Shown piece by piece: positions 1-64,000 of a stretch of DNA of 64,000 bases. Positions within the stretch are counted from its first letter, which is position 1, and every line of letters starts with the position of its first letter. The translations under genes and the position numbers were made by a program. The notes under the pieces are model-generated. The model searched no databases. It was not told the DNA's origin and was given only the letters and a program-made list of their open reading frames with translations. Origin of the DNA: an uncultured Nitrososphaerota archaeon (GTDB lineage: Archaea > Thermoproteota > Nitrososphaeria > Nitrososphaerales > CADDZS01); contig CAWCYI010000004.1 in NCBI GenBank assembly GCA_963799845.1, positions 96,001 through 160,000 on the forward strand. The letters run 5' to 3'.

Positions 1-1
1 C

Positions 2-589
2 GCGATTTCCCAAATCCCGACCGTTTCGTCGCTGGAAGAAATGCCCTTGGTGGTAAACCTCATCGGGTTGAACTCAGCGATTTCAAACCTCGTATCCGAA
101 CGGGAGTCCTTGAGCAAGCGCGAGCTCGGCTTCAAGATTGTGGATACCGCAAGCAAAGTTGCTTCAGAGAAATCCGAGAAGTTGGGCCACAAGGGACTCA
201 TCTCAATGATCCACCTTGAGGGCACCGAGCGTCTTTCCGATATTGATGTCGAGAAATACGGCAGATCGCAGGAGACCCGACACGGCGGTTATCAGGAGGG
301 CATAATTGCGCAGTCCGAGCTTCTGGACGATCAGGGCGCGATGAGCGAGATCGCGGAACTTTCCCGGGCGGCTATCGGCGGAGCGCTCGTACGGATTGGT
401 TTTCCGAAGGAGCTGGGTGAAACTCAGAATTTTGGAAATGCAGTATCCGGCGTGTCTGGGAAAATACCCTTCGCCAGACTTTCTCGGAGTCCCGACATCT
501 GCAAAAAATGTGGCATGAAAGTTTTTGGCGGCGGGAGGTGTTCTTACTGCAAGTCGACTTCACTGATTCCACAAACAATTTTGATTTAG
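2..589 (+). CDS. C-terminal part of an NrdD (class III RNR)-like protein, 5'-truncated by the window edge
   Basis: Frame is open from base 2; C-terminal CKKC..CSYC zinc ribbon after an NrdD-like 'FARLSRSPDIC' segment; no RxxGY glycyl-radical loop. Confidence 0.5.
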   Translation, partial: AISQIPTVSSLEEMPLVVNLIGLNSAISNLVSERESLSKRELGFKIVDTASKVASEKSEKLGHKGLISMIHLEGTERLSDIDVEKYGRSQETRHGGYQEGIIAQSELLDDQGAMSEIAELSRAAIGGALVRIGFPKELGETQNFGNAVSGVSGKIPFARLSRSPDICKKCGMKVFGGGRCSYCKSTSLIPQTILI

Positions 590-924
590 AATTTTTATGA
601 AAATATCAGAAACATTTAGGCAGACCAGATTTTTCAAGAGTTTGCCTGATCGGAAATCCAAGAGTAAACTGTTTTGCACAAAGGTCTTCTCGTCACTGCT
701 TTGAGCGATGTCAATTCTAGTTCACTTATTTTTCGGGCAAAAAATTTTTCGATGTCGGAGATTTCCGAGCTCGCTTAATGTTAAATATTCTACTGCATCC
801 TAGTTTGGCGCTTAATGACCAAAGAGAAAATCGCGAACCTTGAGCCAATTCCCAAGAGAGGTTTGAGCGGGGGAACAGTGATTTTTTCTCTGATAAATCA
901 TGCAAGAGTTGCTGACTGTTATTT

Positions 925-942
925 TGCTCGAGATCTCGAGCA
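925..942. promoter_or_regulatory. Perfect 18-bp palindrome upstream of nrdJ, a candidate operator
   Basis: TGCTCGAGATCTCGAGCA, ~90 bp upstream of the nrdJ ATG. Confidence 0.35.
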
Positions 943-1029
943 TTACCCTTAATTCCGTGAACGGCCTATTGCTAGTTAACGGTGCCCAAAAATCCGAACA
1001 AAAATTGAGCAAATGAGCGTGTAATAAAC

Positions 1030-3340
1030 ATGGAAACTGGATCTATTGACGACAAAGTTGCAGAAGAGGTCGAGGATGTTGAAGAAGTGGCAGGCGAATT
1101 AGAACAAATTGCTGTTCCTATCGAGTTGCCCAAAGAAACTCTCGATTTCTTCGGAGGAGACGAACTGAGGGCCAGAGTGTTTTATGAAAAATATGCTCTG
1201 AAGGATGAGAACCGTGCGGTTGTTGAGAGGACCCCAGTTCAGATGTGGGATCGAGTCAGCTCGCGAACTCGCCTCCGTTGAAGCTACTCAGGAAAAGAAG
1301 GAAGAGTGGACGAAAAAATTCTACTGGTTATTGGAGAACTTTAGGTTTGTCCCGGGAGGACGAATAATGTTTGGAGCGGGTCAGTCCCGGAAATCTACTC
1401 TGCTTAATTGTTATTATCTGCCGATAAAGGCCGATTCGCTGGAAGAAATCTTTGAATTTTGCAAAGAGGCAGGTAGAACATACTCTTACGGTGGTGGAGT
1501 CGGAACTGATATCTCGATCCTGAGACCCAAGGGAGCGCCTGTAAACAACTCTGCCGTCGTATCAACCGGCGCGGTGTCCTTCATGGAACTTTTCTCCGTC
1601 ACGACCGGAACAATCGGACAGGCGGGGAGGCGTGGCGCGCTGATGATCACGATTCACGTCGATCATCCCGACGTCGTTGATTTCATCGATGCAAAACGAG
1701 ATCTTTCCAAAGTGAATCATGCAAACATTAGTGTCTGCATTACCGATAAATTTATGCAAGCGGTTGAGAGGGATGACAATTTTGTCCTCGCGTTCAAGAA
1801 TGACAAGGCAGATGTCAAACGAGTCATAAATGCGCGCGAGCTCTGGGACAAGCTCGTTCGCTCAGCTTGGCTTTCCGCCGAGCCCGGAATTATTTTCTGG
1901 GACAACGTCAAGAATGAATCACCGACCGAATACAACGGGATGGAGGTCCACGGCTTTAATCCGTGTTCGGAGCAGTGCCTCGAAGATTACGGCTGTTGCT
2001 GTCTTGGCAATATCAATCTCTCCTCCTTTGTTGTTGATGAATTTTCCGATCGCGCCAGAATAGACTGGAGGAACCTTGAGAAAGCTCTGCGCTATGCGAC
2101 TCGCTTTCTGGATAACGTGCTCGACTACAACTCCGACAAACACCCGTTAGAGCAACAGAGGAAGGCCTCTATGTGGTCTCGCCGAATCGGCGTCGGTTTT
2201 ACCGGATTTGCTGACATGCTGATCAAACTCAACCTGAAATACGACTCTCCTCAGTCGTTAAAGATGGTTGACAGGCTGTTCGAGAAGGTCAAGAACATCT
2301 GCTACGATGAAAGCTGCAACATCTCGGTCGAAAAGGGTCCGGCTCCAGCTTTCATTGCGGAAAAGCATCTCGCGCGGCCGTTCATTCAGAGGCTCGATTC
2401 TTCGGTAAAGCAGAAGATCGCTTCTCACGGTGTGCGAAACTCTTGCGTATTGACTGTACCTCCGGTTGGAAGCGGCGCAATTCTCGCTGGGACAACATCA
2501 GGCATCGAACCGATCTTTGCGCTGAGCTACGTTCGCAAATCAAAATCCCTTTCGGGCGATTCTTTCAAAGTGTTCCATCCGCTCGTCCAGCAGTACATGA
2601 AGAGATTTTCGTTGAAGAACGAAAGTGATCTTCCGGACATTTTCGTCACGGCGCACAACCTCAAGGCGGATTCTAGGGTGCAGATGCAAGGGACGATCCA
2701 GAAGCATATCGATTCGAGCATTTCCAGCACGGTCAACATTCCCAAAGAATCAACTGTTCAGGATGTCAAGGACATTTACTTCCAGGCCTGGAGATCAGGT
2801 TGCAAGGGCATTACCGTTTACAGAGAGGGCGCCAGGGAAGGAATCTTGCTCACGAACGAAGAAGCTGCCGCGCAAAAAGGTGTGACGGGACAACAGCACA
2901 AATTCGAAAGACCAAAGATCCTGACCGGTCAGACTCTCAAGATGAAGATCCCACAGGGTAGTCTCTACGTCACTGCAAACAAGAATGGGGACAATATCAT
3001 CAGAGAAACATTCGTGACTCTCGGCAAATCTGGCGGCGACGAAAAGGCGGACGCTGAAGCTATCGGAAGGCTGATCAGCCTGTATCTCCAGCACGGTGGG
3101 AGCATACAGGAAGTAATCCACACCCTCAAGGGAATTCAGGGGCGGGACGTTTCGTGGGACAATGGTCAACAGCTGCTCTCAGTGCCCGATGCGGTTGCGA
3201 AAGCGCTTGCAAACTTGAATGGGACTATCATAGAATCAAAGCCCGAACTGAAGCACTGCCCTGATTGCGGCGAAAGTAGCATCATATACGAGAATGGGTG
3301 CTTCCGCTGCACTTCGTGTGGATATAGTAAATGCCAATGA
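1030..3340 (+). CDS. nrdJ: Class II (adenosylcobalamin-dependent) ribonucleotide reductase with C-terminal TSCPD/zinc-ribbon region; one extra base at ~1257
   Basis: PGGRI, LLNCY, GGGVG, NPCSEQ and GCKGITVYR motifs; removing C1257 joins ORFs 1030..1281 and 1205..3340 into 769 aa (..MWDRVARELAS..). Confidence 0.93.
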
Positions 3341-3347
3341 TCGTTGA

Positions 3348-3860
3348 CTAGACCGCTATGGTTGGACTATAGGGGTCTTCTTTTTTTTCAATCTTCTTCA
3401 CAAATTGGCAGTTCATGCAAAGTACCTGAAACCCCTTTGGGAAGTCGTGCAGTTTTATCCAAGAATGTAGGGTTCCTCCGCTTATTTTCAGCTCTCGTCG
3501 ATGCAGAGCTCCCTTGCTGTCGATATGGTCAAGGGTCAAGCACCCGGTCTGTAAACGATCTTTCGTGTAGCCCGTAAGGGTTGAGACAAAAAGGCGGCGT
3601 TCCCGAATAATGCGCTGAGAACTTAATTTGGTTTTAGCGCGTATTCCTCTTAAACGATCCCTCATTTTTTCTGGGTTTTTTCTGTAGTAATTGACAAATC
3701 TATTATTATGGTACTCTCGGTCGTTTCTTGTCCATTCCTGCATGTACGGCTTTAAGAATACGTAGTGACACTTTCTACATCTACCTCGAAAGTAGATCTT
3801 TCCCGCTCTCCCGACACATCGGTATCCGTTAGATTCTTGTATCTCAATTCCGCATGAGAT
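3348..3860 (-). pseudogene. Degenerate HNH-type endonuclease
   Basis: LTLDHID..G..HRRE..GG..FPKGFQVLCMNCQ..K motif; in-frame CRKC upstream of the ORF start but no start codon before a stop; middle segment looks frameshifted. Confidence 0.6.
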
Positions 3861-3986
3861 GCCTAAAATTTAGGCACTTCGGGTCGGCTTTTGCGTATTC
3901 CGCCAGTTTATTTCGCTGTTTGTCAACTTTTGCTAATCATCGGTCATGGTTTGATTCTGACTTATGGCTATAATAAATGCGATTAA

Positions 3987-4928
3987 TTATGGATTGAGTA
4001 TCAGTGAGAGCAGGGCAGCTCTCACGTTTCTCCCGTACTGCATCTGCTTGAAGTAACGTGCCTGAGTGGATTGGTCGACGTCTTGTCTTATTTCATCGAC
4101 CCGGGGAAGTGGGTGCATTACGATTGCATCCGGCTTCATTTTCTTCACATGCTCAGCGTCAATGAAATAAGATCCCTTCACCTTTTCGTACTCCTGCTCG
4201 TCCGGGAAGCGCTCCTTCTGAATCCTAGTCATGTACAGGACATCAAGATCAGGCAGGATCTCCTGCAAACTTTCATTTTCGACAAGCTCGATTGTTTTTG
4301 ATTTTCCCGGGACGTTGCCCAGATCGTGCGTCGCCTCCTGTCGTATCTTCAGCCCCGGAGGTGAGACCAGATTAATTCTCACATCATATTTTGCGAGACC
4401 GAAAATCAAAGAGTAGACAGTTCGCCCAAACCTCAGGTCTCCCACTATTCCGATCCTGAGGCCATCGATCCGCTTTTTTTCCTTCATGATGGTGTAGAGA
4501 TCAAGCATCGCCTGCGTGGGGTGCTCTTCAGTTCCAGCTCCTCCGCTGATTATCGGCTTTGAGGCGATCTCTGCAGCAAACCTGGCCGCGCCCTCCATCG
4601 GGTGCCTAAGCACGAGAACATCCGAATTTGCTTCCACGACTCGGACCGTATCGGCCAGGGACTCTCCTTTTTCAATCGAAGTTGTCCTCGTTTCGCTGAA
4701 GCCAACAGATATGCCTCCAATTGAAGCCATTGCGGATTCGAAGCTGAGCCGGGTTCTCGTGCTAGGTTCGAAAAACATGATGCCGAGAATACGGCCTTCG
4801 CCAAGTGCGACTTTTTCGCGATATTTCATGTCGATCAATTTATCGGTAGTCGCGAACAGCAGTTCGAGCTCATCTCGTCCGAAATCTTTCATCGAAAGTA
4901 TATCGCGTCTAAAGAATGGATTGGGCAA
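3987..4928 (-). CDS. pyrB: Aspartate carbamoyltransferase catalytic subunit
   Basis: FFEPSTRTRLSF, HPTQ and HPLPR motifs. Confidence 0.97.
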   Translation of the reverse strand: MPNPFFRRDILSMKDFGRDELELLFATTDKLIDMKYREKVALGEGRILGIMFFEPSTRTRLSFESAMASIGGISVGFSETRTTSIEKGESLADTVRVVEANSDVLVLRHPMEGAARFAAEIASKPIISGGAGTEEHPTQAMLDLYTIMKEKKRIDGLRIGIVGDLRFGRTVYSLIFGLAKYDVRINLVSPPGLKIRQEATHDLGNVPGKSKTIELVENESLQEILPDLDVLYMTRIQKERFPDEQEYEKVKGSYFIDAEHVKKMKPDAIVMHPLPRVDEIRQDVDQSTQARYFKQMQYGRNVRAALLSLILNP

Positions 4929-4984
4929 ATTGATCTTCCCGAAAGTTCGTCATCTTATTTTGTCGCGACCTGCAGAATAAGAGT

Positions 4985-6154
4985 TTGTATGTCGTGCGGC
5001 CAAATCATTTGACATTATTGCCATCGCAACTTTATGTACCTATTTCACGCAAACGTTTAAAGCAATTTTTTGAGGCTTTTTCTTGGTCTGGCCGAATCTT
5101 CTTGAGCAAGAGCGTTTATTCGGGAACAAAGGCATTCGCGATCAGGGGTTCTATTCTGACCTACGAACAGCTCGATGAGCTGGCGGACTCCGATAGTCTA
5201 GATACGTTTGTTTCAAAACTGAAAGGAACGCCCTACGGTGACTCGCTCTCTGACCTCCAAAAGCCGTATGATACAGTCAAAATAGAGCTCGCGCTACGAC
5301 ACCGTCTGGTGAAAGTCGCGAGGTCGATGATCACCGCGACGTCAAATTCCAAGGTTTTGCAGGCTTATTATTCCAAGTTTCTTGCTGACAATCTCAAAAC
5401 GATCCTGAAGGGAATGGCTCTCGAAAAAGTCTACGAGGATACATCGAGGTTCGTTGATCTTTACGCGGAGGAACTGGTTGGGAGTAGGGATATCATCGTG
5501 AGAGTGCTCGCTTCGCGTCGACTGGATGAGGCTGTTTCTACTTTGAGGTCAACCCAGTTCGGCGAAGCCGCGGAAGCTGCGGCGAAAGCGTTCACCGAAA
5601 CCAAGAACTTTCAGGTTTTTGATATTTTCATCGATCGTGCGTACTATCGGACGCTACTCAACGGTTTCCTCGCTGAGAGAACTGACAAGAGAGATCTCAG
5701 AGAAGTAATTGCGCTGGATGTTGACGGGTTTAATGTTACTTCGGTTCTTAGAGCAAGAGAATGGGGCTTATCCCCGGCGGATGCAGAGCAGCTCATCGTA
5801 GAACCCGAGTTCAAAGTTCCAAGAGAGGTATTGGTAGCACTAGCCAGATCTGAAACTCCCGGAGAGTCGATCTCCCAGCTTGATAAGACTCCGTATGCCG
5901 GGTTAATTTCTCAGCAGGATTCGACAAACCCCGCTTGGATTTCTATGCTGGAAGCTGGCTTTGAACGATTGAAACTTAGGGCAGCGAAGAGAACCTTCAC
6001 GTGGGACATCTTTAGTACAAGCGAAGCCCTCGGGGTTTTGAAGCTCTTGGAGTACGAGATAAGGGCGCTCGCGGCGATAGGATTCGGAATCGAGCAGAAA
6101 ATTCCGAGGAATGAGATAATGCAGAAGATTTCAGGCTATGGACAGGATGCCTAG
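4985..6154 (+). CDS. atpC: A/V-type ATP synthase subunit C (true start probably TTG near 5102)
   Basis: Size and patterns LKGTPYG, IDRAYY, LDKTPY and LLEYEIRAL typical of AhaC. Confidence 0.85.
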   Translation: MYVVRPNHLTLLPSQLYVPISRKRLKQFFEAFSWSGRIFLSKSVYSGTKAFAIRGSILTYEQLDELADSDSLDTFVSKLKGTPYGDSLSDLQKPYDTVKIELALRHRLVKVARSMITATSNSKVLQAYYSKFLADNLKTILKGMALEKVYEDTSRFVDLYAEELVGSRDIIVRVLASRRLDEAVSTLRSTQFGEAAEAAAKAFTETKNFQVFDIFIDRAYYRTLLNGFLAERTDKRDLREVIALDVDGFNVTSVLRAREWGLSPADAEQLIVEPEFKVPREVLVALARSETPGESISQLDKTPYAGLISQQDSTNPAWISMLEAGFERLKLRAAKRTFTWDIFSTSEALGVLKLLEYEIRALAAIGFGIEQKIPRNEIMQKISGYGQDA

Positions 6155-6156
6155 AA

Positions 6157-6669
6157 TCACTGAATCGGACTCTCCTGCTGCATCTGTTTAATTTTCCATT
6201 CCAGCGCTTGCTTGAACTCTGCGTTATCTATCAGGTTCAAGTTCTTCCCGCAGGTCGGACACTTGAAGAAGGCCTCCATCGCCTCCTCAAAAGTCAACTT
6301 CTTGCAGGTCGGAGTATCGCAGCTGTAGAATTCGTGCTCTCTTTCATAATCCAGCCTCTGCCTCAATCGCTCAAGAGCTTTCTTTTTCTGCGTCTCGATG
6401 AAGCCGTCTACCTGGTCTCGCTGCGCCTTCCAGCGGTAGACAAACCATCCTCTTTTCAGGTCACGAACCCTGATCCCCGATATTAGGGACCTGCCGAAGA
6501 GATCGTACAGGGCCTTCCGCACCGAATTTATCTTGAGCCCCGTCGCGCTCGCAATTTCTTCGTCGGTTGCATTTTCATTGTTCAGTAGCGCTCTTGCGAC
6601 CTTTACGTAATCTTCTCCACCCAGAAGACTTGCGATCTTCACAAACGAATCCTCATATTCAATTTTCAT
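6157..6669 (-). CDS. tfe: Transcription factor E alpha
   Basis: Winged helix TDEEIA..VRKALYDL, GWFVYRW, and zinc ribbon FKCPTCG. Confidence 0.95.
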   Translation of the reverse strand: MKIEYEDSFVKIASLLGGEDYVKVARALLNNENATDEEIASATGLKINSVRKALYDLFGRSLISGIRVRDLKRGWFVYRWKAQRDQVDGFIETQKKKALERLRQRLDYEREHEFYSCDTPTCKKLTFEEAMEAFFKCPTCGKNLNLIDNAEFKQALEWKIKQMQQESPIQ

Positions 6670-7237
6670 TTACAAATTCAACCTTCTTGCTCCGCAAACT
6701 TGGTTTTATCCGTAGTCTAGCCTTGCTAAAGGTATTATACAGCTCTTCTCCCATAAAAAGCCTATCAAGGAAGACTGCGAGCGCTGCTACTTCGCTGTGG
6801 GGCTGGTTTCCTACTGAAATATTATGGTCGGCAGCGGAGTAAATTTCGGCAGGGACCTTTTCCGCGCCTACGACCAAAAGCAGTTCTTCACTTTCATTTC
6901 GTCTTATCTTCTCCAGTCCGGTGTCGAGATTTTCTCCATACATGGTTAGGTGAACCTTGATTCCCTTCCAGTTCCGGATGAATTCTCTCCAGTTCTTGAT
7001 GTAGACAACTTCGAACTCTCCTCCCCATCTTTGACTCAGCCGGCTAATTGAGTCGAGTGTGTGATCGTCTGCTCCCGTCAGAACTAGTTTTTTGGCGCCA
7101 AACGCCCTAGATACCAGGCCAATGTGAGTGCTGATCCTTTCGTCCCTTACGAGACGGTGTCCCAACCTAAGGACGGTTACTGAAATTTTTCGAACGTTCT
7201 CAGACGAATCTGTATTAGCGGCAGGGCGGGGTTTCAT
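6659..7237 (-). CDS. trm56: tRNA (cytidine56-2'-O)-methyltransferase
   Basis: LRLGHR..RDERISTH, VHLTMYG, VGAEKVP and NQPHSEVAALAVFLD motifs. Confidence 0.95.
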   Translation of the reverse strand: MKPRPAANTDSSENVRKISVTVLRLGHRLVRDERISTHIGLVSRAFGAKKLVLTGADDHTLDSISRLSQRWGGEFEVVYIKNWREFIRNWKGIKVHLTMYGENLDTGLEKIRRNESEELLLVVGAEKVPAEIYSAADHNISVGNQPHSEVAALAVFLDRLFMGEELYNTFSKARLRIKPSLRSKKVEFVNEN

Positions 7238-7258
7238 CTTCGAGCCGATAGCAAAAGG

Positions 7259-7762
7259 CTAGTTGTCGCTGGATATTTCGTCTTCCGCCGGCACAAAGAG
7301 CTCAATTTTCAGGAAGTGCTCTAACTTTCGAGCAAGCGCATCGGTCGGCTTTATCGAGCCTGCTTCAAGATGGCTGATCACTGAGGGTTTCTCGTTAATT
7401 TTCATGCCAAGCTCGTCCTGTTTGATTCCGAGCACCTCTCTCGCATTCTTGATCACCTTGCTGTAATCCTCGCGCAAAACCATTTCATCATTTTCGTAAT
7501 AGTTGCTGGAGGGACCGATTGAAGAAGGACCAGGCCGGCTGGGGCTTCTTGGAGTAGACGAAAAGCCGGCTCCGCTCGTCGATCGTTGAGGTCTCGCAGC
7601 TGGCTTTGGGGCTCGTACCGGCGTACCTAACTTTGAGCAGCTGTTGCAAACTCGAAATACTCCACCGTCCATGTTTACAACCTGAACTTCGCCACGGATA
7701 TTACTGCCACATAATTCACAATTCAACAGAAATTCCAAATCCAATCCAAGCGAAACACGCAT
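7259..7762 (-). CDS. Archaeal multiprotein bridging factor aMBF1
   Basis: N-terminal CELCG..VCNSC zinc ribbon plus C-terminal Cro-type HTH (ARKLEHFLKIEL). Confidence 0.92.
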   Translation of the reverse strand: MRVSLGLDLEFLLNCELCGSNIRGEVQVVNMDGGVFRVCNSCSKLGTPVRAPKPAARPQRSTSGAGFSSTPRSPSRPGPSSIGPSSNYYENDEMVLREDYSKVIKNAREVLGIKQDELGMKINEKPSVISHLEAGSIKPTDALARKLEHFLKIELFVPAEDEISSDN

Positions 7763-7771
7763 TTATGTGCT

Positions 7772-8344
7772 TTGCAACTAGAGGCTTATCCAATATCGAA
7801 GGTCAGCGACGACTTGCGGGAAAAAATCAAGTCACACATCAAGAATCGCAATTCAAAAAGTGAGCAATTCGACAAGTCAAAGACCTCGATGAGCTTGGAT
7901 TACATATTTGGATCTAAGGTTTCAGGGAAGATAGATTTTTCAAATATAGCTTTTGTGCATTCTAGAAGGACGGGAAGAATAAGACACCTGACCGATAGGA
8001 GAACGGGTAATGTACTCTTTAGCTTCCGTCCTAATGGAACCATCGCTCCAACAGTTGCCGGGGCTAATCTGTTATCGTCAAGGAAAAATAATTCTAAGAG
8101 AAGATCTTCGCGAGATTGGGAAATCACGGTAATTGATGGGGTATCCGAGGTCGTCTCGAAGGGAAAAACCGTGTTTTGTAAACATGTGGTCCATTGCAGC
8201 GATTTGCTCCGTCCTGGGGAAGATGTTTCTATTCTGAATGAGAAAGGGGAGCTTCTGGCCGTGGGAAAAACGGTCTTAGGTGGTCCCACCGTGAAACAAT
8301 TTAAGAGGGGACAGGCAGTTAAGATTCGAGAGGGTTCCGCCTAG
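7772..8344 (+). CDS. PUA-domain RNA-binding protein
   Basis: SRRTGRIR, GKTVFCKHV, LRPGEDV..LLAVG and AVKIREG motifs. Confidence 0.85.
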   Translation: MQLEAYPISKVSDDLREKIKSHIKNRNSKSEQFDKSKTSMSLDYIFGSKVSGKIDFSNIAFVHSRRTGRIRHLTDRRTGNVLFSFRPNGTIAPTVAGANLLSSRKNNSKRRSSRDWEITVIDGVSEVVSKGKTVFCKHVVHCSDLLRPGEDVSILNEKGELLAVGKTVLGGPTVKQFKRGQAVKIREGSA

Positions 8345-8692
8345 ATGCCGCAGATGAATTTGGACAATCGACAGGCGCGTCGAATGATGGATCGTATGGG
8401 TGTCAGTATGGATCAGATTGACGGGGTTGAAGAAGTGATCATAAGAACTGCCGACAAAGATCTAGTCATCAAGAGTGCCAGCGTTTCCGAAGTCAGAATG
8501 AAAGGGCAGGCGAGGATTTTTCAAGTCTCTGGTGAGGATGTCGAGGAGAGAATGCGTGAGAAACCAAAATATACGAAAGAGGATGTGTTGCTTGTCGCAC
8601 AACAGGCCACTGTCTCCGAGGCAAAAGCCGAACAAGCGTTGAAGGATAACGACGGAGATCTTGCGACCGCGATTTTGAAGCTCTCGTCTTAG
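8345..8692 (+). CDS. nac: Nascent polypeptide-associated complex protein
   Basis: MMDRMG..VEEVIIR NAC domain plus UBA-like tail (GDLATAILKL). Confidence 0.93.
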   Translation: MPQMNLDNRQARRMMDRMGVSMDQIDGVEEVIIRTADKDLVIKSASVSEVRMKGQARIFQVSGEDVEERMREKPKYTKEDVLLVAQQATVSEAKAEQALKDNDGDLATAILKLSS

Positions 8693-8801
8693 CTCCGAAA
8701 GTTACTGCAAACTTTAAGACAGTCGCACGGATCGCTTGTTTCTAATTTAGATTATTTCGTGCAGATTTTGAAATTTTTCTCGTTATTTTGGTAGTAGTGG
8801 A

Positions 8802-9191
8802 GTGGAAATAGGTTGGCGGTTGAAGCTGAAAACAAAGATCCAGGGTTCTGAGTATTATCCGGATAAGAACGCTTCGAAGATTCAGAATGCGATTACCGTA
8901 CTTTCGGAAATGGAAACTAATTTGGACGGTCTTTCCGCTCAAGTTGCTGATCTGAAAAAGAAATTACTGAACTTTGCGGAGATCGAATCGGAGAAGGCTA
9001 AAGCTGAGATTATAGAACAGGCGAACAAGGAGGCGCAGGACGCCCTCGATCAAGCCAGAGCGGCTGCGCAGAATGAAGCGAGTTCGATTGTGGCCAAAGG
9101 AATTTCAGAGACAAACGAATTAAGAGAAAAGATTACCGGCAAAGTCTCCGAGGCGGTAAACATCATCGTCAGTTCCGTCCAATCGGTCTGA
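8802..9191 (+). CDS. A-type ATP synthase subunit H (peripheral stalk), probable
   Basis: Ala/Glu/Lys coiled coil at the head of the F-E-A-B-D operon. Confidence 0.7.
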   Translation: MEIGWRLKLKTKIQGSEYYPDKNASKIQNAITVLSEMETNLDGLSAQVADLKKKLLNFAEIESEKAKAEIIEQANKEAQDALDQARAAAQNEASSIVAKGISETNELREKITGKVSEAVNIIVSSVQSV

Positions 9192-9227
9192 TATGCCGAA
9201 AGTTGCAATGCAGGGTGAAATAGATTC

Positions 9228-9524
9228 TTGAGAGTAGTCGCCATAGGCAGTCGCGGTTTCGTTGCCGGTTTTGAACTCGCTGGTATGGACGGAATTAGAG
9301 TGGAGAATTCCCAGGAAGCTCTAACCCAAATTGAAAATAATCTGAATAAAACCGACGTGGCCCTGATCCTAGTTTCAGACGATGTCTCGGGGCCAATCCA
9401 TGATACGTTAACTGAGATCAGAACAAAGCGATCCATGCCGCTTATCTATGAAATACCTGCTCCAGGCAGCAAGAAAGAAAAAGTGGAGTACCGAGCGATG
9501 CTAAAGTCAATTTTGGGAGTCTAG
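9228..9524 (+). CDS. atpF: A-type ATP synthase subunit F
   Basis: VAIG..FVAGFELAG..PLIYEIP pattern; operon position. Confidence 0.93.
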   Translation: MRVVAIGSRGFVAGFELAGMDGIRVENSQEALTQIENNLNKTDVALILVSDDVSGPIHDTLTEIRTKRSMPLIYEIPAPGSKKEKVEYRAMLKSILGV

Positions 9525-9531
9525 AGCGATT

Positions 9532-10137
9532 ATGAGTGGAATAGATTACACGGTAAAGAAGGTTAGCGACGAAGCCCTAAACGAAATGATTCAAAACATT
9601 GCCGACTCAAAAAATGCGGCGCTAGAAGTGGTTACAAAGAAAATGGCTGAAGCGCAAACTGAAGCAGTGAGAATTTCCGAGCAGGAAAGGAGACAGGCTG
9701 AAGCCCTGAAGCGGCAGATTATCGGTAGCGCTGAAATGACTTCGAGGAACCGCACACTGGAAATAATCGAAGACAATCTCAACTCGGCATTTTCTCAGGC
9801 GCTGAAGAAATTAGAGTCAACAACCAGCGGAGCGGATTATGCAAGGATCATGAAGTCTTTAGTTTTGGAAGGCATGGATGAAGTGGGCGGAAACGATTTT
9901 GTTATTTCAGCCAACACCCGAGATCAGCAAAATCTTCAACAGGTTATCGACAGTGTTTCAAGGGAAAAGGGAGTTAAGATCACTAGATCTGATTCTCGAC
10001 TATCGAACACCGTTGGCGGCGTTGTTATCTCATCTGCTGATGGATTTGTGACGTTTGATAACACCTACGAAGCAAGGCTTGAAAGATTAAAACCCGAGTT
10101 GCGAAAGCAAATTGCCCAGCTATTCACTGGAGTCTAG
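9532..10137 (+). CDS. atpE: A-type ATP synthase subunit E
   Basis: Coiled-coil N-terminus and GGVVI..DG..FDNTYEARL. Confidence 0.93.
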   Translation: MSGIDYTVKKVSDEALNEMIQNIADSKNAALEVVTKKMAEAQTEAVRISEQERRQAEALKRQIIGSAEMTSRNRTLEIIEDNLNSAFSQALKKLESTTSGADYARIMKSLVLEGMDEVGGNDFVISANTRDQQNLQQVIDSVSREKGVKITRSDSRLSNTVGGVVISSADGFVTFDNTYEARLERLKPELRKQIAQLFTGV

Positions 10138-10182
10138 ACTAACAGAAAGATATTTTGGATTAGTGTTGGTGTAAAAAGAAGT

Positions 10183-11970
10183 ATGGTAGTCAAGGGAAAA
10201 GTAATCTGGATTAGCGGTCCCGCCGTAAAAGCGGATGGAATGGCTGCCTCGAAGATGTTTGAGACGGTTGAAGTCGGGGATGCGAAGATGGTCGGCGAGG
10301 TAATTCGGCTCACGGGCGATGTGGCCTTCGTTCAAGTTTATGAATCGACTTCGGGTTTGAGACCCGGAGAACCAGTTTACGGTACCGGTCAACCGTTATC
10401 GGTTTCCCTCGGTCCGGGGATGATGGGCAATGTCTACGACGGTCTTCAGAGGCCATTGAGCGTCATCGCGCAAAAATCCGGCGCATTTATCGGAAAGGGT
10501 GTCACCGCATCCCAGATCCCCATGGACAAATTGTGGGACTTTACTCCTAGAGTCAAGGTTGCCGATGATATCGTAGGGGGAACGATTTTGGGCATCGTCC
10601 CGGAAACGCAACTTATCGAACACAGGGTGATGGCGCCTCCGAATACACCAAAGGGAAAAGTTGTCGATGTCGTTCCTGCTGGGCAGTACAAAGTCGAAGA
10701 CGTCCTCGTCACATTTGAAGCGAACGGCCAAAAGATTCCACTGAAAATGTATCACAGATGGCCTGTTAGAATCGCAAGGCCGAGTGTGGAAAGATTTGAT
10801 CCTGAAATCCCGCTTCTTACTGGACAGAGAGTAATCGACACGTATTTCCCAATAGCGAAGGGTGGAACGGGTGCGATACCCGGTGGGTTCGGGACGGGAA
10901 AAACGGTCACACTCCATCAAGTGGCGACTTGGGCAGATGCGAAAGTTGTATTCGACGTTGGTTGCGGTGAGCGAGGAAACGAAATGACAGAAGTTCTCGT
11001 AAAGTTCCCCGAGCTTAAGGATCCAGCTACTGGTCGTCCTCTGATGGAGCGTACGATTCTAGTTGCAAACACGAGTAACATGCCGGTCGCCGCGCGAGAA
11101 GCGAGCATTTACACCGGCGTCACGATGGCAGAGTATTATCGAGATATGGGTTACGACACGGTTCTCGTAGCAGATTCGACTTCGCGATGGGCAGAAGCTT
11201 TGAGAGAGATTTCAGGGCGGCTTGAGGAAATGCCTGCCGAAGAGGGTTATCCATCTTATCTAGCATCGAGGCTCGCGGAATTTTACGAAAGAGCTGGACG
11301 AGTTCGCACTCTAGGAACGCCGGACAGGAATGGTTCGGTCACCCTCATTGGAGCGGTGTCTCCATCCGGCGCAGACTTCACTGAACCTGTAACAACCGCG
11401 ACGATCAGATTCATCAGGACTTTTTGGGCTTTAGATTCGAGATTGGCATATTCGAGACACTACCCCGCTATTAATTGGATGACCTCGTACTCTGGATACA
11501 TCAGCACGGTCGCAAAGTGGTGGGCGCAGAACGTCTCGAAAGATTGGGAGAGTTTGAGGAACGAATCATACGAGGTTTTGCAGAGGGAAGACGCACTGCG
11601 TGAAATCGTTCGTCTTTTGGGACCTGAAGCTCTTCCTGACGAAGAAAAGTTAATTCTGGAAATCGCTAGAATGATAAAGATCGGATTTTTGCAGCAAAAT
11701 TCGTACGATGCAGTAGATTCGTACTGCAGTCCCCAAAAGCAGGTAAAACTTATGCAGTTGTTGGTAACGTTCTATGGAGAAGCACTAAACGCCCTAAGAA
11801 ATGGCGTGACCCTCGCTCAGGTGAGAGCCAGTCCATTGATTCCCAGGATTTTGAGGGCGAAATTCGAGGTCAAAGAGTCTGAGCTCAACAAGCTCGACGA
11901 ACTGCTCGAAGACGTCAAGAAAGAATTTAGGGGCATGATGACGCAGGAGGTACAAGCGATTGCAAAGTAA
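10183..11970 (+). CDS. atpA: A-type ATP synthase subunit A
   Basis: GGFGTGKT P-loop, GCGERGNEM and EEGYPSYL; no intein. Confidence 0.98.
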
Positions 11971-13378
11971 TACTGCAGTGAAGAGTACCGGCGGAGTGGA
12001 GTACAGCAGGGTTGCCGAAATCCGCGGGCCGCTGCTCGTGATTGAAGGGGTCACCCGAGCGGCATATGACGAGCTCGTGGAAATCGAAACAGCCGATGGT
12101 AGAAGGCTTGGAAGAGTACTCGAAGTCGGAGGCGGACGAGCCGTGGTGCAGGTATTCGAGGGAACTTCGAGTCTCTCTACGATTGGTACAAAATCGAGAT
12201 TCACAGGCAAAACGATGGAAATTCCGGTTTCAAACGAACTACTCGGAAGGGTCTTCGACGGACTGGGAAGACCAGACGATGGATTGCCTCCTCCGGTAGG
12301 CGAAGATTTCAGAGATGTCAACGGGGCTCCCATAAATCCTGAGCAGCGAGCATATCCTGAGGACTTTATTCAGACAGGCGTTTCAGTTGTCGATGCGATG
12401 ATGACACTCGTCAGGGGGCAGAAACTTCCAATTTTCTCGGGCGCAGGCATGCCCCACAACCAGCTTGCAGCGCAGATTGCAAAACAGGCGACCGTTCTGG
12501 GCGAATCTGAGGAGTTCGCGGTGGTTTTCGCGGCAATTGGCGTCCAGCACGGTGAAGCTGCCTTCTTTCGGCGGACGCTGGAGGAGAGCGGCGCCATCAG
12601 ACGGAGTGCTCTTTTTCTGAACCTTGCGGACGATCCGGCCATCGAGAGAACAATTACCCCGAGAGTTGCCCTAACTGCTGCGGAGTACCTAGCCTTCGAT
12701 CTGGGATATCAAGTTCTTGCCATCATCACAGACATGACAAACTATGCGGAATCGCTCCGGGAGATTAGTGCTGCGAGGGAAGAAGTCCCAGGAAGAAAGG
12801 GATATCCAGGCTATCTTTACACCGACCTTGCTACGATCTATGAAAGGGCAGGTAAGATCAAGGGCAGGAAAGGTTCGGTAACTCAGATGCCGATCCTCTC
12901 AATGCCTTCCGATGATATTACGCACCCAATTCCTGATCTAACGGGCTATATCACAGAGGGCCAGATCGTGCTCGGTCGTGATCTGTTCCGAAAAGGAATT
13001 TATCCTCCGGTCAACGTTCTTTCTAGCCTCTCGAGGCTGCAGAAAGACGGAATCGGAGCTGGCAAAACTAGGGCAGACCACTCTGAAGTTCAAAGTCAAT
13101 TGTATGACGCTTATTCTAGGGCTCAGGAGCTCAGGTCCCTTGCTGAGATTGTAGGCAAAGCTGGTCTCTCTGGAGTTGATGCACAGTATCTCGACTTTGG
13201 CGATGTTTTCGAACAAAGGTTTCTGAAACAGAGCTACGACGAGAACAGGACCATCGAGGATACTCTGAATTTGGCCTGGGACATATTATCGGTCCTCCCC
13301 GAAGGCGAACTGACAAAGATCAGGACGGAGTACATCAAACAGTACTACAAGCCGCAAGTGGCGGCTCAAACGAGCTAG
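11960..13378 (+). CDS. atpB: A-type ATP synthase subunit B
   Basis: [22 protein letters not shown] and [15 protein letters not shown] motifs. Confidence 0.98.
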
Positions 13379-13386
13379 AGAAGAAA

Positions 13387-14055
13387 ATGTCCGTAGCTTC
13401 CGGTAACAAGGTTCTCCCCACAAAGATTGGTCTGATCCAGATCAAGAGATCGCTCAGGACTTCTCGAACCGTTTACAAGATACTGGAAGATAAGCGGGAA
13501 GTCCTGCTGAAGCGACTGGATGAAATGATCAACGAGGCTCAAAAATCAAGGGACGACATGTGGGAACCACTCTCTGAAGCATACCGTCAGCTCTTCGACT
13601 CGTATCTCCGGCTTGGACCGGCGAGTGTCGAATCAGTTGCTACTAGCACCCCTCCGACTGTGGATGTTTCGGTGAATGTCAGGACCATCGTCTCCGTGAA
13701 CGTTCCCACAATGAAGATTACGCAGAAGAATGTGGGTCTAACATACGGTTTTGCGGAGACCAACGAATCGATGGACAAGGCCACCAGAATGATGCGCAAC
13801 GTTCTGCCTGGCATTCTCAAAGCGGCGGAGATCGAGAATGCGATTTTCAGACTGGCTACCGAACTGGAGAAAACTCAGCGTTTATTGAATGCGCTTGAAT
13901 TCATCATAATTCCTGGCTATCAGGATAACATCAAATTCATCTCCGCTACATTGGAAGAGAGAGAGCGCGAAGAGTTCGTCAGATTGAAACAGGTAAAACG
14001 CATTCTCGAAAGGAAGAAAGAACTCGTTGAAGCTGTGGCGTCCCCGGAACAATAG
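13387..14055 (+). CDS. atpD: A-type ATP synthase subunit D
   Basis: PTKIGL..ILEDKR and KTQRLLNALEFIIIP..LEEREREEFVRLK. Confidence 0.96.
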   Translation: MSVASGNKVLPTKIGLIQIKRSLRTSRTVYKILEDKREVLLKRLDEMINEAQKSRDDMWEPLSEAYRQLFDSYLRLGPASVESVATSTPPTVDVSVNVRTIVSVNVPTMKITQKNVGLTYGFAETNESMDKATRMMRNVLPGILKAAEIENAIFRLATELEKTQRLLNALEFIIIPGYQDNIKFISATLEEREREEFVRLKQVKRILERKKELVEAVASPEQ

Positions 14056-14067
14056 GTGTGATCTAAA

Positions 14068-14226
14068 ATAAATCAGGACGAAATAACTCAAAAGTTCAAA
14101 CGAGTCTCAGATGAAGTAGAGTCGATGGCACAGCAGCTTGAGCAAGACGTGAGAGCAAAGAATGCTGCGATACGAGACGAGACATCGAAAAAGTTCAGCG
14201 GCGTCGTTCAGCTCCTAGGAATCTGA
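14068..14226 (+). CDS. Unlisted 52-aa helical protein at the end of the ATPase operon (putative ATA start)
   Basis: AGGTGTGA RBS-like sequence, then ATA AAT CAG..; reads (M)NQDEITQKFKRVSDEVESMAQQLEQDVRAKNAAIRDETSKKFSGVVQLLGI*, followed by a T-run. Confidence 0.55.
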   Translation: MNQDEITQKFKRVSDEVESMAQQLEQDVRAKNAAIRDETSKKFSGVVQLLGI

Positions 14227-14274
14227 ACACGCTTTTTTTATAGCCGGTTCCTGAGAACGATTTTTAGAACCGTT

Positions 14275-14399
14275 GCGGTTGTCGTCCAGTCATCCCCTTT
14301 CTCTTGTTGGGGATGGGAAAACCTGGTCTAGGACGTCAGCCCTCCAAGCTGTTGCAGCGAGCAGAGCTGAGAACCCGGGTTCAAATCCCGGCGACCGCA
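14275..14399 (+). tRNA. tRNA-Gly(TCC) with two introns (15/16: 14290-14321; 37/38: 14347-14364)
   Basis: Acceptor GCGGTTG/CGACCGC-A, D-stem GTCC/GGAC, anticodon stem TCAGC/GCTGA, T-arm CCGGG-TTCAAAT-CCCGG; relaxed BHB folds at both introns. Confidence 0.88.
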
Positions 14400-14519
14400 C
14401 ATATTTTCATGGTATCTAATCCGCGACCTAGTTCCTACTTTAGTATAGTAGAACAGAAGTTGAATGACTCCAAACGTAAATCAAGTGTCTCCTCTGCGTC
14501 AAGGGCGCCACGTGGTAGC

Positions 14520-15558
14520 CTAAATCTGCCATCCCAGCGCAACGAAGATGATGTCTACAACTACGAGTATCGTCGCCATGTTCCTGGTGGATCCCCTGAT
14601 TATCTCGTCCCTCTGACTTTCTTCGAGTCGGAGCCTCAATGAATCCGCTACTTTCTGAGCAATCTCGCTCTGAATCGCAAAAACATCTTGAAAGTCTCTG
14701 TCGAAGCTTCTGCCCACACGTGCCGGTCCTTGTTCGCATCGATCAGCTGAACCGTTATACCAAGTCTGTTTCCTTCCTTTCGCACGCTCCCCTCCAAAAT
14801 CGTTCCAACACCCAGCTCTTTGGAAACTTCCCTTACCGACTTGGGTGCTTTCTTGTAGGGCATCACGGAAGTTCGCGAAATGACTTCAACCTGACTCTCG
14901 AAACCGTTGAGATAATTTCTTCAGTCATTCCATCGGCGAAGTACTCGTCCTGCGGGTCGGGGCTAATGTTTGTAAATGGTAGCACTGCGATTCTTCGGAC
15001 GTCCAAACGCGCCGAAGCGCGAATTGCTTCTTTTTCTCAAGGCATGACCATTTTGAAGACTTCAATCTGGTCGGTCACGTTCTTCAGAGATTTTAGTCCT
15101 AGGCTCGTAAGCTGGAGGTCTATTTTGCTCTGGACATGGTCGTACACTTGACGAGTTAGGCAGACACCGCCATCCTCCGCTAGAGGCTCAATTCTAGAAG
15201 TTACGTTGACAGCGTCACCTGATATATCGCCTTCTGACTCTACCACGTCGCCAAGGTGGACTCCTACCCGAAGATGAATTCTTCTTTGGTCGGACATGGA
15301 TATGTTGAACTCCCTGCATGCTCTCTGAATATCGTAAGCACACCTCACTGCATCCAGCGCATTAGGAAACTCGACAAGGAATGCATCTCCCATTGTCTTC
15401 ACCTCTCTGCCGTTGTGTCTGGTAAGAATCGGCCTGATTAACCTCCTTTGCTCGTCCGCAAGGGCAAGTGAAAGTGATTCATTCTTCTGTCCCAAGGCTG
15501 TATAGCCGATCATGTCCGTGTACATTATGGCGGCCAGTTTACGCTCTCCTCGAGACAT
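14520..15558 (-). pseudogene. Class III adenylate/guanylate cyclase with TolB-N-like domain, disrupted and 3'-truncated
   Basis: AAIMYTDMIGYT, KTMGDAFL and GDAVNVTSRIE; in-frame TGA at 15037-15039, then IAVLPFTNIS..DEYFADGMTEEII; frameshifts at ~14890 and ~14709; TPR region missing. Confidence 0.85.
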
Positions 15559-15858
15559 TTTGGTTACGACTCCCTCACGACACTGATGATAAATCCATTA
15601 GGGTAGTTCATATTCAGAGAGATTTAGAAGAGTCGGTTACTCTTCTCAATCATCAACGCTTGCACGATCTAAAGAAATAAATGACGAATGAGATTGAACC
15701 TAAAGCCAGCTCGCGCAATCCATTGTAGTTTTCTGAAGCGCAATCATTCAGGATGCGCGATAATTGCTTGAATATTACCGATATTTTGTCAGTCTAGCAG
15801 AATTTGGAATCTTTCCTTACCCTTAAATCATCGAGGATAAGCCATCGCATCATTCAAA

Positions 15859-16605
15859 TTGTATTGCCCCAAATGCGGCCAAGAAAACCCGGATGATGCG
15901 ACTTTTTGCCAGAAATGTGGTGCTGATCTAAAGGTAAGCTCGACTTCCTCGGGAAATGCCTCGACTGGAGGTGGAATGCCAACTTCTACCCCTCCTCCGG
16001 CTTATTCAGGTGCCAATCCAATGCCCACATCTTTCAATATCATGGGTACAATCAAGCACGCATTTGATCTTGTAAAGAGTCCCGCATCTGTCATGACAGC
16101 CTACAAGGACTCCGATCCGTCGCTCAATTCGTTGATCATCAACTACGTGGCAATTCTAGCTGCAATTGATTTTATTGGTACTTTAATCGGCGATTTATTG
16201 TTCTTCGGAGCAGGTTATGCGATCGCGTCAGCGATCTTGTATTACATCTTAGGGATTGTCCAAGTATTTGTTGTCGGTTTCATCATTTGGAAGCTTGCGC
16301 CTAATTTTGGATCGACAACTACCCAGGTTCGAGCTACTAGACTTGCTGCGTACGCTTTCACACCTTACTTTCTAGTGTCGATTCTGAAGATTATTCCAGT
16401 AATTGGGTTGGTAGTGATTCTCGGTCTATTGTACGGCTTGTACATTCTATATCTCGGATTGCCCATCATGCTTGGAACCCCGAAAGACAAGGCTCTTACT
16501 TACTTCATTGTGATCCTCGTTGTAACCTTCGTCGTCTACTTTGTGATCTCGTTAATCATTGGCGGGATTACCGTTGCAGCGTTCCATATTGGCGGGTTAA
16601 TGTAA
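15859..16605 (+). CDS. Zinc-ribbon plus Yip1-domain membrane protein
   Basis: YCPKCG..FCQKCG, a linker, then ~5 TM helices with AYAFTP and YGLYILYLGL. Confidence 0.85.
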   Translation: MYCPKCGQENPDDATFCQKCGADLKVSSTSSGNASTGGGMPTSTPPPAYSGANPMPTSFNIMGTIKHAFDLVKSPASVMTAYKDSDPSLNSLIINYVAILAAIDFIGTLIGDLLFFGAGYAIASAILYYILGIVQVFVVGFIIWKLAPNFGSTTTQVRATRLAAYAFTPYFLVSILKIIPVIGLVVILGLLYGLYILYLGLPIMLGTPKDKALTYFIVILVVTFVVYFVISLIIGGITVAAFHIGGLM

Positions 16606-16788
16606 CTATTAGGATGACCCCATGCGCAAATTAACAGGATCTCGGATAGCTTATCGAAATAGTAGGTTTGGTTTTCCTTTCTCCTTGATTGGACAAGATG
16701 GCCATGTCGATCTTTAAACTGTGAAATGATTCAACATCAGTCGAAATTGTAGGGATAACTCCGATTTAATGAAAGGAGCGATACGAAC

Positions 16789-17727
16789 ATGAATGGCAGA
16801 ACAATGAATTTGGAGGAATTCGATAGCCTGTTTCATCAGGTGTCCAATTGGGGCCGATGGGGATCGGATGATGAGAGAGGAACTCTAAACTTTCTCACAC
16901 CTTCGATTGTTGCGAGAGCATCTGAGCTGATTCGAAGTGGTAAGTCCGTTTCGATGGGAAGACCAATAGATACCGTCGCATCCATCGACAATCCCGATCC
17001 GGCAATTCATCACATGACACGCTGCTATGATATCGCTTCAAAGAATAAAGACGACGGCGTGCAATTTTCGGCCGATTATCTCGGATGTGCCTGCCACGGC
17101 TGCGCCCACAGCCACTTCGATGCTCTCTGCCATGTTGCCTACAAGGGGAGGCTGTACAACGACCGGCCAACAAACATGGTGACCTCTCAAGGTGCAAAGG
17201 TGATGGATGTAACTCACTACAGTCAGGGCATCGTTGGCAGAGGAGTGCTTCTTGACATACCGAGATTGAGGAACGTAAAGTGGCTTGAACCGGGCGAAGC
17301 CGTTACAGCCGAAGAATTAGAGGCCGCGGAGAATGCCGAGGGGGTAAAGCTAGGAGATGGTGATATTTTCGTTTTCCGAGTTGGACACTATAAACGGAGG
17401 ATTGAATTGGGGCCCTGGGACGTTGATAAGGAGGGAAGAGCGGGGTTACATCCTACAGCAATGAAATTACTGCATGAAAGGAAGATTGCTGCATTCTTTC
17501 CAGACGGCGATGGCGAAGTAAAACCCAGTCCTGTAGAATCAATTTCTCATCCTGTTCATGCCTTGCAGATTGCTTCCATGGGACTTGCATGCGCCGACAG
17601 TCTGCAGCTCGAAGAGCTTTCAAAAGAGTGCGAGAGCGAAGGAAGGTGGGACTTCATGGCAGTGCTCTCACCTCTCAGGCTTTCGGGTGGCACGGGATCG
17701 TTGGTCAATCCGATAGCAATCTTCTAG
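16789..17727 (+). CDS. Cyclase family metal-dependent hydrolase (kynurenine formamidase-like)
   Basis: NWGRWG.DDERGTLN, HG..HSHFDALCH, GRGVLLD and GGTGSLVNP motifs. Confidence 0.88.
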   Translation: MNGRTMNLEEFDSLFHQVSNWGRWGSDDERGTLNFLTPSIVARASELIRSGKSVSMGRPIDTVASIDNPDPAIHHMTRCYDIASKNKDDGVQFSADYLGCACHGCAHSHFDALCHVAYKGRLYNDRPTNMVTSQGAKVMDVTHYSQGIVGRGVLLDIPRLRNVKWLEPGEAVTAEELEAAENAEGVKLGDGDIFVFRVGHYKRRIELGPWDVDKEGRAGLHPTAMKLLHERKIAAFFPDGDGEVKPSPVESISHPVHALQIASMGLACADSLQLEELSKECESEGRWDFMAVLSPLRLSGGTGSLVNPIAIF

Positions 17728-17763
17728 TCCGAGCTGAGAAGTGATTTCGAGTCGTACTCTAAA

Positions 17764-19086
17764 TCAGTCAAGATCCGATGCTGACTCAAAATTCCATGAA
17801 ACATCATTCTTTGTTTCAGTTTCTGAGTTTTTTCGAATGACGAATCCTTCTTCGAATAGTTTCTTTACGATGTACGCCGAGTAAGCCGGCGCACCTGTCG
17901 CACCCGGAGAATTGTAATTCAGAATATGGAAAGATCTTCTCCCTTGCAATGTTACCGCTTCAGGAACGAAACCGTGTTCGTCGATAAGGGAGCTTCTTAC
18001 TCCGGATAGTCCCCTGCCCTGAAGGTTGTCGGCAACGAGAGAAGGGATGAACTGTCTTACTCTTTCGCACATTGTCTTCTTTGATACAGAGCTCCTCCAC
18101 TCCTGCCAGACAAGTGATAGAAATTGCGAGTTGGTGAAGAGTCTCAACTTTGGAGAGTTCGGGCGCTCGAAGATCTTTTCCAATAGCTCCGCCTTGCTCT
18201 TTGAGAATCCTGAATAGGCGTTAGGACCGGAGACGAGCATAGCGTTAGGTCCTATTTCGCGTCTCCCATTTGCTCTAACGATAAAGTGCGGATCGAGAAA
18301 GGGGAACTCTTTGTGCTTTGCAACCGAGTAGACATTTCTGCTAATATTCCGTCCAAATGCATTCCCTACCACCCAGTAATCTCCTCGAAAGTGAAGGTCA
18401 GTATACTGTTTTGCCAGTCCCAATTTGTGCGCGATATCGATAGAATTTCCTCCGGCGGCGTTGATCATGAAATTGCAGGAGATTCTTGAAGACAAACCTG
18501 ATTTATTTTGTAGATCTAGATTGACTCCGTTCGAGTCCTCTTCAATGTGCTTGACTTCGGCATTTCCGAGGAACTCTACTCCTTTCTTTTTGGCCAGTTC
18601 GAAGACGCAGTTGGTGAGGTCACTGTAGTTTACTGTCGTATCTTTTTTCGAATAAATGGCGCCAGCGCAGAGGACAAGCGGTTCTATTTTGCTTACCCCT
18701 GAAGAATCCAATAGTTCAACTTCACTCTCATCCATTCCATTCTTCATCGCCCAATCCTTGTATTGAACCAATGTGTCCAGTTGTGAATCCTGTACGGCCA
18801 CTTCCAGAGTCCCGACTTCATGCCATGGTAAATGATATTGAGCCGCAAGATCCGACCAGAGGAAGTACGAGTTCTGGGCTGCCCTCGCGAATATTCTTTT
18901 CTTGTCTGGATTTAGATAGAACGGCCTGTGGATTACGCCGGTATTTCTTGAGGAAGTATGGATTGCAACCCGACTTTCCTTGTCGATTAGGGCAATCGAG
19001 CAGTTAGAAAGCTGGGAGAGCCAAAACGCGATTGTGACTCCGAGCACTCCTGCACCGATTATCGCGACGTCGAAACTGTCTCTCAC
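17764..19086 (-). CDS. FAD-dependent oxidoreductase, L-2-hydroxyglutarate oxidase-like
   Basis: GAGVLG, HTSSRNTGVIH, FRGDY, GPNA and SPGATGA motifs. Confidence 0.85.
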   Translation of the reverse strand: MRDSFDVAIIGAGVLGVTIAFWLSQLSNCSIALIDKESRVAIHTSSRNTGVIHRPFYLNPDKKRIFARAAQNSYFLWSDLAAQYHLPWHEVGTLEVAVQDSQLDTLVQYKDWAMKNGMDESEVELLDSSGVSKIEPLVLCAGAIYSKKDTTVNYSDLTNCVFELAKKKGVEFLGNAEVKHIEEDSNGVNLDLQNKSGLSSRISCNFMINAAGGNSIDIAHKLGLAKQYTDLHFRGDYWVVGNAFGRNISRNVYSVAKHKEFPFLDPHFIVRANGRREIGPNAMLVSGPNAYSGFSKSKAELLEKIFERPNSPKLRLFTNSQFLSLVWQEWRSSVSKKTMCERVRQFIPSLVADNLQGRGLSGVRSSLIDEHGFVPEAVTLQGRRSFHILNYNSPGATGAPAYSAYIVKKLFEEGFVIRKNSETETKNDVSWNFESASDLD

Positions 19087-19247
19087 AATTTCCGATGCTC
19101 ATCCCTGGAGTAAAATCCTTGTGCCTAGAGTGTGAGCGGTAGAAATGGAATCTGCTCTTGTGTAACCTTAAGCGATATAGCGATTCTAAGATATTCTCAT
19201 TATAGATTAAGCCCAAATCAGTGAAGGAACTTCTGAAATGATATTAG

Positions 19248-20330
19248 GAGTTACGCATTTGGCCGAAAAGAATTTGGCCAGGATTGTTTCTCTGGTTCAT
19301 CAGACGCTGCATGAACCCTCCAAAATGCGATGACAATGACTACATAGACTTCCTGATAGCATCCCAGAAATCATTCGCTTGCACCGAAGCTGCTAGATGT
19401 CAGCCTGATGATGATGCAGGAGTCACGCCGCCAGCACACGATAGCTTCACCCGCCTTCTGGAGAGACTGCCTGCGGATACAGAAGCGCTCTGGGATGAGG
19501 CGAAGAGGATCATCGCCGTTACTGCGGGAGGAGTACTGATAGTCGATGATTCAACTCTGGACAAACCGTACGCGGAGAAGATGGATTACGTCACGTACCA
19601 CTGGAGCGGAAAACACCACAGTGTGGTGAAGGGGATAAATCTCATCACAACACTATGGAGCGATGGTAACGCCCTCATTCCATGTGACTTTAGACTCTAC
19701 AATGCGTCAAAAGACGGTCTCACCAAGAACGATCACTTCCAGGACATGTTGTTGGTTGCAAAGCAGAGAGGGATGGAACCAAAATACGTCCTCTTTGACA
19801 GCTGGTACTCGAGCATGGAAAATCTGAAGCTCATCGCAAGGGAGCTCGGGTGGCATTTCTTCTGCCGCCTCAAGGAGAACAGGCTCGTCAATCCAACGGG
19901 CAGAAAAAAAGGAAACAAACCAATCAAGGACGTGGAGATCCCGCCTGAGGGAACCACGGTTCATCTCATGGGATTCGGAATGGTCAGGGTGTTCAGGACA
20001 GCCTCCAAGAAAGGAGACATTGAACACTGGGCTACCGATGACGTTGGGATGAATGAGGAAAAGAGAGATGAACTCTCTGACCAAGGATGGGGAATCGAGG
20101 AGTACCACAGAGGAGTCAAGCAGTGTTGTGGCATTGAGAGGGCTCAGGTCAGGAAGGCGACATCCATTCTGAATCACATCCACATGTCAATAAGGGCGTT
20201 CATACGTCTAGAATTGTGCAGATTGATGACCGGGATAAGCTGGTACGAAGCGAAGGCGAGAATCGTCAGAGATGCGATAAGGAGCTACATTGCACACCCA
20301 ATCTATCTTCTTGGGTCAACCGCGTAACTC
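19248..20330 (+). mobile_element. IS701-family insertion sequence
   Basis: Imperfect 17-bp TIRs GAGTTACGCATTTGGCC / GGTCAACCGCGTAACTC flanked by TTAG (19244-47) and CTAG (20331-34), matching the IS701 nTAG target preference. Confidence 0.9.
19311..20327 (+). CDS. IS701-family DDE transposase
   Basis: MNPPKC start; LIVDDSTLDKPY, VLFDSWYSS and WGIEEYHRGVKQCCG (DDE). Confidence 0.92.
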   Translation: MNPPKCDDNDYIDFLIASQKSFACTEAARCQPDDDAGVTPPAHDSFTRLLERLPADTEALWDEAKRIIAVTAGGVLIVDDSTLDKPYAEKMDYVTYHWSGKHHSVVKGINLITTLWSDGNALIPCDFRLYNASKDGLTKNDHFQDMLLVAKQRGMEPKYVLFDSWYSSMENLKLIARELGWHFFCRLKENRLVNPTGRKKGNKPIKDVEIPPEGTTVHLMGFGMVRVFRTASKKGDIEHWATDDVGMNEEKRDELSDQGWGIEEYHRGVKQCCGIERAQVRKATSILNHIHMSIRAFIRLELCRLMTGISWYEAKARIVRDAIRSYIAHPIYLLGSTA

Positions 20331-20383
20331 CTAGATATATTGTAAGCGAACTTTGTCAGAATTGAATAAAGGGAAGGGCGAAT

Positions 20384-21695
20384 TTGCTTTTCACTCGTTT
20401 CTACTCAAGAATTCAATCCGGAAGCATACGAACAGCCACCTCGTTAATTCTGCTCGCGATGCTGCTGGGTGTTACTTTCATCGGATTTCTGCCACTGTTG
20501 GGACAATACGTATCTGCAGATTCGAGCGTAGTACAAAATCAAGTCAGTGGCTCGGCATGCAGCCTTGGATCCTCCTGTGAAGTCAATCTCGACTTCCCAT
20601 CCTCTGTCATTTCGGGCAATGTGGTAGTTGTAGCCGCATTTGATCAAGACAGTACCTCTCTTACCATAGCTGATTCACTTTCATCATCATACTCTGCTAT
20701 GGCATCCACGACTGATAGTTCGGGATATGTAATCTACATTTTCGCAGCCACTCTCACCTCTAGTGGTAAAGACACCGTAACTCTCACTGATTCCTCGGGA
20801 AATAGTATCGGGATTTACGCTGAATTCCTTGAAATCGCGGGAGTCACGACTGCTCTTTCTCAAACTGCACAGGGTTCGGACTTGTGCCCGTCATTTCCAT
20901 GCAATACTTCCGCTTTGACCAGTGATTCCTTCGCCCCCGGTGCTTTCTTACTTTCCGAAACTGTCGTTCATTTTGCCGGGGCGACATTCTTGTCTGGAAG
21001 CGGATTTACTGCGGAAACGATACTCTCGAGTGAAGGATACTCGCAATATGCAACCACGGGCGTGTCATCGCCAACTTACTTCCCTGCAACACTATCGTCT
21101 TCGACTTCATCCTTCGGACGGTGGGCAGAGGTAGCTGTCAGCTCTCCAACCGATATCAACGACTACTACGACCACGGATCCAACTAGCACCACTTCTGCA
21201 ACCAGCGTCAGCACAAGTGCAACTACAAGTACCAGCTTGAGTACTTCTACAACCACCATCTCGACAAGTTCTACGAGTACTGTCAGCCTCAGCACGAGCG
21301 CGACAAAAAGCACAAGCTGGACCACTACAGGTACTATCACCAGTGTAAGTACGAGAACTACAACACAGACTTCTACTATCTCCGTTTTACCCACGAGCAC
21401 TTATGTTCATTGCGTTCCAAGAAAGGCGACGGCAGGAAAATCAGTTGATTGTACAGCTAAAGTGAGGTCGTCTACCACTCCAAGCGGAACTGTTTCTTTC
21501 AGCTACACGGAGGGCTCGGTTACCGTGACTAGCTCTGCCATTTGTAAACCGACAGCGTCATCTTCAACGACCTGTTCTGCATCGTTCAGCTTCAAGTTTC
21601 CTCATGCTGGAGATGCGATTGTCATCGCATCCTACCTTGGCGATTCGATCCACCAGCCCAGCCAGGGCGCGACGCTCGTCCACGTGAAAAAGTGA
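20384..21695 (+). CDS. Secreted/surface protein with Ser/Thr-rich linker and C-terminal Ig-like domain; one extra base at ~21139
   Basis: N-terminal hydrophobic helix, beta-rich domain, poly-S/T stalk and SYLGD..HQPS Ig-like motif; removing C21139 fuses two ORFs into 436 aa. Confidence 0.75.
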
Positions 21696-21800
21696 TATCA
21701 AGATGAAGTATAGAGCGGAATTTTTTGCCGCAATTAACCATCCGCCACATTCGTGATAGATCCCAGAGTCCTTTTTCGTGAAGTGACTACGTGGTCATTA

Positions 21801-22781
21801 TCATTTTTTATTCAGCACTTCAGGATTTACAGGTGCTGGCCCCAGTTCGCCCTTCAAACCTGCGATCAAGTTTTCTGCGGCAATTATGCCCATCCTTGTT
21901 CGGGTTACCACAGAGGCGCTGGCGATGTGGGGTACGATTATCGCGTTGTCTAACTTCAGTAGCGGATGATCCGGAGGCAGGGGTTCGGGCTCTGTCACAT
22001 CCAGCCCGGCATATAGGATCTTGCCGTCCCGAAGCGCGTCGTACAATGCAATGTTGTCAACCAGCGGACCTCTTGCGGTGTTAACTAGAATAGCTGTTTT
22101 TTTCATCTTGTCTAACTCTTTCGCTCCAATCAGATGATGCGTCTGGGGAGTGAGGTTCGCGTGCATCGTAATGAAATCTGATTCGGCGAGAACCCTATCG
22201 AATTCTGCGTATTCTATTCCCAATTCTTGCTCGTACTGTTTCTGCCGAACTACATCATAATACAGGATTTTCATATTGAATCCCTTTGCGCGGCGCGCCA
22301 CCGCTGCCCCAATTCGTCCCAGACCAATGATTCCCAGCGTTGAGTTGTGTACATCTTGTCCTGTCAGTAGCATTGGCCCCCAAGTCTTCCATTTTCCGGC
22401 GCGAACGAAGCGGTCACCTTCCGCAACTCTCCGCGCCGCTGACATGATTAACGTGAAAGCAAAGTCGGCGGTGGTGTCAGTTAGGACACCGGGAGTATTC
22501 CCGACGATTATTCCCCGGTTTGTGGCCCCCACGATGTCAATGTTATCAAAACCAACAGCATAATTGCTCACAACCTTCAGCTTGGGCGCCTTATCCATCA
22601 GCTCCGCATCGACCTTGTCAGTCAAAAGAGAAAGCAGACCCTCGACATCCGAGACATTCTTGAGAAGAACATCGCGAGACGGAGGAAGTTCGCCCTTCCA
22701 AACCTCAGCCTCACAGTTCAAATTGATTCGATCCATGGCTTCTTTCGGAAGGATGCGAGTAACATAGACTTTGGGCTTCAA
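21801..22781 (-). CDS. gyaR: D-2-hydroxyacid dehydrogenase (glyoxylate/glycerate reductase)
   Basis: AVGFDNID, GLGRIG, NTARG, LDVTEPEP and PHIAS motifs. Confidence 0.9.
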   Translation of the reverse strand: MKPKVYVTRILPKEAMDRINLNCEAEVWKGELPPSRDVLLKNVSDVEGLLSLLTDKVDAELMDKAPKLKVVSNYAVGFDNIDIVGATNRGIIVGNTPGVLTDTTADFAFTLIMSAARRVAEGDRFVRAGKWKTWGPMLLTGQDVHNSTLGIIGLGRIGAAVARRAKGFNMKILYYDVVRQKQYEQELGIEYAEFDRVLAESDFITMHANLTPQTHHLIGAKELDKMKKTAILVNTARGPLVDNIALYDALRDGKILYAGLDVTEPEPLPPDHPLLKLDNAIIVPHIASASVVTRTRMGIIAAENLIAGLKGELGPAPVNPEVLNKK

Positions 22782-23000
22782 GCAATTCTCCGAACTTTCC
22801 TCAAATGTGCAAATCTAAAAAACTGAACGCATATGTCTGTATTACAATCAATCTTCGCAGGCGTATAGTGAGAGTTGTAATAAAGTACAAGATCGATCCC
22901 AAGCTGGCCGCATCAGCGATTTGGAAATGTTGGAGTCGCAGAACGTTCCGCAAAGAAAGACTAAATCGAGAGCTTTGTATCCTGATGGCGGGCTGGCATT

Positions 23001-23675
23001 TTGTCTAGAAGTCGCGCGTTGGCGATGGTTTTTGAACCGCGACTGAAGCGAGTTTTCCTCGTTGTGCTCTTCTTCCTCTCTTACTTGATCCTGTATCTCG
23101 TGCTCGTTTCCTACGCCCTCGGAAGGAGCAGTGCGTTGAGAAACCTATCGAGCAGATTCATCCCGGTCTTTAGGAACTTTGTGCCTGGCTTCAGCTATGT
23201 TGGTTTTGGGCTGCCGCTCGCGGTTGCTTTGTCCGCCACGGCTGTGCTCCTTTGGAATTCACGGTTGTCGCGGTCGAGCATCGTTGCTGATGTCGCGTCA
23301 AAGAAGTTCTGGCTGCTCGCTGCCCTTCTGTCTATAGGAGTCCGGTATCTGATCCCCGGATTTGCGTCCGGCGGTCATACGGATTTCCCATTCGCGATTC
23401 TCACGTGCGCGTACGTCGGATGGTATCTGGACAGAGGAAACCCGCGGAAGCGCATTATCCTGTCGATCGTTCTGGGTTTCGGGATTGGCATTATCAGCGA
23501 CCTCCAGTCCCAGACTTATTTTGTCGGAATATTTGGCGGATGGGGACTTGTGGATGGAGATTTGCTGGGCACGATAGCCCTTCCTCTTGCTACCGTGACT
23601 ACTTTGGTTGTACTGGGCATATTTCCGCGAAGAACAGAAAGAAAGTTCGGGCGGGCGCCGATTGCTCAAAGCTGA
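23001..23675 (+). CDS. Hypothetical multi-pass membrane protein
   Basis: About six hydrophobic segments; GIFGGWGLVDGD loop. Confidence 0.65.
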   Translation: MSRSRALAMVFEPRLKRVFLVVLFFLSYLILYLVLVSYALGRSSALRNLSSRFIPVFRNFVPGFSYVGFGLPLAVALSATAVLLWNSRLSRSSIVADVASKKFWLLAALLSIGVRYLIPGFASGGHTDFPFAILTCAYVGWYLDRGNPRKRIILSIVLGFGIGIISDLQSQTYFVGIFGGWGLVDGDLLGTIALPLATVTTLVVLGIFPRRTERKFGRAPIAQS

Positions 23676-23817
23676 ATTTTTCCCCTTCAATTTTTCTCAA
23701 AATCAGAATTTCTGATAAAGCAGGTGCCAAACACCGGCCGCATCCTCGAATGTCTCACTCGTTTTTTTCGCGACATAGTACACTTATTTCTTAAACAAAA
23801 AGAAAACATTCGGTAGT

Positions 23818-24438
23818 ATGATTGACAAGGATCAAGGCGGCTTTACATCTGAAGAGCTCCGAAGTCTCCGTCGCCTCAAAGATCCCTATGGTATCCAACG
23901 ATTTCTTTATGATTTGCCCTATCATCTGGCGAACACTGCTTGGTCGCCGAGGCTCGTTCTGCGCGAGAAAACGGCTCACTGCCTCGAAGGGGCGATCTTT
24001 GCAGCCGCAGCACTTCGAGCTAACGGTTATCCACCGCTAATTATTGATTTTGAAGCAACGCGGGATACAGATCACGTGCTGGCCGTCTATAAGACCGACG
24101 GTTGTTGGGGGGCTATCGCAAAGTCGAATTTTACGGGGCTCCGGTACCGCGAACCTGTCTACCGGTCACTACGTGAACTTGCCCTAAGCTACTTTGAGGA
24201 TTATTTCAATCTGCTAGGCGAGAGAACGCTTCGCAGATATTCAGGGCCAATAAACCTCAAGCGCTTCGACCTCTTGCACTGGATGACAACAGAAAAACCA
24301 GTCTGGTTCATACCAGAATATCTGACAAAAATTCATCATTTTCCTCTTATTTCAGAGTCTCAGATCAAACGCCTCCATAGAGTTGATGAGCGTTCGCTCC
24401 GAGCCGGACTTGTGGGGTACTCGGCAAAAAATGATTAG
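23818..24438 (+). CDS. Conserved hypothetical protein, possible transglutaminase/cysteine-protease fold
   Basis: WSPR..AHCLEGA, DHVLAVY..WGAIAKSN..GLRYREPVY; Cys/His spacing resembles papain-like folds. Confidence 0.65.
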   Translation: MIDKDQGGFTSEELRSLRRLKDPYGIQRFLYDLPYHLANTAWSPRLVLREKTAHCLEGAIFAAAALRANGYPPLIIDFEATRDTDHVLAVYKTDGCWGAIAKSNFTGLRYREPVYRSLRELALSYFEDYFNLLGERTLRRYSGPINLKRFDLLHWMTTEKPVWFIPEYLTKIHHFPLISESQIKRLHRVDERSLRAGLVGYSAKND

Positions 24439-24518
24439 GCTTCATGGAACGAGGCCAAATATGATCAGTCCGAACGATCTTTCATTTCCAGATTACTGAC
24501 GCTTCGGTAGTTCGCTTT

Positions 24519-26240
24519 GTGAAGCAGGGGGATAATGAAAATTCGTATATACTGATCAATTTTTCTCCGAAGGTCGCCCTACAGACAATGTTAGTAAAAT
24601 TAAGCTCGTCTTCTTCTTTCTCCGGAAATGTGACGATTGCGTCATGGCGGAATGCGAAACTGTTTCTCGTAGCGATGGTTCTCCTGTTTTCAGGTCTGGT
24701 TTCTCTAACACTTTCGGTCAGCGCCTCGAACGGTCACTCAACTGCCGCGGTCGACGCTCCTTGGGCGTATCAAAATCAGAATCAGCAGAACACTGGCTAC
24801 AGTCCCCAGACTGAAATCACTTCTTCCAACGTCGGAGAACTTTCGATGGTCTGGTCGACTGCTATAGGAGGTTTGAGCGGAACTCCCGTTGTTGTAAATG
24901 GCATAGTCTACGTGACGGGATCGAACTCAATCTGGGCTGTCAACGAGATGACCGGAAAAATCATCTGGGTGGACGGCCCGAAGACAGGCCTTGCAAAGTA
25001 CAAATTCATGACGAGAGCTGGCGTCACCGTTGATAGCGGCGATTTATTTGCTGCGACGACGACAAACTTGCTTCTATCCCTTAACGCTGCCACAGGCGCG
25101 TTGAAGTGGAAGGCATCAGTCTCGAAGGGAGTTGTGGGAAATCTCGTTGCCTACAAGGGAACGCAGGAGACACCGCTCGTATACGATGGGCGCGTAATTG
25201 TCGGAGAGAATTCAGGTGATGCGGGATCACGCGGGATCGTTCGCGCTTTCAACGAGGCAAACGGCAAGTTATTGTGGACGTTCTACACTGTGCCACCGGG
25301 GCCGATAACATCGTCAAACCAAGCGGGTTATCAAAACTCGGGTGGCACAAACTCGTGGGGAACCAACGGGACTTCTGGGTGCATGTGTGCAGGAGGAGCG
25401 GTCTGGAACGTACCCGCCGTCGATCCAAAAACCGGCATGATTTACTTTGGCACCGGTAATCCTTCCCCGGATTCCAGCAGCAGCGACACCGCGAGAACCC
25501 CGGTTTATCCCAGCGCTGTTTACAACAATCTGTACACGGACAGTATCATCGCGCTGAACTCCGCAACCGGGAAGCTTGTCTGGTATTTCCAAGAGGTTCC
25601 CGGCGATCAGCGTGACTACGATCAAGGAATGCCGATTCAACTTTTCAACACGACAATTAATGGCCTTCAAACAGAAGTCGCGGGTGCGGGTGGGAAAATA
25701 GGATACTACTTTGTAGTAAACGCGCACACTGGCGCTTTCATCTACAAAGTAAAGCTAGGTATACACATGAACGACAATTCTACCGAGGGAGCTTACCCGT
25801 CGTCGGAAATCATTCCTGGCACGGATGGAGGAGTGGATAGCTTTTCGTCGTACAATCCTCTGAGCAATATGATCTATGTGATGGCCTTCAACGAGCCTTC
25901 CGACTGCAACATCGGAACGACGTGCCCAGTCCCTCGAAATTCAACGCTTTATGGCATCGACGCATCTAACGGTGCGGTAACTTGGACCATGAATATGTTA
26001 GGCATGGGTGGTGGAGCATCCAGTACAAATGATCTCGTGTTTACTGCGGACGGTAATCACAACTTTTATGCACTGAATGCGCTAACCGGCGCGATTCTTT
26101 GGACTCACAGTGATCCGAGCGGTGGAACCGCCGGAGTTGTCTATTGGTCGTGGGGGCCACCGTCCATCACAAATGGGATGGTGTTTGAAACGACGATGGG
26201 TACCTCCACCACTGGATTCCTCGAAGCATACGCCACCTAA
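24519..26240 (+). CDS. Secreted PQQ-dependent dehydrogenase-like beta-propeller protein
   Basis: Signal/TM helix; repeated AxxAxTGxxxW docking motifs; GGAVW, GTGNPSP, NLYTDSIIAL and WYFQ..DQRDYD. Confidence 0.88.
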   Translation: MKQGDNENSYILINFSPKVALQTMLVKLSSSSSFSGNVTIASWRNAKLFLVAMVLLFSGLVSLTLSVSASNGHSTAAVDAPWAYQNQNQQNTGYSPQTEITSSNVGELSMVWSTAIGGLSGTPVVVNGIVYVTGSNSIWAVNEMTGKIIWVDGPKTGLAKYKFMTRAGVTVDSGDLFAATTTNLLLSLNAATGALKWKASVSKGVVGNLVAYKGTQETPLVYDGRVIVGENSGDAGSRGIVRAFNEANGKLLWTFYTVPPGPITSSNQAGYQNSGGTNSWGTNGTSGCMCAGGAVWNVPAVDPKTGMIYFGTGNPSPDSSSSDTARTPVYPSAVYNNLYTDSIIALNSATGKLVWYFQEVPGDQRDYDQGMPIQLFNTTINGLQTEVAGAGGKIGYYFVVNAHTGAFIYKVKLGIHMNDNSTEGAYPSSEIIPGTDGGVDSFSSYNPLSNMIYVMAFNEPSDCNIGTTCPVPRNSTLYGIDASNGAVTWTMNMLGMGGGASSTNDLVFTADGNHNFYALNALTGAILWTHSDPSGGTAGVVYWSWGPPSITNGMVFETTMGTSTTGFLEAYAT

Positions 26241-26395
26241 GAATAAGATATGCGACCGTTATTCCTCTCTTCGGTTTAAGCTATCGTCAGGGATAAAAAA
26301 GGAAGAATTAGTTTATGGAAAAACAGCTATTCGCAAAGAATGTTCCAAAAATGACCTAGAAAAATTTGCACAGTTCTCTTTTGCCTAAGAGGTAC

Positions 26396-27610
26396 TTAGG
26401 GAACTTGTTTAGTTAGCGTTTGCTTAGCCCGCGCGCTCGAGTATAACGCCAAGATCAACACCGTAAAAAAAGCATATGGCAATGTTACCGTGAGGAGGAG
26501 AGGTCCAGCGGTGACTGTTTTTCCAAATAGGCCAGCAGCGATGACGGGACCAAGGACAGCTCCAACAAACGCAACGGTCTGAACAAAACTGACTGCACTG
26601 CCCCGGCTGTATTCGGGGACGTTCACTTGCGCAACTGCTGATAAGATTCCCCAGAATGAATTCATAAAAAATCCGACGACGAACATTAGTAAAATTGCCG
26701 CTTCGAGATTTGTCACAGAATAAAGTGCAATTGTCAAGAGGGTCGTCGCTGCTCCACCAATAATAGCGGTGATCTTCCCCCCGATCTTGTCATAGAGCAA
26801 CCCCAGAGTTATGATCCCGAGACCTCCGATCCCGACAGCCACGCCGAAGAAAAAATCGATTGGGACAAGCGCGGCTTGGTTCAGGCTGAATCTATCTCCA
26901 AAATATTGAACAGTGTAAGTGATGTAAGCGAGGAAGCCAAAATCGGCTAGCAGCATCGAAATTGCCACGACGATAATATTCCTGTTAGAAATCAAGTTCC
27001 TGAACTCCCGGGAGAAAGTCACAGAAGTGTCTCTAATCGGTGTCCTGAATTCCGATAGACTCGATTGAAAGATGATTGTAAAAATGATCCCGATCAATCC
27101 CATCGCGAAAAAAGGATACTGCCAGCCCAGATAATTCAGAAGAACTCCGGAGAGCGTAGGCCCGATGAAACCGCCAAGGTTGTAAGAGGAGCTGACAAAA
27201 CCTATCGCGGTTCCCTTCCGCTTCGGAAACATCGCAGCCGCGATCGAGTATGTCGGAGTGGTCATCAGCCCGCCGCCTAGTCCGCTGAACACGAAAAGAG
27301 GAGCAAACAAGGCAAAGTTCCTGATCAGGGCGCTCGCACCGAGCGGAATGGAGAAAATTATCAAGCCCAGAAATACGGTCTTCTGTTCACCCAACTTTGA
27401 GACGAGATACCCGGCTAGACCTGTCCCTATCCCGACAAATGCAGTCGAGGCAGAGACAAGGGTACCGCTGGCGGCTACTGAGATCGAAAAAGTATTCTGA
27501 ATGCTAGGGAGCAGAGGCCCTACTGAGAATCGGAAAAGAGAGTAGACGAGGATCGGAAGAAGAACCGCAATAAAGCGAATTGGATTTCTTTTTCGCTCTA
27601 CAACGGCCAA
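26396..27610 (-). CDS. MFS transporter
   Basis: About 12 TM helices; GYLVSKLGEQ and GLLYDKIGGK motif-A-like loops. Confidence 0.9.
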   Translation of the reverse strand: MAVVERKRNPIRFIAVLLPILVYSLFRFSVGPLLPSIQNTFSISVAASGTLVSASTAFVGIGTGLAGYLVSKLGEQKTVFLGLIIFSIPLGASALIRNFALFAPLFVFSGLGGGLMTTPTYSIAAAMFPKRKGTAIGFVSSSYNLGGFIGPTLSGVLLNYLGWQYPFFAMGLIGIIFTIIFQSSLSEFRTPIRDTSVTFSREFRNLISNRNIIVVAISMLLADFGFLAYITYTVQYFGDRFSLNQAALVPIDFFFGVAVGIGGLGIITLGLLYDKIGGKITAIIGGAATTLLTIALYSVTNLEAAILLMFVVGFFMNSFWGILSAVAQVNVPEYSRGSAVSFVQTVAFVGAVLGPVIAAGLFGKTVTAGPLLLTVTLPYAFFTVLILALYSSARAKQTLTKQVP

Positions 27611-27838
27611 AGAGACACAACTAGATCCGAAGAAGCTTACTTAGATTCGGCTTTCAAGTGGCTGACGAAATTTAAGCCTTGTTGCGCTTCGATAAAACCA
27701 CGAAAGGGGAACATCCATGCTACGAAGAATCCAAAAACAAGCTCAGCGATCAGATTAGACCTCTTGCCCTATCGATGGAAAATCCTGTCCGGGCATATGT
27801 TTTTTTCTCAACTGGCTCACAGCCGCATCTTTTAGTAT

Positions 27839-28186
27839 ATGAGATTGGAAGATCAGATAGTGTCATTCGCTGACGATAAAGGCTTCAACGGCAAGATCTC
27901 CGAATGTATCGAGAAAGCCCTCGATTCTCTCGGTGAAGGTGTGAAGCAATCATTTTTTCACCAAATCATCGAGAAATATCATCTGCCAAGAGAACAGTTT
28001 GCAAGTAGACCTGCTGAGATTATCGAGCATCTTGAGGAAATTCTCGGGCCGACGGGGTCGGCGGTAGTAGAGCGGCTGATCGTGAGAGAAATCCGAAATA
28101 AATTTGGTCTCGAATTCAGGGGCAACATGAAATTGTCTGTGGTTATCCAAGAGGCTCGAAGTAAATTTCTGGATGTTGCGGATTAG
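27839..28186 (+). CDS. Small archaeal helical-domain protein (DUF3227/'output domain'-like)
   Basis: IEKALDSLGE..P..LEEILG..GSAVVERLIVREI pattern. Confidence 0.65.
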   Translation: MRLEDQIVSFADDKGFNGKISECIEKALDSLGEGVKQSFFHQIIEKYHLPREQFASRPAEIIEHLEEILGPTGSAVVERLIVREIRNKFGLEFRGNMKLSVVIQEARSKFLDVAD

Positions 28187-28298
28187 AGGATTCTTTTCCT
28201 GGATTTTTCCATATTCATCTTGATAACGTCCGAAGGCAATCATGTAAATCTGGGCGAAGCTCATTCTTCCCAGTCATTTCAGGAGAAAAAATTCAATC

Positions 28299-28665
28299 CT
28301 ATTCTCTCTGATAATTCTGAGTCGGAATGCTAGATTCGATATCCCGGGAAGAATCTTTGTTATCAAGTCGCCATACATTATGTTGAGCCCTGAATCCCAG
28401 GATCAGAAATACTATTCCAATAAAGCGGAATATCGCTCCAATGTCGAGTAGGAGAGACCCAAACGCAGGGGATGCTATCCCTGCTGCTAGAAATGGAATC
28501 TGAGCTGAGTACTAGGATGACCGCACCCTCGGTTACTTTTTTCCAGCCTTTCTCCAGAATTCCTTTTCTAAAAGTTGCGAGCAGTTGTACAGTATAGAAT
28601 CCGAAGATCGAGAGCACAACGACACCTAAAATTTCGATTGATAGTTGGACGTAATCAATAGTCAA
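28299..28665 (-). CDS. Three-TM hypothetical protein; one extra base at ~28507
   Basis: Removing one base gives 121 aa continuing ..VILVLAQIPFLAAG..FRFIGIVFLILGFRAQHNVW.. Confidence 0.7.
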
Positions 28666-28982
28666 TTTGCGAATCGAATACCTTCCTCAACAGGTCAGCA
28701 TTCCTGTTTCTCCACTTATTCTGATAGGAGCACCGATCTGGATTTCTGCTAGAACCAGATGCGAGGATGGTTTGAAGATTTGGCTCTATCATCGAAAACT
28801 CGTGAAAGGAAGATACCTGTAGCTCGGCCGAGAAGTCGGAGTAATTTCAGATTCCGTGGTCACTTACACCCAGTCCGCGGCGATCACGTCATGTTCGACT
28901 CGACATGGTGATTAGAGCCAATCGAAAACGCGATGCAAGGCCCAAAGCAAAGAGAAAACTAAGCGTTTTACGAAACCGAGAG

Positions 28983-29180
28983 AGTTTACGAGGATTTATT
29001 GTTAATCGTTCTTTATATTTGAGTTCCCATTGATTCATTAAGAAAAAAATTTTCTGCGTTTCTGCGCACGTGAGCACTTCTTGGCCGAAGAGCTACGTTC
29101 AAAGCTCTGTTAGCTCAGAAGAGCTTGAAACGAGCTGAACGGAGCTCAGAGAGCTCGAAACGCATTGAACGAAGCTTTAA
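28983..29180. repeat. Dispersed non-coding element, copy 1 (AT-rich core plus phased AGCT array)
   Basis: Reverse complement of 56241-56471; core 28983-29045 matches 56409-56471 at 60/63 nt. Confidence 0.9.
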
Positions 29181-29308
29181 AATTTCGCATATTTTCTTGC
29201 GGGTCGAAACCGCGCCCGGCTAACGAATCTAAAATACTGTCAAACCTTCGTGACATAAATTATCGTAGGAGATAAGAAAGATTAAACTCAAAGACGTTTG
29301 ATAAAGAA

Positions 29309-29324
29309 CAGGCTGAACAGCCTG
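29309..29324 (-). terminator. Small hairpin downstream of rps30e
   Basis: CAGGCTG-AA-CAGCCTG followed on the minus strand by TTCTTT. Confidence 0.3.
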
Positions 29325-29356
29325 CAAAATGTAAAGGAGAATGATTTGATTTGAAA

Positions 29357-29524
29357 CTAAACGTTGATCCAGTTCTGACCGGGCTTTCTCTTCTCCTCGT
29401 ATCTTTTTATGAAAGTCCTTCTGTTGCGTGACTTTGGAATAGGGCCCACTCTGACTCTTCCCTGAATCTTCGGAGTCTGAGACCTAACCTTACCAGCTTT
29501 AGTCAGCGAACCGTGAGTTGGCAA
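29357..29524 (-). CDS. rps30e: 30S ribosomal protein S30e (not in the ORF track)
   Basis: TTG start; MPTHGSLTKAGKVRSQTPKIQGR..., 55 aa. Confidence 0.95.
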   Translation of the reverse strand: MPTHGSLTKAGKVRSQTPKIQGRVRVGPIPKSRNRRTFIKRYEEKRKPGQNWINV

Positions 29525-29598
29525 CTAGATTTACCTAAAGATGCAACTATGCAACATCGGCTATAAGCGTTATCTTTCTCACAGGGATTGCACATCCA

Positions 29599-30423
29599 TC
29601 ACGATTTTGGAACCAGAGCTCCGGTCTTGTCTCTCTCGTATTTTCCAAACTCGTTTGAGATTCTGGAAAGCAGAGCGATGTCTAACACTGGACCGTCCCG
29701 ACAGAGTACAAGATCTTGAATGCAACAGCTCCCGCAGATTGCAATCCCGCACTTCATTATTCTTTCAAGACTGAATTGAACAGGAATCGAATTATCCTTC
29801 GCAATCTGGTAAATCTGAAACATCATTCTTTCAGGACCGCAGGCGTATATCATATCAAAATCAAATCTTTCCACCAGCTCCTGTACCTTTTCATGGGCGA
29901 AGCCTCTGAAACCAAGAGAGCCGTCGTCGGTAGACGGGTAAACATTCTCAGAGCCAAGCAAACGTTTCATCAGCTGCAAGAACGGAAGTTCTTCCCGGGT
30001 CCTTGCACCGATGACTACTCTCGCATCCAGCGACTTAGTATCGGCAATCTGGCTTGCAAGTTTCATGACAGACGCAATTCCTGTTCCTCCCCCGACAAGG
30101 AGAGCTCTCCGTGTTTTCTTCGGTACCGAAAAGGCGGTTCCATATGGCCCTCGCACACCAATTAGATCTCCCTTCTTGACGTTGTACAACTCTCGCGATC
30201 CAGATCCCATCGCTTTGACGACGATGCTCGATCTATTTCCATAAGTGAGGGAAAGGCTCATGGGAAATTCTCCAACCCCTGGCAACCAGATCATAGCAAA
30301 CTGTCCCGGAGCTGACGAAAGAGAGAACTTGTCTTCAAAGACTAACGTGCGGATGTTGCTCGAATTCTGAACGGTTCTCTCGATCTTTGTTACTCTTACA
30401 GAATCAATTGTGCGCATCGCCAA
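29599..30423 (-). CDS. pyrK: Dihydroorotate dehydrogenase electron transfer subunit
   Basis: RGPYG, GGGTG, ACGP and MKCGIAICGSC..LCRDGPV 2Fe-2S motif. Confidence 0.94.
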   Translation of the reverse strand: MAMRTIDSVRVTKIERTVQNSSNIRTLVFEDKFSLSSAPGQFAMIWLPGVGEFPMSLSLTYGNRSSIVVKAMGSGSRELYNVKKGDLIGVRGPYGTAFSVPKKTRRALLVGGGTGIASVMKLASQIADTKSLDARVVIGARTREELPFLQLMKRLLGSENVYPSTDDGSLGFRGFAHEKVQELVERFDFDMIYACGPERMMFQIYQIAKDNSIPVQFSLERIMKCGIAICGSCCIQDLVLCRDGPVLDIALLSRISNEFGKYERDKTGALVPKS

Positions 30424-31363
30424 TCATCCCGTCCAAACTGGTGTACCCGTTATTCCGCATGTAAGAAGAGATCCCGTCGTTGATATTTTCGAACGTCTTG
30501 AGAAACTCGCCCGACATGGCGCTTCCAATCTGAATGCAGCGAGCTCCCGCAAGAAAATACTCTACAGCATGGGACCAATCAGAGACTCCTCCAACTCCAA
30601 TAATCGGTATGCTAATCGAGTCATAGAGTTCGTATACAGCCCGAACGCCGATTGGTCTAATCGCGCTGCCAGAGAGGCCTCCGATCTTGTTCGACAGTAT
30701 TGGTCGGCGGGATCGGATGTCGATTGACATTGCTCTAACAGTGTTGATCGCAACAATCGCGTCAGCTCCAGATCTCTCAATTTCCCTTCCCCAAGCAGGT
30801 ACGTTCATGATGCTTGCCGGCATTTTCACAAGGACAGGCTTGTCTGTCACATCCTTGAGGGCTGAAATGACCTTTCCTGATAGTTTCAAATCGCCTCCGA
30901 TTTCAGAGCCAACGTCTTTTACGTGGGGACACGAGAGATTAAGCTCGAACGCGAGGAATTCACCTCCATCCAGCGCGCTCGCTACTCTCGCAAAGTTCTC
31001 GGGGCAATCTGCAAAGATACTGATTATCAAAGGGGTTCTACCGGAATCTGACTTGTTGAACCCTTCGAGTTCTCGAGCGAAGATCTCTACGCCCGGATTT
31101 GCAAGTCCGATTGCGTTCAGATACCCGGATTCAACTCCGGTCATCGTAGGATTTCTGTAGCCTTCTCTCGGTTCAACCCCGATTGATTTAGTGACGATGG
31201 CCCCGCAGCCGCTGGAAATAATCCTAGGAAATAGTTCGAAAGATATTCCCAAAACTCCCGACGCAAGCATCGTCGGAGAATCAAGACGGAACCCGCAAAA
31301 CTCGACAGATAATTGCGAGCGATTTTTTTTACGATGAAAGGAAGTCTTGGAACGTTCTTCCAC
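30404..31363 (-). CDS. pyrD: Dihydroorotate dehydrogenase 1B catalytic subunit
   Basis: NAIGLANPG, ELNLSCPH and GGLSG motifs. Confidence 0.95.
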   Translation of the reverse strand: MEERSKTSFHRKKNRSQLSVEFCGFRLDSPTMLASGVLGISFELFPRIISSGCGAIVTKSIGVEPREGYRNPTMTGVESGYLNAIGLANPGVEIFARELEGFNKSDSGRTPLIISIFADCPENFARVASALDGGEFLAFELNLSCPHVKDVGSEIGGDLKLSGKVISALKDVTDKPVLVKMPASIMNVPAWGREIERSGADAIVAINTVRAMSIDIRSRRPILSNKIGGLSGSAIRPIGVRAVYELYDSISIPIIGVGGVSDWSHAVEYFLAGARCIQIGSAMSGEFLKTFENINDGISSYMRNNGYTSLDGMIGDAHN

Positions 31364-31439
31364 TTTCAGACCTGATCTATCACAAATTCACCAAACCCTT
31401 TAAGACTGACGGTGAAAACGTCCAATCCAGAAGATTTCT

Positions 31440-32732
31440 TTGAAAAAATTTCTCGTCGTGAGTGAGCTCGGGCTGCTCCTCCTCGATGATACAAAGCAAC
31501 CGATTGCTAATCTTCCCTTTCCAAAGGAAGGTCGAGCTGAGAGCTATTTGGACGCGAGCTCCGGTACGATTTCCGAGCAGGAGATTGCCTGGCTAAAGGA
31601 AAACCTCAAGCCGGGGGATTTACTATTTTCCGATTCAGGCGTTTTGCAGGGCCTTCGCGAGCTGTCGAACGAAATTCAACCGGTCAGCGAGCTGGAACAA
31701 AGGGAGATAAGAAAGAATCAGATTCAGCTACTCGCAAAATCAGGGTTAGCTAGCACAGTCGAAGAGGCCGAAGAATCAGTGAGAGAGGTTTCGGTTGAGA
31801 TCTCGTCAATCCGCATCAAGGAAATGTCCTCGAATCCTGATCTCCAGGCGATGGAAGCAGTTCAGGCGCTGGATGAAGTAGACAAAACTGCCAACATCCT
31901 GAGCTCGAGGCTTCGCGAGTGGTACGGCCTCCACTTTCCCGAGTTGACCTCAATGGTCGACGACAACATTTCGCTGACCAAGCTAATTTTGAATTTCAAG
32001 TCAAGGGACAACTTCGACGCTGATCTTCTAGAGCAGATGGGATACTCAAAGGCAAAGAGCAAGGCGATCGACGCATCTTCGAAAGCTTCGCGGGGAGCAA
32101 ACATGAGGGATGAAGATCTTGCGAGGATAGTTCAGCTCGCAGAGGAAGCCCAGCGTCTGTACGTGCTGCGCGACAAGCTCGCCTCTCACGTCGAAAAGAC
32201 GATGAGAGAGGTTGCGCCAAACCTCACGGACATAGCTGGAGCCACGATCGGTGCTCGACTCATCGCGAAGGCTGGAGGTCTGAGAAAGCTGTCGATAATG
32301 CCAGCCAGCACGATCCAGATTCTGGGGGCTGAAAAGGCGCTTTACCGGGCTCTGAAGAGCGGTGCGCGGCCTCCAAAACACGGTATACTGTTCCAGCACG
32401 CCGCGGTCCACAGCGCCCCAAAGTGGCAGCGCGGAAAGGTAGCGAGATCCGTCGCCGGCAAACTCGCCATCGCGGCTCGAATCGATTCGTTCAGGGGCTC
32501 AAAGGACGAAACGATTTTGAGTTCTCTGCAATCTCGGCTGGATGAAATCAGAGAGAAATACAAGGAAGCACCGAAGGAGAGCGAACATCGAGAGTTCTCC
32601 CCGAGGGAACCGCGTAGATTCGAACCCAGAGGCAGAGACGGCGGGCCCAGGGGCAGAAGAGAAAACGAAAGATTTCCCAGAAGAAACAGAGGACCAAAAC
32701 GCCCGGGAAAGCCAGGTCATGACCGTAGATAA
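31440..32732 (+). CDS. nop5: Box C/D RNP protein Nop5/Nop56
   Basis: LREWYGLHFPEL, PASTIQILGAEKAL and PPKHG motifs. Confidence 0.95.
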   Translation: MKKFLVVSELGLLLLDDTKQPIANLPFPKEGRAESYLDASSGTISEQEIAWLKENLKPGDLLFSDSGVLQGLRELSNEIQPVSELEQREIRKNQIQLLAKSGLASTVEEAEESVREVSVEISSIRIKEMSSNPDLQAMEAVQALDEVDKTANILSSRLREWYGLHFPELTSMVDDNISLTKLILNFKSRDNFDADLLEQMGYSKAKSKAIDASSKASRGANMRDEDLARIVQLAEEAQRLYVLRDKLASHVEKTMREVAPNLTDIAGATIGARLIAKAGGLRKLSIMPASTIQILGAEKALYRALKSGARPPKHGILFQHAAVHSAPKWQRGKVARSVAGKLAIAARIDSFRGSKDETILSSLQSRLDEIREKYKEAPKESEHREFSPREPRRFEPRGRDGGPRGRRENERFPRRNRGPKRPGKPGHDRR

Positions 32733-33435
32733 TTCAGTTGTTCAATTATTTGATGGAGTTTTTCTCGCTCCCGATCCTCGAAACCCCAACAAGAAAATCA
32801 TCACGACGGAAAACTTGACACCGGGCCGTGCGATTTACGGAGAGACTCTAATCCAGCAATTGGTCGGGGGAAAGAAAATCGAGCTGAGGTCGTGGGACCC
32901 ATTCAGGAGCAAACTTTCAGCGGCCATATTGAATCGATTGAAGAATTTTCCGTTTTCAAAGGGTTCGCGCTGTCTCTATCTCGGAGCTTCCACCGGAACA
33001 ACGGTTTCGCATGTCTCAGATATTGTGGGCTCGAGCGGAAAAATATTCGCGGTGGAAGTCGCATCCAGGGTCGCGCGTGAGTTGATGGAAAATGTCGTAA
33101 AATACAGAAAAAATGTCGTACCCATCGTCGCTGACGCAAAACATCCCGAGAAATATACGGTTGTATACGGTAACATCGAGATTGTCTACTGTGACGTCGC
33201 GCAACCTGATCAAACCGAGATCGCGATAAAAAATTGTGATGAATACTTGGACAAACCGGGATACCTCTTCCTAGTAGTCAAAGCGAGCAGCATCGACGCG
33301 CTAAAATCCAAACAAGAGGTCTTTGAAGATCAAACGAGGATCTTAGAGCATGACAATTTCGATATCTTGCAGGAGATTGATCTCGAACCGTACGACAGAA
33401 ATCACGCGATGATTTTGGCTAAATCCCGGAGCTGA
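32719..33435 (+). CDS. flpA: Fibrillarin-like 2'-O-methyltransferase
   Basis: WDPFRSKL, LYLGASTGTTVSHVSD and DVAQPDQ; ATG at 32719. Confidence 0.95.
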   Translation: MTVDNSVVQLFDGVFLAPDPRNPNKKIITTENLTPGRAIYGETLIQQLVGGKKIELRSWDPFRSKLSAAILNRLKNFPFSKGSRCLYLGASTGTTVSHVSDIVGSSGKIFAVEVASRVARELMENVVKYRKNVVPIVADAKHPEKYTVVYGNIEIVYCDVAQPDQTEIAIKNCDEYLDKPGYLFLVVKASSIDALKSKQEVFEDQTRILEHDNFDILQEIDLEPYDRNHAMILAKSRS

Positions 33436-34162
33436 TGTCTTCCTCGATAATTTCGGTCAATGTTTTCATTGTTCCCTCTTCTACGACAAGTCCCTGAAGC
33501 CTTCGTATCGTAATCCAAGAAAGTCTCGTAATCGGTGGAAACTGACTCGAAGTCTCGTAGATCTTCTTCAGATAAGAGATCGTATCGGGATCTGACGGAT
33601 AGCCGCTTCCGAACTCTCCGTGTTTTCTCCTCAATCTCTTCACGTAAGAGTCTCGGGTAACTTTGGCAACTATCGAGGCCGCAGAAACAACAGGATAGTT
33701 TTGATCAGCGTGATGTTCGCTCACAATCTTATCAAACAATGGGTTTCTTTCACCCACTGTGAACGACTTTCCTCCTCTTTCCGCTACCAGGTCTGAAATG
33801 AGTTGACCGAATCGAGTCTGGTTTGTGTCGCAGCAATCCACGAACGCCCTGTCGAAGCTCAATTTGAATAAAATAGAAGACATTGTTTTAGCTTCAAGGT
33901 AATTCAACCGGTACAGACGTTCCCCATGGAACACGACTTTGTCTATTTCCTTCGGAAGAATCTTCTCATAGGTTACCTCGCTCGCGAGCTCTTTGATCTT
34001 CCTGAACAGATATCGTCGTCGCCGTGGCAGCAGAAGTTTTGAATCTTTCACCCCCAATTTGACCAATTCGGGAATTTTCGAATCTTCAATAGACACTCCC
34101 GCGACGATCAGAGGTCCGAGTACTGATCCGCGACCAGCCTCGTCAACTCCCGCTAGGATCAA
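33419..34162 (-). CDS. rnhB: Ribonuclease HII
   Basis: GVDEAGRG, VKDSK, AASIVAKV.RD and GSGYPSDP motifs. Confidence 0.96.
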   Translation of the reverse strand: MILAGVDEAGRGSVLGPLIVAGVSIEDSKIPELVKLGVKDSKLLLPRRRRYLFRKIKELASEVTYEKILPKEIDKVVFHGERLYRLNYLEAKTMSSILFKLSFDRAFVDCCDTNQTRFGQLISDLVAERGGKSFTVGERNPLFDKIVSEHHADQNYPVVSAASIVAKVTRDSYVKRLRRKHGEFGSGYPSDPDTISYLKKIYETSSQFPPITRLSWITIRRLQGLVVEEGTMKTLTEIIEEDISSGI

Positions 34163-34731
34163 GTTTTCGCGCCGTCCGCATTCCTCATCGTCAGAAATTG
34201 AATTATATCTTCCGCAATCTCTTGGGGGAGGGTATCTCTGTTTTCAAAAGTGATTTCGTGTTCGACGGCGTTTTTGGAAGCCCTCAGATCGTCGATAAGA
34301 GGATCCTGAAACCTTTTGTGAACGACGCAGACTGAAGGTTTGTCGGTTTCCAAGACCGATGAACGAACGGCGGTGCGAAACTCTGGACTCAAAAGTTCCA
34401 TCGGTCCGATTTCGTCAACAGCGATTATGTCGGAATGGGTAGAGGCATGCATGAATGCTGCGACGGCAAACGAGGATAGGACCTTCAAATTGACTCTGTA
34501 TTTTCCGATTCTGGGTCCGACGATCCCGCTTACCTGCGCCAGGGACTGCGATTCATCGGTGGAGATGTCCACAAGTCGAAAACCCTCCCTTTCTCCATGG
34601 CTTCTCACCTCCCTCGTCAGTATTCCTCCGACAGTAAAGCCAGAAGTCCTTAGCTCAAGAATGATCTTGGAAAGAGCGGTGGATTTGCCAGCGGCGGGAT
34701 CGCCGGTTAGAAGCCAGATCCTATTTGACAA
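34159..34731 (-). CDS. THEP1-type nucleoside-triphosphatase
   Basis: LTGDPAAGKST P-loop and VDEIGPMEL. Confidence 0.92.
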   Translation of the reverse strand: MSNRIWLLTGDPAAGKSTALSKIILELRTSGFTVGGILTREVRSHGEREGFRLVDISTDESQSLAQVSGIVGPRIGKYRVNLKVLSSFAVAAFMHASTHSDIIAVDEIGPMELLSPEFRTAVRSSVLETDKPSVCVVHKRFQDPLIDDLRASKNAVEHEITFENRDTLPQEIAEDIIQFLTMRNADGAKT

Positions 34732-34867
34732 ACAAGATCACAGATGAGAAATGTTCCCAGCAGGTCATTATGTAAGTAGATGGCTTGCGTTTTTTACAAA
34801 TCCAGTTCACTCGTCACGCTAGCTCTAAAGAGCTATTAGACTGGATTTCGGCGGACGCTGGAATATA

Positions 34868-36031
34868 ATGGGCTCGGTCAGTTCATGCAAAATCAAAGAG
34901 GGCTCGACCGAACTCATAGTACCCGACCAAATCGAGCCAACAAAATATCCTTCGTTTTTCAACCCGAGAGGAAAACTCGTTCGTGACGTTTCCATCATAT
35001 GTTACTCCGCCTGTGTGAGTGCTCTGAAAAAAAGCGGGACCCATGCCGATGATTTGACGTTTGCCGACTCACTTTGCGGTACCGGAGCTAGAGGGATTAG
35101 AGTTGCGACTGAAGTCCGCGACGTCGACCGAGTGTTTCTCAACGACGTAAGCTCGCTTTCGATTGACCTCGCGAAAAGATCTGCGAAGGAGAATGGTGTA
35201 GAACAAAGGTGTGTTTTTTCCCAAGAGGAAGCGTGCAGTTTTCTCTCTGCACGCAATCCAAACGAAGGCGAGCGCTTTGATATCGTCGATGTCGATCCTT
35301 TTGGGACACCCAGCCCCTTCGTCGAGTGCGCGCTCAGAGCAGTCAAACATGGTGGGATGCTCTCAATTTCGGCGACAGACACAGCAGTCCTGTGCGGCGT
35401 ATATCCAAGGGTCGCCCAAAGAAAGTATCTGGGGCTACCATTGAGGACAGATTACTCACACGAAATCGGCATGCGATTGATCTTCGGGCTACTTTCTATG
35501 GGTGCGATGCGCCTTGAGTCCTCGATCAAGCCGCTATTTTGTCACCACGATATGCATTATTTTAGAGCATATTGCACCGTGGAGATTGGAAACAGTTATT
35601 CAAGACAGAACGAATCCGAGATCGGCTACGTCCTTCACTGCTTCAGATGCGGCTCCAGAAAGGTGGTGTCGAGAACCAATTTCTTTTTGGATATCGAGGG
35701 AAACCTAAAGTGCTCAGAGTGCACCACCCAAGGAGTGAAATTTGCGGGGCCACTATGGATTGGAAAGATCCAGTCTCAAGATTTTGTGGCAAATTGCGCA
35801 AGGAATAGCGAATTAGGCTTGTTCCAATCCGAGTCAGATATTCCGCTCTACTACGATCTGACTGAGATGTCCGATATCATGGAAACAAGAACGCCCAAGA
35901 TTATGGATGTGATAACGGAGCTCAATTCAATCGGTCACTCTGCAGGACGGACTCGGCTGAATCGGAATGCTGTTCGGACGGACGCTCCTCCGAAAGACCT
36001 TCGAAAGATCTTGGCTCGACTTTCCCATTGA
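34868..36031 (+). CDS. trm1: tRNA (guanine-N2)-dimethyltransferase
   Basis: FFNP..RD, GTGARGIR, DVDPFGTP, ATDTAVLCG and GPLWIG motifs. Confidence 0.94.
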   Translation: MGSVSSCKIKEGSTELIVPDQIEPTKYPSFFNPRGKLVRDVSIICYSACVSALKKSGTHADDLTFADSLCGTGARGIRVATEVRDVDRVFLNDVSSLSIDLAKRSAKENGVEQRCVFSQEEACSFLSARNPNEGERFDIVDVDPFGTPSPFVECALRAVKHGGMLSISATDTAVLCGVYPRVAQRKYLGLPLRTDYSHEIGMRLIFGLLSMGAMRLESSIKPLFCHHDMHYFRAYCTVEIGNSYSRQNESEIGYVLHCFRCGSRKVVSRTNFFLDIEGNLKCSECTTQGVKFAGPLWIGKIQSQDFVANCARNSELGLFQSESDIPLYYDLTEMSDIMETRTPKIMDVITELNSIGHSAGRTRLNRNAVRTDAPPKDLRKILARLSH

Positions 36032-36620
36032 AATCCATTGAGACGAGATACACCTCGCTGCTCTCGTTTCGGCTCGCTTCCGGTTTTGAAACTTCAACTC
36101 GAGAAAAGGAATACCTGAGTCTTTTGATCAGCGGCTCCAGTTCGTCCCCGTGAAACGCCTTCATCACGGATGAGCCGCCCCTGACTAAAGCGTCCGGGAG
36201 CAAGTCGAGAACGTTGTGGCACAACTCAATTTGCTTGAAATGATCCATGTCCCAGATTCCGGAAAGTTTAGGAGAGAGGTCGGCGAGCACGCAGTCTGCA
36301 TTTCCTTTTCCCAATGCCGCGTGGAGCTTATCAGGAAAATCGGGGGACGAAACGTCTTCCAGAATTATTATGACATTTTTTCCGACCGGTTTCACACGTA
36401 CAATGTCAACTCCCACTACTACGCCTTCAGGCCCAACTAATTTGGCGGCAACTTCGAGCCAACCCCCAGGCGCCGACCCTATGTCGACGACTCTGTGCCC
36501 TGCTCTAATTAGTTTGTACTTTTGGTTTATCTGAAGTAGTTTGTAGGCGGCTCTGCTTCGGTAACCCTCTTCCTTTGCCATCTTCCTGTAATAGTCTTTC
36601 TTTGCTTCATCGAGTCTCAA
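35922..36620 (-). CDS. rlmE: 23S rRNA U2552 2'-O-methyltransferase (FtsJ/RrmJ)
   Basis: YRSRAAYKL, DIGSAPGGW and KPEASRNESSEVY motifs. Confidence 0.95.
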   Translation of the reverse strand: MRLDEAKKDYYRKMAKEEGYRSRAAYKLLQINQKYKLIRAGHRVVDIGSAPGGWLEVAAKLVGPEGVVVGVDIVRVKPVGKNVIIILEDVSSPDFPDKLHAALGKGNADCVLADLSPKLSGIWDMDHFKQIELCHNVLDLLPDALVRGGSSVMKAFHGDELEPLIKRLRYSFSRVEVSKPEASRNESSEVYLVSMDFNGKVEPRSFEGLSEERPSEQHSDSAESVLQSDRLN

Positions 36621-36725
36621 AGCGAAACACTAGATCGCTTAATGTAACTAAGTGTCTTTTGGCAATTAAAGGGATTAAGGATTGCGTACAGGGACGAACA
36701 AATGCTTCCCTAAAATAAGGGGAAT

Positions 36726-37154
36726 CTATCTTGCCGACGCGGCAGCAACTCTACTCAGAGGGGCGGAAATTTCCATCTCTGTCAGAGTTTCGCGGTATTC
36801 CTTTACAACCCATTCCGATATCCAAGGACAGGAGAGCGGACTGACGACCCCGGTCAAGGAGCATTTAGCTTCATAGGGGCAGGTAATGCACGGAGCCGAT
36901 TCAATTGAACGAATTTGAACCGGCATCCTAAGAGGAGTTAGCTTGTAAGTCCATCGCCCGCCATCGAGGACTTTTTCCCTACGAATCATACCTCTTCTTT
37001 CTAATCTGATTGCAAGTCTCGACCCATCTCTACTTGTCAAAATGAGCTCCTTCCAAAGCTCGCTTTGCAAAACTCCGTCACCACCGTGTTCGACAACCAG
37101 CTTGTACACCTTCGAGGTGAGGTCGAATAAAACATCCTCTTCCTGTTTTGACAT
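36726..37154 (-). CDS. Archaeal RPC34-like protein (TFE beta): winged helix plus Fe-S cluster
   Basis: GVLQSELWKEL..SRDGSR..LERRG wHTH and PCITC..C..SPLSC Cys motif; adjacent to tfb. Confidence 0.85.
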   Translation of the reverse strand: MSKQEEDVLFDLTSKVYKLVVEHGGDGVLQSELWKELILTSRDGSRLAIRLERRGMIRREKVLDGGRWTYKLTPLRMPVQIRSIESAPCITCPYEAKCSLTGVVSPLSCPWISEWVVKEYRETLTEMEISAPLSRVAAASAR

Positions 37155-37232
37155 GCTTGTAGCCGCCACAAAAGACACCGGAATAGTATAGAATAGTAAT
37201 ATGTTCGAAGTAGGATTAAAACCTTTCAAACG

Positions 37233-38186
37233 TTAAGGCAGCAAGACTCTAACTCTTTGCCTTATCGTAAATTTTTCGAGTATTTCACGACATCTGTTTC
37301 TGACAGTCACTTCTGTAACTTCGGCGATCTCCGCGATTTCCCGTTGCGGAATATGTTCGCTGCAAAGAACTGAAGCGATATAGACATAAGCTGCTGCAAG
37401 GCCTGCCGGCGTTTTTCCGCTAGAAATTTCGCTTTCGGTGGCGCGGTCGGCCAGGTCGAGCGCGATCCGTTCGACCTTGGGGTTAATTTTTTCTTTGTTG
37501 ACGAGCTTCGAGATATATTTCTGGACCGTTGGTGGAGGCACGTAGTTTTTCTCGACTTCATTCAGTAGTAGCCTGAAATATCTTGCCGACGCTCTCTCTT
37601 GAGTTCCAGCCGCTTTTGATATCTCTCTCAACGATCTGTTGACATTGCTTCTTCGACAAGCAAGATAGAGCGAGGCCGCGGCCATCCCCGCGATTGATTT
37701 GCTCTTGGAAACACTCTGCTTTGCGGACTTTCTGAAAATGTGGGATGCTTCCTCCACAATCGGAGCAGGGAGCCTGAGCTGGTCTGCGGCTTCGGTTATT
37801 TTCGTAAGTGCATTGGCAAGGCTCCGTTCTCCCTGAGCCGAAGTGCGAATACGCCTCTGCCACTTTTGCATACGTTGAGCATTTTGCCGATTATACTGAT
37901 CAAGATACCTTCCGTGAGAATCCCGATTATCGCCTGAAATATCCGTGGAAAGTCCATAGTCGTGAAGCGCAAACGAAGCCGGAAGCCCAACCCTCATCCT
38001 CTTGGATCGTTCTTCGTAGTCTAACTGCTTCCACTCTGGCGCGCTGTCGATGCTCTGGTCAATTGCTACAAAACCGCAATGGGGGCAGAGGATCTCTCCC
38101 TTTTCCTGATCGCCAATCAGCATTTCTCGGCAATTCGGGCACTGGTTCTGTCCTGAAATTCCGGTCTCTTTCCGCGCTGGAAACAT
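37233..38186 (-). CDS. tfb: Transcription initiation factor IIB
   Basis: CPNC..CPHCG zinc ribbon, two cyclin repeats, GKTPAGLAAA and VTEVTVRNR. Confidence 0.95.
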   Translation of the reverse strand: MFPARKETGISGQNQCPNCREMLIGDQEKGEILCPHCGFVAIDQSIDSAPEWKQLDYEERSKRMRVGLPASFALHDYGLSTDISGDNRDSHGRYLDQYNRQNAQRMQKWQRRIRTSAQGERSLANALTKITEAADQLRLPAPIVEEASHIFRKSAKQSVSKSKSIAGMAAASLYLACRRSNVNRSLREISKAAGTQERASARYFRLLLNEVEKNYVPPPTVQKYISKLVNKEKINPKVERIALDLADRATESEISSGKTPAGLAAAYVYIASVLCSEHIPQREIAEIAEVTEVTVRNRCREILEKFTIRQRVRVLLP

Positions 38187-38194
38187 GAGTTATT

Positions 38195-38554
38195 CTATCT
38201 CCTGTCGCGATATCTATTCTGCGAAGAACCTCGGCTAGTTGATCCGGATCTCATATTACCTGACGGTCTTCTTGAAAATCGGTTCCGCCCTAAACTCTTC
38301 GGCTCTTCTTCGCCGACATAAAGTTTCGTTCCCACGATTCTCTCTATTCTTTCAGTGAACGGTTGGACAGACAAGTAGGGCGCCTCCACTGGACCAATTA
38401 ATTCAAGGACCTTGCCGGTTCTCCTACCCTTGTCATCCACAAGAATCGTGCCCTCCCGAGATGGAGAACTCGCTTTCACGATTAGTCGACCGCTCCTAGC
38501 CAAGTGAAGAACGGTTCCAGCTTCTTGCAATTGCGCGCGATCGATTGGTTTCAA
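38195..38554 (-). CDS. gar1: H/ACA RNP protein Gar1
   Basis: GTVLHLARSGRLIVK..GKVLELIGPVEAPY. Confidence 0.9.
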   Translation of the reverse strand: MKPIDRAQLQEAGTVLHLARSGRLIVKASSPSREGTILVDDKGRRTGKVLELIGPVEAPYLSVQPFTERIERIVGTKLYVGEEEPKSLGRNRFSRRPSGNMRSGSTSRGSSQNRYRDRR

Positions 38555-38608
38555 TCTTTTAAGAGTTGTTTAAGGAAAAACTAGACACTTGGGAGAAATA
38601 TTCCGAGC

Positions 38609-39007
38609 TTACCGAGTTATGATTTTCTTCGCAATCGAGGAGATCGAATCTGAAAGATTATCGTTCTCAGCAAGATCTGAAAGAACTCTCATCATTACAA
38701 GCTGTCGATAGAGGTTTTTCTTTACATCTAGCTTGAAATTCTCCAGAGCCAACTTTCCCTTTTCTGAAGAAACATAGCGCTTAATCCCGGGCTCTCCGGT
38801 TGGAACATGCAGTAAGAGACCATTTTCCTCCATCTCTCCCAGCAGGTAATAGACAGACCCGGGGCTTGGAGACCAAAGATCTTCAGTCATTTTCGGGACT
38901 TCGGACATGATTTCGACTCCCGTTACCGGTCTCGTAGTAGCCAGCTTCAAGATGATCATCTTAAGCAAACCCTTGGGAGCGAACACTTCGTTGCCATTCT
39001 TTGGCAT
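38609..39007 (-). CDS. PadR family transcriptional regulator
   Basis: GLLKMIIL..WSPSPGSVY.LL..ME.GL..KRY. Confidence 0.88.
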   Translation of the reverse strand: MPKNGNEVFAPKGLLKMIILKLATTRPVTGVEIMSEVPKMTEDLWSPSPGSVYYLLGEMEENGLLLHVPTGEPGIKRYVSSEKGKLALENFKLDVKKNLYRQLVMMRVLSDLAENDNLSDSISSIAKKIITR

Positions 39008-39077
39008 GCTCTCTCATAAAACGAGCGATGGATAAAAACAATAATTAAACAAGATTTGATGGATGGGTCGATAAACC

Positions 39078-40097
39078 GTGGTGAAATTGAGTTTTGGCTT
39101 GATTGTTCATGGTGGAGCAGGGTCTCTCTCGTTATCGATGAGAAAAGACATCAATTTGAGAAGAGAAACATTGCGAAAATCGGCTAGCGAAGGTTACAAC
39201 ATACTCCGGAGCGGAGGTTCGTCGCTGGATGCGGTCGAAGCTTCGATTTGGGTCTTGGAGGACAGCCAAATCTTCAACGCTGGCTCGGGCTCCTGCACCA
39301 CGATCGATGGAAAGGTTGAACCGGATGCTGCCTTGATGCTCGGCGACCTCAGCTGTGGGGCTGTTGCCTGTGCAAATATGGTTTCGAATCCGATTTCGCT
39401 AGCCCGCGCAGTGATGGAGAAAACCGACCATGTTTTCCTCGCGGGTTCTGAGCCATTGAGAATGTTTGCCAAGTCTATCAAGATGGAGATACACGACCTG
39501 AAACCGACCGAGGCCAGGTTGAAGCAGTATCGTGAATATTTGCGAAAAATGAAGTCGGATGAACTGAAGGAATGGCCCAAGAATTCAAAACTCCTCGGAT
39601 CATATGATCAGAGTTATGGCAAACTTGGCACGGTGGGTTCAGTCGCAATCGATTCTTCCGGAAGAGTTTGTGCAGGAGTGTCTACCGGCGGGAGATTCAT
39701 GAAACTACCTGGAAGAGTTGGAGATTCTGCTGTACTTGGCGCTGGGATATATGCCGACTCGAACTCGGGAGCCGCCTCGGCTACAGGAGCAGGGGAAGAA
39801 ATAATCCGGGTTTCTCTTTGCAAGACCGTTTGTGATTTCATGAAATCCGGACTCGATGCTCAATCTGCTTGTGATGCATCAATCAGCCTTCTCTCAAGAG
39901 TAAGAGGAATTGGAACGGCCGGTGTTATCGCGATTGACAAATCAGGTAATTACGGTCTATCGAGAAACACGAAAATGATGCCAGTCTCCCTTTGTTTCTC
40001 TTACAAAGACAAGCCGGTAGCAGCGGTGGGTCCCGAAGAATACACTGCCCTGTATTTGAAACCAGCATTCAATCAGACGAGAAGGCTCAAGATGTAA
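39078..40097 (+). CDS. Isoaspartyl peptidase / plant-type L-asparaginase
   Basis: VHGGAG, FNAG.GS, GTVG (catalytic Thr), GRVGDS and TGAGE. Confidence 0.93.
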   Translation: MVKLSFGLIVHGGAGSLSLSMRKDINLRRETLRKSASEGYNILRSGGSSLDAVEASIWVLEDSQIFNAGSGSCTTIDGKVEPDAALMLGDLSCGAVACANMVSNPISLARAVMEKTDHVFLAGSEPLRMFAKSIKMEIHDLKPTEARLKQYREYLRKMKSDELKEWPKNSKLLGSYDQSYGKLGTVGSVAIDSSGRVCAGVSTGGRFMKLPGRVGDSAVLGAGIYADSNSGAASATGAGEEIIRVSLCKTVCDFMKSGLDAQSACDASISLLSRVRGIGTAGVIAIDKSGNYGLSRNTKMMPVSLCFSYKDKPVAAVGPEEYTALYLKPAFNQTRRLKM

Positions 40098-40100
40098 CGT

Positions 40101-40830
40101 TCATTCCGCCTTGGACAGCAAGATCACTGCAGCCCCGCCCAACATTCTAAATTCGCTTCTTGAGATCTTGAACCCTTCTTTTTCCACGATGCCGAAGAAC
40201 TCTGAGATTGATGGAAGTCTCTTGTAAGTTTTTGAGAGCGTACCGAATTTTAGACCAAGTCGTCCAGAAGTCAAGAATGCAATAAGTGGAGCGATAGCAC
40301 TCCAGTAAAGCGATATCACCTGTCTTTTGACATTTGAATCTGGCTTCGAAAGATCAACAATCAAGAATTTCCCATTTACTCGTAGCAATCTCCGGATTTC
40401 CTTCAGAGCCGATTCAAGGTCGCGAGCATCTCTCAAGGAGAATCCAGCCATCACGGCGTCAATAGTTCCTTCGCGGAACGGTAGGAATTCGTATACCCCC
40501 AATAGCCCGTTCGATCCAACCCTCTTTCTGGCAACCCTCATCATCTTCGACAGCGGGTCGACCAGAGTTATTTGCGCTCTTTGTGGCGTCCTGTCTAGAA
40601 ATAGTTGAGTCATTGTTCCCGTCCCGCAACCTAAATCCAACAGGCTGAAATTCCTATCCTTGAACTCTGCGCTGAGGAGTTCGATTCCCCTTCTTCTTCA
40701 GCTTTAGATCTGTTCCCAGAGAAATGTATCGATTTGTTTTGTCATATATCGGGATAATCTCTTCCAGAGTCTTTTGGACCGAAACCCAATCATCTTTCAG
40801 TCCGAAACTTTTCCGAGGAATCCACGACAC
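40101..40830 (-). CDS. UbiE/MenG-family SAM methyltransferase; one extra base at ~40699
   Basis: IYDKTNRYISLG in an upstream frame joins LDLGCGTG..FSLRD after a single-base removal (242 aa). Confidence 0.85.
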
Positions 40831-40862
40831 TTTCCTTCAATTTGTGTAGAAATTGAGAAAAT

Positions 40863-41741
40863 TCAGACAACGCTGTCGAATGGCTTCAGAACGTCTGGAA
40901 TCTGTTCTATAATGTCCGTTGCAACTATGTGAAAGCCTTTGAGAGAAACGGCTTTCTTTCCAGCGAGGCCTACCACATAAGAAGCCGCTGCCGCTATCTC
41001 AACTGTCTTCACGTCCGAGCCACTAGTTTGGGCTATCAGTGCTCCGATAACGCCCGAGAGAGCGTCTCCGATTCCCCCGCAGGTCATCCCTGGACTTCCA
41101 GTCCTATTTACAAAGATCGACGATCCGTCAGTAATAACCGATTCAGATCCCTTCAAGACGATTGTAATTCCGTAATCTTTGGCTTTGCTACTCGTGGACT
41201 CCATCTTCGCGGGGAGTGTGTCTCCTGAATCGACTCCGAAGACCCTCTTGAATTCGCCAGGGTGCGGCGTGGTAACACAATCTTTGTGCTTAATCAGGTT
41301 GTAAATGTCCACGTTTTGGGCTTCCGCGTCAAGTGAAACCTTCACTTTTCTTTCAAGACAGATTTCCCTAAGCAATTTTTTCGTACCTTCAAGGTTTTGT
41401 CTTCCCATCCCCGGGCCAATTACTAGAGAATCGATTTCTGGAAGCCACTTCAGAAGGGCATCAGCCGCGCCGGTGGTCAGTTTTCCATCCGCAATGGGAA
41501 AAACTATCAGTTCCGGACTCAGGGATCTGACCGCGGTTGCGATGAGCTTAGGAACCGCCAAATAAACAAGGTCAGCCCCAGTCCTCAGACCTGCCATGGA
41601 AGAGAAAAAAGGGGCACCATGAAAAAGGCGACTGCCACCGATCACGCATACAACTCCGTTATCTCCCTTGTGTGAATCGGCCCTACGGGGTTGAATCACT
41701 TTCCGCAGTAGGTCATCCGAAGTTTCCGAGTATTCCACCAA
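40863..41741 (-). CDS. nnrD: ADP-dependent NAD(P)H-hydrate dehydratase
   Basis: SHKGDNG..IGGS, IGPGMG, TPHPGEF and GGIGDALSG motifs. Confidence 0.93.
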   Translation of the reverse strand: MVEYSETSDDLLRKVIQPRRADSHKGDNGVVCVIGGSRLFHGAPFFSSMAGLRTGADLVYLAVPKLIATAVRSLSPELIVFPIADGKLTTGAADALLKWLPEIDSLVIGPGMGRQNLEGTKKLLREICLERKVKVSLDAEAQNVDIYNLIKHKDCVTTPHPGEFKRVFGVDSGDTLPAKMESTSSKAKDYGITIVLKGSESVITDGSSIFVNRTGSPGMTCGGIGDALSGVIGALIAQTSGSDVKTVEIAAAASYVVGLAGKKAVSLKGFHIVATDIIEQIPDVLKPFDSVV

Positions 41742-41810
41742 ATCACAGTTCTGAATTAGATCCAGTCAGAACCAACTATAAAAGATGCAATCAACATATC
41801 ATAACAAACA

Positions 41811-42794
41811 ATGCCTAGATCTAGAAGGGCTGGCAAGAAATCTTCCGGATATCCATTTCCAGAGATCAGAGATCTTGTGTTGAGTGAGGATTCTAGCGTC
41901 AATGACATCCTAGTCCAGATGAGATCTTCAGGAGGCTTCCAGGCGAGGTACGTTGCCGAATCGGTCGATATTCTAGAAGAAATGTGCAGAGATGAAAAGT
42001 GCGTAAAGTTTCTTTCCTTCCCGGCAGCGATCATTTCAACTGGCAATCGGGGCGTGATCAAGGAACTCGTCAAGAGAAAATTGTGCGATGCAGTGATCAC
42101 CACCTGCGGCACACTAGATCACGATCTGGCAAGGAGCTACAAGTCCTATCATTCGGGCGGAGAGTTTGCAATGGACGACATTGACCTAGAAAGAAAGGGA
42201 TTCCACAGATTAGGCAATGTGCTGATACCGACGGACAACTACGGCCCGCTAGTAGAAGAAAAAGTTCAGAAAGTGCTTCTGAATATGTATTCCAATGGAG
42301 AGAATGAACCATCCACTAAGCTACTTTGTCAGAGGCTGGGAGAATCAATTCGCGATGAAAGCTCTATACTTCACTGGGCAGCCAAAAACGAGATCCCCAT
42401 GTTCATTCCTGGAATAACAGACGGCGCCGTCGGAAGTCAGTGTTGGCTGTTTTATCAAACCCGCAAGGACTTTAAGCTTGATCTTTTGAAAGACGAGCAG
42501 GCCATATCTGACATCGTGTATTCTGCAAAAAGCAGCGGTGCCCTCATGATGGGTGGCGGGATTTCAAAGCACCACACGTTGTGGTGGAATCAGTTTAGGG
42601 GAGGTCTGGATTATGCTGTCTACATCACGTCGGCAACCGAGTTAGATGGCAGCCTTTCAGGCGCTCAAATTCGCGAGGCAATCTCATGGGGAAAAGTTTC
42701 GCCAAAGGCAAAACAAGTCACGATTTTCGGAGAAGTCACATCTATACTCCCCTTTTTGGTCACCGCTCTAATTCAAAGGCTCACCACATTTTAG
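41811..42794 (+). CDS. dys: Deoxyhypusine synthase
   Basis: IISTG.RG, RLGNV, GGGISKHH and DGSLSGA..EAISWGK motifs. Confidence 0.96.
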   Translation: MPRSRRAGKKSSGYPFPEIRDLVLSEDSSVNDILVQMRSSGGFQARYVAESVDILEEMCRDEKCVKFLSFPAAIISTGNRGVIKELVKRKLCDAVITTCGTLDHDLARSYKSYHSGGEFAMDDIDLERKGFHRLGNVLIPTDNYGPLVEEKVQKVLLNMYSNGENEPSTKLLCQRLGESIRDESSILHWAAKNEIPMFIPGITDGAVGSQCWLFYQTRKDFKLDLLKDEQAISDIVYSAKSSGALMMGGGISKHHTLWWNQFRGGLDYAVYITSATELDGSLSGAQIREAISWGKVSPKAKQVTIFGEVTSILPFLVTALIQRLTTF

Positions 42795-42901
42795 AGCGCA
42801 TTGTAAAACTTATAACTCGTTTTTCGTGCAAGCCCTGTATTCCGTCGTAAATTCGCGTTCCAAGAAGTATGGAAAGCATGTCAAAGGTCGATTTTTGAAA
42901 A

Positions 42902-45041
42902 ATGAGCATTGATTATGGTCTAGTCGGAGTGGCGGGCGCAGTATTAGCGCTTCTTTATGCGATAGTACTCTTCGGATTCGTGCGAAGACAGGATGCAGGT
43001 ACCCCCAAGATGAAGGAAATAGCGTCTGCAGTGAGGCAGGGTGCGGATGCATTTCTAAGCAGAGAGTATCGAGTCATCGCCCCGTTTGCCGTTGTAATTG
43101 TCATCCTGATTTACGTCTTCATCGACATTCCTCTCGGAACTAATGGAGCTACCGCGATAGGATTCGCAATCGGTGCTGCCTTATCCGCAATAGCCGGTTA
43201 TATCGGAATGGCCGTTACTGTACGTACTCAGCTCAAGGACTGCCCAGGCTGCGAAGAAGGGGCTCGGCAGCGCTCTAAACCTGGCTTTCCGCGGGGGCGG
43301 AGTAATGGGAATGGCCGTCGTCGGCTTTGGTCTGCTCGGGGTTTCAATTTTCTATCTGGCGTTTGAGAAAACCATAACGACTACGCCGGTGGTTGTCGCT
43401 GGCTTGGGTTTCGGTGCATCGCTTATTGCGATGTTCATGAGGGTATCCGGAGGTATTTACACCAAAGCCGCTGACGTAGGCGCAGACATTGTTGGAAAAA
43501 CCGAAGTCGGAATTCCAGAGGACGATCCCAGGAATCCGGCAGTTATCGCAGACAATGTCGGTGACAATGTAGGGGACTGCGCGGGGATGGGCGCGGATGT
43601 TTACGAGTCATTTGTTGTTACCGCAATCGCGGCAATAATTCTTGCAGCCCTAATTGGATCTCCCGCAAATCTCGCGAGCATCACCGGGTCGAACCAGCTC
43701 CTAGTCTTGCCGCTACTCCTGGGAGCCGCGGGGATAGTGGGTTCAATTCTGGGTGGACTGTACATTCGCTCGTCGATAAAGAAAGATCCTTTGGGAGCTC
43801 TTAACATCGCTTTGATTATTTCTGCAATAATCGCCATAACGATTGATTTTGAATTTGTGAATGTACTTTTTGGAGGAAGCAAGTTGGGCTACTATCTGCT
43901 TGCGAGTGCAGTCGTTGGAGTTGTCGTAGTAATAGCAATTGAACGTGTAGCGGATTACTTCACGTCTTACAAGTATCCGCCAGTGAGGGAGATTGCTGAA
44001 GCGAGTCAAACCAGTGCTGCTACAAACTTTCTTGCAGGTTATACAGTCGGACTACAGAGTACCGCCCCTTCAGCAGTCGTGCTGGTTGTTGCAATTTTGG
44101 CATCGTATTATCTCGGCTATGCGGGTTCAGGTTCTAATGCCCTAATGGGTGTTTACAGTACGGCTATAGCGACGATGTCCATGCTGTCGCTGACCGGAGT
44201 CGTTATGTCTATCGATGCATTCGGTCCAATTACCGACAATGCTAATGGAATAGTCGAGATGGCCGGACTAGAAGAGAGCGTTCGCAACGTTACGGACGAG
44301 CTTGACGCGGTCGGAAATACCACGAAGGCAACGACCAAGGCATTCGCGGTGATGTCAGCAGCTCTCGCAGCGATCTCGATTTTCGAAGCCTTCCAGAGCG
44401 AAGTAAACAGGCAAATTGCGTTGCATAATCTTTACTCGAAATATGGTCTGGCTCAGGGAGCGACCCTGACATTTGTTCTTACCGATCCTCTTGTGATTGT
44501 CGGTCTTTTCATTGGCGGTGTATTGCCGTTCTTCTTCTCGAGTTTCCTTATCGGCGCTGTTCAAAGAGCTGCGTTCAAGATGGTCAATGAGGTAAGGAGG
44601 CAGTTCAAAGAAATCCCTGGCATCATGGATGGGACGGCAAAACCTGATTATGCGAAAGCAGTAGACATCAGCACCACGGCCGCCCTAAAGGAGCTTGCCG
44701 CTCCGGCACTGGTTGCGGTACTAAGTCCGATCGTGGTCGGATTCATTTTGGGGCCTCTTGCCCTTGGAGGCTTGTTGATTGGGAGCGTCGTTTCAGGAGT
44801 TTTCCTTGCATTTTTGATGACGAATGGAGGTGCAGCGTGGGACAACGCGAAGAAGTACATCGAAACTGGACAATACGGTGGAAAGAAGAGTCCAGCTCAC
44901 ACCGCGGCAGTAATGGGAGATACTGTCGGTGACCCGTTCAAGGATACCGCGGGGCCAGCGATCAATTCCCTGATCAAGGTCTTGAATACGATCTCGATAG
45001 TTTTCGTCTCGGCAATAGTCGTCTTCGCCCTGCTAGCTTAA
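42902..45041 (+). CDS. hppA: Membrane H+-translocating pyrophosphatase, K+-independent type; one extra base at ~43229
   Basis: DVGADIVGK.E, EDDPRN, DNVGDNVGD, GNTTKA and GDTVGDPFKD; removing C43229 gives 712 aa. Confidence 0.94.
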
Positions 45042-45090
45042 GTCTGCTCAATAACATACAAAAGGATGCCAGAAAGACTGTCCCGAGTGT

Positions 45091-45231
45091 GGAGGGGTGG
45101 CGGAGAGGTCACGCGTCCGCCTGCAGTTCAAGGCAAGCTATCTTTGAGCTCTCGAAGCAAAGATTAGTAGTAAGCGGATTCTCGCCAATCAGCTAGACGC
45201 AAATATGTGGGTTCGAATCCCACCCCCTCCT
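45091..45231 (+). tRNA. tRNA-Cys(GCA) with two introns (37/38: 45127-45172; ~44/45: 45180-45202)
   Basis: GGAGGGG/CCCCTCC-T73, anticodon stem TCCGC/GCGGA with CTGCAG|A loop, T-arm GTGGG-TTCGAAT-CCCAC; BHB central helix CTGC/GTAG. Confidence 0.88.
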
Positions 45232-46564
45232 TATCTACAGTAAATTACATGACCACCCTTTCTAGGGTAGGCAGCTTTGTTTGTAGATAGAGATCATTAC
45301 CACAGTGGATTGGCCTCTCATGTCCAAGGAAACCGTATCTTCCATGATCCGGCCTCAAAGTAGGTAGTATAGATGAGAATGCCCTAATTGTTCATATCTC
45401 AAGTTTTTAGATCAACTCAAGCTTGAAAAAGATACAAAATAATTTGAGAGAGAAAGCTGGCCCATTGGCCCAGAAAACGGAGGATTTATAGCACGCTCGC
45501 TATAACGCCTAAATCGGTCTGAAACACAAGATGCAATCGAAGCTTAAAAGGAAAACTTTGAACGTAGGCGTCTTTTTGAAGTTTGGAAAACTTAGGGCTC
45601 TTAGAACCGTTCCTCGAAAAATTCAACAAATTTTGAAGTTAGCTGAGATAAAGATCCTTCCTACGGCGAAGATTACGGCCAGAACAATTTCAAAATTTCC
45701 TCAAACTCTCAAGCTCGTTGAGGTCAAGATCGCTCCCCTTTCGAAATCCAGGATCAACACGAAGATTCCAACTACAAAGCTCGAGCTACCCAACGGAAAG
45801 GATTACCAATTTTCCTATTGAGGTTGGCAGGACTCTGGATGGGTTTCTTTCTTTACCGATGTGGTTCACCATGCCTGTGATATTTGCGGCTGGCTTCACC
45901 CTTGAGACTGTAGTATCCTTATTGATGCGATTGTAACTTTGCATGAAGAATCAATAATGGTATTTTTTTGTCTGTCGTGCGACTGGCCTGCCGAATCTAC
46001 GCTCAATGAAGGAAGCATTCGCAGCCTAAGATCGAGCAGAATAGCTTCTTAACTTCTATCGACGACGGGATCAAGTGATCGAGTCTAAAATTCGCGTTAA
46101 GCGGAAAAATTCCGCACAAATTTTTCCAAACTTGTGAACACTTAGCTGTAATCCTTCTCTTGTTTGTTGGGACTACGACGCGGGCTGCTCAGGCATCAAC
46201 AGGTTAGCGTGCATTCGACTTTATCGGTTCCAAAATCAGAATCAACCAAAGTCAGGCCGCAGCCAGACGATAGCCGGCGCTGCAGCTGTCAATATTTGAC
46301 AGAGCTCCTGTCTATAGACATTGCTCATCTTATCGAGACACCCGTAGTTGTCGGCGAGATTGTGTACGTAACTTGAATCGGAACTATCTACGCGGTAAAG
46401 GAAACGAACAGCAAAATCGAACTGGTTCCGAGAGAAGGTTACCTGCTAGAAAGAACGACAGAGCTGACACTTGTGGGATCTATTGTCTCTGAAAGCGCAA
46501 CGGGTCTTCGCCGTCTCCTTGAAATGACTCAAGACTTAAACGGAGGTTTGAGCAATAATGACGT

Positions 46565-47281
46565 CTGGGATCGAATACGGCAAAGACTAAAAAGTGCCCT
46601 ATGTGTGACACCATGAACGATCAGAGTGCGAAATCCTGCAGCTACTGCGGCTATCTTTTTGAGGAATTCGGTACTCCCGGAGTAACGGTGAGTGACAGCA
46701 AGCCATCACCACAGCCTTCTGTTGGTCCTTTGAATACTGTTTCGCCACCTTCTAGTCAGGACCCCGTGACTCCAGTTTATCCATCCGCCACTGTATCCAG
46801 CGGCTCTCCGCTGTTTGTCGTAAGTAAATCCCTCCTAGCGTCAATAGTACCGGGTATCGCTTATCTTTTGTTCATCGTCGTGATCAGTTCGTACTCCTCC
46901 GTCGGCCTGTACTCTCTCCTGTTGATTGTTTTACTCGTCGCCGCCTCTGTGGTTCCCATTCTGTTCACCCCTAGGAAATTCGAGTTTTTTGATAATTCCC
47001 TCAGGATACACAAGATAATCGGCGGAGATTCAGAATTCCAGTATGCTGACCTCACGATGTTCGACTCTCCGACCAGGCGGAGATCTCAGATCGTTCTTTC
47101 CGCAGCCGGGCAGAGAAGGCCCATACTAATTCCAAGTAATCCGACGAATAAAGAACTGAACATAGATCTGAAGCAATTTCTCAGCTCGAAACTCAAGAAG
47201 CCAGAAACCGCTCAGAATCCAGATCAACAGGAAAGTCTCGGTGATGGAACGTCTACGACAAACTCAGATAAGGTATCTTGA
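46565..47281 (+). CDS. Zinc-ribbon, two-TM, PH-like hypothetical protein (putative CTG start)
   Basis: In-frame KKCPMC..CSYCG extends upstream of the 46601 ATG to CTG 46565; TGA lies just before. Confidence 0.7.
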   Translation: MGSNTAKTKKCPMCDTMNDQSAKSCSYCGYLFEEFGTPGVTVSDSKPSPQPSVGPLNTVSPPSSQDPVTPVYPSATVSSGSPLFVVSKSLLASIVPGIAYLLFIVVISSYSSVGLYSLLLIVLLVAASVVPILFTPRKFEFFDNSLRIHKIIGGDSEFQYADLTMFDSPTRRRSQIVLSAAGQRRPILIPSNPTNKELNIDLKQFLSSKLKKPETAQNPDQQESLGDGTSTTNSDKVS

Positions 47282-47288
47282 GTCCCGG

Positions 47289-48178
47289 TCAACTTTTCAC
47301 TGGAGAAACATCTTTCGAGTCGGCAAGTGGATTCTGCTTTTTCTCCTCTCTCCAGTTCGAAATGAAGATACCGAAAAACATCACCCCCGCCCCAAATATT
47401 GAAAGGTAGCTGGGTATCGTAGACGATCTGATACTGTCGATGAGGATCGATGTTGCCGGGACTGCGAAAGCCGATGTCGTAATTCTTCCCACCCTACCCC
47501 GGCGAAGCAGGCCATTCCATAGATAGTATTGGATCACTCCGGTAAAGACTACGACATAGATGAGATCAAAAAATAGATTTGTCGAAGGGTTAAATTTTTG
47601 CAGGAACAGCGAACCGATTATGAGCGGAATAGAACCAACGAGAAACTGGGTAGTAAGAATTGGGATAGGATCTCTATCACGGAGTTTTCTGTAATAGACG
47701 CTGTAAGCCGCCCAGAAGATCGCGTTCACGACAGTAAGGATCGCGCCTATGAGCAATGACCCGTGATTCAAAGTCAGCGAGTAAAGGACAACTCCACTGA
47801 AACCTACAATTGCTCCCAACAGCTCTCTGACCGAAACTCTTTCCTTGATCGAAAAGTAAGCAATTGGGATCGAAAAAAGTGGCATGGTGTAGCTCAAGAC
47901 TGCCGAGTCTCCCGGCGAAACATATTGAAGCCCGGTGGCCCAGAGACCGGTACTGATGGAAGCGAATATTGCGATCTTCAAGGAGTCCCTATCCAAGGAG
48001 AGCTTCTGCACCCAGCGAAGTAAAATATCGCTCCGACGAAGAGATATCTCAACGACATCAGGACAAAAGGGGACGCGTAAGTTAGCCCGTCTTTCGTAAA
48101 CTGGTACTGAAGGGACGCGACAAGTACGTAAGGTACAAACCATTTGATTATGGTGTTGCCATCCTTTCTTGATTGCAT
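47289..48178 (-). CDS. DMT/EamA family transporter; one base missing at ~48005
   Basis: ASPFVLMSLRY, GLQYVSPG.SAVLSYTMP, ~10 TM helices; two overlapping ORFs join after one insertion. Confidence 0.85.
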
Positions 48179-48615
48179 GTTTAGGTTCCGGACTCTATTC
48201 GTCACAAATCTATCCAGCCGTCGTCTAAAGACTGGACACAGCTCAGGACCAAGCCTGAGAGAAGTTACTTCTATTTCGTAGCAGACGCCTTGAACGTGGG
48301 CATACAATACTGGCAACCTGAATAGAGTAGATCCGTTGGAATATTGAGCCACTCAAACATTTGGATCCTCGATCGCGGTATCGAGTCCACCTTGCAGCTG
48401 GGAGTCTCTTTGTCCAAGTCGTGCAAAATCTTGGTATCCGAATCTCCGACGTATCTCTTTCCAAAATACGGTGCGTTTAGTCTGCGTGCCAGTTCAGTTA
48501 CCCCGCTCTAAAAATTGAAATTCTTCGCGTGGATATTTAAAGCACGGGCAGGGCAAATTCAGAATCCACGCTTAATTTAAATACGAACCGAGCACGAACG
48601 CGCCCTGAAACACAA

Positions 48616-48762
48616 ATGGTGACGGGTTACTGCGTCAAATGCAAAAAGAAGCGCGAGATGAAAAGTCCAAAACAGGTCACGCTGAAAAATGGTCGTCCCG
48701 CCGTCTCTGGAACTTGTACCGTGTGCGGTACTAAAATGTTCAAAATTGGCAAGATGTCTTAG
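48616..48762 (+). CDS. 48-aa basic zinc-ribbon protein (DUF5679-like); not in the ORF track
   Basis: MVTGYCVKCKKKREMKSPKQVTLKNGRPAVSGTCTVCGTKMFKIGKMS*; TTTAAATA TATA-like box upstream. Confidence 0.85.
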   Translation: MVTGYCVKCKKKREMKSPKQVTLKNGRPAVSGTCTVCGTKMFKIGKMS

Positions 48763-48797
48763 CCGGCATCCGAGCCTTCCCTTCCCAATCCGAACTC

Positions 48798-48829
48798 CGG
48801 AGGAAATCTGCTTTCCTCCGTCTTTTTTT
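48798..48829 (+). terminator. Hairpin plus T-tract terminator
   Basis: CGGAGGAAA-TCTGC-TTTCCTCCG, then TCTTTTTTT. Confidence 0.65.
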
Positions 48830-48919
48830 CTGAAATAATTTTTTTCCTCATGATTTTATTCGTGATCATAGCAAAGTTTTAAGACAATAAACGAGAGATC
48901 AGTCATTGCGAAAAGTATC

Positions 48920-49165
48920 ATGTTGCCCCAGATGCCCCCTTCGAAGGCAGTTGGATTCAAACCACTCGCTGAAGAATGGAATTATTATTCGATTGACGAT
49001 GGCTACGTTCTCGGAGTAAAGCTGGTCCTCACGAAGGTTTTGAAGACGACTCAGACTGACCCTTCTGGTGCCCCGATTTACGTCATTCAGCATCAACCTG
49101 CAGTTCAGGTTTTGACTCAGGAAGAATACAAGAGCATTACGAGTCGAAACATCATCTCAAAGTAG
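48920..49165 (+). CDS. Small hypothetical beta-rich protein
   Basis: 81 aa ORF with upstream TTTTAAG TATA-like box; EEWNYYSIDDG..KLVL.KV..DPSGAPIY. Confidence 0.65.
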   Translation: MLPQMPPSKAVGFKPLAEEWNYYSIDDGYVLGVKLVLTKVLKTTQTDPSGAPIYVIQHQPAVQVLTQEEYKSITSRNIISK

Positions 49166-49286
49166 TTGTCCTTACTGGTTTTATCCGCCCCAGCAAGGCG
49201 GGATATTTTTGTGGTCTTGTAGCTATTTTCATTTTGCGCTTCGTTTCCCCTGTTAGAGCGATCAATCTGCTGAGGAAATCCTTCAA

Positions 49287-50750
49287 TTGATTCAGTTCAC
49301 AAATACGCTCGGTCACAAACTCGAACAGTTCGCGCCGATGAAGGAGGGTGAGGTCAAAATGTACACGTGCGGGCCCACGGTCTGGAATTATCCCCACATC
49401 GGAAATTACCGAACCTTCCTCTTCGAGGACCTCCTCAAGCGGTTTCTGAAGTACAGAGGTTTCATCGTCATGCACGTAATGAACCTCACCGATGTGGATG
49501 ATAGAATAATCAAGGTCTGCAATGAACAAGGATTAGATCTCAAAGCGTTTACTGAAAAATACGCGAAAGCATTCTTCGAAGATCTGGACTTCCTCCGCGT
49601 GAATCCGGCCGATTTTTACCCGAGAGCGACAGGCTACATTTCCGAAATGGTCGCGATCATCGAGGGTCTGGTAAGAAAGGAAATCGCATACAGAAGCGAG
49701 GACGGCTCGATATACTACTCGATTTCGAAATTTCCAAACTACGGCGAACTCTCCGGTATCAAAACAACCGAACTCAAGGTGGGTGCGAGGGTCAGGGTGG
49801 ACGACTACGGCAAGGACTCCGCCGAGGACTTTGCGCTCTGGAAGGCGTGGGATCAGAAGGATGGCAAGATCTACTGGGATACTTCGCTGGGAAGGGGCAG
49901 ACCCGGCTGGCACATAGAGTGCTCTGCAATGTCGATGAAGCTCCTTGGAGAGCATTTCGACATCCACACCGGCGGAGTGGATAACATATTTCCGCACCAT
50001 GAAAACGAGATTGCCCAGTCCGAAGGGTTTACCGGTACAAGATTCGTAAATTACTGGCTTCACTCGGAACACCTCCTGATCAATGAGACGAAGATGGCAA
50101 AACGCCTGGGAAATTTCATCACAATTAGAGATATCCGCGAAAAAGGAATAGACGGAGAGACGCTGAGGTATTTCCTTCTTTCCGGCCAGTACAGATCTCA
50201 GCTGAACTTTACCGACTCTTCCCTCGAGCAGGCCGCTTCGTCGGTGAAAAGAATCAATGAATTTGTTAGCAGGCTAGAAGAAGTAGCTGATGAACTCGAA
50301 GACGACGGCTCGCTCGAAACTCAACTCGTGACTCTGGTTGAGGATACGCGGGCGAGATACATCAGCGCACTTGAGGAGGATCTCGACGCACCCAGAGCAC
50401 TGGCAGCTGTCTTCGTTTTAATCTCAGAGGGAAATCGAATGCTGGACCTCGGAGCTTCCAGCAGCCTAGGTGTAGGCGCTCTGCTCAGATTCATGAAAGA
50501 AGATTTTGACTCAATCTTCGCAGTGCTGCATTCCAGCCCCGATCAATCTCTTTCAGAAGAAGAGTCAGCACTGCTAAAGGAAAGGGAGACAGCCAGGCTC
50601 TCGAAAGATTGGGCAAAATCCGACGAACTTCGAAAAAACCTGCTTGCACTCGGCATGGAAGTTCAGGATACGCCGGCCGGACAGAAGTGGCGCAGGATAT
50701 CCAAAAGAGTAGGGACGCCGGGAGCCGGATTCGAACCGACGAGGCCGTAG
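49287..50750 (+). CDS. cysS: Cysteine--tRNA ligase
   Basis: [29 protein letters not shown] and FPHHENE; KMAKR variant of KMSKS. Confidence 0.97.
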
Positions 50751-50870
50751 AACGGCCACGGGCTGTCTTTACATCGTGAATCGGACTCAAGGCCTGCGCT
50801 CCAATGGGCAATCCGCCCGATTGAAACCGCGCAATAGTCCACTCTGCCTTCAGGTCTACCAAATCCCGGC
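50716..50870 (-). tRNA. tRNA-Ser(TGA) with three introns (8/9: 50849-50862; 28/29: 50795-50827; 37/38: 50765-50785)
   Basis: Mature: GCCGGGA TG GCAG AGTGGACTA TTGC G CGGGC CTTGAGA GCCCG, long variable arm, GTCGG TTCGAAT CCGGC TCCCGGC G; BHB-like folds at each junction. Confidence 0.88.
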
Positions 50871-50993
50871 AAGCACACGATGGCTGCCTTATCCCGGCGG
50901 TGTCGTTCACGAACTCTAATCGCCAGCTTAAAATCGTTTGTTTGCGCCCAGTTATCTCCTTACCTTCAAAAAAGATGGAGAATTCTGCGGCAA

Positions 50994-51431
50994 TTGAGCG
51001 AGACATCCCAGGGCTTCAGGTTCTTGGAACACATGACAGATGCCGAGATCGAAGCTTACGGCGCAAATATCGACGAGGCGTTTCAGAACGCCGGCAGAGC
51101 CGTTGAGCAGATGATGGTCAATCTCGGCTCCATCGACAGGGTTGAATCGAGAGAGATCAAAGTGAGTGGTAGAGATCTCGAGTCACTGCTCTACGATTGG
51201 ATAGAGGCGCTCATCTCCATTCAAGATGAAGACGGGCTACTTTTTTCTTCCTTTGTTTGCAAGGTTTCAAAAAATTCTTCTGGATATTTTCTTCTCGCGA
51301 AAGCGGTGGGAGAAAAGTTCAATCCTGAAAAACATGAACAGAAAACTGCGATCAAGGCTCCCACGTTCCACGACATGAGAATTTCCTTGGGGATTGATAA
51401 GGTGACCTTGCGATTTCTAATCGACCTGTAA
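50994..51431 (+). CDS. Archease
   Basis: FRFLEHMTD..IEAYG, LESLLYDW and IKAPTFH..IDL motifs. Confidence 0.92.
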   Translation: MSETSQGFRFLEHMTDAEIEAYGANIDEAFQNAGRAVEQMMVNLGSIDRVESREIKVSGRDLESLLYDWIEALISIQDEDGLLFSSFVCKVSKNSSGYFLLAKAVGEKFNPEKHEQKTAIKAPTFHDMRISLGIDKVTLRFLIDL

Positions 51432-51467
51432 TGTTAAAAACAGGTCTAGATGACCCTGAGGCTCGCA

Positions 51468-51788
51468 ATGTCCAGAGTAATTGAACTGACCTCGAAGAAT
51501 TTTGATAATATGTTGAAATCCTCCAAGAAATTATTTGTTGACTTTTGGGCGCCGTGGTGTGGGCCCTGCCTTCGAATGAATCCGGTTGTTGAGAAGCTGG
51601 CAGACAAGCACTCGTCGATTACTTTTGCGAAGCTGAACGTGGACGACAATCAGGATATTGCTAACAGATTCCACATCTCCTCAATTCCTGCCTACTTGAT
51701 GTTCAATGAATCTACCCCGGCGTCGAGCAAGATCGGAGCCACTTCCGAGGCTGATCTGGAACGGTTCCTCGACGACAGATGGCCTTAA
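51468..51788 (+). CDS. trxA: Thioredoxin
   Basis: DFWAPWCGPC and KLNVD..SIP. Confidence 0.93.
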   Translation: MSRVIELTSKNFDNMLKSSKKLFVDFWAPWCGPCLRMNPVVEKLADKHSSITFAKLNVDDNQDIANRFHISSIPAYLMFNESTPASSKIGATSEADLERFLDDRWP

Positions 51789-51813
51789 GAAATCACAAAT
51801 TTCCCCTTCTGGC

Positions 51814-52725
51814 GTGTCAGAGCTCCGAAAAATTTCGGTAATAGGTTTCGGGCTGATGGGAGCCCAGATAAGCCAGGTTCTATCTCTCGCCGGATACGAT
51901 GTAACTGCTTACGACATTGACGATAACAGGCTCCGCATTGGCGTCAGTTTAATCAAATCAGGAAAGTACGGTCTTGAAAATTCAGTAAAAAGCGGCAGAA
52001 TTTCGAGCGATGATGCAAACAGTGCTCTCTCGAGGATCGCGACTACCACCTCTCTCGAAAAAGCCCTTGATCACGCTCAATTTGTTCTTGAAGCCGCGGT
52101 TGAAGAACTCAAAACTAAACAGAAGATCTTCAAGGAGGCGGCGCGGCGAGCTGATGGGGATGCAGTACTTGCCACGAACACCTCCACGATCGGCATTGGA
52201 CGAATCGGCCAGAGTCTACAGCCAAAAGACCGGGAGCGTCTCGCGGGAATGCACTTTTTCAATCCGCCGCAGGTGATGAAGCTCGTGGAGGTGGTAAGGA
52301 CGAAAAGAACCTCACCGGCAATTATTTCCAGGATTGAAAAGGTCTCGAAAACTCTTGGCAAGATTCCCATAATCGTTTTGGATTATCCCGGATTTGTTGC
52401 AAACAGAATCGGAATAACTGTCTTTTCAGAAACGAGCGCGCTTCTGGAAAAAGGGATCGCAAACGTTCGGGATATCGACCTTAGCATGAGACTCGGCTAC
52501 GGCTATCCTCTGGGTCCATTCGAGTTAGGCGATCTCGTCGGATTGGATGCGAGATTGCGAAACATGAGTTCTCTTTACAAGGAGACCAGAGACGAAAGGT
52601 TTCGTCCTCCCAGGATCCTGCGTCGCCTAGTTGCGGAAGGTTATCTTGGGAATCCAAAAGTCAAGCCCGGGAGCAGGGGAGGTTACTACGAATACTTCGG
52701 ACTGAAACGGCCCTCGGAGATGTAA
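51814..52725 (+). CDS. 3-hydroxyacyl-CoA dehydrogenase (PaaH-like); start uncertain
   Basis: GFGLMG, ATNTST, GMHFFNP, GFVANR and YPLGPFELGDLVGLD motifs. Confidence 0.92.
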   Translation: MSELRKISVIGFGLMGAQISQVLSLAGYDVTAYDIDDNRLRIGVSLIKSGKYGLENSVKSGRISSDDANSALSRIATTTSLEKALDHAQFVLEAAVEELKTKQKIFKEAARRADGDAVLATNTSTIGIGRIGQSLQPKDRERLAGMHFFNPPQVMKLVEVVRTKRTSPAIISRIEKVSKTLGKIPIIVLDYPGFVANRIGITVFSETSALLEKGIANVRDIDLSMRLGYGYPLGPFELGDLVGLDARLRNMSSLYKETRDERFRPPRILRRLVAEGYLGNPKVKPGSRGGYYEYFGLKRPSEM

Positions 52726-52730
52726 CGCTA

Positions 52731-53897
52731 ATACTAGAGTCAGTTCGCGTCCTCGAAGTGAGCCATGCAGTCGCGGGCCCAACTGCAGCGCAGGTATTGG
52801 GAGATTACGGAGCAGAAATAATAAAGATCGAGAGGCCGGGCAGCGGAGATATTTTTCGCGATGTACCCGGAATGGGACCGACGATGTTTCTCGCGGTCAA
52901 CAGGGGAAAGAAAAGTGTCGCAATTGACCTGAAGACGCGCAAGGGATTATCACTGTTTTACGATCTCGTCAGCAAGAGCGATGTAGTAATCGAAAATCTC
53001 GGCCCCGGCGTCGCCGAGAATCTGGGCATAACTTACAGAAAAATCAAAGGGTCTAATTCCAAGGTGATCTACTGCAAGATTGAAAGTTTCGGTTCGGGGC
53101 CGTACGAAAAAATCCCCGCGTTCGATCCAGTCTTGCAGGCAGCGGTCGGGATAATGTCGACTACGGGATTTCCCCCTGACCGGTATGTCAGGGCCGGGGT
53201 ATCGCTGGTTGACATGAGCACCGGTCTCCAGGCAGCCTCAGCGATACTCGCACTCTTATTACAAAGGAAGGAAACCGGAAAAGGTGCCGAGCTGAAGGTT
53301 TCGCTCTATGATGCCGCGTCCTACTTCATGTCGTACTGGGTTGCAATGTACGATCTCTTTGGGAAAGATACCGTTCCGCTCGGATCGGGTCACATTTTCG
53401 GCGCCCCCTACAATCTCTTCAGGACGAAAGACGGCTTAGTTTACGTCGCGATAGCAAACGACAGCGCATGGGAATCTTTTTGCAGGGCACTTAGATTTCG
53501 TGAGCTGCTTTCAGACGGGAAATTCCGCTACGCTGAAGATCGTGTAAGGAACAAGAAGCAGCTCGAAGAAGTGGTGGCACAGAAGCTATCTAAACTCAAA
53601 TTTTCTGAAATCGAAGTTGCCCTCAAGGACGCTGCAGTACCGTTTGGGAAATTCAATACCGTCGCCTCGCTGTTGAAAGATCCCCACTTTCTTGGAAGGG
53701 GCATACTGAAGGAGTACAATTACGGCAAGAAGAAATATCGAACAATTGTCAATCCAGTGTTAGTTAACAGTTCCCGCCCCTTCGCAAAAGATTCCCCGGA
53801 AGCAGTTGGGGCGAATACTGAAAGTGTTCTCAGTGACATACTCGGAATCAAGGCTCACGACCTCGAGCGCTTGAAGCGCGAAAGAGTCATCGCGTAA
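52731..53897 (+). CDS. Family III (CaiB/BaiF) CoA-transferase (putative ATA start at 52731)
   Basis: ILESVRVLEVSHAVAGP..GAEIIKIE, NRGKKS and catalytic VDMSTG. Confidence 0.92.
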   Translation: MLESVRVLEVSHAVAGPTAAQVLGDYGAEIIKIERPGSGDIFRDVPGMGPTMFLAVNRGKKSVAIDLKTRKGLSLFYDLVSKSDVVIENLGPGVAENLGITYRKIKGSNSKVIYCKIESFGSGPYEKIPAFDPVLQAAVGIMSTTGFPPDRYVRAGVSLVDMSTGLQAASAILALLLQRKETGKGAELKVSLYDAASYFMSYWVAMYDLFGKDTVPLGSGHIFGAPYNLFRTKDGLVYVAIANDSAWESFCRALRFRELLSDGKFRYAEDRVRNKKQLEEVVAQKLSKLKFSEIEVALKDAAVPFGKFNTVASLLKDPHFLGRGILKEYNYGKKKYRTIVNPVLVNSSRPFAKDSPEAVGANTESVLSDILGIKAHDLERLKRERVIA

Positions 53898-53963
53898 TCC
53901 TTCTGTTTCCTGACATCTCCCTTAAATGAGACAGATCGCAAAAACTGCACCAGTTGGGAATTT

Positions 53964-54653
53964 TTGTCGTCTCAAGATGAAACTATTCTTGCACAGGAGC
54001 AGAGCGTGCTGAGAAAAGACAGTTCGGGGAAAAAGATCGACGGGACTCTTATTTTGACGGATCGGCGCCTTTTGTTTGTCGAAGCAAACAAGGAAGAAAA
54101 TCTGACTGGTGAGGTTGGAAATCGATCGGCAACTTTGCGGTTTGCAGATGTCGAGGATCTGAAGGATCTGCCGTCAGAACAGTACAATCTCTCAATCCCC
54201 CTTGACTCCGTGACTTCGGTATCCGGTTCTGAAGGAATTTTTCATACTCCCGAGTTGAAGGTGACGTGGAAAACGGACTCTGGTGTCAAAAGCGAAGAGT
54301 TCACCGAAGACATAATCGGCGGAAGGAAAAAGGATCTCAAGGACTGGGCGAAGGTCATCCAATCACTAAAGTCTGGCAAGATAATGATTCAGAGACTGCC
54401 CAATCCACCTCCGAGCATCGACTCTCTGGAAGGAAAAATACTCCACATGTTGGGAGACATGCAGGAAAAGGGGACCTTTGAGATTGAAGAAGAAGTAGAA
54501 TCGGAGTTCAAGTTGGATCTCGATATCGACCTGGTCGAGGAAGCCTGCGAGAAACTCGCGTCGCTCGGCCTAGTTGACAAAAATCCAGATTCGAGTGGTG
54601 ACGTCTTCTACCGGAAACGCTCCCCCCTCGGTGAGGACGATCTTTCCAGCTAA
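53964..54653 (+). CDS. Hypothetical protein with PH/GRAM-like N-terminus and winged-helix-like C-terminus
   Basis: GTLILTDRRLLF..SIPLDSV; C-terminal ILHML..EIEEEV..VEEACEKLASLGLV. Confidence 0.6.
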   Translation: MSSQDETILAQEQSVLRKDSSGKKIDGTLILTDRRLLFVEANKEENLTGEVGNRSATLRFADVEDLKDLPSEQYNLSIPLDSVTSVSGSEGIFHTPELKVTWKTDSGVKSEEFTEDIIGGRKKDLKDWAKVIQSLKSGKIMIQRLPNPPPSIDSLEGKILHMLGDMQEKGTFEIEEEVESEFKLDLDIDLVEEACEKLASLGLVDKNPDSSGDVFYRKRSPLGEDDLSS

Positions 54654-54666
54654 GAAGGATTCTCCC

Positions 54667-55449
54667 GTGTCACAAAAGGAATTCTCGAACATCAACACCG
54701 CGGTCGAGGAAGACGTTGGCCTGATATTCCTGAATCGCCCGGGTGCTCTAAATGCGCTGTCGTCCGGGTTGATGAGCGAACTCGTGGAAGCGCTGAAATG
54801 GTTTGAAGCTAATGGTGCAATTAGATGCCTCGTAATAACTGGAAGCGAAAAGGTGTTTTCAGCCGGTGCGGACATCAAGGAGATGTCGGCGTGGACTTCA
54901 GCGGAGGCATTGAAGCAGGCAAATCTGGAACGGTTTGACGTTGTAAAGAAAATTTCAAAGCCCATCATAGCGGCAATAAGTGGATACGCGCTCGGCGGTG
55001 GGCTGGAGCTCGCGATGGCGTGCGACATCATAGTTGCCGCAGAGGGTACGAAGCTGGGTCAGCCTGAAATAAACATTGGAGTCTACCCAGGGGCCGGCGG
55101 AACGCAGAGGCTGACGAGAGCCGTTGGAAAGTACAAGGCGATGGAAATGATTCTGACCGGAGTTCCCATCGGCGCGAGGGAGGCGCTCGCCCGCGGGCTC
55201 GTGAGCCGGGTCGTTCCAAACGAGCTGTATCTGACTGAGGCAAAGAAGCTCGCGCACGAGATTGCACAAAAGTCTCCCCTGGCTGTAAGCATCGCCAAGG
55301 AATGCATCCTCAAAGCGCACGAGACTACGCTGACGGAAGGGCTCGCGTTTGAGCGGCGGAACTTCTACCTTATGATGTCGAGCGAAGACAAGCAGGAAGG
55401 TATGAAGGCCTTCCTCGAGAAGAGAAAGCCGAACTACAGAGGAAAGTAG
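54667..55449 (+). CDS. Enoyl-CoA hydratase (PaaF-like)
   Basis: FSAGADIKEM, GGGLELAMACD and GQPEINIG..PGAGGTQRL (both catalytic Glu). Confidence 0.92.
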   Translation: MSQKEFSNINTAVEEDVGLIFLNRPGALNALSSGLMSELVEALKWFEANGAIRCLVITGSEKVFSAGADIKEMSAWTSAEALKQANLERFDVVKKISKPIIAAISGYALGGGLELAMACDIIVAAEGTKLGQPEINIGVYPGAGGTQRLTRAVGKYKAMEMILTGVPIGAREALARGLVSRVVPNELYLTEAKKLAHEIAQKSPLAVSIAKECILKAHETTLTEGLAFERRNFYLMMSSEDKQEGMKAFLEKRKPNYRGK

Positions 55450-55451
55450 TC

Positions 55452-56243
55452 TTGAGCTCCCCGGAGTCGATCCTCGTTAGGAAGGAAAACGGCGTAGCGT
55501 GGGTAACCCTGAACCGTCCTGAAGTTCTGAACGCATGCGACATTCCAACGTTGAAAAAGCTGGGTGCCGCTCTAAAAGAAATCGAGGCCGATCAATCGAT
55601 CAGATGCGTTGTGATTACTGGAAGCGGGCGAGCGTTCTGCGCTGGCGCCGATCTTCAGGCGATCAAGCACAGAACTACGAATGAAAAAATCTCGCTCGAC
55701 GACGATCTGAGGCAAGGATTCAACCCCATCGTATCGCGGATTTTCAACATGGACAAGCCCGTCATCGCTATGGTCAATGGAGTCGCGGCCGGCGCTGGAA
55801 TGGCAATCGCGTTTGCCTGCGATCTCAGGATAATGAGCGAAGGTGCAAGGTTTGTAGAGGCGTTCGCGAAGGTGGGACTCGTGCCCGACTCCGGCGCCAC
55901 ATACACGATGCCGCGTCTTCTGGGGTTAACGAAGGCGATGGAGCTCGGATTCTCAGGCGAGGGAATTGACCCGAAGGAGGCTGAAAGACTGGGAGTTGTT
56001 ACAAAAGTTGTCGCGCAAGATAAACTTGAAATTGAGACCCGAACTCTCGCGGAGAAACTTGCGCACGGCCCCAAGGGTCTGGGGCTGACAAAGCGCGCGA
56101 TTCACAGGGCACTTTCCCTTGATTTTGATGCCGCGTTAGAGTATGAAGCCGAGATGCAGGCGATCGCGGGATCGAGCGAAGATCACGAGGAAGGAGTTAG
56201 AGCATTCGCCGAAAAGAGAAATCCGAACTTTCGCGGAAGCTAA
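55452..56243 (+). CDS. Enoyl-CoA hydratase/isomerase (PaaG-like)
   Basis: FCAGADL, GVAAGAG and AFAKVGLVPDSG (single catalytic Asp pattern of PaaG). Confidence 0.88.
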   Translation: MSSPESILVRKENGVAWVTLNRPEVLNACDIPTLKKLGAALKEIEADQSIRCVVITGSGRAFCAGADLQAIKHRTTNEKISLDDDLRQGFNPIVSRIFNMDKPVIAMVNGVAAGAGMAIAFACDLRIMSEGARFVEAFAKVGLVPDSGATYTMPRLLGLTKAMELGFSGEGIDPKEAERLGVVTKVVAQDKLEIETRTLAEKLAHGPKGLGLTKRAIHRALSLDFDAALEYEAEMQAIAGSSEDHEEGVRAFAEKRNPNFRGS

Positions 56244-56471
56244 AAGTTTCGTCCAATTCGTTCTGAGCTCTCTAAGCCCCGTTTCAGCTCGTTTCGAGCT
56301 CTTCTGAGTTAACAGAGCTTGAAAGTCAGCTCTTCGGCCAAAAAGCATGCACGTGTGTGAAGCAGAAAAATTTTTGGAACTGTCAAGTCTTCGTCAATTT
56401 TGCACGAATTTCTTAATGAATCAATGGGAATTCCAATATAAAGAACGATTAAGAATAAATCCTCGTAAACT
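56241..56471. repeat. Dispersed non-coding element, copy 2
   Basis: Reverse complement of 28983-29180, with an extra ~33-nt spacer (56376-56408). Confidence 0.9.
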
Positions 56472-56731
56472 GCCTGAAACTGCTGTCATTAGCTTATTTT
56501 TTGCTGCATTGATCTTTCTACCATTCGGCTTCCTTCTCCTTTTCTGTGACTTGGTGCTGTAGTGCGAGGAGTAAGGCGTAAGGACACCTCGAATATCAAA
56601 GCGGAGCTTTCAATCAAGGTATTTCATTCCTCTTTTCACGTTCCAGAGATTCGAAAAATAATTCCTGGTATTTGGAATCAGGATTTAAATCAGAAAACGC
56701 TTTTATCCGATATCGGCGATTTCAGCGCTAA

Positions 56732-57742
56732 ATGTCAGAGAATCCGGATTACTCCAAGGATCCGCCAGCGATTGAACTTCCCAACATCTACCCGGTAGAG
56801 TGGACGGTCGATACACCGAAGCTGGGAGACCTCTATGAGAGGGCAAAGAAGGAAGCCTGGAACCCATCCTCGATCAACTGGGAATCCGTCAATCCAAAAG
56901 AGTACGACGAGAAGCAAAGGACCGCGATGGCGTACTGGTGGGCGCTGCTTGCTAACTTTGAAAATTCGGGGCCGCCGGTTTTTGCAAAGGCGATGATACA
57001 CACTTTCGAGATTCACGAGCAGGATCCCGTGAAAAAGATGTTTGCGTCGATAGTGATGGACGAGTGCCGACACGACGAATGCTGCATGAGGGCTTGCAAT
57101 AGGGTGTGCCCCAACTTTCTCCAGGGCTGGAAGCCTAAGAATAATTTTGACGAGGACGCGCTTCGAAACATAAAGTGGGTCTACTACAACGGCGCGAGGT
57201 ACTGGCGCGGTTACAGCACCGCGTACATGAAACACTCATGGCCGGTCATTTTTTCATCGTTCATGCTCGGTGAGCGGTGCGCGGCGACGCTGTTCAGCGA
57301 GATGAGCAAGCACTCGACACATCCTGCTTTTACGGAGGCATTGAAGAACATTGCAAAGGACGAATCGCGCCACCTCGCGTTCACGTGGCTGGGGCTTGAA
57401 AGCGTCGCAGCAAAATTAACGGAGGAAGACAAGAGGACCGTGACAAAGCAGCTTCGCGCCGGTTTCACCTTTCTCTCGATGATACTTTACGAGCCCCCAA
57501 AGGAATTCTGGAAGCTCCCTCCGAACTTCCTCGACGTGCAAAACAGGATGGAGGAGATCGCCCGCGGTGCGGGGCTGGGGGTGCTGTCGCTGAATGAAAA
57601 GCGGCAGTGCTGGAAAAATGCGATTTTAGAGGTTAAGCGGCGGATGGACGACTTTGGAATCGAGTTCCCGGCACTCCCCGAAATTGGGATTACCGGAAAG
57701 GAAGTTGAGTTTGACGAAAACTCGATGATGCCGACGTTCTAG
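56732..57742 (+). CDS. Ferritin-like diiron-carboxylate protein (putative oxygenase)
   Basis: Ligand pattern NFE..DECRH..LGE..DESRH (E, ExxH, E, ExxH); LYERAK..WNP..INW N-terminal motif. Confidence 0.8.
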   Translation: MSENPDYSKDPPAIELPNIYPVEWTVDTPKLGDLYERAKKEAWNPSSINWESVNPKEYDEKQRTAMAYWWALLANFENSGPPVFAKAMIHTFEIHEQDPVKKMFASIVMDECRHDECCMRACNRVCPNFLQGWKPKNNFDEDALRNIKWVYYNGARYWRGYSTAYMKHSWPVIFSSFMLGERCAATLFSEMSKHSTHPAFTEALKNIAKDESRHLAFTWLGLESVAAKLTEEDKRTVTKQLRAGFTFLSMILYEPPKEFWKLPPNFLDVQNRMEEIARGAGLGVLSLNEKRQCWKNAILEVKRRMDDFGIEFPALPEIGITGKEVEFDENSMMPTF

Positions 57743-57751
57743 CGGAAGAAT

Positions 57752-58960
57752 ATGCCGAAAATGCTTGAAGAGGCTGTCATCGTTGACAGCGTTCGTACTC
57801 CGATCGGGAAGTATGGCGGAGTACTTTCTTCAGCCCGGCCGGATGACCTCGCCGCGCTCGTGATCAGGACTCTAGTCGAACGCAACAAGATCGATTCAAG
57901 CCAGATAGAGGATGTGATCTTCGGCGACGCAAATCAGTCCGGCGAGGATAATCGAAACGTCGCACGGATGGCTTTGCTCATAGCTGGGCTTCCGATCAAG
58001 GTAGCAGGCACGACCGTGAACCGATTGTGCGGCTCGGGGCTTGAGGCGATAAACCAGGCGGCGAATTCGATTATGGTCGGTAACGGCGGGATTTACATCG
58101 CCGGCGGGGTGGAGAGCATGAGCCGCGCTCCATTGGTACTCCCAAAGAGTTCTAAGCCGTTTTCCAGAGAAACCGAACTCTACGATTCGACGTTAGGCTG
58201 GAGATTGGTCAACCCGAAACTAGCGGAAAAGTTCTATCCCTACAGCATGGGGCAGACCGCGGAGAACCTCGCGCAGAGGTACTCGATACCGAGGGATGAG
58301 CAGGACAGGTTTGCGCTGAGAAGTCACGAGCGGGCGGTTAGGGCGACGAACGGCGGGACTTTCAGGGAGGAAATAATTCCCGTGCCCGTTATCGATTCCT
58401 CGGGAAAAGGATCTCTGGTGGAGAAGGATGAAGGGCCGAGGGCGGACACGTCCTTGGAAAAACTTTCTCTGCTAAAACCGGTGTTTCGCGTGAACGGAAC
58501 GGTTACGGCCGGCAATTCGAGCGGGATTAATGACGGCGCGGCCGGGGTGCTGATCATGAACGAGAAGAGGGCGACCAAGCTCGGGTTAACACCAAAAGCA
58601 CGGATTATTTCGACTGCCGTCGCAGGTGTACACCCGAAGTACATGGGGCTGGGACCTGTCCCGGCTTCCAAGAAGGCTCTCCGACGGGCGAAGATGGATC
58701 TCGATCAGATCGATCTCGTCGAGATCAACGAAGCATTCGCGGCGCAGGTGCTTTCGTGCCTGAAATTCATGGATTTTGACAAGGGCAGGATGAACGTGAA
58801 CGGCGGGGCGGTAGCCCTTGGCCATCCGATCGGCTGTTCTGGGGCTAGGATAATGACGACGCTTCTACACGAGATGGAAAGACGAAAGTCTCATCTCGGG
58901 CTCGCGACGGCGTGTATCGGTGTTGGCCAGGGCATCGCGACAATAGTCGAGAGAGTTTAG
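57752..58960 (+). CDS. Thiolase (PaaJ/PcaF-like)
   Basis: ANQSGEDNRNVARM, NRLCGSG, NEAFA, GHPIG and CIGVGQG motifs. Confidence 0.93.
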   Translation: MPKMLEEAVIVDSVRTPIGKYGGVLSSARPDDLAALVIRTLVERNKIDSSQIEDVIFGDANQSGEDNRNVARMALLIAGLPIKVAGTTVNRLCGSGLEAINQAANSIMVGNGGIYIAGGVESMSRAPLVLPKSSKPFSRETELYDSTLGWRLVNPKLAEKFYPYSMGQTAENLAQRYSIPRDEQDRFALRSHERAVRATNGGTFREEIIPVPVIDSSGKGSLVEKDEGPRADTSLEKLSLLKPVFRVNGTVTAGNSSGINDGAAGVLIMNEKRATKLGLTPKARIISTAVAGVHPKYMGLGPVPASKKALRRAKMDLDQIDLVEINEAFAAQVLSCLKFMDFDKGRMNVNGGAVALGHPIGCSGARIMTTLLHEMERRKSHLGLATACIGVGQGIATIVERV

Positions 58961-58968
58961 GGCATCAG

Positions 58969-59814
58969 TTGGGGAAAGCTATCGACATCCACGTCCATCC
59001 GTGGACGAGGGAGTTTATGGAGAAAAACAAGTGCATCAGGTACGCGATTGAATTTTTCAAGATTCCTCCAGAAAAGCTTCCGAAATCTATCGATGATCTG
59101 GTAGCCGACATGGACGAAGCGGGAGTGGAAACAAGTGTGATCCTGGGTCAGGATGTCAGGAGCTCCTCAAAGCCCGAATTCAGGAACTACACTTTACCAA
59201 ACGAGGAGCTGAAGAAAATCGTTGATAGACATCCAGACAGGTTCGTAGCATTCGGCAGCGTTGATCCTAGAAAGGATGACGCGCCTGCAAAACTGAAGAC
59301 GATGGCTCTGGATTACGGCTTCAAGGGTCTCAAGATTCATTGCGATGCCTCTGAAATATTTCCCAACGATCGCGCGCTCTATCCGATCTACGAAAAGTGC
59401 GTCGAGTACGGTCTCGTGGTCTTGCACCATACCGGCACGACGGGCCTCGGTTACTGCAAGATAAAGTTCGGAAGGCCCTTGGATCTCGATGACGTGGCGC
59501 AGGACTTTCCAGATCTGAAACTGGTTTGCGCGCACTTTGGATGGCCGTGGATGGAGGAGTGTTTTGCAGTCGCCACGAGAAATCGGAACGTGTACGTCGA
59601 CATTTCCGGCTGGCTCGCGCGGTATTTCCCGCCGTTACTCATCACCTATATGGACGGCCTCCTGAAAGAGAGGATGCTATTCGGGACTGATTACCCAATG
59701 ATCAGGACGCCAGCTTGGATGAAAGACTTTGACGAGTACTGTCGACCAAAATTGAAGAGCGGCGTTTCGGAGAAAGTCCTCTATGAGAACGCTAGAAATC
59801 TTCTGAATCTCTAG
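58969..59814 (+). CDS. Amidohydrolase_2 family metalloenzyme
   Basis: IDIHVH, GLKIH, HTG, AHFGWPW and LFGTDYP motifs. Confidence 0.9.
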   Translation: MGKAIDIHVHPWTREFMEKNKCIRYAIEFFKIPPEKLPKSIDDLVADMDEAGVETSVILGQDVRSSSKPEFRNYTLPNEELKKIVDRHPDRFVAFGSVDPRKDDAPAKLKTMALDYGFKGLKIHCDASEIFPNDRALYPIYEKCVEYGLVVLHHTGTTGLGYCKIKFGRPLDLDDVAQDFPDLKLVCAHFGWPWMEECFAVATRNRNVYVDISGWLARYFPPLLITYMDGLLKERMLFGTDYPMIRTPAWMKDFDEYCRPKLKSGVSEKVLYENARNLLNL

Positions 59815-62342
59815 CTGTTCTGAGAGCGTTTCAGCGAGTCGAGCTCGTCCTTGAGTTTTTTCCCCTCATCGCTTACCTTCTGTACCTCTGTTTCAAGCGC
59901 GGCGACCTTCTCCGATTCCCTGATGTTCTGCTTTAGAACGAATAGAGTTTCGCGAATACCTCTCTTAGTCCTGCCGTCATCCTCCTTTACGAGCCACTCT
60001 TCGAGCCGCGGGATCGCGCCGGCATCGTCAAGGTACTCTATCGACATTGCAGCCTCGCTCCTCACTCTGAAATCAGCATCATTCTGGAGAGATAGCAGTA
60101 GCTCGAGAGCCTCGGGGTGTCCCCTGCCGGACATTCCGGTCGCTTCTATGGCGCCAACCTTTCCCGGAAACCATTTCCCGTTTTCCAAGTATTCTTTTGC
60201 GAGCGGTATCACCATCGGATCTTTCATTTCGGCAAAACCCAGAAATGCCCTGTTCCTGACCTGGTCGTTGACAGACTCCTGGGTGACTGCCTCCTTTAGG
60301 GCGTTTTTCGCTTTTTCGGAGTTTTTGAAAAAGCCGAGTGATTGAGCGGCGTGGGCGCGGACGTAATATGAAAAGTCGTTGTTCACGTAATCGACGAGCT
60401 GGTTGAGCGCTTCCTCGCTCCCCTCCTTCATCTCGGCAAAATATCGCAGTCCGATTGCGACTCCTCTTCGCACTCGATGGTCTTTGTGATCTTTCTTCGA
60501 CAGAAGAAAGTCAAGCGCTCTCGTTGTGGCAATCTTGCCAAGGTACTTTGCCGCTTCGAGTTTGACGCCCCAGAACTGATCGGAGTCTATCGCGGTCGAA
60601 AGTTCTTCGACGACGTCGTCTGTCCTGATCTCGCTGAGCGCTTCTGCGGCCCTTACTCGTTCCATGGCGTTTGGGTCGCTTCGAAGCTGGTAGAGAAACA
60701 TCTCCTTCGGCTTACTGAACTTTAGTTTCTTCAGAATCCAGTTTTGGGGGTCCAAGTTGACGTTGCTGGGTTGTGACGGTAGCGAGAAGAAGAAGGTCGA
60801 TTTCTTCTCAGTCATTGCAACCTTCATTGATTTCTTGGACCCGTCCTTCAGAGTGAACAGAATCTCGAATGGAGTCTTGAATAATGGAACGTCGTCCACG
60901 CCAGCGTTGACCTGCTCGACATCGATCTTGGCCATTCCGTTTTTTTCGTCAAACGAGTAGGATACTACGTAATCGGGAAATCCGGGACTATACAGCCACT
61001 GTTCGAAAAACCTCTCCAGATTGAGTCCACTCACATCCTCCAGTACCTTCCGAAAGTCGCTAGTTTCAACGAGCGATGACTTGTGGTCTGCGATGTAGCG
61101 CTTTATTCCGAGAAAGAAGAGCTCGTCGCCCAAAAGTCCACGGAGACCGTTGAGGACCCATGCCCCTTTTTCATAGGTGTGAGTGTCAAACAGCTCGTCC
61201 GGGTGCCAGTATCTCTTCTCGACGATCTGCCGCTGGTATCTTTCGCTGACCTCCTCGGCGTGTCTTTCAAAATCCGCCTGCATCGCGTACTGGAAATCGT
61301 CCACGCCTTCGTCGTGCTCGCGGAAGAGCGCGTTGAAGTAAGTGGCAAATCCCTCGTTCAGCCAGGCGTGGGACCAGTCATTGCATGTCAGATAGTCGCC
61401 GAACCACTGATGCGCGAGCTCGTGTGAGACCAGGTTGTCGCTCTGGAAGTCCAGTTGCCCCCGTTCGTCGTGAAGCGTCGTTTCTGTCAATGTGGTGGCG
61501 GTGATATTTTCCATCCCACCGAACATGAAATCCGAGACGACAACCTGTGCATATTTTGGATACGGGTACTTCTGGCCGGTCGCGCTAGTAAAGTAATCAA
61601 GCATCTTCGGAGTCTTTTCAAATGAGCGCGCGACATCTTTCCTGCGGTCGGCGGGGACGTAATATTCGACAGAGATCCCCTGATATGCGAGAGCTACCCG
61701 CTCGTACTCTCCCACAACGACTGACACAAGATATGACGGGAAAGGAATTTCTTGCGAAAACTCCCACAGCTTATTCTCGCCTTCGTCCTTGACCGATACC
61801 AAGCGACCGTTTGATATGGCCGTCATCCTCGACGGCGCCCTAACCAGGATCTCGGTCGTGAACCTCATATTGGGATAATCGTAGCAGGGAAACCAGAATC
61901 TGGAGTCCTCGGGCTCTCCCTGGGTGAAGAAGTGGGTGAACCGCTCCGGAAATTTTTCAGTGGGGCCGCGGAAAAACAGTCCTCTCTTAGGTGTAACAGT
62001 ATAGTCAAGCTCGACGTGGACGACGTCTCCCGAGTTTACACCTTTCCCGAGGCTCACCTCGACAGACTGGGGCTTTGTCTCAAACGATGCCTCCTTTCCA
62101 TCGACCCGAATTGAGCTAAAATCCATGTCGACCGCATCAAACTCAACATTCGAGATTTGCGAGCCAGCCGCGGTGACCTTGAAGAGCGCCTTTCCGGAGA
62201 TGCTTTTGGATTCAAAATCCGGTTCGATTTCCAGCTTCAGGTGGGTTATGAGAAAGGCGTGATCGCGCCCATAGCGAGTCGGCTGTCCGGGGAGGATGAA
62301 TGATCTTGGCAATTTCTGGAAGGGCGTTTTAGATTGAAGCAT
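59811..62342 (-). CDS. M1 family aminopeptidase with C-terminal HEAT repeats
   Basis: GGMEN, HELAH-18x-E, YEKG; HEAT repeats and a coiled-coil tail. Confidence 0.94.
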   Translation of the reverse strand: MLQSKTPFQKLPRSFILPGQPTRYGRDHAFLITHLKLEIEPDFESKSISGKALFKVTAAGSQISNVEFDAVDMDFSSIRVDGKEASFETKPQSVEVSLGKGVNSGDVVHVELDYTVTPKRGLFFRGPTEKFPERFTHFFTQGEPEDSRFWFPCYDYPNMRFTTEILVRAPSRMTAISNGRLVSVKDEGENKLWEFSQEIPFPSYLVSVVVGEYERVALAYQGISVEYYVPADRRKDVARSFEKTPKMLDYFTSATGQKYPYPKYAQVVVSDFMFGGMENITATTLTETTLHDERGQLDFQSDNLVSHELAHQWFGDYLTCNDWSHAWLNEGFATYFNALFREHDEGVDDFQYAMQADFERHAEEVSERYQRQIVEKRYWHPDELFDTHTYEKGAWVLNGLRGLLGDELFFLGIKRYIADHKSSLVETSDFRKVLEDVSGLNLERFFEQWLYSPGFPDYVVSYSFDEKNGMAKIDVEQVNAGVDDVPLFKTPFEILFTLKDGSKKSMKVAMTEKKSTFFFSLPSQPSNVNLDPQNWILKKLKFSKPKEMFLYQLRSDPNAMERVRAAEALSEIRTDDVVEELSTAIDSDQFWGVKLEAAKYLGKIATTRALDFLLSKKDHKDHRVRRGVAIGLRYFAEMKEGSEEALNQLVDYVNNDFSYYVRAHAAQSLGFFKNSEKAKNALKEAVTQESVNDQVRNRAFLGFAEMKDPMVIPLAKEYLENGKWFPGKVGAIEATGMSGRGHPEALELLLSLQNDADFRVRSEAAMSIEYLDDAGAIPRLEEWLVKEDDGRTKRGIRETLFVLKQNIRESEKVAALETEVQKVSDEGKKLKDELDSLKRSQNS

Positions 62343-62448
62343 TAAGAATATTACGTAATCTTAAATTGAAATTTTTCGAGCGGCAGGACTAGGAATTCTG
62401 ATTTCGATCGCATAGCCCTTAAGTGGAAACCGAGCAGAGAATTAGCGC

Positions 62449-64000
62449 TTGCAGACAGTCTTCGATTCCTCAGTCACGAAAAAATACGAGATCGCGAAAT
62501 CGCGCGAATGGATCATCACGAACGGTCTGGGATCATACGCGTCCAGTACAATAATCGGCCTCAATACGCGTGGGTACCACGGACTCCTCGTCGCTTCGCT
62601 CGATCCTCCGATTCGCCGCATTCTGTTTCTGTCAAAGTTCGAGGAGGAAGTCGAAGTCGGCGGGAGAAAATACCTGCTCGCAGTAAACAAGTATCCCGGC
62701 ACGATTTATCCACAGGGGCATCTACACCTGGAGCAGTTCCGCTTTGAGAGGTACCCGGTTTTCGTTTACCGGCTTGGCACCGCGATAATCGAGAAGACAG
62801 TTTTCATGCCTTACGGGGACAACACCACATTGACGACGTACAAAGTAATCGAAAGCGATTCTCCCGTCAAGATCGTAATCTCACCGATAATCAACAACAG
62901 AGATTTTCACGGCCGCACTCACGAAGATCCTCGATGGAATTTTACGCAGTCGATGAATCCGAAGGGAGTCGAGATTAGGGCGTTTACAGGTGCGACAACG
63001 CTCTATCTCCAGTCGGATCTGGCAGCTTATGCGCCGACAGGGATCTGGTACAAAAATTTTGTTTACGAAACTTCTGCGGAGCGTGGAGAGCTGGAAAGTG
63101 AAGACCAGTACAATCCGGGATTTTTCACTACAAAGCTTGATCAGGGGTACCAGGTTTCAATTTTAGCTTCTCTTCGAAACCAGCAGACATTTTCTTCCGA
63201 AGGTCTTCGTTATCGCGAGATGCAGCGGCTTAGAAAACTCACCGAAAGATTGCCGCAGTCCGATTCATTCTTCCTCCAGCTGGCTGACGCTGCAGACACC
63301 TTCCTCGTACGGCGGAAATCTACCGGGACAAGGACTATTGTTGCGGGATATCACTGGTTCGGCGACTGGGGCAGGGACGCGATGATCAGCATACCTGGGC
63401 TGACCGTCGTTACCAAGCGTGAGGACGAGGGCAAAGAGATCATCAAGACATTTCTTTCATATCTGAAAGACGGCCTGATCCCGAACTCCCTGCAAGATAG
63501 CACGAACGAACCGGACTATTCTACCATAGATGCTTCTCTTTGGCTCGTGAACGCCAGCTATTATCTCTACTCTGAAACCGGCTCTTTGGATTTCATCCGC
63601 GAGATATATCCGAAACTTTCTGAAATCATACAATCGTACGTCCACGGGACGAAATATGGAATCAGGATGGACAGTGACGGCCTGATCATGGGCGGCAGCG
63701 AGCAGACCGCGCTCACCTGGATGGACGCGTGGGTGGATGGAAAGCCCGTGACACCTAGATTTGGCAAACCTGTCGAAGTATCCGCGTTGTGGTACAATTC
63801 ACTTAGGGCGATGGAGCGTTTCGCAAAGGACCTCGTAATCGAATCCGACGAAAGTGAGTTCAGGACTCTCGCGGACAAGACGAAAGTTTCTTTCAATGAA
63901 AAGTTCTGGAATCCCGCTAGGGACTCTCTTCACGATGTCCTGCTCGACGGTGATCGTGGCGACGGCAAGACTAGGCCGAACCAGATCTTCGCGCTTGCAC
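62449..64000 (+). CDS. Glycogen debranching enzyme / amylo-alpha-1,6-glucosidase, 3'-truncated by the window edge; not in the ORF track
   Basis: My translation: REWIITNGLGSYASS, TRGYHGLL, AGYHWFGDWGRD, DASLW, LTWMD, GKPVEVSALWYN and RPNQIFA. Confidence 0.93.
   Translation, partial: MQTVFDSSVTKKYEIAKSREWIITNGLGSYASSTIIGLNTRGYHGLLVASLDPPIRRILFLSKFEEEVEVGGRKYLLAVNKYPGTIYPQGHLHLEQFRFERYPVFVYRLGTAIIEKTVFMPYGDNTTLTTYKVIESDSPVKIVISPIINNRDFHGRTHEDPRWNFTQSMNPKGVEIRAFTGATTLYLQSDLAAYAPTGIWYKNFVYETSAERGELESEDQYNPGFFTTKLDQGYQVSILASLRNQQTFSSEGLRYREMQRLRKLTERLPQSDSFFLQLADAADTFLVRRKSTGTRTIVAGYHWFGDWGRDAMISIPGLTVVTKREDEGKEIIKTFLSYLKDGLIPNSLQDSTNEPDYSTIDASLWLVNASYYLYSETGSLDFIREIYPKLSEIIQSYVHGTKYGIRMDSDGLIMGGSEQTALTWMDAWVDGKPVTPRFGKPVEVSALWYNSLRAMERFAKDLVIESDESEFRTLADKTKVSFNEKFWNPARDSLHDVLLDGDRGDGKTRPNQIFALA

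Follow-up and report, generated by a model that had tools for sequence, protein, structure and literature searches.

What are the two similar stretches that lie in opposite orientation within the window, a stretch of 64,000 nt of DNA from a soil archaeon of the Nitrososphaerales? The initial annotation took them for a bipartite element uniting an AT-rich core (module B) with an array of AGCT words spaced by about one helical turn (module A), and its observations on the two copies were reproduced. In copy 1, AGCT starts at 29091, 29103, 29112, 29122, 29133, 29143, 29152 and 29173, giving spacings of 12, 9, 10, 11, 10, 9 and 21. In copy 2, it starts at 56266, 56286, 56297, 56316 and 56328, and an additional AGCT beyond the earlier list was observed at 56238. 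Module B is identical at 60 of 63 positions between 28983-29045 and the reverse complement of 56409-56471. Both copies contain CACGTG (29067 and 56350), TTGGCCGAA (29081, and as reverse complement at 56333) and the TATA-like CTTTATAT (29011, and as reverse complement at 56436), and the insert between the modules of copy 2 indeed measures 33 nt (56376-56408). Aligned over their whole span, the copies are identical in 74.3% of 230 columns, the remainder being 24 mismatches and 35 gap columns. The AGCT cluster of copy 1 far exceeds chance: with 295 AGCT in the window, or 1 per 217 bp, finding 8 within 90 bp has a Poisson P of 1.5e-8 for each of the roughly 711 stretches of 90 bp that the window contains.

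The two copies exist exactly as described but they are not a special pair: the genome (G000 in the following, 86.7% complete) contains at least 56 loci of this kind. Searching the genome with nhmmer gave 128 hits at 79 loci after merging, of which 56 score at least 40 bits, while other counts of the family amounted to 63 matches and 79 blastn HSPs. Copy 1 matches the family profile on the plus strand at 29010-29173 (C4:125010-125173, 170.9 bits, HMM positions 2-163) and copy 2 on the minus strand at 56249-56444 (C4:152249-152444, 142.3 bits, HMM positions 2-162). The most frequent 12-mers of the genome are words of this family, with 62 copies, and soil-metagenome contig depth summed to 165-214 over the element versus 5-9 over its flanks. 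At least 56 dispersed loci rule out an origin of replication or a segregation site, one of the functions first proposed. In addition, neither a Cdc6/Orc nor a partition family was found among 83 flanking ORF pieces, which include one ScpB neighbour, and no replichore or orientation signal of the element was found against the GC skew, itself weak.

The copies lie between genes. Indeed, 55 of the 56 loci are outside called genes, as are all 54 occurrences of a 15-mer unit, AGCTTGAAACGAGCT. Convergent gene gaps harbor 22 of 54 copies versus 9.7-10.9 expected (P 8e-5 to 4e-4) and divergent gaps 6 of 54 versus 11.3-14.6 expected, these context statistics being approximate since the gene calls come from a home-made caller that missed a 55-aa S30e gene. 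The flanking genes have unrelated housekeeping and metabolic functions. For instance, the 3' end of the AGCT array of copy 2 adjoins the stop codon of an enoyl-CoA hydratase gene (55452-56243, plus strand; Pfam ECH_1). Two ORFs do overlap module B, at 28889-29077 on the minus strand and at 56347-56562 on the plus strand, and the only peptide common to both is that encoded by the 63-bp core. A Pfam search of these two ORFs matched no family and, in the alignments, other family copies show no homology upstream of the core. Taken together, these results support nucleotide-level conservation of an element that does not code for protein.

Copies appear to be assembled from exchangeable modules: a 5' module (TATA-like box, AGTTCCCATTGATTC and an A/T run), a middle module in three variants and an array of AGCT units. 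What had been delimited as module B therefore stands only in part, as it consists of the family-wide 5' module (TATA-like box and AGTTCCCATTGATTC) plus an extension of about 28 bp found in only 5 copies. In copy 1, this extension, the upstream part of module B, covers 28983-29010 (plus strand; 5 copies in the genome by pattern search); it is restricted to a subfamily, kept in the positional orthologues of copy 1 and copy 2 and missing from most family copies. The 5' edge of the family core is the TATA-like box (29011-29018, plus strand), a position that varies among copies (CTTTATAT, CTTCAAAT, CTTCATAT, CTTTAAAT, CTTTTAAT and others) and is always of the TATA class. The alignments then define a conserved 5' block (29022-29053, plus strand) in which AGTTCCCATTGATTCATTAAG precedes an A7T4 run, and tabulation of A-rich and T-rich variants showed that a T7-8 run replaces this A7T4 run in other copies. 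The middle module (29051-29089, plus strand; alignments and TRF) is composed of TTTCTGCG twice, CACGTG, a T-run and TTGGCCGAAG. It includes a TRF repeat of period 8 at 29051-29066, its T-run is interrupted to TTCTT in copy 1, and the alignments distinguish three cassette-like sequence variants of it among copies. Finally, the AGCT array of copy 1 (module A; 29090-29176, plus strand) combines an imperfect palindrome with an overlapping 30-bp tandem duplication at 29112-29176. The palindrome is 67 nt long, with 30-nt arms at 29096-29125 and 29133-29162 that are 70% complementary and lie 7 nt apart, on both sides of the loop TGAAACG (29126-29132).

Copy 2 is built alike on the minus strand, with the 5' extension of the subfamily at 56445-56471, also present in the metagenome orthologue L092, and the AGCT array at 56241-56348. 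The 33-nt insert (56376-56408, minus strand), at the junction of the 5' block and the middle module, is private to the copy of this genome: it is absent in the positional orthologues L092 and L098, and its 17-mer core occurs at only one other genomic place, C6:336651. Across the family, the core measures about 165 bp and a long form of about 430 bp contains the middle module again. Moreover, the second half is inverted in many copies.

The phasing of AGCT noticed in the window holds in further copies, since 237 of 287 spacings in 57 copies are of 9-12 bp (mean 10.2) and 38 are of 19-21 bp. One subfamily is devoid of part of the array, 5 of the 57 copies carrying 4 AGCT and 15 carrying 5. As the array is made of 10-11-bp units in tandem (30-bp duplication) and palindromic (30-nt arms) construction, its phasing is most simply seen as a by-product of units built around a self-complementary AGCT core. 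The array forms a 67-nt imperfect palindrome because AGCT pairs with itself. Pairing in this palindrome is retained in 83.2% of 875 cells (40 distinct copies) versus 21-43% when the partners are slid, and its 7-nt center is inverted in some copies, so that AGCT-TGAAACG-AGCT and AGCT-CGTTTCA-AGCT are both found.

A different explanation of this spacing, the one favored by the initial annotation, would be that the element works as double-stranded DNA, as a host cis-element whose AGCT-centered sites, about one helical turn apart, serve a lineage-specific DNA-binding, chromatin or methylation-reading protein. The 9-12 bp spacing kept across 57 copies is consistent with this idea, as is the flip from GAAAC to GTTTC between AGCT cores that leaves the duplex equivalent. 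The conserved thing is the sequence rather than the pairing, copies stay at the same loci across species and evolve slowly, and the genome encodes one archaeal histone-fold protein. Nevertheless, descent together with the tandem and palindromic build of the array accounts for the phasing, one subfamily has lost part of the array, and no candidate binding protein was found. The full element is also missing in 5 of the 6 congeners searched, which would be odd for a core chromatin or replication signal, and its orientation is unrelated to GC skew. AGCT is not avoided genome-wide (observed/expected 1.10), and an AGCT restriction-modification or methylation-sensing system gained no support from these word statistics. 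The proposal of a histone-positioning sequence gained no support either, the WW/SS periodicity being unremarkable: among 5000 genome segments of 88 bp drawn at random, 23.5% are at or above the family median, and the period that fits best is 9.5 bp. On this evidence, a duplex-reading host signal seems unlikely.

Could the copies act as RNA instead? They would then be a family of small non-coding RNA genes with their own promoter. Transcription would begin about 25 nt after the TATA-like box, close to 29043 in copy 1, and the AGCT hairpin array would be the part of the RNA that functions, perhaps as a protein sponge or antisense regulator. A TATA-class motif of varying letters is found at the 5' edge of every full copy, and the hexamers CTTTTA, TAAATA, TTATAT, TTAAAT and CTTAAA are enriched 22-50 nt upstream of the start codons of this genome. 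Constraint well above that of four-fold degenerate sites and the RNA fold of the minus strand of copy 1 (z = -2.6) also go along with this possibility, although the plus strand reaches only z = -1.7. However, a T4 to T8 run begins about 10 nt or less from the predicted start and, for most copies, a T5 run lies about 38 nt in. Oligo-T is the archaeal termination signal, and the transcript would therefore be expected to end before the AGCT array. No convincing compensatory change was found in hairpin pairs: double changes are few and inconsistent in the predicted structure, affect 0 pairs of the local hairpins and affect 7 pairs of the long palindrome, in one sequence each, with up to 6 in slid controls. 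In addition, one half of the element occurs inverted with respect to the other, an arrangement that would disrupt a strand-specific RNA gene. Rfam has no match either, since at the gathering threshold only a tRNA was found in the window and, for seven loci at E <=1, nothing on the element. That these copies are small RNA genes is thus doubtful. Two small peat metatranscriptome runs, available as contigs, gave RNA only at 28121-28298, 29361-29518 (the S30e of a relative) and 30111-30323 and none on the element, which in runs of this size says nothing either way.

A role in transcription termination was considered as well. Genome-wide, a T5 run lies within 50, 100 and 200 nt of the stop in 12%, 20% and 30% of 2869 genes, respectively. 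For the 37 gene ends at 150 nt or less from a copy, the first T5 is inside the element in 16 cases and precedes it in 6; in the other 15, it comes later or is absent. Whether the 5' run is A-rich or T-rich is unrelated to the orientation of the neighboring genes. The S30e gene already possesses a hairpin and a T-rich run, both far ahead of copy 1. A terminator role is neither supported nor excluded by these observations.

The family has a narrow range. Of the 41 genomes searched, only G000 and G003 contain the full element, which was not found in 5 of 6 congeners searched. Within the genus, 5 of 7 genomes contain the AGCTTGAAACGAGCT unit, and none of 54 genomes of other genera does; the counts are 54 in G000, 20 in G003, 9 in G004, 5 in G002 and 1 in G006, the reversed control pattern giving 0 in every genome. 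An exact 28-nt pattern was found in 19 metagenome contigs and one Nitrososphaerales MAG record, with 0 matches in viral contigs, and the phage and plasmid collections searched contain no match to the element. Within this range, copies are retained at the same loci across species, including positional orthologues of copy 1 and copy 2, and the G003 copies with mappable flanks are mostly at the same loci as G000 copies. At the locus of copy 2, G004 and G002 have no element, but L092 and L098 have one at the same junction. Another candidate pair, a G003 copy on C207 and the position C1:110609-110630 in G000, was rejected as filled and empty sites; the G000 side reads as a deletion because about 30 nt resembling the 3' end of the element are retained.

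Sequence change at these shared loci is slow. Eleven positional-orthologue elements are 0.69-0.95 identical, when four-fold degenerate sites are only 0.51-0.71 identical to the same relatives (54/105, 61/115, 87/133, 72/126 and 17/24). The element sequence is therefore constrained; it changes several times more slowly than four-fold degenerate sites and is not decaying junk. In parallel, copies of G000 and G003 intermix, with a median identity between copies of 0.74 within G000, 0.81 within G003 and 0.76 between the two. Only 2 of 11 G003 copies have their positional orthologue as nearest G000 copy, so that conversion or replacement must be invoked. Given the loci shared by G003 and G000 and the slow evolution, a host cis-element fits at least as well as a selfish repeat, and the label of selfish repeat may be too narrow.

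As for the spread of the copies, the initial annotation had stated that neither terminal inverted repeats nor a transposase or cdc6 accounts for the element, and searches of copies, genome and flanking ORFs were negative. Copy 1 has internal inverted repeats only, two long copies have no common terminal pair, and a 13-nt inverted pair in one long copy is at chance level. This pair had hinted at insertion into a pre-existing hairpin, a scenario that a self-versus-cross test of 44 copies rejected. For target-site duplication, 24 copies with a fixed 3' end gave a mean longest common k-mer of 3.92, shuffled pairs giving 3.95 +/- 0.22. When the 3' boundary was left free, self scores equalled cross scores, and the 95th percentile was exceeded by 2 of 44 copies. 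None of the empty sites examined has boundaries clean enough to show an insertion event, and no within-population polymorphism was observed. At 30 loci, transposase families account for only 2 matches among 83 ORF pieces. No RAYT-like single-copy Y1 gene flanked by repeats was found in the genome, whose only two PF01797 (Y1) genes are ordinary IS605-type tnpA-tnpB units, and no PF01797 was found in 12 relatives, including G003 (61% complete). An IS110 adjoining a split copy on C6 was discarded as partner, as the second IS110 copy has no element nearby and this two-copy element has no consistent link to the family.

These results bear on the possibility of a classical MITE, that is, a deletion derivative of a known IS moved in trans by its transposase. 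The element is small, non-coding, multi-copy and intergenic, its presence among congeners is patchy, the locus of copy 2 is empty in G004 and G002, and IS110, IS66 and IS200/IS605 elements are present in the genome. On the contrary, terminal inverted repeats and target duplication are missing, the phage and plasmid collections gave no match, and no IS with the ends of the family was found among IS110, IS605 or the ORFs between paired copies, in a genome that is 86.7% complete and with fragmentary relatives. This origin is already largely refuted and appears very improbable.

The observations on family size, anatomy, location, taxonomic range, presence or absence at orthologous loci and slow evolution fit best with repeats that multiply as DNA. 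The family probably did so in an ancestor shared by this genome and its closest relatives, along a route that would leave neither terminal inverted repeats nor target duplication. On a single strand, the array could fold into one long hairpin or several short ones, hairpins that may also form in vivo. Copies would survive mainly near gene 3' ends and sometimes be deleted, while recombination or template switching would exchange modules and flip hairpin loops. Change slower than at four-fold degenerate sites suggests that some sequence-specific recognition keeps the copies, whether by a host factor, by the copying machinery or in the 3' untranslated RNA of their neighbors. A more far-reaching and tentative proposal is that of a constrained element of a soil Nitrososphaerales lineage, more than selfish DNA that the host tolerates, held at orthologous gene 3' ends while four-fold sites neared saturation, whose phased AGCT-N7-AGCT units are recognized by a putative lineage-specific protein. 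This could be a new, RAYT-independent machinery that multiplies archaeal hairpin repeats. Alternatively, it could be a factor that binds DNA or RNA and docks on the array, which might then signal a transcript end, an insulator or a chromatin state.

The family lacks the hallmarks of known spreading routes (terminal inverted repeats, target duplication, RAYT) and yet evolves slowly. Several contigs of a relative begin or stop inside the repeat, and apparent rearrangement points between related genomes coincide with repeats. Since it combines these features and marks such points, the family offers a concrete, countable system for two questions, namely by what means small repeats are maintained in the genomes of archaea and whether gene 3' ends make use of them. 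In practice, such repeats break short-read assemblies of these soil archaea, and they can pass for regulatory sites if just one window is read.

How does this family compare with known systems? GATC clusters at E. coli oriC, the initial analogy, serve SeqA-Dam sensing. Both have a short palindromic tetranucleotide recurring within a short stretch. However, there is one locus there and at least 56 dispersed copies here, the word statistics here bear no sign of an AGCT-specific modification system, and the clustering is explained by the construction of the repeat unit. Prokaryotic MITEs are exemplified by Correia/NEMIS, ERIC, RUP and the SM1-SM4 elements of Sulfolobus. Like them, the family is of 160-430 bp, non-coding and intergenic, has expanded in one lineage with presence or absence differing among relatives, and possibly carries promoter-like or terminator-like motifs, but no terminal inverted repeats, target-site duplication or autonomous parent was found for it. 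The REP/REPIN/BIME repeats of Proteobacteria are well studied and are moved or maintained by RAYT, a Y1 HUH transposase. Unlike these, the present family has an archaeal host, no RAYT-like single-copy Y1 gene was found, its stems have AT/GC-mixed AGCT cores instead of being GC-rich, a TATA-like 5' module is attached, and its 56-79 or so loci are fewer than the more than 100 typical of REPs. In the available part of PMC3733652, two REP superfamilies have a GTAG/CGTC tetranucleotide tag at the palindrome end, which is absent here, the unit being AGCT-N7-AGCT and starting with AGCT. The element is uncatalogued in Rfam, the phage and plasmid collections or the literature searched, and no known IS/MITE family matches it; with the AGCT phasing kept in further copies, the outcomes that the initial annotation had named as refuting did not occur. 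In the main texts searched, no REP/BIME-type family was described for Nitrososphaerota, and the main text of a thaumarchaeal mobile-element survey does not contain the words MITE, miniature or non-autonomous (PMC6563490). Still, as far as the available parts of their definitions go (PMC2817692, PMC3116915, bioRxiv 10.1101/2022.05.22.493013), the likeness to REP/REPIN/BIME is broad. It comprises short imperfect palindromes at high copy number outside genes (here 56-79 loci), mosaics with units in alternating orientation (inverted halves, loop flips, cassettes), a doublet giving a longer hairpin as in REPINs, limitation to a genus or species with vertical persistence at the same loci, and a preference for gene 3' ends. 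The two stretches are therefore, somewhat more probably than otherwise, copies of an undescribed genus-restricted family of non-coding, mosaic, palindrome-rich repeats, an archaeal analogue of REP/REPIN/BIME.

The element first noticed as two copies, copy 1 at about 28983-29176 (plus strand) and copy 2 at about 56241-56471 (minus strand), is part of a dispersed family. Both copies are real but do not form a pair. When the assembly of the studied Nitrososphaerota genome, G000 (4.6 Mb, nine contigs, with the window at C4:96001-160000), was searched, 63 matches were found by the genome search and 79 HSPs by blastn, while an nhmmer profile built from 22 copies gave 128 hits that merged into 79 loci, 56 of them with 40 bits or more. 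Moreover, the most frequent 12-mers genome-wide are words of this family, with up to 62 copies, and the summed depth of soil-metagenome contigs reaches 165-214 over 29014-29215 versus 5-9 over the flanks. Two other over-represented word families of the genome, of the TTTACTAGTAAA type (40-47 copies) and the AACCTGGCCGACATAA type (35-37 copies), are unrelated to the repeat.

The common core of the family measures about 165 bp (29010-29173 in copy 1 and 56249-56444 in copy 2). Eight examined copies run on into a long form, some 430 bp in size, where the middle module occurs again in a second version. From 5' to 3', a copy starts with a TATA-class box with variable letters (CTTTATAT, CTTCAAAT, CTTCATAT, CTTTAAAT, CTTTTAAT and others), which resembles hexamers enriched 22-50 nt upstream of start codons in this genome. 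It is followed by a highly conserved block, AGTTCCCATTGATTC, and by an A/T run made either of A6-8 then T3-5 or of T6-8. Then come a middle module with three cassette-like variants, ending in a T4-5 run and GAAGAGCT, and finally the AGCT array. The 63-bp AT-rich core that had been described as a single module is identical at 60 of 63 positions between the two copies, as first reported. Nevertheless, it is not one unit, its upstream 28 bp being a subfamily extension present in five copies.

All coordinates and counts of the initial annotation were reproduced. In copy 1, eight AGCT lie within 29091-29173 with spacings of 12, 9, 10, 11, 10, 9 and 21; in copy 2 the five named AGCT are present together with a sixth at 56238, and the 33-nt insert was located at 56376-56408. 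CACGTG, TTGGCCGAA and CTTTATAT occur in both. Eight AGCT per 90 bp is far above chance (Poisson P 1.5e-8 per stretch, with about 711 such stretches in the window), the window average being one per 217 bp. The phasing noted in these two copies extends to the whole family, for which 57 full-length copies drawn from three sources were measured: of their 287 spacings, 237 are 9-12 bp (mean 10.2) and 38 are 19-21 bp. Phasing and hairpin potential both arise because AGCT is self-complementary and arrayed in 10-11-bp units, so that the phasing requires no separate explanation. Within the array of copy 1, a 30-bp tandem duplication (29112-29176, 2.1 copies, 82% matches) overlaps an imperfect palindrome whose 30-nt arms (29096-29125 and 29133-29162) are 70% complementary around a 7-nt centre, TGAAACG. 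The palindrome pairing is kept in 83.2% of 875 cells across 40 distinct copies, versus 21-43% with slid partners. CGTTTCA replaces this centre in many copies, so that the 15-mer unit AGCT-TGAAACG-AGCT stands inverted; a second flip, GAAAC/GTTTC, is seen near the 3' end of the element, and whole halves of the element were also found mutually inverted.

The reading of the element as non-coding is sound, since the ORFs crossing the AT-rich core in the two copies have only the core-encoded peptide in common and match no Pfam family, and since all similarity is lost upstream of the core in other copies. Genes were called with a simple, crude codon-usage method that missed S30e, which makes the location statistics approximate: 55 of 56 loci lie outside called genes, as do all 54 exact 15-mer units, 49 of them within 400 nt of a family match. 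Convergent gaps hold 22 of 54 copies (expected 9.7-10.9; P 8e-5 to 4e-4) and divergent gaps 6 of 54 (expected 11.3-14.6; P 0.046 to 0.004); in tandem gaps the orientations are nearly equal, 14 versus 12. Neighbours are unrelated housekeeping or metabolic genes, such as those for dihydroorotate dehydrogenase subunits, two enoyl-CoA hydratases, a thiolase, topoisomerase IB, L15e and an AlaX-like protein, and only 2 of 83 flanking ORF pieces are transposases.

Copy 1 lies 180 nt past the S30e gene. A hairpin, CAGGCT-GAAC-AGCCTG (29309-29324), stands 32 nt past the S30e stop on the minus strand, is followed there by a T-rich run and looks like a terminator belonging to S30e itself, with copy 1 lying well beyond it. 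Copy 2 adjoins the stop codon of a gene for enoyl-CoA hydratase; its surroundings (54574-58960) comprise two tandem hydratase paralogues (54574-55449 and 55452-56243), a di-iron protein with weak likeness to AurF (56732-57742) and a thiolase (57752-58960). One family copy stands some 30 nt past the end of an intron-bearing tRNA gene (retrieved sequence L014, 1374-1469), and another about 1.4 kb upstream of a 16S rRNA gene, with which it shares its orientation (L005, 1-56). An intron-bearing tRNA gene of 141 nt at 45091-45231 (plus strand) scores 43 bits with Rfam and is absent from the ARAGORN output.

Among 41 genomes of the order, the full element occurs only in G000 and its congener G003, in which 23 matches were found in an assembly that is 61% complete and in 350 contigs. 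An exact 28-nt pattern was retrieved from 19 metagenome contigs, from six contigs belonging to a single Nitrososphaerales MAG record, and from no viral contig; phage and plasmid collections gave no element match. Those of the 19 metagenome contigs with alignments of at least 300 nt are all about 77-94% identical to G000, mostly 80-87%. The range of the 15-mer unit is wider, yet limited to the genus: it is counted 54 times in G000, 20 in G003, 9 in G004, 5 in G002 and once in G006, is absent from the congeners G001 and G005 and from 54 genomes of 37 other genera, and its reversed control pattern gave zero everywhere. In G004 the unit terminates a different repeat, a dispersed one of its own (L033, L037) with a GGGCCCCC...GGGGG module and a terminal AGAGCT-TGAAACG-AGCTCT hairpin unit.

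The occupation of loci varies between relatives. The copy 2 locus is empty in G004 and G002, with gaps of about 220 and 120 bp versus 488 bp in G000, and occupied in two metagenome contigs (L092, L098) that have the identical hydratase-stop junction and are without the 33-nt insert. The copy 1 locus is occupied in G003; no element lies beside S30e in G004, G006 and the unpublished G001, where upstream synteny differs. Of 21 loci retrieved from G003, about a dozen have flanks that place them at element-bearing loci of G000, and opposite one G003 copy the G000 site keeps just about 30 nt like the element's 3' end, which points to the deletion of a copy. In addition, one G003 copy (L069) unites flanks that adjoin two different G000 copies (C6:1054629 and C4:569006), possibly through rearrangement or recombination between repeats, or as a chimeric short-read contig.

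The family evolves slowly. In five flanking genes, identity at four-fold degenerate sites between G000 and the same relatives is 0.51-0.71 (54/105, 61/115, 87/133, 72/126, 17/24), 11 positional-orthologue elements are 0.69-0.95 identical, and the intergenic DNA adjoining them is mostly unalignable. In the tree, copies from G000 and G003 do not separate by species but intermix, with median identities of 0.74 within G000, 0.81 within G003 and 0.76 between, and there is therefore no species-specific homogenisation. In standard theory, the consensus sequences of two species would diverge at the neutral rate under neutral concerted evolution. Those of G000 and G003 have not drifted apart, so that selection on the sequence is needed, acting on the host, the element or both. 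Only 2 of the 11 G003 copies have their positional orthologue as best G000 match, and in 4 of 11 it is among the top three; judging from these comparisons, modules must have been exchanged or replaced at a locus.

Several functions had been suggested initially. The family is not an origin or segregation site: its loci number at least 56, cdc6 is not among their neighbours, and GC skew shows no relation to them. A methylation-sensing array gains no support from an AGCT observed/expected ratio of 1.10, nor does histone positioning from the WW/SS periodicity, in which 23.5% of random windows do at least as well and for which the best period is 9.5 bp. For a non-coding RNA, no Rfam family matches, and the covariation check gave no convincing compensatory change in hairpin pairs: double changes in the RNAalifold structure are few and inconsistent, local hairpins have none, and the long palindrome has 7 such pairs, in one sequence each, with slid controls reaching 6. 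Folding of single copies gives modest z-scores, -1.7 and -2.6 for RNA and -3.1 for DNA.

Slow evolution implies that the sequence is read by something. We would favour a protein that copies, maintains or binds the repeats and, after it, a part played in the termination or the 3' untranslated RNA of neighbouring genes, on which a weak test spoke neither for nor against. An sRNA encoded by the element itself comes last: the TATA-class box speaks for it, but a T4-8 run follows no more than about 10 nt from the predicted start and a T5 run at about 38 nt, and neither the lack of covariation nor the inverted halves suit it. Contigs from the RNA runs compared leave the element uncovered, which weighs neither way on transcription. 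As for the history of the family, the most likely course is that its palindromic units, which are assembled into mosaics, multiplied as DNA, by transposition-like copying, in the ancestor of a sub-lineage of the genus; they might also fold in vivo. Copies would have been retained mainly where least harmful, beside gene 3' ends, and occasionally deleted. Recombination or template switching would have reshuffled them where the self-complementary AGCT cores lie, from which the loop flips and inverted halves would follow. The data thus establish how the family is built, its numbers, where it lies, its range and its slow evolution, whereas the copying, the folding and any function are inferred. A bolder reading, namely a host element under constraint or a new machinery for copying repeats in archaea, seems rather unlikely.

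As initially claimed, no terminal inverted repeats, transposase or cdc6 account for the element. The family resembles MITEs in size and distribution but has no terminal inverted repeats or target duplication, and no parent IS was found among the IS110 and IS605 elements or the ORFs between paired copies; it is not a classical MITE. The genome holds an IS110-family IS of 1512 bp in two copies 99.6% identical (C6:337307-338818 and C4:1287262-1288773), the former sitting between a lone 5' module and the remainder of a family copy. Our literature search found no description of such repeats in Nitrososphaerota, and the words MITE, miniature and non-autonomous are absent from the main text of a survey of thaumarchaeal mobile elements (PMC6563490). 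Y1 transposase genes are confined to two IS605-type tnpA-tnpB units (C4:~749900-751230 and C6:~728300-729600), which are 93% identical over 2.8 kb and each adjoin another transposase-like ORF. As far as the accounts drawn upon describe them, REP/REPIN/BIME repeats are the closest in working, being likewise extragenic, palindromic, mosaic, genus-specific and vertically persistent. The family differs in two defining features, having no RAYT and no GTAG/CGTC tag on its unit, and is thus not a member of that group; by analogy, it is most likely its archaeal counterpart.
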